A stretch of 59,256 nt of DNA, counting the filler, from Bipalium vagum (taxonomy: Eukaryota), in the NCBI GenBank assembly GCA_037834085.1. It is 3 parts of 3 records of this genome, joined end to end, with 100 filler letters (N's around TTAATTAATTAA, not from the genome) between each part and the next. Parts side by side here need not be neighbours in the genome. Positions count along the whole stretch, not along the records: positions 1 to 22,158 come from JBBMKC010225995.1; 2 more parts are not named here. One strand, given 5' to 3'. Positions within the stretch are counted from its first letter, which is position 1; every line of letters begins with the position of its first letter. Shown piece after piece: positions 1 to 59,256 of this stretch. The notes under the pieces were generated by a model. The model was given only the letters and a program-made list of their open reading frames with translations, did not search any database and was not told the DNA's origin. Position numbers and translations under genes: made by a program.

Positions 1-50
<50 letters not shown>
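1..50. repeat. (TAA)n microsatellite
   Basis: Pure ATA/TAA tandem run at the window start. Confidence 0.95.
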
Positions 51-539
51 CAGATAATTTCCACTGAATTTACCAACTTTAATTTTATGGAACATAAAAA
101 TATAAAGTGATTTTGATTTTATTCCTTTTACAATCTTGTTTATATTCGTGTCAGTGCACCAAGACTTTAAAGATAGTGGAATCAGTTATGCATGATGTGA
201 ATAAATTATAAAACATAATTATCATTATAATTGGTTAGAAAACCAGTTAGTACGCTTTCAATAGTAGAATTTTTTAAAAATTTTCACAAGATAATTTTTA
301 AATTGTTGTTTTAATTATATTATGGTTCTCTGCAAAAATTCAATTAACAATATCGACGACATGAAAAATGCATATTTTCGATATATTTAGAGTTATTCCT
401 TTAAAAAAGATACTACATTATTTGCAAATATGAAACTTTGGAAAACAGACGCATATCGAATAATATATTATGTTTATAGAGTAAGTATCTTTTCAAAACA
501 CACAAACACAAAAATGTGGAGATTTCGATATAAATTAAG

Positions 540-730
540 CTTCCGCTCCGGTCTCCAGGTTGAGACTGATTCAAGTGATTTCGAAGTCATCAACAGGTAT
601 AATTCATCCTACAAGATAATCTTCGATCTCATGTATCATTGGACTCTCGAAAAAAACTCATTTCCAGTACTCACCTAATTTATTCCTATAGATAAAAACG
701 TATTTTGATCACTACAGAATTTCTTGAGCC
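540..730 (+). mobile_element. Possible Ty3/gypsy RNase H relic
   Basis: LQVETDSSDF resembles the gypsy RNase H motif (V)ETDASDxAIG. It is short and degenerate. Confidence 0.35.
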
Positions 731-1779
731 AGAAAAAAAAAACAACCAGTCGGTTAGAAACCTCACCGACTCATATTTTGTCAACAACCTCTTTGAGTTC
801 TACAAGAATTAATTTTGAATTTAGTTTTACAAATAGGATGTCATTCATAATAATGATGAATGTATAATTCATTAAAAGATTTTTTCAATAAAACTGTTCT
901 TGTTCCATCTCTATTAAAATCCACACGAACTTACATAAATCAAAATGCGTTGAATATTGTAATAATAATTGTTACCTTGATTAGGAAACTTACTGATTAG
1001 GCTGGGGAAGGTAACATAACTTATGACTTATCTTAACATATATAAAGCATCCTAGAAAATTATTAGTTAAGCTGATTTTAAAGGAATGATATTTATTTAC
1101 GGATATCAATATCAATTACGATAAATTCCTTTTTTGTTTCGAATAAAAATAATTATAAAACTCACCCAAAAAAGGGACCAAGCAAGTGCATTGCCGTTTG
1201 CTAATACTACAGAATTCAATAAAGCCTTGAACTTAGATTAGATTTTATGTAGGAAGTTGGTTCAAAAAAATATTTAGAGAATATATTTTTATTCTTGTTT
1301 TACTTTCTTTTCAAAAATCAAATTTCTGCTTCCGAATTCTAGAAACCTACCTCTTTGATTCCATTCGACAGATTACAGCTTACTATCAGATGACCGTATT
1401 TGTAAAGTGCAAAGAATTATTGGTGCAATTAAATGCAGCTTCTTTTAACTGCACATCAATTTTTGCTACCTATCTTCCTGTCATATTGAAATGATTCCTA
1501 GTCAAAATAAATGGGACTAGCTGTAACCTAACAAATGGTAAATTTTAGGCTTGACAAAAAAATTGTCCATAAAATGGCTTTATCAGTCCTCCAATACAGT
1601 TGAGTATTCTCCAATTATATTTATGAGATACTTAGACATTAACAAATAGCTCTTGATATTTAATTATCTCACATTTGACTTTTTAATTATTGGTTTAGAG
1701 TGATTGACAGACTTTCAAACAAATAAATGTTTAAAGAAAACTTGTCTTTTCCTAGAGAGTTGAGGTCTATTGAGTCAGC

Positions 1780-3600
1780 CACATCTCTGGCAAAGATTTT
1801 GAGCTGGTGCATTCCTTAAATCAACCGGTGAGATGATTTTGAAAATTTTATCAAATCCTTCAAACAATATTTTGACATAATCCAGATTAAAAAAAAGATC
1901 GTAAAAAGAGAGCTCACAAAGATCTCGAAGAATTTGAGGAAAGATCGCGGAAAATTGTAAATGCTGAAGAAAGGCCGAAACCGGCTTTCGACAGATAAAA
2001 AAAGATATTATCAAGTTTAAAAGAAATTTTAAAACATAGAAAAGGTGTACAATAAAAAATGCGAAAATTGACAAAACAATGGAAAATAAAAAACTACAAA
2101 GGTTATGACTGATATGGAAAAGATTTAATTAGAATAAACGCTGTGCTTTCTTACAGATATGTGTATGAATCTCAAAGAAATCAAAAAATATCAATTATTA
2201 AAAATGCAAACAAAGGAAATAAGAAAGACTTTCAGTTTCTAATCAATATGTAATGTGATGGTTGTGCAATATGCAGGGTCAAATATGCAGATTTTGTCCA
2301 AACACTAGATGTAATAGATGTCAAGAAGTTAACATTAAGAAATTAAGTGCACATTTTCGAAGAAATACAGCACAAAACCTAAGATTTTGACATAGTGAGT
2401 GTGAGATAAATTGAAAACTAGTCGGGGATTCGAATCCCGGTATCTCGGATTAATTTTCAACTAACAGTGAGAACCAATTTATGTCAGTCCATGGTGAAGA
2501 CCTCTGTGTCTTGAGGAACAGGTCAACGAAAAAATTCAGAATTTATTAGAAAATAATATTATTAGACATTATAACTGTCCTTTGAATTAGCTAATGATGG
2601 TTGTGAGGAAGATGAAAAAGAAATTAAAATGAAATTAAATGATATCACAATCAGACAAATTTTTCCAATGTCGACGATTTAAAAAGTGCTTGGTGTTCGT
2701 TGGAAGAAAGCTTATAACACACTGCGTTTAGTTAGTATTGATGGTAAATGTTGCTTCTATTAAATGACGATTCAAGAACTCACGCTTAAGATTCTGATGG
2801 ATAAACAAGAATCAATTTCCCATCTGGATGATATATTGATATATTGAACTATTGGGGAAAGTGCTAATAAGAATTAAGAAACAGGCATATAGTTCAATCC
2901 AGAACAATTCCATTTGTTTCGAAAAGAAGTCAGACTGCTTGGATATGTCATCACGTAAATCTCACAAAAATAGATTCCATTATGTCATTCAAAAAACCAA
3001 CATGGTAAAAGGAGTCTTCGGAGTTTTAGGGTATATGCAGGTTCTACAGCAGATTTATCCATTTTGACCATTCTTGATCAATACAGTAGATTAACGATCC
3101 CAGGACTAAATGAGAAAATAATTCAATGAGGGGTGGGTTGTTTTGATATTTGGAGTCCCTCAAGAAATTTTCGGAGATTGTACAAGGAATTTTATAAGGA
3201 TGGAATAAATAAATTATTAACTCGTTGGCAAAAGTGTTTAAACTGTAATGGAAAATATTTTAATTAATAAATTTTATTTGTCCGATTTTTATGACTTATT
3301 TTATTGACTACTAAAAATACGACATTTCATATTGGACAACCTAATACAAGTATATAAATGATATGATTCGAAAGCAACAAGTGTTCGTGGTGTTCCAGAC
3401 CTAACCACCACCGGACAAATGAGCTGATTAAAAGACAATTTATAACTGTTAAGGATAAGGTTGCAGCAATTCTTAAAGAAAAAGATAGAATTTTTGAGGC
3501 AATTTCAGAGAAAAGCTACGACAGATGCTATCGGCTCAAAAATAGTCATAATCGGGAATTATCAATAATAAAAGAAACGTGGAGAACCTAAGACATTCTC
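1780..3600 (+). mobile_element. Decayed Ty3/gypsy LTR retrotransposon (gag?-RT-integrase remnants)
   Basis: Frameshifted RT motifs in the expected order: FSNVDDLKSAW...HTAF (~2660-2730), FHLDDILIY (~2818-2844), GI*FNPEQFHLFRKEVRLLGYVIT (~2884-2955), LRSF/GICRFYSRFI (~3016-3060). Integrase-like PNHHRTNELIKRQFITVK (~3400-3455). Weak CxxC...RFCP knuckle near 2265-2300. Boundaries approximate. Confidence 0.75.
3150..3344 (+). mobile_element. Mariner 3' end fragment with TIR
   Basis: FYKDGINKLLTRWQKCLNCNGKYFN* (mariner C-terminus), then terminal sequence ...atttcatattggacaacctaa followed by TA. Confidence 0.85.
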
Positions 3601-4133
3601 ATAAAGTATTCGGATATGAGATATTTAAATTTTGACAAATATGTGCTGATATTTAATTATCTAATAATTGATTTTGTCAAAATTATTAGTTTGGAATGAT
3701 CGGGAGAATAAGACTTGCCTATTTCAGGTCAGTTGAGCTCTATTGAAGCTCACCAGATTATTTAATTTCAATATTGATCCACACATCTTTATAACTTGTA
3801 TTAAGCACATTTTTAATAAAACGAAAATAATTTTTATCTCGGTGAGAGGAAAGCGTCAAATTTACTTAGAATGGCACAAATTGAGTATTACGTAAAAAAT
3901 CTTTCTCCAAGATTTCTGTCCGTTAGGTTTTTCTAACCATTACAAATTTTTATTAAAAATGTTTTTCATTAACAGTACCAATTAATATTGTACTTTTGAG
4001 TAAAAATAATGAGAAAAACAAGAATGTAAAAAAGAGAATTTATTCGTAAAATTATTACTTTACACTGAACTAAAGATCAGTAGCTGCTCTTTAGTTGGAA
4101 TAATAAATCTTTATATCTTAATGTTTACTAATC

Positions 4134-7100
4134 TTATTCCAGTGGTTGGTGAAACTTGAAGTATGTCTAAAAAATGATTATTAGTCCAAAACTGATCAAA
4201 CCAAATCAAATGCTTACTTTAATCTCTAAATTCGGAAGTATAATGGCATTATCTTTTTGAGAAGTATTACTTTCATCTGTTGTATAATGAATAACTGCAG
4301 ACGATTCGATAGTTTGTTTCATAAAACAAGGAAGATCTTCTTGAGATTGAGATAAGTCAGATGAAGAATCATTAGTAACGTTCTGATTTTCATGGGAAAT
4401 AGATGACTTCGTAGAACTCAAAATAGAACTGGACTCTTCGGGAATGATACTGAGCTTTCCGTGTGATGGGCCTTCATAATTATTGCTAAACTTTGTAATA
4501 TTTCTAAAATTATGAGATCGTTGTGATTTTGTTGAATTTATCGAAGATTGGTGAGATATTTTCGGGGTACATTTTGAGGACTGGGGTCTATCAACAGGTG
4601 ACTGGCAGGATTTGCTTTCTGACTTACGGATAAAATTGAAGCATAGAATGGGGGCCAAACAATAATAATTCAACATTGAATGAGTCAGTCCAATAAAAGG
4701 CAGCAGAAAGAAGTGCCTAGTGACATAAATGATAAATAAAGAGAACAAACATGTGGAAATAATTAATTTTATATTTTATGATTGATTTGAACTTTGTCCG
4801 ACTATTAAATGTGAGAATCAGACAAGTGGGCAGTTAGGTGATAACTAAAGCTACTGATTGACTTAAATTTATTGTTAAATATTACCAATTGTTTGGCGAT
4901 AGCAACTCACTCGAATCGTGTCGCCAATGTGAATGGTGATACCGATGTTATATTATGTTTATAACTACCATAAATTAACATGACCCATGTGTAAGTGTAC
5001 ACGTACTTTATCAGCTACAGCTTTTACTTACTCAATTCCTTTGGTAACATTGTCTTAGAATTATTTTTTAAAATATTTTTCAGATCATTTTCATATTAAT
5101 TAGCTCACTTGTAAACTATCAAAAATATTATAACTTTTATATCTTTGCGTAACCAAGATTGAGAGTTATGACGAAGAATTAATTGTAAAAACTGGGAAAA
5201 ATAGCTTAAGATATGTGTGTATATATATTAGGTGTACCATTAAATAATACTGATTTTTTAAAAATCTATAATTATGATATAAGATAAAATAAATCATATT
5301 GATTATATATTGTATTTTATTTTAATATACATTGTTTACTAGGATAATCAGTAAAATAATATTTAAGTTTTAATATTTAAAATATTTTTAGATTTATTCT
5401 CGGAAAAGAGCATTTGCATGGAGTTATGACCCACTATTTTATTATGGGAAAAACTTCTGAAGAAACTTACCGCATACTTCGGGAAGTCTACGGGGAACAT
5501 GCACCAATAATAATGTAATAGTAAAATTTGCAATAAAGTAGAATATTATATTTTCAAATACACACCGATAGAATAAGACTTTCGAAATATTATCAAAATA
5601 ATTAATTTATTAATATTTTGTTACACAAGTCTAGAGATTGGGACAAAATAACTTTATTGAATCTAAAATCACGTGCATTGAAACATTTCCTTGTCCTATA
5701 TAAATATTTTTAATAAAACAATACTAACATTTCTCAATATCAATTAAAAGGTATGGAATAAAAGAAATTAATGATCAAGATATTTTATTCAATCCGAATC
5801 CAATCTGTTATTTGAGAGATCATTAATTTCCAATTTTGAAACATAGTCAGATTTTATCTCCTGTGTGTTTATTAAATATCACTTGTGTAGGAAATGTAAA
5901 TTGAAGTAACCCAAATCCCCATTAATTATACAGACTTGATTTGAATATAGTAAACTATAAATTTTATAAGATCATTTTCGTAAAAAAAATTATTCATTTA
6001 TAAATTTAATGGGTGATATCGCTTTCTTAATGTATTCCCGTTATTTCATAATTACTGAGGAAAATATTTTGAAAATAAAGTATCCCGGTAGCTCGGGTAT
6101 TCATTTTATGGAAGTATTTTACTGTCCAAAATAAACACAATTTTTCAGTTATGAATATAAACTTCTTCGGAGGGAAAAATGTCATTTACTGTAGAAAAAA
6201 TATCCAAAAACCCTTTTACCTCACAAGACGACATAGAATACAAAATAAAAACAAATAAATACGCATTGTGATGGATTTTTATTTATTTTTCTACGTGTCC
6301 GAATATAAATGAATTAAATTTCCAATCGTGATAAGAACATGAATAAATTTATTTAATAGTAATATTTTTTACTAATTATTTGCGTGCATTCAACGAATAA
6401 CGTTGTCAACAATATCGAAAATATCGTCGGAAATGTGTTAAATGTTTTTTTTTCAGTAAATCTGTTGAACTTCTTTTGGAATATGTTATAAAAATTGTCG
6501 ATAAAAATCCCATTTAAATCAAATCAAGTTTATCATAAAAATTAAGGAGAAAAAAAGAAGAAGAAAGAATTACGAACTATTTACTCTACACAATAATTCC
6601 AATAATTCACTAAAATCTCGTTATCATGCATTAACCCAAAATAATAACATGAAATTAGATTAATTCCTTTGACATGTGGTCCAGAAAGTCAATTTTTTTT
6701 TGATTTTCCCCTTTTTACCAATAATATGTACATGAAATTTTAATATCTCGTTATAATTAATTTTATCTGCGTAATTACCATCTCTCTCTTTTTTACTGAC
6801 TAATTCCATTGAATACATTTCAGTTGCAAAAAGTGGACCTTTCTTTAAACGATTGTCAATGAACGATTCTTAAGGAACATTAACTCAGTTGAAATATTCA
6901 TTCAACCCTTCATAGAAAATAATACCGCATTAAAGAAGACTTTTCTAATTAAAAAAAACATCTTTATTATAATTACTCGTTCACACAAACGGTACTGTTA
7001 ATTGTAAATTAGAAAGAGCTTTATTTCCTCAATAATTAGTCTTTAGCATTAATCAAATATAAAACTCTGAATCCGTTTTCGTTAAATAAGAAAATTCAAA

Positions 7101-10100
7101 AAAATCAGTAGTGTCAAACTAAAATACGGAATTTCTTTTTTAGTTTAAATTCTCTTTTGAAAATGTCGAGAGTAAAACAATTTTAGTAAAGATATCAAAA
7201 ATAATAATATAGAATATTTCAGAAGTCACAAATCTTGGACTATTTATAATTTTCCCATGAACTATAATTGGATATCAATTCCAAATTCACAAATGTACTA
7301 GTTAATAAATAAAATTAAGTAAATAAATAATTATATTATAAAACATAATTTGATTATCTGTGGCATTTATGAAACTGGATGATAAATATATTTGCACTAT
7401 TTATATTTTAATATTTCATTAATACATGATATTTGATATTCATAATAATAGTTTTGCATAATAGGTCTTGATAATTTTTACATTTTCGAACTTTCAAGAA
7501 ATAGTACTTTTTAAATAAATTCAATCATTTATTATATTCATTATTTTGATTGAAATTCGGTTAAAATACTAAAAATCTGGATTTTGTTTAAATTTATGTT
7601 GTTATGGTTACGTATTTTATTTTTTTATTTTAATGCAAAAAAATATGAAAATTAATATTTATAATATAATAAAATTAATATATATTGTGAAATTATTGTT
7701 ACTGCTATTGTTGGGGTTAGAATATATTTTTTCCAAATTTGAAAATTGGAAAATTGAAAGGACAATAGAAGATACCGTGAAAAAATTCATGAATAATAGA
7801 GAATGCAAGGAGAAGAAAGAAAAAGAGAAAAATGAATATAAGAAAATCATTAAAATTCCCTATTCGGAAGGATTCAAGATTTATTTATTTACAGACAATA
7901 AATAAAGGTCTAAAAGTAATATTTCTAACAGCGAAAACAAAGAATTTTTAAAAAATCAAAACAGTGACTCCAAAACCAATGCAAGCTAATATCGTGTACA
8001 AATTCCAATGTCATGGATGTGGTCATCTATACATAGGGGAGACACAATGTCACCTAAAGACACGAATTAGTGAGCATTCACAAAAAAGTAGAACAAGCAA
8101 AGTTTTGGATCATACTTTGAGCTGCAAAGAAAGAGAAGGAAATAAATATGCCAATGAAAATAAGTTTACTGTAGTAACGACCAACTTTGATAACGATGAA
8201 GAAAGAAAAATATGCGAATCATTAATAATTAAAGAAATCAAGCCTGAAAAAATTCACCAAATGGAGAAAGCAGAAATCAATGGATGATTAATATTTTCTA
8301 TAATTAATATTTTAAAAAATAATTATATATTTTTTTAAAAATTAAATACAATAACCATAGCAACATTAATTTTAACAAATTTAAAAATTGTGGTATTTTA
8401 ACCGAAGCAAATCAATAAATATATTTATTCTTTTATTATATTTATTATTTCAAGCATTTCTAAAATTTTCATTTCGTCAAATTTGTGTTCTTACAAATTG
8501 TTGAATAATATTTTTAGTTCATGTATAAAAATGAGTATTTGTTTTAAACTAAATTAATGAATAAATCCAAAATACTTTTAAAAGCTCAAAAACGCGTTTA
8601 TAGCTGAATATTAAATCTGTGAATATTAAATGTGAATAGCCTAATCAATTCCAATTCATGTTCTGTTCGTTCATAAGAATATGTATTTCCGATATAAGTG
8701 TATGAGTACTGTAAAAGGACATTTAATCTTTACTTTGTTGGAATCGTTTGCAAAATGAACATTAATTATGTATGTTTTCTTCATAACCATCATAACACCC
8801 ATTTTATACTGTTAAACAAAAGAAGTCCAATGAAATAAATGATTTTATAATTTAAACTAATAAAGTGAAATAACTTACTGCCATAAAAAGTCTATGTTTG
8901 TAAGCAATATAAATGCCATTCCGAGGAAAGTAGAGAACATTGCTTTTCCACACTGTACGTCTTCAAATGCTCGTTCCAACTGACTTTGTTTCTCACTTTC
9001 AGTAACCAATTTTATATTAGAAGGACATCGATCACTACACCGATTACAATTTAGTGAAAACAAATTGAGCGATTTATGGGTCGGCTGCGACTGATATTGG
9101 TCAACGTATGAAGCAATGAGAAACAAGGAAAATCGAAATCCTAAGCCTCCAGACCAAAGTGACATTACTCCGGAAGTGGCATTTAGGGGAATCTGATATA
9201 TATTCATAAATAAAATTGGGCTGAGTAAACTAGAACTCAATAATAAAGTTGCAAAAATGCTAGCCAAGAAATGGTTAATAGCTAAAAGACTGATGATGAA
9301 CATCCCGATACAAATAATTATGGTTGCCATCATCAATTGATAACGCAATTTTGTGTACTGTTCCGATAATGAGAATATGTTTCCAGTTGGGATTGATAAA
9401 ACTCCTTTCTTTGTGAATCTTCCAGTAATTGATCGAACAGCCTAAATTTAATGATACAATCTCAGATAAAAGACTCGTTCCTTTTAAATTAAAAAATTTG
9501 TGGGATCAGAAAAATTATATTAATTAAATTACTGATATTTTATGTTGGCAAAAACAGCATCTTGATTCAGGACGATAGATGATGCGATGCCATTTGTCAC
9601 TCAAATTTTGTCTTTCTTAATACCAGATAAATCTTACGGCTATATGATTTCGATGGTAAACTTCGCTTTGGGCAGTATAAGCGCAAAAATACTAATAAAT
9701 CTTTTTCTTAAGGTTCACTTTCCAATTGATGGCAATTTTTGTGGTCGGCATAAGTCTGACTTTAACAGGTTTCTATTTTCAGATTCATTGTTGCTTCGAT
9801 ATTGTCCACTACACTGTAAAGATGCTGCAACCCTATATAATAGCATGTAATTCATGTCCGTAACATGATGGAATGATTTTTTCCATATGTCTGGCAATTT
9901 CTCTGAAATATATTCCACCCTCATGATGTCCTACTATTGAACCTCTTTCAAAATTTCTATTTATTGTTTTTGTATTTTATTTTTTGTTTTAAATATAAAA
10001 ATATTTTTTTCAAAGAAATTAAAGGCAAATAATTTATTAATGACCAGAAACAATTTATTCTAAAACATTTAGTCCACAACACTTATTTTTTTAAAAAGTA

Positions 10101-13100
10101 TTTTTCAATATGCAATATTTATATTAATAAATTGAATGATTGGCTTAAATAATATCAAAAATTTTATTTTATTAATAAATAATTTCTTTAAAATATAAAC
10201 TTCTGATATTATATGTATATATATATATATAATTTTTATTTCTGATAGATTTGAAAATACTCTAGACCTGTTCTCTAACAAAAAATAACTTAAAAACATT
10301 AACATATTCATTAAAGTTGGTGACATTCGCTATCGCTGTGAACTTGATAATTGATCACATCAATAAATATTGATCACAATTTCAGATCATATCTTACCTT
10401 AACAAAATCAAAATCGTCCCTGTCTGATTGACCTTTGTAGAGATATTTACATGCTACAAATTGCAAAGGGTTTTGGGTAAACAAATTGGATCCTGATACT
10501 CTAATCACTGATGGTTCAGGTTTTCGTTCATTTGGAAGAAAATTTTCCATATTAAAGACGGGCAGTCTGGGATATAATATACAAGGCAACGTACCGGATT
10601 CAGCAGAAACTGATCTCCATACGTTAAGAAAAAGAAAAAAGTTGTCTTCATCAATTCTTTGAGCATTTAACAAACGGGATGTTCCTAACTAAATAATAAA
10701 AATAAAAATTTAAGCAATAGCATTGATAAATAATTAGTATTATTTTCAAAATTTAACTCCGGAAATTTTTTCAGTAAATAATAATGGGTCTGTCAAACTA
10801 ATGTTTACTCCAAAGGTGTCATTATCAATAAATAATACTGAAAAATTTATTTATATTTCTAAATGAATATTCATCGTGGAGAACTTTTCTAATTTAATCA
10901 GAACCAATCCAGAGAATATTAAATGTGATAATATTTTAAATTATTTGTTTCAACGTAACATAGGAAATAAAGAAATTTGTATTCATCTTCAGTTTGATAA
11001 ATATCATATTATGGGTGAGTAATATTTATATTTCAATTCAACGATTTTGATTCGCTCTTAAACGCAAAATCTGTCACTGCCTCACAATCGAAGTATAATT
11101 TTTAAAAAATATTTGTATCAAAATTTTAAATATTACACATCAACATACAATTGGCAATAGTTCAGCTAAACAAAACTTAATATTCAAAGATTTATTACGC
11201 TTTAAGTTTGTAAAGCTTCGTCTTTATTGACACCATGTGATATTTTATATTTGTATTATATTATATTATATATTTTATAAACTATTTGATGGTAGCAAAT
11301 TAGCGACTTTCAAACATTCCTAATATTATTATTTCCAAAACTATAATATTTTCTATTAAATATTTCAAATTACCTTCTTATAAGAAATATTTTCTCCATC
11401 TTGAGCCAATAAAGTCATTGTCAATAAGCCATTCTTTGAAGCATTTCTAAGAAAAGTGCCATTGGGAAAAATTAAATGAGCTTTCATATCTTCGTCAAAA
11501 TCTTTCTGAATATTTTGTAACCATGATATGAATGAAGAAAGCCAAAAATTTCCATTTTCTAACATTTCAACGCGAGGAAGTCCCTTAATTTCGTTGTGAA
11601 GTTGTAGCACAGAATCTTGGTGATAGGTATAATTAATTTTCTTAGTGATAATTTCGAACATTTGAAATCTGAAATACTTAGATTCATACTTGACGAAATT
11701 ATATTCGTTAGAATCGCGAATAAATATGGAATCCAAAAGTATACCACAATCTATGTTAATCGCTGAATAGAATCCCATAACAATTATCAAGATAGTTATT
11801 AAGATCATGGTTATCTGGACGGGAACTAAAACAATAATATGAAGAAAGGTCTTAGTTATTCGATATTGAAATCTCCACCAACATTGATGCTTATTGGGCT
11901 TATTCGTTTTTCTTTCAGACACTTTGGTTTTATGGAGTGAATTTGAGAAGGATTTCGGAAGAGTATTCATATCACTTTTTGGAGTATCAATAGGATTAAT
12001 TTCACAATATTGGTGAACATTATCTGGAATTAGATTGACTGAGGATGTTGTAAATTCTGTGGAAAATATCACTTTGCAATTCATCAGGTTTGATTCTTTC
12101 GGAGCTTTGTCATATTTCAAAGGGAATCCTTGAGACTCAGAGGATTTCTTAATATTTTCAGTTTGTAACTGACGTTTCACTAGGCAGCATAAAAGATCGA
12201 TTCTATTGTCTTGACGACGTATGGAATCTAGATGTAACAGACAAGGGTAAAGAAACACATTAACTGCAGTTTGTACCACAATAATGAAAAGTACCTTAAA
12301 ATAATAAAATTATTTGTAATAATTTTAAAAAATAATAATAATTTCTAATAATTATTATTATCAATTATAAATACTAGTGCTTATTTAATAAATAATTATA
12401 AATATTAGGCGTATGCATAAGTTCGAATCGCTGATATATATGTGGAATTTGAGTAATATTAATAATAATGTAACATCTAAAAATTTGTATTTTGTTTAAG
12501 TAAGTCAATATTGTTTATACGATAATTATTTATAGCATTAATTTGATAATTATTTTATGTATACCAATTCATTTGCAGAAATTATAATGGAAGTAGATAA
12601 AATGCATATACGCCACTGTATGTTGTTTTTGTTTAATCAGAGCAAAACATCAGCCGAAGCAACTCAGATCATTTGCATTACATATGATGATAGAGCAGTA
12701 GTCGAGAACTCATGTCATCGATGATTTGGAAGATTCAAAATCCGTGATTTTGATTTGAACGATAAATATAATATATAAATATTTGAACCCTAAGTTTTTG
12801 GAATATTTTAAAATCGCTAATTTTGTAATTATTACATTTTAAATATTTCATAAATTAAAAATTAAAATATATAATTCAAGTTAAGTACCGAATCATATTT
12901 AAATACTTTATGGAAATAGCGAACACAAATTTTTTCGTTGAAGTAATTACAATGAAACATAATATAAATATTATTTTCCGTCAGATCTCACCAAAAAATT
13001 CAAAAATAATATAATTTATTATAAAATTTATTGATTTTTATTGTCATTATTATCATTATATTATAATTTAAATATATTAAAATTTTACTGTAAAATAAAA

Positions 13101-16100
13101 TTACTAAATTAATTAATTAAAAATAATAAAACTTAATCAATAAGCTAAAATTACATTTAATAAAAAATTATTGATTTGAATTTTTCTACCATTTCACTAA
13201 AAGAAACTATTTGAAAATCAAATACTTTAATAAAAAATTTTTTAGTTAAAATGAAAGTCAAAGCAAATGTAAACACGTTAGTCTTATTAATTATGTATTA
13301 ATTAATAATACGTGAATACTTTTAATGTAAAAATTGTGATAATAAGCCAATTGTTTTATCAATATAAATATAAATGGCTTATATCTGAACAAAAATGACC
13401 ACGAACAGTAGACCAGGATAATTCGATAATGTTTGCAGAATTCAACTTTATAAAATGTCCCAAATTATTATTATTTGGTTGAAACTTGAACAGTGGAGGT
13501 GGTCTCCGTGAATCGCTCTCGATAATGTATAAATATGAACATTAATAAAATCAGTTAAGATTTTTAAGAAAATGAAAATTGTAAACAATTTTTTAAAAAA
13601 AATATATTTAATAAGAAAATCGACTGTTTATATCGCATTTGCCACACAACAACAAGCAGGTCATGTTAAATGAATATCATACAGATAGGCGGCCACGTTA
13701 TCAAAAGTTATTAGAATTTAGGACACCCGCAGTTATATAATAATAATTATAGTAATAATAATAACAATGATTAATAATAATAAGAAAAAATATAATAATA
13801 ATAATAATGATTAATAATAAAAGTGAATAATAATAATAAAAATAAATATTATATCGTAATAAAATAACATCTCATAAAGTTGAATTTATTACAGTTAATA
13901 ACAAATCATTAACAATATATACTTGAATACTAAAACTGTGCATCAAGGGTATAGGAATTAGAAGTGTAGAACTCATGATTGTAATTTTTGTGAGAAAGGA
14001 AACTAATAACATCTTGGCACAATCATAAAGAGTTTGAGCAACAGGGTTTGGATGACTCTTCTGAAAAGTGAAACGTCATTAATGATAAAAAGTGCAACAT
14101 GTTTTAAACTTTAGACTGATAAGAATCCATTGTTCTTGTGTACTTGTTTGTAAATATGACAACTTCATCTAATCCTAGCCCGATCATGAGAAAAGGAACA
14201 ATCTGGTTGTTGGACATAAAAACAAAACTGTTTTCTACAAACACAAACCTGAGTCGTTAAAGCGGAAAATGTGAATCCTGCAGCCGCTGTCAAACCCAAG
14301 CCGGAAAAGATGGCCGCTTCAAGTAGTAAAGTACTGATTATTGCAAGCCAACAATGTGATCGCACGCAGTTGTCAGTTGAAACGAAAATAACAACAAGGA
14401 ATAGCATCTAACAATAGTTGCAACAATAAATAGAATAATTTCAATAAAGATTTTTATTATTGTTCTAAATGTACTTTTTTTCAGCTTTAACTGTGAATGT
14501 ACAAAATGGAAATTTGAAATCCATTTTCTTTCAATAAATTACTAGGTTGTTCAATGTGAATTTTCGTTTTTTTAATCTTGGGTTTAATCAATCACAAGTC
14601 ATTTTAAAAGAGCTTTTTTAAAGAAAAGTAATCACCATCAGAATCAGTACATTTATTCCATTGTGAAATAAGTTTGTCTATGCCAGTAACATAAAACTCG
14701 GGAATTCTGAAATCGATGAATTGTTGAACAGCGTTTTCAAGTTTGTTTGGTAAAATAATTTTTTTCCTGTAAAAAAACGCCCAAGTGCCTTAAAATACGA
14801 AGGTCAGTTGACGACATATTTGTTGAATAAGGTAGATGAGCCAGAATTCGTAACCAAAATCTTCCAGTTCTTTAACATCAACCGTGAAACATGGTTTCGC
14901 ATTGTTGTGAAATAAAATTGTGCCAATTCGATTCACTAAAGTCAGGTGTTTTCAATGCAGTACTTTATGGCATGGACGGTTTTTTTAAAAATTTACAAAG
15001 AGTTAGTCCAAGTTTTAACCACCAAACAATCATCATTGTCGTCTTTTGATGCAATCTTTATCAATCCATTGCACTGATCGATGATGGTTATCATAAAGTA
15101 TCAATTTATCAATCAAAAAATGGTTCATTTCGATTGCTATTTTACTGCTTTCTTTGACCATGAAGTTGAATGCCAAAAAAGAAGTTCTTTAAACGACACC
15201 ATTGGGAACAAATTATAAATTAGGAAAAATCCCTACATTCATACCGCTTTTTAAGTCATAATTCACAATTTTTATAAGATTTTTGACCCACATAAAACTA
15301 CTTTAATGAGAATATATAACGATTATTTTATAAATAATATTTAGTTAACACGAAAACTAACGACGACGCCGAGGGATATGAAATATTTGACGGGTAATGT
15401 TTCATCATCCTTTGCCTGATTAAGAGCAACGTTCAAAGAATTATTGGTAAAAACATAAAATGAGGATTTTTTGGTTCTTTGGGATTGGAATTTAGGATCT
15501 CGGTAAGCAATGGATTTCAGATACGGTCTCTGCTTGTTGAATTTGATTACGGTCTAAATAAATTTAGTTATATGCTCCCCTGTATGTTTTTGGTGTTTCA
15601 CGTTAAATATATTATGTTTTAAAAAATCATGCGAATAAAAGGCTTACCTTACTCAATTCTTTCAGCCATAAATTTTTTATAGTTTGTACTGTTTTCTCTG
15701 TCCATTGTAAATCTTTATTTGTTAAACTTTGCAAAATATCACTTGAGCTTTTTAACAATAAAATCGATTGCAACCCTTTGTTTTCTTTTCCCAAAAATGT
15801 ATTCTTAGAATATCTGTAGAGGTTTTTTGCAAGTTGATAACATCCTTGATTCACAATTTCTTCAAATCCAATATTCTAATTAAAATTAAAAATATTTTTT
15901 TTAATAAATAATAATTGTTAATTCATTTGAAAATGTCGGGACTTGTTATAATCTAATTACTATGGTGATCCATAAGTTTACACCCTCTATCCCCTAAAAA
16001 TCAAAACTCTGCAAAACTTAAGAGACAAAAACATTATTTCAATAACATTTCTAATAAATCAATGGCAATCATTTATGTAAAATCATTTATTTATTTATTT

Positions 16101-19100
16101 AAAAATCAATTTATTTTATTTTTTTTGATTTTTTAGTAGGAATAATTCCAAAAAAAAATAATTGCACTTATACGAGATTTTTTAATTTTATCAAATTTGT
16201 CAAAAGATTCATATAAATTTTCATATAAATCGACACTGGTTTCAATAATCGCCAAAATATTACGGGAAAATATAATTTTGATATTTATATTTTTTTTATT
16301 TCCATCATTTTAAATTAATCTTCCATGAATATTTTGAATGTGTCAATGTCCACGACTGAAATTTATGAAAAAAATCCGACAGTCAAAATTTTGGGACTAT
16401 CAGACAATTCTACGAATCATAAAAATTTTTTTTCGGAATTAAATTTGGTCAATTGAGATTCAACTATAATTTCACATAATTATAATTTATTATCGGTCTC
16501 ATTACTTTTCAATAAAGTCTCTTAACGATTAAAATCAATTATCACCTCTTCTTGGGAAAACAGAAAATTAGGAATATAAATAATTGGTTGGTAAACCTAA
16601 AATGATTTATTTCTCAAATAGTTACTAATTAATACTTTTTCGATATTTCCTCCAATTTTCATTAACTGTTCATGAAATGGTGAAGTCATTATTGACCGAT
16701 ATTTTTAATTATTTTTTCAGTTATAATTATTTTTCTACTTTCTCGTTTCTTCTTCGCTGTTTTATTGTTATTTTTTTTATTTATTATTATTTTATAAAAA
16801 TTATAAATTGTGCTTTCTTCATAGAGCAATACAAGTTATATTAATATATTTCCATGATAATTAAGCTGTAAAAGATTCCATTATTCGTTTATCATTCTAT
16901 GAAATATATAACTACACTTTAACATGGGTTTTTTTTTAAGCAAAATTAGAATTGCATCTCTTATTAGTCGGCAAGAAAAGGGCTTTTGGTTATTAAGCGA
17001 TGGTTTATTTCAAAACGCTGAAAACTTTCTCCAAACAGAAATTGTTGATCTTTGTGGATCTTTGTTGATCTGACTGTCATTTTTCTAGAATTTCGACGAA
17101 AATAAAAAAAATGTTTACATATCACAACGAATATCGATTGATAAAGAAGATTCGTTTGAAAAAATTTCGATAAACAGATAAAATTTATTCTCGATTCGAA
17201 TGACGATTGAACCGGTGATTTGGCAACCAACATATCGGTTTACCGAAAACCGAGCTAGCAATATATCGCAGAGATTTTAGTAAATATTTTATCATGTGAA
17301 ATTTTATCATGTATTTTGGAAAATATGAGACTCCAGGGAAGAATAATCTGGCCACAAGCCAAATATATTAAAATGACAACAATATTTCGTTAAGGAAAAA
17401 TAATGTTTACAAGAAAGCGTAATATTAAATTCTATTTCCATTGCATAAAAACCCACGAAAAGATTTGGGACAAGAACCAAACGCCATGTTTCGTAATTTG
17501 GATTTCGTAGCCAAAATGATCGATGTAAAGATTAACTATGAAGAAAGAAAATTTTTCAGCAATTTTAATATAATAAATTTTTTTAATTAAATAAAGATTT
17601 GCAAAGTTTTTACGACCGTTTCTAAGTTGATCTATATTATTGGAACCAGTTTACCACGTGTTTAAGATTGCGTGCAATTTATGTAGGAGTTATTTCAAAT
17701 CAGTTTTGTGAATTAGGAAAATTAATTAATTAATTAGCAGAATGACTTGTATTTGCTATCATTAATTAAACCTATGTAAAATTATTTGTGCATTTATATT
17801 TAATTTATAAAATAATAATTTTCATTTTATTGTGATTTTCTACATTTAATTCAAATTATTTATTATTATATCTAAATATGGAATATTTTTTCAATTTATC
17901 AATAATTTCTAAATATTAAATAAAAATAATAAAAAGAAAAATATATTTCACAGTAAATTATGAAAAAAAGAATTACTAAAATTTATTTCCACACCCATAA
18001 AAATTATATATATATTCTAATAATAAATAATTTACATATAAATAAAATAATTTACACAAATTACAAAAATTTAAAAATATATTTCTAAGATATGTAATCA
18101 TGTTTTTTAAATAATATATATTACAAAATTATTTATGATTTCATAATAATAATTTTTAATATTTCACATAATATTTATTTTTCATTTTTTAAAATTTTTA
18201 TTTCTACTTGATATTATTATTATTATTATTATTAATTATTATTAATTATTATTATTATTATTATTATTATGATTTATTATTATTATTAATAATTGTCATC
18301 ATTATTATTATTTATTTATTATTTATTTTTCTGAACAATTATTATTTTAATGTCATAAATTAACTACAAAAAAATCAACCACATACCTTAATCTTTTTGT
18401 TCGGACAAAGTTGATCGGTTACGTCAATACACGGCTTGTTCATATATCCATTACTTATACCAGCTTCTTTAAATAAAGTTACAAAAAAATTATAGTACCA
18501 ATCGTTCTTGAATGCGATAAGGAAATCAGAAAAATTAAGGGAGCTCCAATTTATTGAAGGATAATCCCTAAAAAAGGAAATTGAATAAACAAAGAATTTT
18601 TGTGATCAGTTGTAAAAAATAAAACAAAAATCTAACTCATTTCTTGATATGCTGCTTCTAGAATCATGTTCAACTAGTTTGGATCCCTCCCAAAAGCAAT
18701 TTAACGGCGTAATGATTCTACACGGCATAATCTTTACAATACGACTCTGAATTAAACTATTATAAATTCACATGGTCCGTTCAGTTTAATAAACAAAAAT
18801 ATAAAATCCAACGTGGTAAATTATGAATCGAATTGTGAAAGTCTAACCCGTAAATCCTTGTCGACATATTGAATATTTGGAAATTCTATTCTCTGACAGA
18901 ACTCGCGGAATGAGAAAGTCCTGGATGACAAAAAATGATCTGAAATGAGAAGATCACATTAAGATCACTACCTTCCATCATACTGCAGTGTTAAATTTGT
19001 AATCATTTTTAATAATTGCAAATGCTCCAGTAAATATTGTGGGGACAAAAGGTTATCCACTGATACTTGAATAATAGTTTCAAAAGAGCCCGGATCGATC

Positions 19101-19910
19101 TGAGTACCAGATATGTGAGACATATACGTTGTTTCGTTATGCAGTCGAGAAGAATCTAAATGCACCAATAATTTAAAAAAAATAAAAAAATAATTGTAAT
19201 AACATGAATTTTTTATACACCCATTCCCCATTTTGAAATAAAATCACAAACAACAGTGAAAACATGACCGTTTGAAATTAATTAATATAAAATAAATAAA
19301 TATCAGTCAGTCCTGGTATCAAATCTTAAATGGAAATAAATAATGAGCAAAAATGAAAAACAAAGAAAAAATGTGAAATAAAAGTAACAATGATAATATT
19401 GACAATGGCTAATTACTAAGTAGACTTGACAAATATATATTTAATGTCTGTGAATTTCAAGAATCCTTCGCATACCGTGTAATAAAATTTTCTGAATCAA
19501 GAAAAATCTAATTTTAAAAGATACATAAAATTAAGTGACATTTGATCAAAAATTTCGATTTGAATAAAAATTTTAAAAAATTCAGTTAGGCTTATTATTT
19601 ATTTTTAAATGATCCTGGTACAAATACATATCTCCACACAATATCATAGTTGATCATCATTTCTCTTCAGTCCTATGCTACACCCGGTGTACGAGAAGTA
19701 GTGTAAAATTCGGAAATAGCAACATATATCTGAAATAAGTCATAAATAATAAAATTTGACATCGCATTTTTTCTTCTTTTTATCTTTTGGAAAACTGGCA
19801 GATTGGTATCGAATATCAGGTTAAGGATCACCGGTTTAATTGTTGAATTCCCATTAAATCTGTCAGGATAATTGGTTAGAGTCACATCATTTAGACAATT
19901 TCCATATTGA
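4134..19910 (-). CDS. ptc: Patched (Hedgehog receptor, RND/SSD family), divergent, multi-exon; 5' end uncertain
   Basis: Phase-compatible GT-AG exons (minus): 19155-18972 (SSRLHNETTY...NLLSPQYLLEHL), 18920-18848, 18746-18637 (PCRIITPLNCFWEGSKL), 18567-18387 (GYMNKPCIDVTDQLCP), 15875-15648 (QGCYQLA...), 15553-15362, 14407-14249 (GLGLTAAAGFTFSALTTQ), 14202-14110 (IVPFLMIGLGLDEV), 14060-13923 (LIPIPLMHSFSIQ), 12294-11374 (YPCLLHLDSIRRQDNRIDLLCC; NFWLSSFISWLQNIQKDFD), 10688-10398, 9441-8879 (PTGNIFSLSEQY, TM8-11), 4716-4218 (QHFF, TM12, C-tail). A probable 33-nt last exon is at 4166-4134. The motifs are collinear with PTCH1/Drosophila Ptc. The N-terminal/TM1 exon(s) probably lie in 19220-19910 but were not resolved. 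Confidence 0.93.
5228..5507 (+). mobile_element. Mariner (Mos1-like) 5' fragment in Patched intron
   Basis: TA|ttaggtgtaccattaaataatactga TIR. FILGKEHLHGVMTHYFIMGKTSEETYRILREVYGEHAP is the mariner N-terminal HTH. Confidence 0.85.
7546..8415 (+). mobile_element. Penelope-like retroelement relic (GIY-YIG endonuclease) flanked by inverted repeats
   Basis: ORF 7964-8287 NIVYKFQCHGCGHLYIGETQCHLKTRISEH...RKICESLII is a Penelope-type GIY-YIG. Upstream KIPYSEG is a linker motif. Degenerate inverted repeat 7546-7618 / 8343-8415. Confidence 0.85.
9540..9930 (-). mobile_element. piggyBac transposase C-terminal relic
   Basis: IWKKSFHHVTDMNYMLLYR resembles WWKKLFFHLLDMxxxNAYLLYR. Downstream SDKWHRIIYRPESRCCFCQHK resembles the start of the Cys-rich domain. 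Confidence 0.55.
12405..12766 (+). mobile_element. Mariner 5' fragment in Patched intron
   Basis: TA|ttaggcgtatgcataagttcg TIR. From ATG 12587: MEVDKMHIRHCMLFLFNQSKTSAEATQIICITY...R*FGRFKIRDFDLND (mariner HTH with a stop). Confidence 0.85.
14542..15210 (-). mobile_element. Mariner 3' half relic in Patched intron
   Basis: Minus strand HNNAKP (HDNARPH), HLPYSTNMSSTD (HPPYSPDLAPSD) and EFYVTGIDKLISQWNKCTDSDGDYFS*. TIR TA|ctaggttgttcaatgtgaa matches the 3344 TIR family. Confidence 0.85.
17000..17560 (+). mobile_element. Possible heavily decayed Tc1-like relic
   Basis: ILSCILENMRLQGRII resembles Tc1 TIxRxLxxxGLxGRxA, and HCIKPTKRFG resembles PTVKHG. Many stops. Confidence 0.35.
18210..18330. repeat. 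Imperfect (TTA)n microsatellite
   Basis: Interrupted TTA/TAT run in a Patched intron. Confidence 0.85.
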
Positions 19911-20772
19911 CTAAAATAATTATAACAAATACTAAAACCGGTGAATTATTTATTCGATGACAAGCTTATTAGGAATTGTTATCAATAATGACATGAAATA
20001 TTGAAAACTTCATTATTTTGATGAAAATAAAATAATCGCAAAACAATTAATTGATTATTTTATTAATTAATCGACTTTATTGTCTTTTGTTTTTTAATAA
20101 TTGCATTGGCGATTTTTTCCAATTTTTACACTGAAAAATCTTTTACCCAATATTAGTTTTACTAATATTTCTTCCATTCTATGAAATTTTCAATTTTCCC
20201 TTTCCATTTACTATTTCCATTTAATTTAAAACTTGGAAAACAGATTGCTTTCAGATTAAGTAAGATACTTTTCCCGTAAATTTCAATGGAACCAATGAAT
20301 ATTTTGTTCTGGCTTCAAGATTTCTTGATATCCCAAGGACTCATTCTCTATGAAGCTCATATAATTATCCTTTGTCCAGTCTTGCGACTCGAAGAAAAGA
20401 TTAAAAGTTTCGTTTAACTTAAAGTTTCTTTTATTGTTTCTATATATAATACTGGTTTTTTCTTTTATTTTTATTATAATTCGCTTTTTTACTCTATAAA
20501 TATATTAACTTAATCTTTTAAGGACTCTAAAACCACTATATTTCCATACCAATTCATATTGGTAAGATCAGTAAGAAAGAATTGTATTATTGGAAAATTC
20601 AGATTTTTCCAAAGACAATTTTAAATAATATAGCGTTTACAATACGGCACTTATAATTAAATTTTAAATATTTTTTGTTTTAAATATTACAATATCAATA
20701 TGATTTTAAAATTAAGAATTCTCATTATCTGATTACACTACTTATAAGCCTGGATGGTTGTAAAATTAAATA

Positions 20773-20945
20773 CAGTTAAACCGGTTTAAGTTGAACATCA
20801 TGGGACCAATATTCCGCTTTTGTTCAAATAAAAAAATGTTTAACATACGCAGAAAACTTTTTTTAATTAAATGTGTACATTTAAAATTGGTTCATTCCTA
20901 AAAGTTTTCAACGTAAAAAGTGTTCATCTTGAACATGTTTGACTG
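20773..20945. mobile_element. pogo/Tigger-type MITE
   Basis: Imperfect TIRs cagttaaaccggtttaagttgaaca / tgttcatcttgaacatgtttgactg, with TA on the left. Confidence 0.7.
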
Positions 20946-21699
20946 CACAATTTTATGATAAATGTATTGAGGATTTTACTTCACTGTGTTAAGTCTCAAC
21001 TTCTGCTTATCGTGGTATCCTTTTCCTTTTCGTATTTTAATTCATTTTAATATAATTAAATTTATTTAATTTTTTTAATTTTATTTAATTTTAATTAAAT
21101 TAATGATATCTTATCATATGAAAAATAATTTCTTCGCCTATTATCAATTATTGGTGACATAAAATTTAGTAATAACTATGACATCAAAGATTGTCACTTT
21201 CTTAGCAATAGACGAAGGATTTTACACCAAAAAATTGTATAAAAATGACTTTGGGAGGAAAATTGTTCAGAAAAAATGAAGTTTAAAGCTTAATTAAACT
21301 CCCTTAATATTTTTTGTTTAACTAAAGAAAAATATATTCTATTAGACTATCACTACAGAAATTTATAAGAAATAAGACCATTTAAAAATCAATTGAACAG
21401 GTAAATTATATTATTAATAATAATATTATTATATTAATAATTTTAACAAAATAAAAATATCCAATATTATTATTTCGCTACTATGATAAATATTATTACA
21501 TTGATAGCCATCATCAATTTATCAAAGTGAATTAATCGGAATTTTTATGAGAAATGTTGACGAATTACCCAAATTGTTATTAGTGGAGACTGGCTATGAT
21601 AAAACCTTTGATAATTGGAATCTCCGTGAAAGATCGGAAATAGCAGACTAAAAAGGATGACGATGATGAAATTCATTATTGTCATTGTTAATTAATTTT

Positions 21700-22075
21700 A
21701 TGTTATAAGTGCGGTGAAAATGTTAAAGCCACTGTATGCATGCACATTGAGTGGATTTGTGTGTATTTTCATGTAATCCAATAGATGACTGCAAACCGTC
21801 ACACTGGTACATTTTCATCAAGGTGTTTGCGTGCCCATCTAACAAGCCCTATTGTGCCACCTACACGGACGTTGTATCAGTGTGATGCACGGGAACAAGT
21901 GGCTGCATGTCATCATCACAGGTATATCGTTTGTTGTCGTCAGGCGGCTGTGGTAGGTCGTTAGAAAATTGGCCGTAGCAACAGACTGCATTAGTTTAGA
22001 ACTACATGAGTACAGAATGACCTTACATAGAGTTGTTATCGGTTTATCTAACTGACAGCTATCATTTACCATTTA
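21700..22075 (-). mobile_element. GC-rich Tc1-like transposase relic
   Basis: Minus strand QRPCRWHNRAC / RWARKHL resembles Tc1 RRPxxxPxLxxxHxxARLxWAxxH. About 50% GC over 21841-21960 (62/120 counted). Confidence 0.55.
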
Positions 22076-22082
22076 TACTCAG

Positions 22083-22137
<55 letters not shown>

Positions 22138-22158
22138 TTATTATTATTATTATTATTA
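22083..22158. repeat. (TTA)n microsatellite at contig end
   Basis: Near-perfect TTA run abutting the N gap. Confidence 0.95.
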
Positions 22159-22258
22159 NNNNNNNNNNNNNNNNNNNNNNNNNNNNNNNNNNNNNNNNNN
22201 NNTTAATTAATTAANNNNNNNNNNNNNNNNNNNNNNNNNNNNNNNNNNNNNNNNNNNN
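22159..22258. other. Artificial 100-nt assembly spacer (N44-TTAATTAATTAA-N44)
   Basis: Ns flank a palindromic six-frame stop linker at 22203-22214. An identical structure is at 38536-38635. Confidence 0.95.
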
Positions 22259-23074
22259 GGTTAATGCTTTTGAAGCATTTGGCTCGGTAGCAGATAGACC
22301 AAAATCTGGACGACCTCGATCTGCGCGTATACCTGGAAATATTGCAAGTACACGAGAAAGCATTGAAGACAATAAATGCATCTCAATCAGTCATAGAGCA
22401 TAGTGTTTTTTAATAAAAATAGTGTTTAATAAACAAAATAGTGTCAGTGTTTTTAATAAACAAAATTGTCGAATTTGGGCAACAAAGCAACCCTATTTTT
22501 GAAGGAAGATGCCTTACATTCGCCAAAAGTTACTGTATGATGTGGAATATGAGATGTAATTGGTCCATACATTTTCGAAAATGCTGCAAGTAAAACAGTT
22601 ACAGTAACGGGAGAGAGATATCGATAGAAACATTCTTTAAGCCTTATCTGAATGATTTTAAAGTGGAGAATATTTACTTTCAGAAAGATGGTGCCACATC
22701 CCATACAAATAGAAAAACAATTGCATTATAACACTAAACTTTTCCATCTGGCATGATCTCACTTTTCGGCGATGTTGATTGGTCATCCTAATTTGACGGC
22801 TCTAGACTATTTCTTATGGGGATATCTAAAAGATAAAGTTTCTATTAATCAACCAAAAACTATAACACAACGCAAAGACAACATTTAGGAACAAATTGCT
22901 ATGATCTCAATTGACTTATGCCAAAAAGTTATGCAAAATTCCATTAAAAAAGCCCAAACTTGTAAGGCTACCAAAGGCAATTTTGGTAAAACGTACAATG
23001 TGCGTAAAAAGTCAGTTCATCCACTGTAAAAATACAAATTTTAAATGACAGATACATTTTGGACAGAACTTGTA
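22259..23074 (+). mobile_element. Tc1/mariner-superfamily (DD41D/DUF4817-like) transposon relic, internally deleted
   Basis: FGSVADRPKSGRPRSARIPGNI, NKQNCRIWA, LHSPKVTV*CGI, VIGPYIFEN, VTVTGERYR, YFQKDGATSH and LDYFLWGYLKDKV. Probable terminus ...cattttggacagaacttg|TA. Confidence 0.85.
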
Positions 23075-23299
23075 TTTTACATACATGTAATATTATGAAC
23101 AGATAATAAGCGATTATCTTATCTCATACGGATCCTGTTTTCAGATATTTCTTCCAAACAGTCTGTCTCAGTCTTGTTGCACTTTTTACGTAATTCGCGA
23201 GCTATTTCTTTCCAAAATTTTCCATTATTCCGTAATATAACGATTACATTTCTTTCAAATTCTGTTAAATTTATAAACTTTACGCGAGCTGTATTATTC

Positions 23300-23600
23300 A
23301 GGTTGAGAGTGAAGATTTTATAATTGACACAGGCTTAAAAGATTTTTTAGAAATTCAGTTTGTTGAAGATCCTATCCATATCAAAGAATATTTTGCAGCA
23401 ATACTCGTGAAAATAGGTTTTGTAATAATACAAGACATGCGACATGATTTTCAATTTTGTCTATTGAATATTCATTTTTCATGAAATATCAACTTACCTC
23501 AGCCTGCATAGAAAGAAGTTTCTCCATGCTAAATAAGCTTTTTGTTAAAGATAGAAAATTTGCTCCTGGTAACATAAAATATAATAATTTTTATTATTAA
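23300..23600 (+). mobile_element. hAT-like transposase C-terminal relic
   Basis: TSACIERSFSMLNKLFVKDRKF matches the TSxxxERSFS dimerisation motif. Confidence 0.65.
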
Positions 23601-24059
23601 TCTAATAATTAATTATTATTTAAAATGTCAAAAAATTATTATCATAAAATCAAAAGCCAAACAATTTTTTTTAGAAGTAAACACATTTTTTACAATTTAT
23701 AAAATATACATGATTATCCTTAATGGAATGTAAATATTTCAGCCTTGGATTGTTTTCATTTTCTCACAAATACAAATATTGCCAAATTTGGCTTTATTGA
23801 CCTAACGTCCTTTCTAACAACTAATAAGATATTTAATATTGTCTGAAATAATGTACACTATTTCTCACCTATGGATTCAATGTCCCTATTGCCTAGCTGA
23901 AGAAGATTATATCATATTTCCTTCTATTGATAACATAACTATCCAGTTGAGAAATAAATATTTTGCAAATCTAACTCTCATAAGTCCAAATACACATAGC
24001 ATCATATATTTACTTTTCATAGAAAAAAGACAAAAATTTTAAGATTTATTGTAACTTAA

Positions 24060-24300
24060 CCTTTTCGCTGCGCAATTCGTTTTGAGATTTTGTGCCTGCT
24101 GTGCGCATTTATTTTAGTAGCCTTAAATACGTATTAAACAGCAAAAATAATCGTATAGAGCAGAAAACATGAATAATACATAGTAAAAATAGTCGTATTG
24201 AGCAGCTAACTAATTTAAAACTAAGCGCGAAAATATTCGTCGGGAGCGTATGATACAAAAGTTTTTTTTGCGAATATATACGTGTGGAGTAGCGAAAGGG
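24060..24300. mobile_element. piggyBac-type MITE
   Basis: TTAA|ccttttcgct ... agcgaaaggg|TTAA: TTAA target duplication plus short TIRs. Confidence 0.85.
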
Positions 24301-24979
24301 TTAAATCTTGGAGAAGTTGGTTATCATTACTTAAAAAAATTGCTAACACCTCTTAACATTATCAAATACAATCTTCTTCAATTCCAGAAATTTTCATTAA
24401 GATGCCACATATTTTTAAATCAGTTTACTTGACAGTACTTAAAATGACATTAAAGTATTTATTTACAAAAAGAAAATATATTCAATGAATTTTGATATGC
24501 ATAATAATTCTAGCGTTTTGTATTTAACAGAGTCAAATTATGACCACTCTATTCACTTCACACAAAGTGGTTGGCTGACTTGTATTATTTCAACACCGAT
24601 ATTCTTACCTCGATGAAACCCATATTAGCATGAAGAAAAGACTTCATTCAGAATTAAATATATCTAATTGCAAAAATAATGCTCACACTTTAAATAACAA
24701 AAAATAATAGAACTACATTTCCAATGTCAAAAGTAAGCGGAAATTGACAAAAGTATTCAATTTATTTGACTCACAAATTTTCGAAATTTTAATTTTTACA
24801 ATTGGACAAGATTTTCCAGTTTCGGAAAAATGGAAATTGGCTGCCCGTATTACTGCTTAACGCTATAATGAATAACTTATTATCATTTATATCAAATGTT
24901 AGCCTGTGAAATGTAACCTTAAAGATATCACTTTCCAATGATGACATAACCATGTTAAATCAATGTTACTAATTCACAA

Positions 24980-25310
24980 TACCCGTGCGAATTACAAATT
25001 TTCGTTGCTCGCAACAGACGACATAAACAAAACCGGTTCTCCTCTACCATTTCTGACATTTCTTCTGTCCTTAACGTCCAAATTTCTAAATTAAACCAAC
25101 TAATCTCACTGCAGCTAATCATTTACCAACTCATCCTTTCTCAAACCTTCAGTTTCCATGATCAAATATGGCATTCGAAACGTTCTGGTGAAATTTAGTT
25201 GATTGTATTTGTTCTTAATTTGGCCATTTTTCGATTCTCTCAACAATAAGTACGCATTCAAAAATGAGACTTCATTAACATAAAACTTCTTAAAATACCA
25301 CACGCGCACA
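24980..25310 (-). mobile_element. piggyBac transposase C-terminal relic
   Basis: RVWYFKKFYVNEVSFLNAYLL...QLNF, followed by degenerate Cys-rich QKKCQKW*RRTGFVYVVCCE. Confidence 0.6.
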
Positions 25311-39648: not shown

Positions 39649-39841
39649 CACATCCTCACAAAGCATAACAATTATCAATTAGGTTACCCACCAATTGATT
39701 TGTATTATTATTATTGATATTTAAATCGGCGATTCGAAGTAGGAGTCATTACTGTCTGCGTAGCGAGTTAAAGTTAAAATTAATTTATTTTTCATTTTCT
39801 GTTTACTTATAATTATTACCATTATTCTGAAAATAATAATG

Positions 39842-39879
<38 letters not shown>

Positions 39880-40124
39880 CAATATTAATATATGAATTTT
39901 ATTATTGTAATTATAAATTAACCAAAATTTTCATAATTTATGAACAGATTCCTAGTCATAATCAAAATAGTAAGTTGTAATTAATTTGAATATACAAGAA
40001 TTTCAAAAATTAAATTTCATTAAAATTAATTTATAATTTTTAACAGAGCACAATAAATATTTCTAATATAAATAACAAATTTTGAACTTTATTATATTAA
40101 ATGAACAATCTTGTTTAAATTAAT

Positions 40125-40138
40125 GTTGACATAGTAAC
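40125..40138. promoter_or_regulatory. RFX X-box motif
   Basis: GTTGACATAGTAAC has one mismatch to GTNRCC-N2-RGYAAC and ends 24 nt before the ATG of a motile-cilia gene. Confidence 0.65.
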
Positions 40139-40162
40139 CATAATCACAACTATTTCAACAGT

Positions 40163-42145
40163 ATGTCTTTACCTACAACAGCTTCTCTGGTAAAATATGA
40201 TAATCCAGTATTAGTTACAAGAAATACCGACAAAAAGACACCAAGAGTAAAACTAAATTTCATTTGTAAATTATAAATATATTGTTAGGCGAAAGCACTA
40301 AAAGTTTCTTCTCATACTAATGAAAATGGAATTATGCCTGTTCCCCCATCAAAACCAAAACCATCTGAATCAGTTAATCAACAAACCGAAGAAATATTAA
40401 ATGCAATTCTTCCACCAAGGTACTTGAACCTGTCCATTCCATTTAAAACATATTTTTCAGAGAATGGACTGAGAAAGATCAACTTTGGGTTCAACAAGTT
40501 TCTGCCACTCCAGCTACCAGATTAGATGTTGTTAACATTCAAGAAGAATTAGACAGGAGATTACAGCAACGTCAAGCAAGAGAAACAGGAATCTGTCCTG
40601 TTCGAAGAGAATTATATTCCCAAGTAAATAAAATATTGACAAAAATATAAAAATAAATAATAATAATTTTTATTATTATAAATTTTTTCATTTATTACTA
40701 TTATTATATATAAAAACCATGAAGTAATTTAATATTTTACATGACAATCAAAACATTACAGGGTGACGATGAGTACGTATAGTATTGAGATTAAGATACT
40801 GGAACAATAAAAAAAAGTCAATTGGCTGAAACCATTATCGACATGTATATGTATTGATGTATTTAACATATTTGCTTTTTTACCCAACTCTCAATCTTAC
40901 AATATTTTCTATTTCAGTTTTGGATCTTTTCAGTTTATAATAAATTTATTTTTGAAAATTATTATAAGACTGCTATCAGTTCGTGTAGTACAAGTGTATA
41001 AGGTTTCCAATATGAATTGATAATGATTCTTTGATGGTCTGAATGTAGAGCAACAAATAACATTTTCAATTATTTTGCACCTTTCAATCAAAGCCATTTC
41101 AGAGATTTAACATAATACAAACATTACAAAACAATAGAGTCATTCCAGGTCATCAAATGTTTTCGAAGAGAGAATTGAAAAAAATTTCTTTAGATCAATT
41201 TATTAATTATCAAAGATTCCTTTTCATTTACAGATTCGTTTCCTGTTTTCTTTCCTTTTTTGATTCGAATATTTTTGCAGGTTTTTGATGAATTAATAAG
41301 ACAAGTAACAATCAACTGTGCTGAGAGAGGATTGCTGCTGCTGCGAGTCAGAGACGAAATTCGGATGACCATTTCAGCATATCAAACATTATATGAATCG
41401 TCTGTTGCTTTTGGAATGAGAAAAGCTCTTCAAGCTGAACAAGGCAAGGGGGACATGAGCCGACAAGTACAAGATATTTTTAATCATCTTTTATCTTTTA
41501 ATCATTATAAAAAGTTTCCCAAGAATTGATATGATCTATAGTTTTAATATTACTAATTTAAAATCATAATCAATAAATAATATAAATAATAAATAATAAT
41601 AAAATAATTGATATTTATTTCGATCAAATATTTTTATTAATAATTTTATATAAATTATTTATTTATAATAATAAAAAATTAAATTATTATTATAGAGATA
41701 ATTTTGAAAGAATTATTATTTTATATTTAATAAATATGATAAATATTAATCTTTAACTAGAAAGTGGAACTTGAACAAGATAAAAGTGATTTGGAGCGTC
41801 AAGTCAACGAACTTAAAGCAAAATGTGAACAGATCGAAAAGAGAGCAGCTGAAAGAAGACAAGTAGAAGAGAAAAAACATCAAGAAGAAATCCAATTCCT
41901 GAAGAAAACTAATACTCAATTGAAGGTGGGGTTAATTAATGATTAAAAAATTATTGATTGCTTATGAAGTACAAATATTANNNNNNNNNNNNNNNNNNNN
42001 NNNNNNNNNNNNNNNNNNNNNNNNNNNNNNNNNNNNNNNNNNNNNNNNNNNNNNNNNNNNNNNNNNNNNNNNNNNNNNNNNNNNNNNNNNNNNNNNNNNN
42101 NNNNNNNNNNNNCAGCTTGAGGGAATTATTGGTCCAAAGAAATAA
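40163..42145 (+). CDS. DNALI1: Axonemal inner-arm dynein light intermediate chain p28
   Basis: Exons 40163-40246 (SLVKYDNPVLV), 40289-40419 (TEEILNAILPPR), 40461-40623 (QARETGICPVRRELYSQ), 41281-41466 (FDELIRQVTINCAERGLLLLRVRDE), 41761-41925, and a last exon emerging from the gap at 42113-42145 (QLEGIIGPKK*). Confidence 0.97.
41981..42112. other. Sequence gap (132 N) in last DNALI1 intron
   Basis: Plain N run. The gene continues correctly across it. Confidence 0.95.
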
Positions 42146-43168
42146 GTTCAAATTCAGTTTAATTATCGATTTTCATGAATTTTTTGGTTCATACAATTAT
42201 CTTTATTATTAATGTTGATATCATAAACAAAAGAATATAATAGATAGACCTAGTTAATTTTGAATTATTGATTTCAATTATTTTGTATCTTTTGTTTGAT
42301 TATTTGAATTCATTAATCCATAAATTAATTAACTTTGTAGTATTGTATATTCATTCACAATAATAAAAACATATTCAAAAAGTTTTATTACTTTCGTTTT
42401 TAATATTATTCGAAATAGTTCAAAAATGAAAGTAAACATCACTGTTAAATTTGTGAATACTTTAATACTAAACAAATTTGAACGGATCAAAGAGGTTGAA
42501 GTGTGACAGAAATAGTTTAAAGCTTCAGATCGAATTGGAAACAATTCTGTAATCTAATTCATATTACAATGTATTGATCTTTTTAGAAATGAAGGTCAAA
42601 AATGACAGTAAAAATGTGAAATATAAATAGGAAATATTTAACATTTTTTTAGTATTTATGATCCACAAGGATCCATCGATCAAGTTATTTAAATGAAATG
42701 TCACTGCTTATAAAATGTTTTCGCAATTGAATAACTTTGATAATAAAATAATTATAAAAATACAAAAAAATGTTAGAGTTCGAACAAAATCCAACAACTT
42801 AATTAAATTCTAACAATCAAAATAAAGTGATTAAATGTGCTAAAGAATTGAACTAAATTATGATTAAAAAATAATTTTGATATCGAAAAATTAATCAATA
42901 ACAGTTTTAATAAATGGTCATGAATTTAATCTTATTTAAAACTGTTAAGAAACCAACATTTTCCGGTCTCGCTAATAAATCTACAAGACACCTCTCAGTC
43001 ACCGTTAGATGTAAACAGAATGGTAATTTGACCACAATCCTTGAGAAGAATGCCCGTCATAAGTATTTATAAAAAGTAGATAAATAAGTATCAACTAACC
43101 CTGAGGCATATTTCAAGAAATGAATCAATTGATGAAATTTTTTTGTAAATATTGTTTCTTTCAAAATA

Positions 43169-44998
43169 CAGGTAAACCTCTTATTAACGATCACCAAGTT
43201 AGAAATTTTTACTGATCTTCGTTACAAAAAGTAAAGAACGTGTATTACACAATAGAAAACATTTTTAAAAATATTACACAATAATAGGTAAAATATAAGT
43301 ATGAAAAGTATATTAATTATTTATATTGTTTAACAAAATAATCAAACACAGTCGAATTTCTTGATTTTATTTCTATTAAAATTGATTGTTTTAATCGATA
43401 AATGAGTTTCAAATTTTCTGATCGATTTTCAGTGAAAAAGCGTTCTAATTTGTCAGTTAATATAAAAGCTTCACAAGATTATATTGTTGATTCAACTGCA
43501 ATATTTTTTTCATGTGTATCGCAATCTTCTTTTGAATCTTGAACATTATCAAGACATTTCATCCAACCGTCTTCATTTTGGACTATATCTTTTTCGTCTA
43601 ATATCGGATCGTAAATAATAAAATCATTTGGACCTGGTTGAATTTCATCCGTATTATTAGATAACTCTTAAGCTGGAAAATTGAAATTTGCTAAAGCCTT
43701 ATTGAAACAGTTTATTACACATTACCAACTCACACTTTTCCAAGCTTCAACCATCAAAAATACAACGTCAGCCAACATTTTTAATGATATCGTTATAATT
43801 CACATTTAAATCTTCGGCTTAGAAAAATATTTTTCTGTTTAAGATTTTCCTATAATTTGATTTAAAGGAATAAATAATTCCTTGATCCAATGGTTGAGCT
43901 CTAGAGCTAATATTCGGTGGTAAATAAAATAGTTCGATATTAGAAAACTTAGCGAGATAGGATGCACAGGAGCATTATCTAAAAGCAGCAAAACGTTTCG
44001 ATTTTCCTTCTTAAATAAAGTATTCATTTCATTTAAGGTTTCATTAAATATTTCGAGGGATACCCATGCTTTTCTAGTGTATTTAATCTGCATTTTGTCA
44101 AGATTTGAATTTAAATTTTTAAAGCCTCTAGGGTTTTATATTTTCCTATAATCAATGGGTTATATTTTTGCCCGTCAAAACCAACAAAAACATCAATGTT
44201 ACCCTTTCTTTAGAAAATTTTCCTGATACCTTCTTAACATTTGATTAAATTAATGTCTTATTTTTTGGCAGCTTATAGAATAATCCGGTTTCGTCAGGTT
44301 AATCACGTTATTAATTTTCTTTCTAGTATAGATCCCATATAATTTACACGATTCATATCAACACAGCCTTCTTCCCCATAAATTTTATTGGATTTCATAT
44401 TGTAACGCTTTTTAAATTCTCAAAGCCACAAATTATTAGCTTTGAAATCTAATATATTTGCGTGGTTAGCTAATTTTAAGTCCATATGTTTTAATAAATC
44501 ATCTTTGATTATAAAATTTATTTTTTGTTTGACATTGAGCCAATCAAACAAGATCTTATCAATCTTTTCTGTCTTGATTAATTTTCTTGATCGGTTGTGA
44601 TTTTCTTCTATCATTATTTTATTAATTCCTTTTTATGGTGATTTTCAGATATGACACTAAAAGACATATCACATTTTCTACTCAATTCGCGATAAGAATA
44701 TTACGTATTACTACTTTTAAATTCAATAACTTTCTTCCTGTCTTCTATAGAATAATTTCTTCTTTTTAAAGCACTGTTGTTATTCATTGTTTTCTAAAAT
44801 TAAGATTTATTATTTTTAAAAATCGAATAGTTAAACATTTTTTAAACAAATTTAAATTTTCTATAAAAAATATACAATTTTTTTGTTCGTTTGTTTAAAC
44901 AGCGTTCGTTAATTAAAGTAAATTTTTCATTTGGCTAGATTGGAGTATTAAAATTCGTTCGTTATTAAGCCGTGGTTCGTATATTAGAGGTTTACCTG
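43169..44998 (-). mobile_element. Full-length but frameshifted pogo/Tigger DNA transposon
   Basis: TA|caggtaaacctct...agaggtttacctg|TA TIRs, 1830 bp. Minus strand carries a CENP-B-type HTH (KRRNYSIEDRKKVI; IDKILFDWL), DETGLFY, KAWVSLEIF, LLLLDNAPVH and QPLDQGII. Confidence 0.93.
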
Positions 44999-45169
44999 TA
45001 TTACAGAAATAGCGTCAGAAAAAAGTAAATATAATCACAACACTAGATCCGAAAATAATTTTTTTGAGTTTTTTACAAGTTATTGATAATAAACAATCAT
45101 AAAACGTAAGTGAATCAATTTATTCACTATCATTATTTAATTTTAATACACAGACCGTGAATATATTCT

Positions 45170-45720
45170 CTCTTTTCTTCTTTTTGCTCAAATAGCCACA
45201 TAGGTTTTTTTTCTGTTTTCTTTCCTCTCAATTGCGGTTTGGTGAACTAGTCACCCGACTCATTATTTTACTTCATGACGTCTACAGTCTTCACAGTGCA
45301 GATTGATATCTTGTAATTAAAAATTGTCATTTAAATTTAGATTGTTATCATTACGTTGTTTCATTTTACAATTATTTGTAATGTGTAATAAAGAAGGATA
45401 TGGTAAAGAGTAGTCTCACTTGATTTAAACGATTTTATTGTCATATTTTATTTGTAAACTAACTTCACATTTATATACAGTCCCCGCCAAAAGTCTTTGG
45501 CCACTCTTAAAATTCTAGAAAAATGCATTTATATGATTCTAGTCATTAATATTTATTAAGTACAAATGTAAAGAACGTTAACGACATTAAAAATAAGTTC
45601 ACAAGAAATTAAAAAAAAAAATAACTAAAAGATAAACTAGGCTTTTTTACATGGTGGCCAAAGACTTTTGGTGGGGACTGTCGTATTACTTTATTGGAGT
45701 CAGAGTAAAAGATAAATACA
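45170..45720. repeat. Dispersed repeat, solo-LTR-like (copy 2), interrupted by a MITE
   Basis: Collinear similarity to 39346-39648 on both sides of the 45478-45680 MITE. Confidence 0.5.
45478..45680. mobile_element. Tc1-type MITE
   Basis: 27-bp TIR cagtccccgccaaaagtctttggccac with one mismatch to the right end. TA on the left, TC on the right. Confidence 0.9.
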
Positions 45721-46167
45721 GTGCAATTTCTATTTTGGACTACAAAATTTCAAAAGTGGACCAAAAATAGAGGTTGGTCCAATATTAGAAGTTAAGACAT
45801 AAAAAGGCTATAAAACATGTTTTATATGAACTTATATGGATGTAATAATAGAAATTAGAAAAAAACAACAATAAGTCCAATAAATAATAATATATTTCAA
45901 CGTTTTTGAATTAAATAATCCGTATTTTTAGTTTTTTAATTTTTACTTATATAATTTTTTACTCATTCCTGATTTTGAAAATGTTATATACCAACATATT
46001 ACAAAATATTAAAACAAATTATTGAAATTTTTGGACCAAGAATTTTATTTTCTATATGAAAATATCGAGAAATATGATAAGTACAAATTATTGGTCCAAA
46101 TATGGAGTTTGGTCAGATTATAGAAGAGGTCCATTTCAGAAATTGGTCCAAAATAGAAGTTGCACTG
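45719..46167. mobile_element. TA-flanked MITE with subterminal repeats (pogo-like)
   Basis: TA|cagtgcaatttctattttggac ... gtccaaaatagaagttgcactg|TA, with several internal ggtcca(a)aatagaag-like copies. Confidence 0.9.
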
Positions 46168-47054
46168 TAATTATCTTGCTCAAAACTAAACAGTTGTAAC
46201 ACAATTTTTCGTGATTTTGAATTTTATATTTTTGTTCTTATTTTAATACCATTCTTCCATTATTTGGCATACAATTTTAGAAAGTATACGATCGATTATA
46301 TGGGTTAAAATAAAATATTGTCGAGATTAGAGATTATTATGAAAAATTATTTTAATTAAAATAATTCACGCCTATTTTCTAGCAATTTTTTGGTACATAT
46401 CTTTTAATGGTATTATTACTTATAATTTTTCTTCAAAGTTCATTAATTAAAATCGGGTGATTGTCAATAATCATAATGGAATTTTCGACAAATAAAAATT
46501 TAAAATAAAAACAAAAGACAAGTGATCGAACCCCAACACTTTACATAGTTTTTTCGTTAGTTAATAATTGATTTTTAAGAAATTGTAAATAGACACTCTT
46601 GTCAATGAGATTATGTTTCCTGAATTTTATTATAAATTATACTTCATACATATGTTCACTTCAATCTAATAAAATATCAGAAAGGCATCTGAAAATTTCT
46701 CCTAACGAAGACTTAACATAGGTGGGACGAATTGTATGTACTTCACAACAGAGTAGAAATATTTTTACAACTTATTGTGATTTTATAAATATAAATTTTA
46801 TAGAAAAATCTAAATAATACATAATCTTCCTAATATATTTCATCCCGTCTATTTCCGGCTTATCCGTATTTATGTTTACCTATTGTTTTGTCTTTGATGT
46901 TTGATTTAATTAACAACAATCTTGTTTATATCATTGATAAAATATTTAAATTTTATGTGAACCGACGATGATATAATAAAAATTTTATAAAATATAAAAC
47001 GACTTTGCTAAATATTTTATAAAAATTGTTTTAATAAAGAGAATTGACAGATTA

Positions 47055-47845
47055 CATGGTGTGAAAATAAAGTTCCAGAGCTATTATTATAACGCGAATT
47101 ATACATTTGTAAAATGAATTCTGTTTATGTTGGTAGCACATGATACAGTTTATTGAAATTTCTGAATATTTTATTTCAACTATCAGCTTGCTTATCTGAG
47201 GTAATTTGCTTACTTAATGTTACCATTTTAAGTATTGTCACAATTTCAAAATGGAACAGAGTGAATATCAAATTTTTATGTAATTTAAACAAAACACCTG
47301 CGGAGACCTAAGAAATGTTGAAAATCAAATATGGGAACAATACAATGTTGAGATTTAGAGTCTTTGAATGGTATTCTCGCTTTTGTGAAGGCGATGATCA
47401 TCCTTTCGATTATGATAAAAGTTTTCGTTCATCTAACATGGAAAAAAAAAGAAATTGTTGAAGCCGTTGGACGTATTACATTAAGAATGCTCAAAAATAA
47501 AGCTGGAATCAATAAAGAATCGATTCGGAAAATGTTGATTGAGGATTTAGGTAAGAAAAGATATTCACGGTTTTTTCTTCACAGGTTGACTCCTGAACAA
47601 TTGCAGTGCAGAGTTGAATGCTGCAGACATTTAATTTTCGCTTGTGATACTGACCAAAATTTTATCAAATGAATTGGTTCTGGTGATGATTTTTGGTGTT
47701 TTCAATATGATCCTGAAACCAAACGACAGAGCATACATGGTGTCCGAAGAGCTCTCCTAAACCATAAAAGTTACGGCTACAAAAATCAAAATCCTCCTGA
47801 TTACATTTTTTGATACTGGTGGGGTCATTCATAAAGAATTCTCAG
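47055..47845 (+). mobile_element. Mariner 5' two-thirds relic
   Basis: RVFEWYSRFCEG, GDDFWCFQYDPETKRQS, QKSK and FFDTGGVIHKEF. Probable TIR TA|catggtgtgaaaataaagttcc. Confidence 0.85.
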
Positions 47846-47999
47846 ATAACATCACTAAGAATATTGAGCTTTTTCTTTTACCAACAATTTCAAAACCACT
47901 ATTAAAAAATTTATGAAATTGAAGTTATCCTGCAATGAAATTAAAATTGAATTCAATTTTATCTACTGATTTGCTGTTATTTATTAAATATATATTGGA

Positions 48000-48540
48000 A
48001 AGGACTACCAGATAAATTACCTTGAATTTTTTTAGAAAAATTGTGTTCATGATAATACATCGAAGGAAAATATTCGAAGTGGGCACAATACAATTTCAAT
48101 TAGTTACAAATGGACATACCACAACAGTCCAGTTTTTTGTTGAGCTCTGCAACGTATGTATCAAATACTTGCGACCAAATACCCACCTCTCATATACCCA
48201 ATGCTCGTCCACGTGTTGCTTGCCAAACCAAAAATAAAATAATGGAATTAGAAGGAATTGAGATAATATGAAATCCAGCATATAATCCGGACCTTGAACC
48301 TTTCTTTCCATGGCTGTAGTTTTCACAATGTGAAAGAAGTGAGAACAGTTATCAATGATTTTTTTGTATCAAAGCTCAAAGAGTGGTACATGAATGGTAT
48401 AAAAGAATTAACCGGGAGATGGTTAAACACAACTTATCACAACGAATTATATTTTAAGGACTGATTCATGTTGTAAATGTCATAATAAATACTTGTTTAG
48501 ATTTCATATTGTAGTAACCACGAACTTTTGGACACCCTTA
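48000..48540 (+). mobile_element. Mariner 3' relic
   Basis: NARPRVA, PAYNPDLEPS and SKLKEWYMNGIKELTGRW. Terminus ...cgaacttttggacaccctta|TA. Confidence 0.8.
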
Positions 48541-50099
48541 TATAATCAATCTGTAATCATGATTCGGCTAAACCGGAGCAAAAGTTACGGTCTTCAGTGA
48601 TCCGAATTAGCCGAACTCAAATATAATCTCAATAATTATTTCTAATATTAGTTTGCATAGTACTGACAACAAAAAACAAGACTTGTCGTCAACTGCTCTT
48701 AAAATAGAAGTGATTTAAATGTGAGAATATTTAGGTTATATCACATATTTGGAAATATACAAAAAATAAGTTTTAAAGATATTAATTAATACCAATTAAA
48801 TAAAAATGTATTTGAAATAATTATTTGTTATCGGGAAATTTATAGTGGTACATGAAAATTTAATTTTGTCAATAATGGCTAACTAATTAAGAACATTTAC
48901 GATTATTGAGAAATTTGAAAATTATTAATCGAAATAAAAGAAATATCAAAAAACGAAACAAATTTAAGTATATTTCTAATTTTTACCTGCAAGTTATTAA
49001 ATTAAAAATTTAATACTTAATTTTTTTAAAAATCTTTTTTGAAAAGGTATTAAAAAATAAATAGAAGACAAAAATCAAAATAATTAAATTAATTAATTAA
49101 AATTTATAATATCGATAAAAATATGTAAATTTGTTTGGATCATTTTTCAACCAATCATCTTGAAGTATTAAAATAGATATAACAGTTGAGTTAAATGAAT
49201 TTTGTGTTTTTTCCACAATGGATTTAATATGGTATTTACTCTACGGATATATTTTCCATTTGATAACCGGTATGTTATATTTAATAAATTAATGTTAACC
49301 AATTTATAAATATGTATAAAATCGGGTATAATCTCAGAATTTTATATATTACAATGTATAAAATAATGAATGCTTCATAAATGTAAAATAACTCAATTTT
49401 TTTCAATTTTAATCAATGTTGTTTTAAAAAATGAAAAATATTATAAATTAATAATAAAATATATAAAAATATTATTTATTGTGGATCTTTGTTAAATTTA
49501 GTAATTATTTTTCGGCAGCCTTGGGTCATTATTTACAAGTATATATAAATTTTGAGATGTCCTAGAAGTGTATTGTTATGTAACATTAGGTGTCGCTATG
49601 ACATTTATAAGAGCAAATCAATATTGAAATATTGAATTTTGTGATTATTAATGGAATAAAATAATAATAAAAATAATTTGAAAAATTGTAATACCAGATT
49701 ATTTTCTTCACGGATCCTCTATAATTATTTGTAAAATGGTATGAATAAATGTCATTTTAAATAAATAATTAAAACATTTTTTTATAAAGAAATAATTTAA
49801 AATCAGAATGGTTTTTATTTCAAAAATAAACTAATTATTTTCCTGTTATATTTTAAAAAAAGAAATGCCCCCCTTCGAATAAATACCAGAAACATTTCAA
49901 CAAATCTAGATAGACAATAGCGAAAATGAACTGGTTTATTAATATTTCCAATATTGAAAGAAAACTTTAAATAACAATATTATGAAAGTTAATAATAAAA
50001 TTTTAATTTTGATATCATTCTATGGACAGAACATTAATCATTTAAAACAATAGTCACCAAGTTCCTAGTCTCTGGAATCCAATAAATCCAGTTAAACAT

Positions 50100-50700
50100 A
50101 TGCCACCATCCACCCATTATTATATCGAAATAATTAACATAGAGCATTTTTGTTATGTTCCTAAAACTCACCAAGACTATTTAATGAGAGCGATCTCTGC
50201 TTGTTCCAAATGATATAACCGTAATAAATAAATAGAAACAAAAATATCCAGAAAATTTTATTATTATTACATGCTCGATTTTTACTACTTATTTCATTAA
50301 ATGTCTGACTTTGAATTTCTTAGAAAAAAGATAAACATTACCTCTTGCAATAATTTCCAAACGCCTTCTTTATTTTGTCATCAACTTTGATGAAACACTA
50401 GATCCTGGTTTAACTGTTTTTTTCCAAAGCTGAATATATTCTCCTTCATTGAATTGCTTTCAAGCATCCATATAATTTTACAATTCTGGCAGCTCTTCTT
50501 GTCGGGTTATTTCAACATCACCTATTGTTGCTATAAATAGATTGACCATCCACAAACTGGTCAAAAACATCATAATGTCCATTAACAATTCTAAAACGCC
50601 CATTAGTGGGCGATATTTCCCACCTTGTGAATCACAGATTTAAAATAATCTTTTATTTTTAAAGTTTTGTGCCTTGATTTTCTCGTTTATGTGTACCCAT
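50100..50700 (-). mobile_element. Possible gypsy integrase C-terminal relic
   Basis: FNEGEYIQLWKKTVKPGSSVSSKLMTK*EGVWK resembles the FxxGDxV...KLxxKxxGPx module. Confidence 0.45.
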
Positions 50701-50859
50701 ATACACATTAAAAGAATGTGATCAAAAGATCAGATTTTTGATATGTAACTTGAAAGATGTCACAAATGTATTTTCAAATAATTTTTAATTAAATTTTTAA
50801 AATAATAATATTATCAAATAATATACATAAAGATATAAATATTTTCTCGTTTCCAGCTT

Positions 50860-51403
50860 ATCCAGTAGACGAATCCATAAGCTTTTCTCAATTGAACACA
50901 AAAAGAACTTTTAAATCAGTTTCCTATTGGTATGGGAACATCACTTTTTCAAAAGACAGTTCTTTGGTCGATGAAGAGCTATTTATTCAATTGTATTTAA
51001 ATAGATTTGAAGGTTTGCTGTTCTATGTCATTGACAGCCGATATCAGACACTGTGGGCTGAATTTTCCGGCAAATTATTAATAATAAATTATTACAATTT
51101 TCTCATTGATGACATCAACAAACGTGTTTTCTCTTTAGAAAAATGTGAGTTTTGTAATTAATTTTTAATATCTTTAACTAATGTCGCTGACAAAATAATA
51201 AAAGGGCTTTCAGTATTTATAGAATCAATTTTCGTAAATGTTGTAATGTAACAAAAATAATAAAATTATTGTCACATTGTTTACTTTATAATGTAATAAC
51301 TGCGGAGAATAATTTTCTATTGAAAATGGAAAATATTACAATGTCATGATATTTCATTCTGAGCATAGTTCTCTATTATTCATTGAAAATACTAAAAAAA
51401 TAA

Positions 51404-51442
<39 letters not shown>

Positions 51443-51800
51443 TTCATTTCTTTTGAAATTTGTTTTAATTCGCGGTGTTAAAACTTTAATCATTTCAAAT
51501 TTGATAAAATAATACAATATGCTTTTGTTTTTTCCAAATGATTCGATCATTGTTATCGTGTCTAAAATCAGTTTTAATTAGATTTGTTTTAACAAACATT
51601 TCCAAAAGCAATTGCATTGTGATTTTGCTTTGATGAGATACTAAACCTCGTATTACTGTCTTTGGCGAGTCTTTGCTCATTTCGAGAATAATCAGTGTCA
51701 TAGAGATTGTTTTCACTGATTTTCCATTAAAGACGTAAAAGAAGAATTATCCTCGTTGTAATCATAGTATCGATTGGGGTTTTTGGAGTTTAAAAATTAT
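50860..51800 (-). mobile_element. piggyBac transposase N-terminal/core relic
   Basis: ELSFEKVMFPYQ*ETDLK...YGFVYW resembles LSIDESMVPYxG...K...YGFKxW. The upstream region is only weakly similar. Confidence 0.5.
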
Positions 51801-52197
51801 TTTCATAACCGATAAGGAAATTTGAGCATTTTTCCTTTAGAAAAATTTAATTAGGGTTTATAAAATAAAGTGAAAAAATAAAAAAATAGTTCTTAAAATA
51901 TAATTGAACATTTCTATCGAGTATAACCAATTTTATTAGAAATATCTCGATTAAATAATTAAAAATGTTCTCGTGATTTTTCTTATTATAAGAAACACAC
52001 AGGGCAGATATAAAAAATCAAAATGAAACCTCCCTTTTTGTGGTTGCAATCTTTCATCTTTTGTTTTAAATATCTCCTCTGATCTTCAAGTTTATTTTTA
52101 CACTCAAAAAGTTCTTTATACTTCATTTATTAAAAAATCATTGCTTTTTTCAAACGTTTTCTTTTTTCACACTATATATGTACTGGTAGAATGTATA

Positions 52198-52198
<1 letters not shown>

Positions 52199-52261
<63 letters not shown>

Positions 52262-52263
52262 AT
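52199..52263. repeat. (TAAA)n microsatellite
   Basis: Perfect tetranucleotide run. Confidence 0.95.
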
Positions 52264-52929
52264 ATATATATACATAAATGAATTTATTGTACTGGTGGGT
52301 AACAATAATCGATAATGATAAGAAGAAATAAATTTACGAGTCTATTTTGTAATCAAAAGAGAATTAATAACCAGAGAATTAAGAGTGAAAAATAAAAATT
52401 TTAAAGATAGTTTTTCCAATAATAATGAAAGAAAAAAATATTTCAAACGAAAGTTTGAAAAGAACTATAAATTTTTATTTAAGATGATCTGATTGAAAAA
52501 GACTGAAACATATGTTAAAAGTAATACCATTGTAAATAAATGTTTGTAAGTTTGAAATTATTCTTTGGAAAGCGTTTATTTATTATCAGAAGATCACAAA
52601 CACTCCCTGTCTCTTTGAGTGTTGCAGATATCTTCTTCATTGTTCTCTCTGTAAGTATCTTTTTTCATTTTAAGTTCTTTTTAATCATATCATTATTAAT
52701 ATATCATCTTAGCCATCAGTAAAAAAAGTTACAATCTTTCTTCAATGGAAAACATTAATAATTTTTGAATTTACTTCAATTAAATTCGATAACATTGAAT
52801 TATTAAAACAATTAAACATTCATAAAAAATTTCTATTTCTTAAAAAATGTAAATTAACAGAAACGCTTTCGAGATTTTTAAATCATACATTGATTTACAT
52901 CTTTAAAATCATACAGTGTTTTGCAATTA

Positions 52930-53490
52930 TTAAAAAATCATTATTGCGAAATTTATTATGGATATATTAATTGAACAAAAAATTTATATACAATTTTGTT
53001 TAAATAATGAAATTTCTTACGCGGTGAAAAAACAATATCCAAAAAAATGTTTACAAATGTTACAAGTTATTGAAAGACAGCAGCAAATCAGTTGAAGATG
53101 AACACCGTTCAACATCAATCAATGCAGAAAATATAAGGGAAGTCAAGGAAATTGTACTGTCTAATCGCCGAATTAATCAGAGAGATCTGGTACAGACTGC
53201 TCTTGGTAAAAGGAAGTATTCAATCGATTTTTAAAAATGATTTAGAAATGACTTGTGTGTTTTCTCGCCTTGACCCTAAAACATTGAAATCTCATGAAAA
53301 CAACTTCGTGTTGAAGTTGCCAAGGAGATGCTTTAAGTGGATGATAACTATTATTTGAAATGCATAATCACGGGTGATAAAACATGGATCTATGCTTATG
53401 ATCTAGAAACCGTGCAACAATCAAGTGAATATCGTTTTAAAAATGAACCAATAACCAAAAGAACACGTCAAGATCGATCAAAAATCTATT
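52930..53490 (+). mobile_element. Mariner relic
   Basis: SVEDEH/RSTSINAENIREVKEIVLSNRRI and YLKCIITGDKTWIYAYDLETVQQSSEYR. Confidence 0.85.
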
Positions 53491-55999
53491 TTACTGAGCT
53501 CCAAAATCGGATACTTTATATCCAACATGTATGTAGAACAAATTTGTTAAACTAATCTAATCATTAGAAAGATACTTAAAAATCCAGGTTAATATATAAA
53601 AAATAAAAGTTATAAAATGAGAAAACTATTTTATTATTCCTTAAAACAAAAACGTTGTCAAGAGAAAACAAGTTTATTGACAAGTATAAACATTGATCTA
53701 GACGTCTGACTGCAACTTGATTTCATATTCTACATAGAGATAATTATTTTACAAAGCGTCAACTCTTTAAAAAATTGAAATCAATCTTATAGGAAAACAA
53801 AAAAAAATTGTAAAAAAGTATTTACAAGTAGATCGATTCTCTGGATTGGGCACATGCTTGCATAATTATAAATAATTTTAAATGACATAAAAGAAACTTG
53901 ATTATTATTATTATTAATATTAATAATATTATTATTACTACTACTATTAAATTTATTGAGAAACTAAAGTGTTACTCTGTCTTGTTATATAAGTTATTAT
54001 ATTAACTTGCTCTTATTATTTTTCTCTTAGTCAATGAAAAAAGATTCTAATACGATTATAATAAGTATAATTAGGATTGACAGAGTTTTTATTTTTGGAA
54101 TTGTTTCACAGGACCTTTTTAATAGATTTTTCAAAAATACCTTTTTCTTTATTTAATTATACCTAATAACTCATTACAAAGTTATGAAAAACCTTTTATT
54201 TAACCGATCATATTGAGTGCGAAGTAACAATAAATTCTTTAAAAATATTGTCCAAGTATTATCAATATCGGATTCAGATTCTCTTGTGATTATGAATTTA
54301 ACAAATAAATGAAGTCAAAGATGAATTGGAATGTTTTTGACAGCATAGAACTTAGTGAAACCAATGTATTTGTTGCACCATTATCTATTCAAACGATAGT
54401 AATCATTCATAAGATGATTTTTGACAAAACCATGTGCATTTAATAAACGCAGGTGGCTCATATTATTTATTCTGGTTCTCCAGTTATTAATACCTTGCAG
54501 ATCTTATCAACAATAAAAATATAAAAGTAACACAAATAAGCCGGGACATAAAAGCCTGAAGAAATTTTTATGATTGGTAATGAAAAGTACTGAGTAAAAA
54601 CAGTATTTTCGGCTGTCTAAAAAATTATTTTTAAACTTAAAAATTGTAATTTGAGCTTTTCATGAAAAAAACGGAATCATAACTACCTATATTTTTATTG
54701 TCGATGACGAATATACAAGTATAATAGACTAAGATGGTTATCACAACCTTCGTTATTCATTCATTGAGCTTATTTTAACTTATGAACCTATTATAGTATT
54801 ATGAAAAGCCTTAATGAGACTGGCACAATAAAAATAGGTTTCTAGTGGTCATCGGTCAATTAGTTTAAAAATATTTTGTTCCGAGGATGACAGTTGCGAA
54901 TTTATTTTAAGTAGTTATAATATTTTATTTTGATTTTTAATATTTTTAAAATATTTTCGCCTAAATATAGTGATAAAAAATAAATAAAAATAAATCAAGT
55001 GTGTATTAATCGAAATGAGAGCTTATTTAAATTTTCTTTTCACTAAAAATAAAATAATATAAATTGTTTGATTTATCACTCATTATATTTTATTAATCAA
55101 TTTTATTTTTACAAAACGAAACTGGAACAAATGAGGAGCTTAAATTAATTAATATTTTGTAGGTAAATTAAAATTTTTGTGTTTAATAAAATCATGAGAA
55201 TAATAATTAGCTAGGGTACCGGGTGGATCATAGATTTTTAGCTTTAATTTGATTTTTAGAATTTGAGTGAACACGATCGTGACTAAAGATTTAAGATAAT
55301 TGTCAATATGAGGTATTTCATCTATGGTATTCTTAAATCAAAACGTCCATAATCGTTACACTTATTGATTTGAGGATTTGGATTTAGACTCACACTAACA
55401 TACATGATTCTTTTTTTTTTACTTTTTTAACCCAGTTGTAGTTTGATTACTTGCTATTTTTTATACAGTAAAATCATGACTTGCGCTTAGTAATTATTTC
55501 CAAGCTAATTTTTCATTTGTGAGCAAAAGTAAGATCATATTGGATGACACGGTAGGCTATTTTTCATTTGGATCTGTACTTGGATTTTGATATTACACTA
55601 GGTATACAGATAAATAGCGCGGGTTTATTTAAATCGATAAATATATAATTGTCTGTAGATGATTTACTTTACGATGAGAGAAGCGTAAGAATTCAATCGA
55701 TTTAAGCAGCAAGTTTCCCTTCTGAATTGATTATTTGGGTCTTATTGATTCATTTATCAAGTTTGATATACCGGAGGCCTGGTTTAATAATAGATTTCTA
55801 AATAAAAATCTTAATATATCGGATGCTCTTTCGTGCCTCTGACTATCTGATAAAGGATAAAGTTTATTTATCAGTGGTCCGAGCCTGTGGTTCCTGTCGT
55901 AGTAGACTTACCATTGTCATGATCATTTATTAACCTGTCTCACGATGGTCTATAATTTTGAATTTAAATGTAATCAGTTTGGTAATAATAATCCCTATT

Positions 56000-57085
56000 T
56001 ACAAGAGCAATTATTCAAATTTTCATAAGATGATAATATAATCAAAATTTCTAAATCTAACAATGTCAACATTTATCCCAAGCTAAGATCATTTGCGAGA
56101 GGTTCCTGTTCATTATTTTATCATAAACAACAATGCTACAGAATGAAAAAAATATAGTATCTCAGGATGTACGCGATCATTAGTTTAAGCGCTTCAGAAA
56201 TAACGATTTTAATGTGAAGGACAAAGAATGTCCAAGTTGTCCTTCCAAATTTGAAGACCAACATTTAGTAAATTTATTGAGTAAAGATGCTTGCCAGTTT
56301 GAAAACAATTTTCCATAAAATTAGGTGTTATTCAGCAGACAATATTTACGCAATTATATGATATGTGCAAGATTTTAAAGGAAGGAAAGTGGTACCTTAT
56401 CAATTTAACCAGAGACAACTGGAAAACCAAAGATTAGCAAATGAGATGTTGTTATGAGGATACGAAAGAAAGTCATAGAAATTTTGACAGATGAAAAGTG
56501 AGTTTCTCTTAAATTTCAAGCACACGAAATCATGGATTAATCCAAGTCAAAAGTCAAAACAAACTGCAAGATCACGGCGCTTTGGAAAGAAAACAATGTC
56601 CTTCGTGTGTTGTGTGTTTACCACGAGGTTCTTAAACCAGTTGAATCTCTTAAATCTGAGAGTTACCAAAACCAGTTAGTCCAGCTGAATCAATGTTTAA
56701 TTGCTAAAAGTCCAGAATGACCCAACAGATATGGGTCAATAATTGTCCTCCATGACAACAAACCACCACATACTTCTAAAGCAGTTAAAAGATATGGCCT
56801 GGTAAGTATTCGGGCAGTCGCCATATTCACTAAGTCTTGATCCCTCAGATTTTCAACTGTTCCGGTAAATAGCACATGGACTTGGTGAGCAAAGATGCCA
56901 AAAAATTGGTTTTCGAATGGTTCGCTTCAAAACCAGAGAGATTCTTTTAGAAAGATATCCATAAATTAACTGAAAAATTGCTGAAATGTATAGCCAGTAT
57001 TTTTTGTGTATCTTTTTTACACAAAGTAGTATCTATTTCAATATCTCCCAAAAAATCTAAGTTATCATTAATAATGGATCAAACA
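56000..57085 (+). mobile_element. Mos1-like mariner, near full-length relic
   Basis: FRNNDFNVKDKECPSCPSKFED, KEGKW, KSWINPSQ...RFGKKTM, VLHDNKPPH, PYSL..PSDFQLFR and WFASKPERF. Confidence 0.85.
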
Positions 57086-58273
57086 TTTAATTGGGTTACT
57101 TTTTTAATTGGGCATCCAAGCGAATGCTTATCTTCTATTGATTCATGCTCATTGAACTGATCGATCCAAATGAAAATCGCTTTTACAGGGCACAGCGTCA
57201 TCTAAAATAGTTATAATATGTTATATGTGCTTTATTTCCAAAATATGACGAATTTTAAGTCCAATTTGATTTTTTTACAAACTTTTTATTCAAAAAACTT
57301 ATTGAAATATACATATTTTTTATATTCATTTTTGTTTTGAACCGAGATTTATTAATTATTGTAAAAATACCGGAAAACTGAAGGGTGAATGAAGACGTAT
57401 AATTTAAATCATATATTTTAAGTAATAATAAATTAATTATAATTTTCTAATTTTTATATAATTGATCAAAAATTAAAATAGTTATAATAAATATAAAAAT
57501 GGGTCCACCGTCTGAGTATGTTACAGTAAAATCTGTTTCGTAGTTTTAGTTGAAGTGCAGATTATTTTTTGAAGTATGAAATTGAGAAGAAAAATAATAA
57601 AAAATTATTTTTTCTAAAATAAAAATAACATTCAGTTATAAATATTAACTAAAAATTTTTTTTAAATATTGATGTTCCTCAACAAAATTGTCAGCTTCAA
57701 GATTAAAAATTTTGCCTACCGTTTCAACATTTCAACATTTTTTATCAACATTTTACTTGTGGAATTTTTTTTTGTAAAATATCGCCGCAATATTTTTTAC
57801 AATGAAACTATTGATTTTATTTTTAGTAAACCGTTGTGTTGTACAGAAACTATTATACTAAGCTATTTTGATATTGATCTCAAAGAGGAGACAGAAAATT
57901 AGGATTTTAACAAAATTTCAATATTATGTTTTATATTATTTAAATAAAATAATTTCATCAAAATTTAAACATACAACTGCTTAATTAAACATTTGAAAAA
58001 TATAAAGATAATAAATAAATAAATGAAATAATATTAAATTTATAATTTAAATTTAAAAACGGTTTTTGTTATGGGTATAATCTTAAAACCTTGTTTCTAT
58101 TAATTAAAATTAAAAGTATTTTGATATACTATGATAATAAACATGAATTTTAAAAATTTTAAAAATATAATAATACTAAGAGTTCGTTTTTTATAAAGCA
58201 CATAATATAGATTTTATAAAGGTTAATATTAGATTTATTATTATACTTATTATTTTTTTATTGATATTTTTGT

Positions 58274-58275
<2 letters not shown>

Positions 58276-58333
<58 letters not shown>
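58276..58333. repeat. (TAA)n microsatellite
   Basis: Perfect TAA run. Confidence 0.95.
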
Positions 58334-58335
<2 letters not shown>

Positions 58336-58899
58336 TAATTATTATTATTTATATAAAAATTAATATCAAAATATAAATTATAAATATAAAGTTTTTCAAT
58401 AATTAAGAACTGTTATGCCATTATATTAATTGTATTTCATAGGTTAAAATTTTAATTACATTTTCGGGTTCTGTTTTCTTTAATCTTTATTTACCATTAC
58501 TTTAAATTATCGAACAACGAAACATTATTAAATATTAAATATTTTTCTTTTTTGAAATTAATTATAATTAAGAGCTCGGTTTGGTTTTTTCTTCATCAAT
58601 AAAACAAATTAAGATTTATTTGAGATCTTTGTTTCTATTATTATATGGCATTACACAAACCATTTCGATTTAGAGAGTAACAGTTAAATTTCTGTTTATT
58701 TTAAAATTGTCATATGTAATAGTGATCTGAAAAGTTCTCGACCTCGATCATACATACTTTACACATGATTTATTTTTTCTAAGTCGTGTTAAGCAGTTTT
58801 GTGGAATTACGATCGACTGTGTTAAATATTTTCTATTTTGGATCTGTTTGAAGCAAGTTGTTGACTTCTCAGTCAAATGAATAAAATTGTGTTTTCTCC

Positions 58900-59256
58900 T
58901 TGAAGCGTTTTAGAAAGAATAAAATGATTTTAAAGCGATTTATTAAAAATAGATGAGACCCGGATACAGATCTGTACAAAAGGGTTCATGAAGTTATCCA
59001 GATAGAAGATAGAAGCCAACTACTCGGAGTGAATGGAATAGCCGAATTCTTCGTTTCAATAAAACATGAGTGGTATCGCCATGGAATTGAGCAATTGGCA
59101 GAAAGATGACTGGTGAGTAAGGCGGATGCGGTAAGAGTCCGATTCCGTCAATATTTTTAAGGGTTTCCATTGATTTCCTCGAGGTATGCGGTTTAGCATT
59201 ATCCGCTTGTAGCAAAACTCTTTTCCGGTTGATTAAATAAGGATACTTTACTTTCA
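58900..59256 (-). mobile_element. Mariner 3' relic running off window end
   Basis: LQADNAKPHTSRK...LLPHPPYSP catalytic motifs. Confidence 0.85.

What the first reader, a model, noticed from the sequence alone, without database searches (positions are those of the whole stretch)
9100..14202. Patched with a rewired transmembrane charge triad: D-E-R instead of D-D-E
Seen: TM4 reads IGLGLDEV (D codon 14169-14167, E codon 14166-14164). TM10 reads IPLNATSGVMSLWSGGLGFRFSLFL and aligns without gaps to PTCH1 [25 protein letters not shown]. The conserved TM10 Glu is therefore Arg (CGA, 9135-9133), and the His four residues later is Phe. Established: the TM4 GxxxDD and TM10 GxxxE triad (human D513/D514/E1095) is needed for cation-coupled sterol transport and Smoothened repression, while bacterial AcrB uses D407/D408 plus a basic TM10 residue (K940). 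Inference: this Patched may have replaced the bound cation with an internal salt bridge, switched to a proton-relay-like mechanism, or become a transport-dead Hedgehog binder. Changing Glu to CGA needs two base changes, and the frame is intact over 13 exons, so a single read error or simple pseudogene decay is unlikely.
Basis: partly seen in the sequence, partly recalled or inferred. Interest (0 to 1): 0.8.

Follow-up and report, generated by a model that had tools for sequence, protein, structure and literature searches.

The report
Planarian Patched with charge-swapped core
This is the intact, single-copy Patched (Hedgehog receptor) gene of a planarian; the arginine it carries where vertebrate Patched has a cation-binding glutamate is real and is shared by every flatworm Patched I could examine, so flatworms are a natural test of how Patched is powered.

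Summary
On the minus strand, TM4 reads GLGL-D-E-V (gat 14169-14167, gaa 14166-14164). TM10 reads GGLGF-R-F (cga 9135-9133), with Phe where PTCH1 has His four residues later. An independent contig build of a DNA run reproduces both exons without a difference.

The gene is the Patched orthologue of a third triclad planarian, about 60% identical to Dugesia japonica and Schmidtea mediterranea Patched. Thirteen coding exons lie in the window, all 12 introns are GT..AG, and there are no stops. The 5' exon(s) lie on another contig.

The Arg is not a one-off:
- Both known planarian Patched proteins have it (TM4 DE and EE).
- Seven trematode genera have TM4 D-S/G with TM10 Arg.
- A cestode has E-G with Lys.
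- These proteins form one clade, so the change is ancient and conserved.

Profile alignment puts the Arg on PTCH1 E1095 and on AcrB K940. Schmidtea ptc RNAi acts opposite to hh RNAi, so a dead or decoy protein is unlikely.

One point lowers the surprise: Drosophila Ptc already reads D-H-C, so the triad is not universal.

The most likely mechanism, which is inferred, is a buried acid-base pair acting as an AcrB-like protonation switch in place of the metal-cation site. I found no paper describing this.

The parts
4206..19155 (-). Patched gene, the part that lies in this window: coding exons 2-14 of my numbering, about 1213 codons plus stop. Upstream coding exon(s) are on contig C195937.
   Evidence: Colinear tblastn to D. 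japonica Patched aa 71-1305 and S. mediterranea Patched aa 71-1310. Splice model. 5' exon.
18972..19155 (-). Exon 2 (start of extracellular domain 1). Its first two bases complete an Asn codon begun on contig C195937.
18848..18920 (-). Exon 3
18637..18746 (-). Exon 4 (ECD1, with the conserved MPC.IITPLNCFWEGSK block)
18387..18567 (-). Exon 5 (ECD1)
15648..15875 (-). Exon 6 (ECD1)
15362..15553 (-). Exon 7 (end of ECD1, start of TM2)
14249..14407 (-). Exon 8 (TM2-TM3 of the sterol-sensing domain)
   Evidence: Pfam and NCBIfam exon hits
14110..14202 (-). Exon 9 (TM4 with GLGL-D-E)
14164..14169 (-). TM4 acidic pair: Asp (gat 14169-14167) and Glu (gaa 14166-14164). They correspond to PTCH1 D513/D514 and AcrB D407/D408.
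13923..14060 (-). Exon 10 (TM5)
13986..13988 (-). Planarian-specific Lys in TM5, at or next to the PTCH1 N555 position. The alignment is ambiguous by one residue. It is a possible second base of the charge cluster.
   Evidence: tentative
11374..12294 (-). Exon 11 (TM6, cytoplasmic loop, TM7, first half of ECD2). This is the exon that identifies the family.
   Evidence: TIGR00918 2.8e-29; PTCH1 PDB chains 1.7e-21; 63% identity to D. japonica Patched
10398..10688 (-). Exon 12 (ECD2)
8879..9441 (-). Exon 13 (end of ECD2, TM8-TM10, a planarian-specific loop insert, TM11)
9133..9135 (-). TM10 Arg (cga) at the position of PTCH1 E1095 and AcrB K940
9121..9123 (-). Phe at the position of PTCH1 H1099
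4206..4716 (-). Exon 14 (TM12, C-terminal tail, stop codon)

Best explanation
The locus is the single, intact Patched orthologue of a triclad planarian.

What is shown:
- Its TM10 Arg replaces the cation-binding Glu of vertebrate PTCH1.
- The substitution was fixed before triclads and neodermatans split and has been held since as Arg or Lys.
- It is always accompanied by a conserved acid (Asp or Glu) at the first position of the TM4 pair.
- Orthologues with this arrangement still repress Hedgehog targets genetically.

What is inferred:
- The mid-membrane Arg cannot be left unpaired, so it forms a buried ion pair with the TM4 acid(s).
- That pair occupies the site where PTCH1 binds Na+/K+.
- It converts the coupling site into the acid/acid/base arrangement of proton-driven bacterial RND pumps (AcrB D407/D408/K940).
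- Protonation and deprotonation of the acid would then make and break the pair and drive the TM4/TM10 movement that moves sterol.
For: Identity:
- TIGR00918 Patched 2.8e-29 against NPC1 0.0039.
- Only PTCH1 chains appear among solved structures.
- Colinear with D. japonica and S. mediterranea Patched at 58-63% identity.
- All introns GT..AG and no stops.
- No second ptc in the 440-Mb assembly; hh is present.

Residue equivalence: hhalign to canonical Patched at confidence 9 and to AcrB, with D/E on D407/D408 and R on K940.

Conservation:
- Planarians DE/DE/EE plus R.
- Trematodes (Paragonimus, Opisthorchis, Clonorchis, Dicrocoelium, Calicophoron, Schistosoma, Trichobilharzia, Heterobilharzia) D-S/G plus R.
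- Mesocestoides E-G plus K.
- One clade, SH-aLRT 100, with a species-like topology.
- Outgroups (cnidarian, mollusc, nematodes, deuterostomes) have Glu.

Function of orthologues: in S. mediterranea, ptc RNAi raises and hh RNAi lowers the same targets (PMC5055395). Smed-smo and gli-1 exist (PMC5153250).

Geometry by homology: in PTCH1, D513, D514 and E1095 all contact one bound Na+/K+ within 0.3 nm (PMC9949057). A guanidinium at position 1095 would therefore reach the TM4 carboxylates.

The Arg sits in the middle of a hydrophobic segment of about 24 residues.
Against: - No structure, no ion-dependence data and no transcript for this species.
- The AcrB alignment has low overall probability (34%), although the two helices align well.
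- No counterpart of AcrB R971 was found.
- Animal plasma membranes carry only a small proton gradient.
- Drosophila Ptc works with Cys at this position and His at the second TM4 position. Patched function may therefore tolerate many states here, and the site may matter less than assumed.
- RNAi shows that the gene represses the pathway, not that it transports anything.
Confidence: 0.5

Rival explanations
1. Tethered-cation, uncoupled Patched. The Arg guanidinium permanently fills the cation site and neutralises the TM4 acid. Flatworm Patched would then no longer use any ion gradient and would act as a passive or facilitative sterol conduit, or be held in one conformation. It would still lower accessible sterol enough to restrain Smoothened.
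For: - The charge count is balanced without a metal ion. Trematodes have one acid and one base. Planarians have two acids, an Arg and a planarian-specific TM5 Lys near the N555 position.
- The residues of the second cation site named in PMC9949057 (H520, D1128) are not kept in the window protein.
- Drosophila Ptc also lacks a full triad.
Against: - Strict retention of both partners over about 5 substitutions per site fits a working switch at least as well as a static plug.
- The first TM4 acid is the residue whose loss kills PTCH1 (D513Y) and C. elegans PTC-3 (D697A, PMC3078328). That points to chemistry at this site.
Confidence: 0.27
2. Transport-dead receptor. Flatworm Patched only binds or sequesters Hedgehog, and pathway repression runs through another route.
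For: In vertebrate PTCH1, mutating the triad abolishes Smoothened repression (PMC9949057; NNQ mutant from my own knowledge of Zhang et al. 2018).
Against: - ptc RNAi in S. mediterranea activates Hedgehog targets, so the protein represses.
- The TM core motifs (GxGx-acid, SxGxG-base, PFL, IPIP) stay invariant across flatworms, which a pure binder would not need.
- Single copy, with no other ptc to do the job.
Confidence: 0.1
3. Artefact, pseudogene or neutrally drifting duplicate.
For: None beyond the fragmented assembly (272,664 contigs) and the lack of an RNA run for this species.
Against: - Codons reproduced at about 20x in an independent contig build.
- 13 exons with clean splice sites and no stops.
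- The same residue is present in the D. japonica and S. mediterranea database entries (which I recall, unchecked here, as cDNA-derived) and in 9 neodermatan genomes.
- Only one locus in the genome.
Confidence: 0.02

Closest known systems
Dugesia japonica Patched (BAI49944.1 / D0VYP1) and Schmidtea mediterranea Patched (D2ILS0, Smed-ptc)
   Same: Orthologues. They are colinear over aa 71 to the end at 58-63% identity and share the planarian loop insert after TM10. The TM10 block SGGLGFRFSLFLI is identical. TM4 reads D-E in Dugesia and E-E in Schmidtea.
   Different: The window species is a third triclad, more distant from both than they are from each other (about 60% against 70%). Its second cation-site position (PTCH1 D1128) is Gly as in Schmidtea, where Dugesia has Asp.
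Vertebrate PTCH1 (solved structures 6DMB, 6E1H, 7K65 and others)
   Same: 12-TM RND fold with a sterol-sensing domain and two ectodomains. The best and only structural relatives by sequence. The first TM4 Asp is kept.
   Different: The anionic triad D513/D514/E1095 becomes D/E/R. H520 becomes Asn, H1099 becomes Phe and D1128 becomes Gly. No metal-cation site is expected.
Trematode and cestode Patched (e.g. Clonorchis 'patched 1', Schistosoma turkestanicum, Mesocestoides corti)
   Same: Same clade (SH-aLRT 100) and the same basic residue in TM10, Arg or Lys.
   Different: Only one TM4 acid (D-S, D-G, E-G). The proteins are much longer (1300-2050 aa) and only 25-28% identical.
E. coli AcrB proton relay (D407, D408 in TM4; K940 in TM10; R971 in TM11)
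   Same: Acid-acid in TM4 and a base in TM10 at the aligned positions: GLLV-DD against GLGL-DE, and GLSA-K against GLGF-R.
   Different: A very distant homologue (overall hhalign probability 34%). No R971 counterpart was found. AcrB is a trimeric drug exporter of a bacterial inner membrane with a large proton-motive force.
Drosophila Patched (D. montana XP_064543470.1, D. virilis XP_002049872.1)
   Same: A functional Hedgehog receptor that also lacks the full triad: TM4 D-H, TM10 Cys.
   Different: It has a neutral residue at the TM10 position, not a conserved positive charge, and the His at +4 is retained.

Membership tests
Patched (Ptc/PTCH; NCBIfam TIGR00918, RND superfamily) | Sequence matches the Patched model rather than NPC1, Dispatched or PTR | tested here: met
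   Exon 11: TIGR00918 2.8e-29 against NPC1 TIGR00917 0.0039. PDB hits are PTCH1 only, 1.7e-21. Exon matches cover model positions 169-1043. The whole-protein cut-off cannot be reached exon by exon.
Patched (Ptc/PTCH; NCBIfam TIGR00918, RND superfamily) | Orthology to Patched genes validated by experiment | tested here: met
   Colinear with D. japonica and S. mediterranea Patched. Flatworm Patched forms one clade inside Patched. Only one such locus in the genome.
Patched (Ptc/PTCH; NCBIfam TIGR00918, RND superfamily) | Sterol-sensing domain (PF12349 / PF02460) | tested here: inconclusive
   Exons 8 and 9 hit both models at E 2.5e-4 to 8e-3, below the gathering scores because the exons are 31-53 codons long. 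The orthologues carry PF12349, PF02460 and PF27572.
Patched (Ptc/PTCH; NCBIfam TIGR00918, RND superfamily) | TM4 GxxxD acid (the residue essential in PTCH1 and PTC-3) | tested here: met
   GLGL-D, codon 14169-14167. Essentiality from PMC9949057 and PMC3078328.
Patched (Ptc/PTCH; NCBIfam TIGR00918, RND superfamily) | Represses Hedgehog signalling and is relieved by Hedgehog | not testable with these tools
   Shown by RNAi for the S. mediterranea orthologue (PMC5055395). Not tested for this species.
Cation-coupled 'anionic triad' Patched/Dispatched type (GxxxDD + GxxxE/D) | Second TM4 acid | tested here: met
   Glu instead of Asp (14166-14164). It is Ser or Gly in trematodes and Gly in the cestode.
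Cation-coupled 'anionic triad' Patched/Dispatched type (GxxxDD + GxxxE/D) | TM10 GxxxE/D acid | tested here: not met
   Arg (cga 9135-9133), aligned to the Glu at confidence 9.
AcrB-type RND proton relay | Two TM4 acids and a TM10 base at the equivalent positions | tested here: met
   hhalign of the flatworm profile to AcrB puts D/E on D407/D408 and R on K940. Local confidence is 7-9 but overall probability is 34%.
AcrB-type RND proton relay | TM11 Arg (R971) completing the network | tested here: inconclusive
   No confident counterpart in TM11. A planarian-specific Lys in TM5 (13988-13986) might play this part, but its register is uncertain by one residue.
AcrB-type RND proton relay | Proton-driven transport | not testable with these tools
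   Needs transport or signalling assays under controlled pH and ion gradients.

The most novel reading that the evidence does not exclude
Flatworm Patched has switched its energy coupling. Instead of binding Na+/K+ at an anionic triad, it runs on an AcrB-like Asp/Glu-Arg protonation switch. This would be a natural change of coupling ion inside one orthologous family of animal signalling transporters, fixed for several hundred million years. Together with the degenerate triads of arthropod Ptc, it would mean that the coupling chemistry of Patched is evolutionarily plastic while Smoothened repression is conserved.
Probability: 0.3. Interest if true: 0.8.

Novelty: new variant of a known kind. 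Interest (0 to 1): 0.6.

Why it matters
How Patched is powered, and whether its transmembrane charge cluster is a cation site, a proton relay or dispensable, is still debated for vertebrate PTCH1.

Flatworms offer a Patched that genetics shows to be functional. In it the TM10 acid has been replaced by a conserved positive charge, while the essential TM4 acid is kept. That gives a ready-made pair of natural variants for rescue, ion-dependence and structural experiments: planarian with two acids, trematode with one. The experiments would use R-to-E, D-to-N and swaps with PTCH1.

It also warns against reading the D-D-E triad as a universal signature when annotating Patched. Flatworm Patched lacks it, and so does arthropod Patched, Drosophila included.

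For parasitic flatworms, which depend on host sterols, a differently coupled Patched is a point of biochemical difference from the host protein.

Tried and rejected
- Pfam and PDB search of the TM10 exon alone gave nothing. The word search with that exon also gave nothing; candidates are limited by length, so this blank carries no weight.
- Only one DNA run, kept as contigs, holds the stretch. There is no RNA evidence for this species.
- The metagenome scan with the flatworm alignment found no relatives. I dropped a second scan with a degenerate TM10 pattern because, at about 26 bits, it would mostly return chance hits.
- The search for earlier-branching flatworms (Macrostomum, polyclads, catenulids) failed. 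The last word search with alignment A1 added only Trichobilharzia and unnamed Logan transcripts. The change is therefore dated only to before the triclad-neodermatan split.
- A second Patched-like exon on the 245-bp contig C124068 (L004) was considered as a canonical paralogue. I rejected it as a probable foreign contaminant: GC is 49%, against 34.5% for this gene's exons and 24% for its introns, and its best matches are non-flatworm Patched at 44-51%. It is not vertebrate-like enough to be human.
- C153959 is NPC1-like (GVDN) and C38338 is another SSD protein (GIGCDN). Neither is Patched.
- dN/dS was not computed, because no nucleotide sequence of a close relative could be fetched.
- No 3D model was made. 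The fold tool also returns no coordinates for a distance measurement.
All searches were exon by exon by reference. The phase check printed per-exon peptides only.
- The first tree run timed out and was repeated with a simpler model.
- Yazawa et al. 2009 (PMC2799762) is not held.


Full report
**1. The observation**

I read both sites directly.
- On the minus strand, window 14184-14158 translates to IGLGLDEVV, with Asp = gat 14169-14167 and Glu = gaa 14166-14164.
- Window 9150-9121 translates to GGLGFRFSLF, with Arg = cga 9135-9133 and Phe = 9123-9121 four residues later.
- Logan contigs of the one public DNA run that holds this stretch (word depth about 20-23) lie on 8800-11053 and on 13855-14500 with no differing letter.

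The codons are therefore not an assembly slip. The run may be the assembly's own sample, and no RNA run exists here.

**2. What the gene is**

- The largest exon (12294-11374) matches NCBIfam TIGR00918 'transmembrane receptor Patched' at 2.8e-29, against NPC1 at 0.0039.
- Among solved structures it matches only PTCH1 chains, best 1.7e-21 over PTCH1 572-854.
- A full HMMER scan of 1.84 billion representatives gave one close relative, 63% identical. It is Dugesia japonica Patched, BAI49944.1.
- A word search added Schmidtea mediterranea Patched, D2ILS0.
- tblastn of both proteins onto the window is colinear from residue 71 to the C-terminus at 58-63% identity in the large exons. The two reference species are 70% identical to each other.

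The window therefore comes from a third, more distant triclad.

I derived the exon model exon by exon.
- There are 13 coding exons in the window (19155-18972 down to 4716-4206).
- All 12 introns are GT..AG, with lengths of 46-4162 bases, and no exon contains a stop.
- The exon for residues 5-72 lies on contig C195937:1461-1664. Its last base plus the first two bases of the window's first exon make the Asn codon expected from the orthologues.
- A probable ATG-AAG micro-exon with a GT donor precedes it.

**3. Is the alignment of Arg to the PTCH1 Glu sound?**

I aligned a profile of eight flatworm Patched proteins against a profile of ten canonical Patched proteins.
- The alignment is end to end (probability 100%).
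- TM4 pairs G-I-G-L-D-E with G-V-G-V-D-D.
- TM10 pairs S-G-G-L-G-F-R-F with S-V-G-I-G-V-E-F.
- There are no gaps and the confidence is 9 in every column.

No other acidic residue is placed at or beside the position. Pairwise BLASTP gives the same pairing.

**4. The Arg is a flatworm trait, not a peculiarity of this locus**

| Group | TM4 | TM10 |
|---|---|---|
| D. japonica | GIGL-D-E | GLGF-R |
| S. mediterranea | GLGL-E-E | GLGF-R |
| Trematodes (Paragonimus, Opisthorchis, Clonorchis, Dicrocoelium, Calicophoron, Schistosoma turkestanicum, Trichobilharzia, Heterobilharzia) | G.G.-D-(S/G) | GLGA-R |
| Cestode Mesocestoides | GLGM-E-G | GLGS-K |

Sequences are; names are.

- In a maximum-likelihood tree of 30 Patched proteins, the 11 flatworm sequences form one clade (SH-aLRT 100). 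Its internal topology follows the species tree, so one change suffices.
- Outgroups carry Glu: Acropora, Batillaria, Trichuris, filarial and rhabditid nematodes, Saccoglossus, Ciona and fish.
- Branch lengths inside the flatworm clade sum to about 5 substitutions per site. Over that span the TM10 position changed only Arg to Lys and the first TM4 position only Asp to Glu.

This is the signature of purifying selection on an acid-base pair. By my rough estimate, an average site would be unchanged with probability below 1%.

**5. Genomic context of the pathway**

- Three searches of the 440-Mb assembly found no second Patched. The queries were TIGR00918, the Schmidtea protein and a canonical mollusc Patched.
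- C153959 is NPC1-like (GVDN) and C38338 is another SSD protein.
- The 245-bp contig C124068 encodes a canonical-looking Patched TM5. Its GC is 49%, against 34.5% for this gene's exons and 24% for its introns. Its best matches are non-flatworm Patched, so I take it for contamination.
- A Hedgehog signalling domain is present on C225144, at 29.8 bits, over the cut-off.
- I did not search for smoothened. Smed-smo and gli-1 are documented in S. mediterranea (PMC5153250).

**6. Function of orthologues**

In S. mediterranea, hh RNAi and ptc RNAi move the same target genes in opposite directions. The counts of if-1/cali-positive cells were 169, 2136 and 3354 cells per mm2 for hh RNAi, control and ptc RNAi (PMC5055395). 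The E-E-R Patched of Schmidtea therefore represses the pathway. This argues against a dead decoy, though it does not show transport.

**7. What is established about the site**

- In human PTCH1, D513 and D514 (TM4, GxxxDD) and E1095 (TM10, GxxxE/D) lie at the centre of the membrane domain.
- All three contact a bound Na+/K+ within 0.3 nm in more than 80% of simulation frames, and D513Y abolishes repression (PMC9949057).
- In C. elegans PTC-3, the first TM4 Asp is essential (PMC3078328).
- AcrB carries D407, D408, K940 and R971, which I verified on the K-12 gene.
- The flatworm profile aligns its D/E pair to D407/D408 and its Arg to K940. Local confidence is 7-9 but the overall probability is only 34%.

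**8. A point that lowers the surprise**

The triad is not universal among bona fide Patched proteins.
- Drosophila montana and D. virilis 'protein patched' read GLGVDH and GMMLCF, that is D-H-C.
- A wasp has H-D and His.
- A mayfly has S-D and Gln.
- A copepod has D-A and Gln.
- Beetles have GLAM-R-E in TM4.
- A tardigrade Patched-like protein has no TM4 acid and an Arg in TM10.

Loss of the TM10 Glu is therefore tolerated in a working Hedgehog receptor. What sets flatworms apart is a conserved positive charge there, paired with a conserved acid.

**9. Mechanism (inferred)**

- The Arg lies in the middle of a hydrophobic helix, where an unpaired charge is very costly.
- By homology, its side chain reaches the TM4 carboxylates.
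- The charge count is balanced without a metal ion. Trematodes have one acid and one base. Planarians have two acids, the Arg and a planarian-specific Lys in TM5 (13988-13986) at or next to the N555 position. Its register is uncertain by one residue.
- His520, His1099 and, in this species, Asp1128 of PTCH1 are also replaced.

I consider an AcrB-like protonation switch the most likely reading (about 0.5 including identity; about 0.3 for true proton coupling). A static tethered cation with uncoupled sterol movement is second (about 0.27). A transport-dead binder is unlikely (about 0.1). An artefact is excluded for practical purposes.

**10. Novelty**

Six full-text searches found papers on planarian ptc genetics and on the PTCH1 triad. 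None connects the two or mentions the flatworm substitution. The planarian sequences have been public since 2009, so this is an unremarked feature of known genes: a new variant of a known kind.

**11. Limits**

- No RNA evidence for this species.
- No structure, and no dN/dS.
- No early-branching flatworms were sampled.
- The assembly is fragmented.

Noticed in passing
window 7964-8287 (+), inside the 4.2-kb intron between exons 13 and 14: A 107-codon ORF with a GIY-YIG nuclease domain (PF01541, E 2.2e-4, just under the cut-off). It is probably a remnant of a Penelope-like or other GIY-YIG mobile element.
   Followed up: partly
window 12557-12724 (+), inside the intron between exons 10 and 11: An ORF fragment with the HTH_48 domain of Mos1/mariner transposases (E 7e-12). 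The same stretch (12429-12619) has a summed contig depth of about 2800 against about 20 elsewhere, so it is a high-copy mariner-like repeat.
   Followed up: partly
L004 = G000:C124068:1-245: A 245-bp contig encoding a canonical-looking Patched TM5 exon. GC is 49%, against 24-35% for this genome. It is most likely DNA of another animal in the sample, not a second ptc.
   Followed up: partly
L002 = G000:C153959 and L005 = G000:C38338 (ORF 688-2319): Two other SSD/RND genes of the same genome. One is NPC1-like with GVDN in TM4. The other is a 543-codon uninterrupted ORF with GIGCDN (PF12349 4.5e-10), of unassigned family (Dispatched- or PTCHD-like?).
   Followed up: partly
Proteins P0061, P0150 (Drosophila montana, D. 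virilis Ptc): Drosophila Patched reads GLGVDH in TM4 and GMMLCF in TM10. Only one of the three 'triad' acids is present in the archetypal Hedgehog receptor.
   Followed up: partly
Proteins P0127, P0144, P0035 (two named beetle Ptc, Diabrotica and Anthonomus, plus unnamed P0035 with the same motif) and P0049 (tardigrade Patched-like): The beetle Patched proteins carry Arg-Glu (GLAM-R-E) at the TM4 pair, with a TM10 that does not align. The tardigrade protein has no TM4 acid but an Arg at the TM10 position. The charge cluster is remodelled independently in several ecdysozoan lines.
   Followed up: no
L009 = G000:C195937:1380-1720: The 5' coding exon of this gene (residues about 3-70, TM1) sits on a separate 4.5-kb contig. 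It is preceded by a possible 6-base ATG-AAG micro-exon and a 75-base intron. The N-terminus would be about 5 residues shorter than in Schmidtea and Dugesia.
   Followed up: partly
window 9070-8950 (-), loop after TM10: All three planarians carry an in-frame insert of about 35-60 residues between TM10 and TM11 that canonical Patched lacks. It is poorly conserved in sequence and Cys- and Ser-rich in this species.
   Followed up: no
L007 = G000:C225144:11151-11465 (+): An exon encoding the C-terminal half of a Hedgehog N-terminal signalling domain (PF01085, 29.8 bits). This is the species' hh gene.
   Followed up: no
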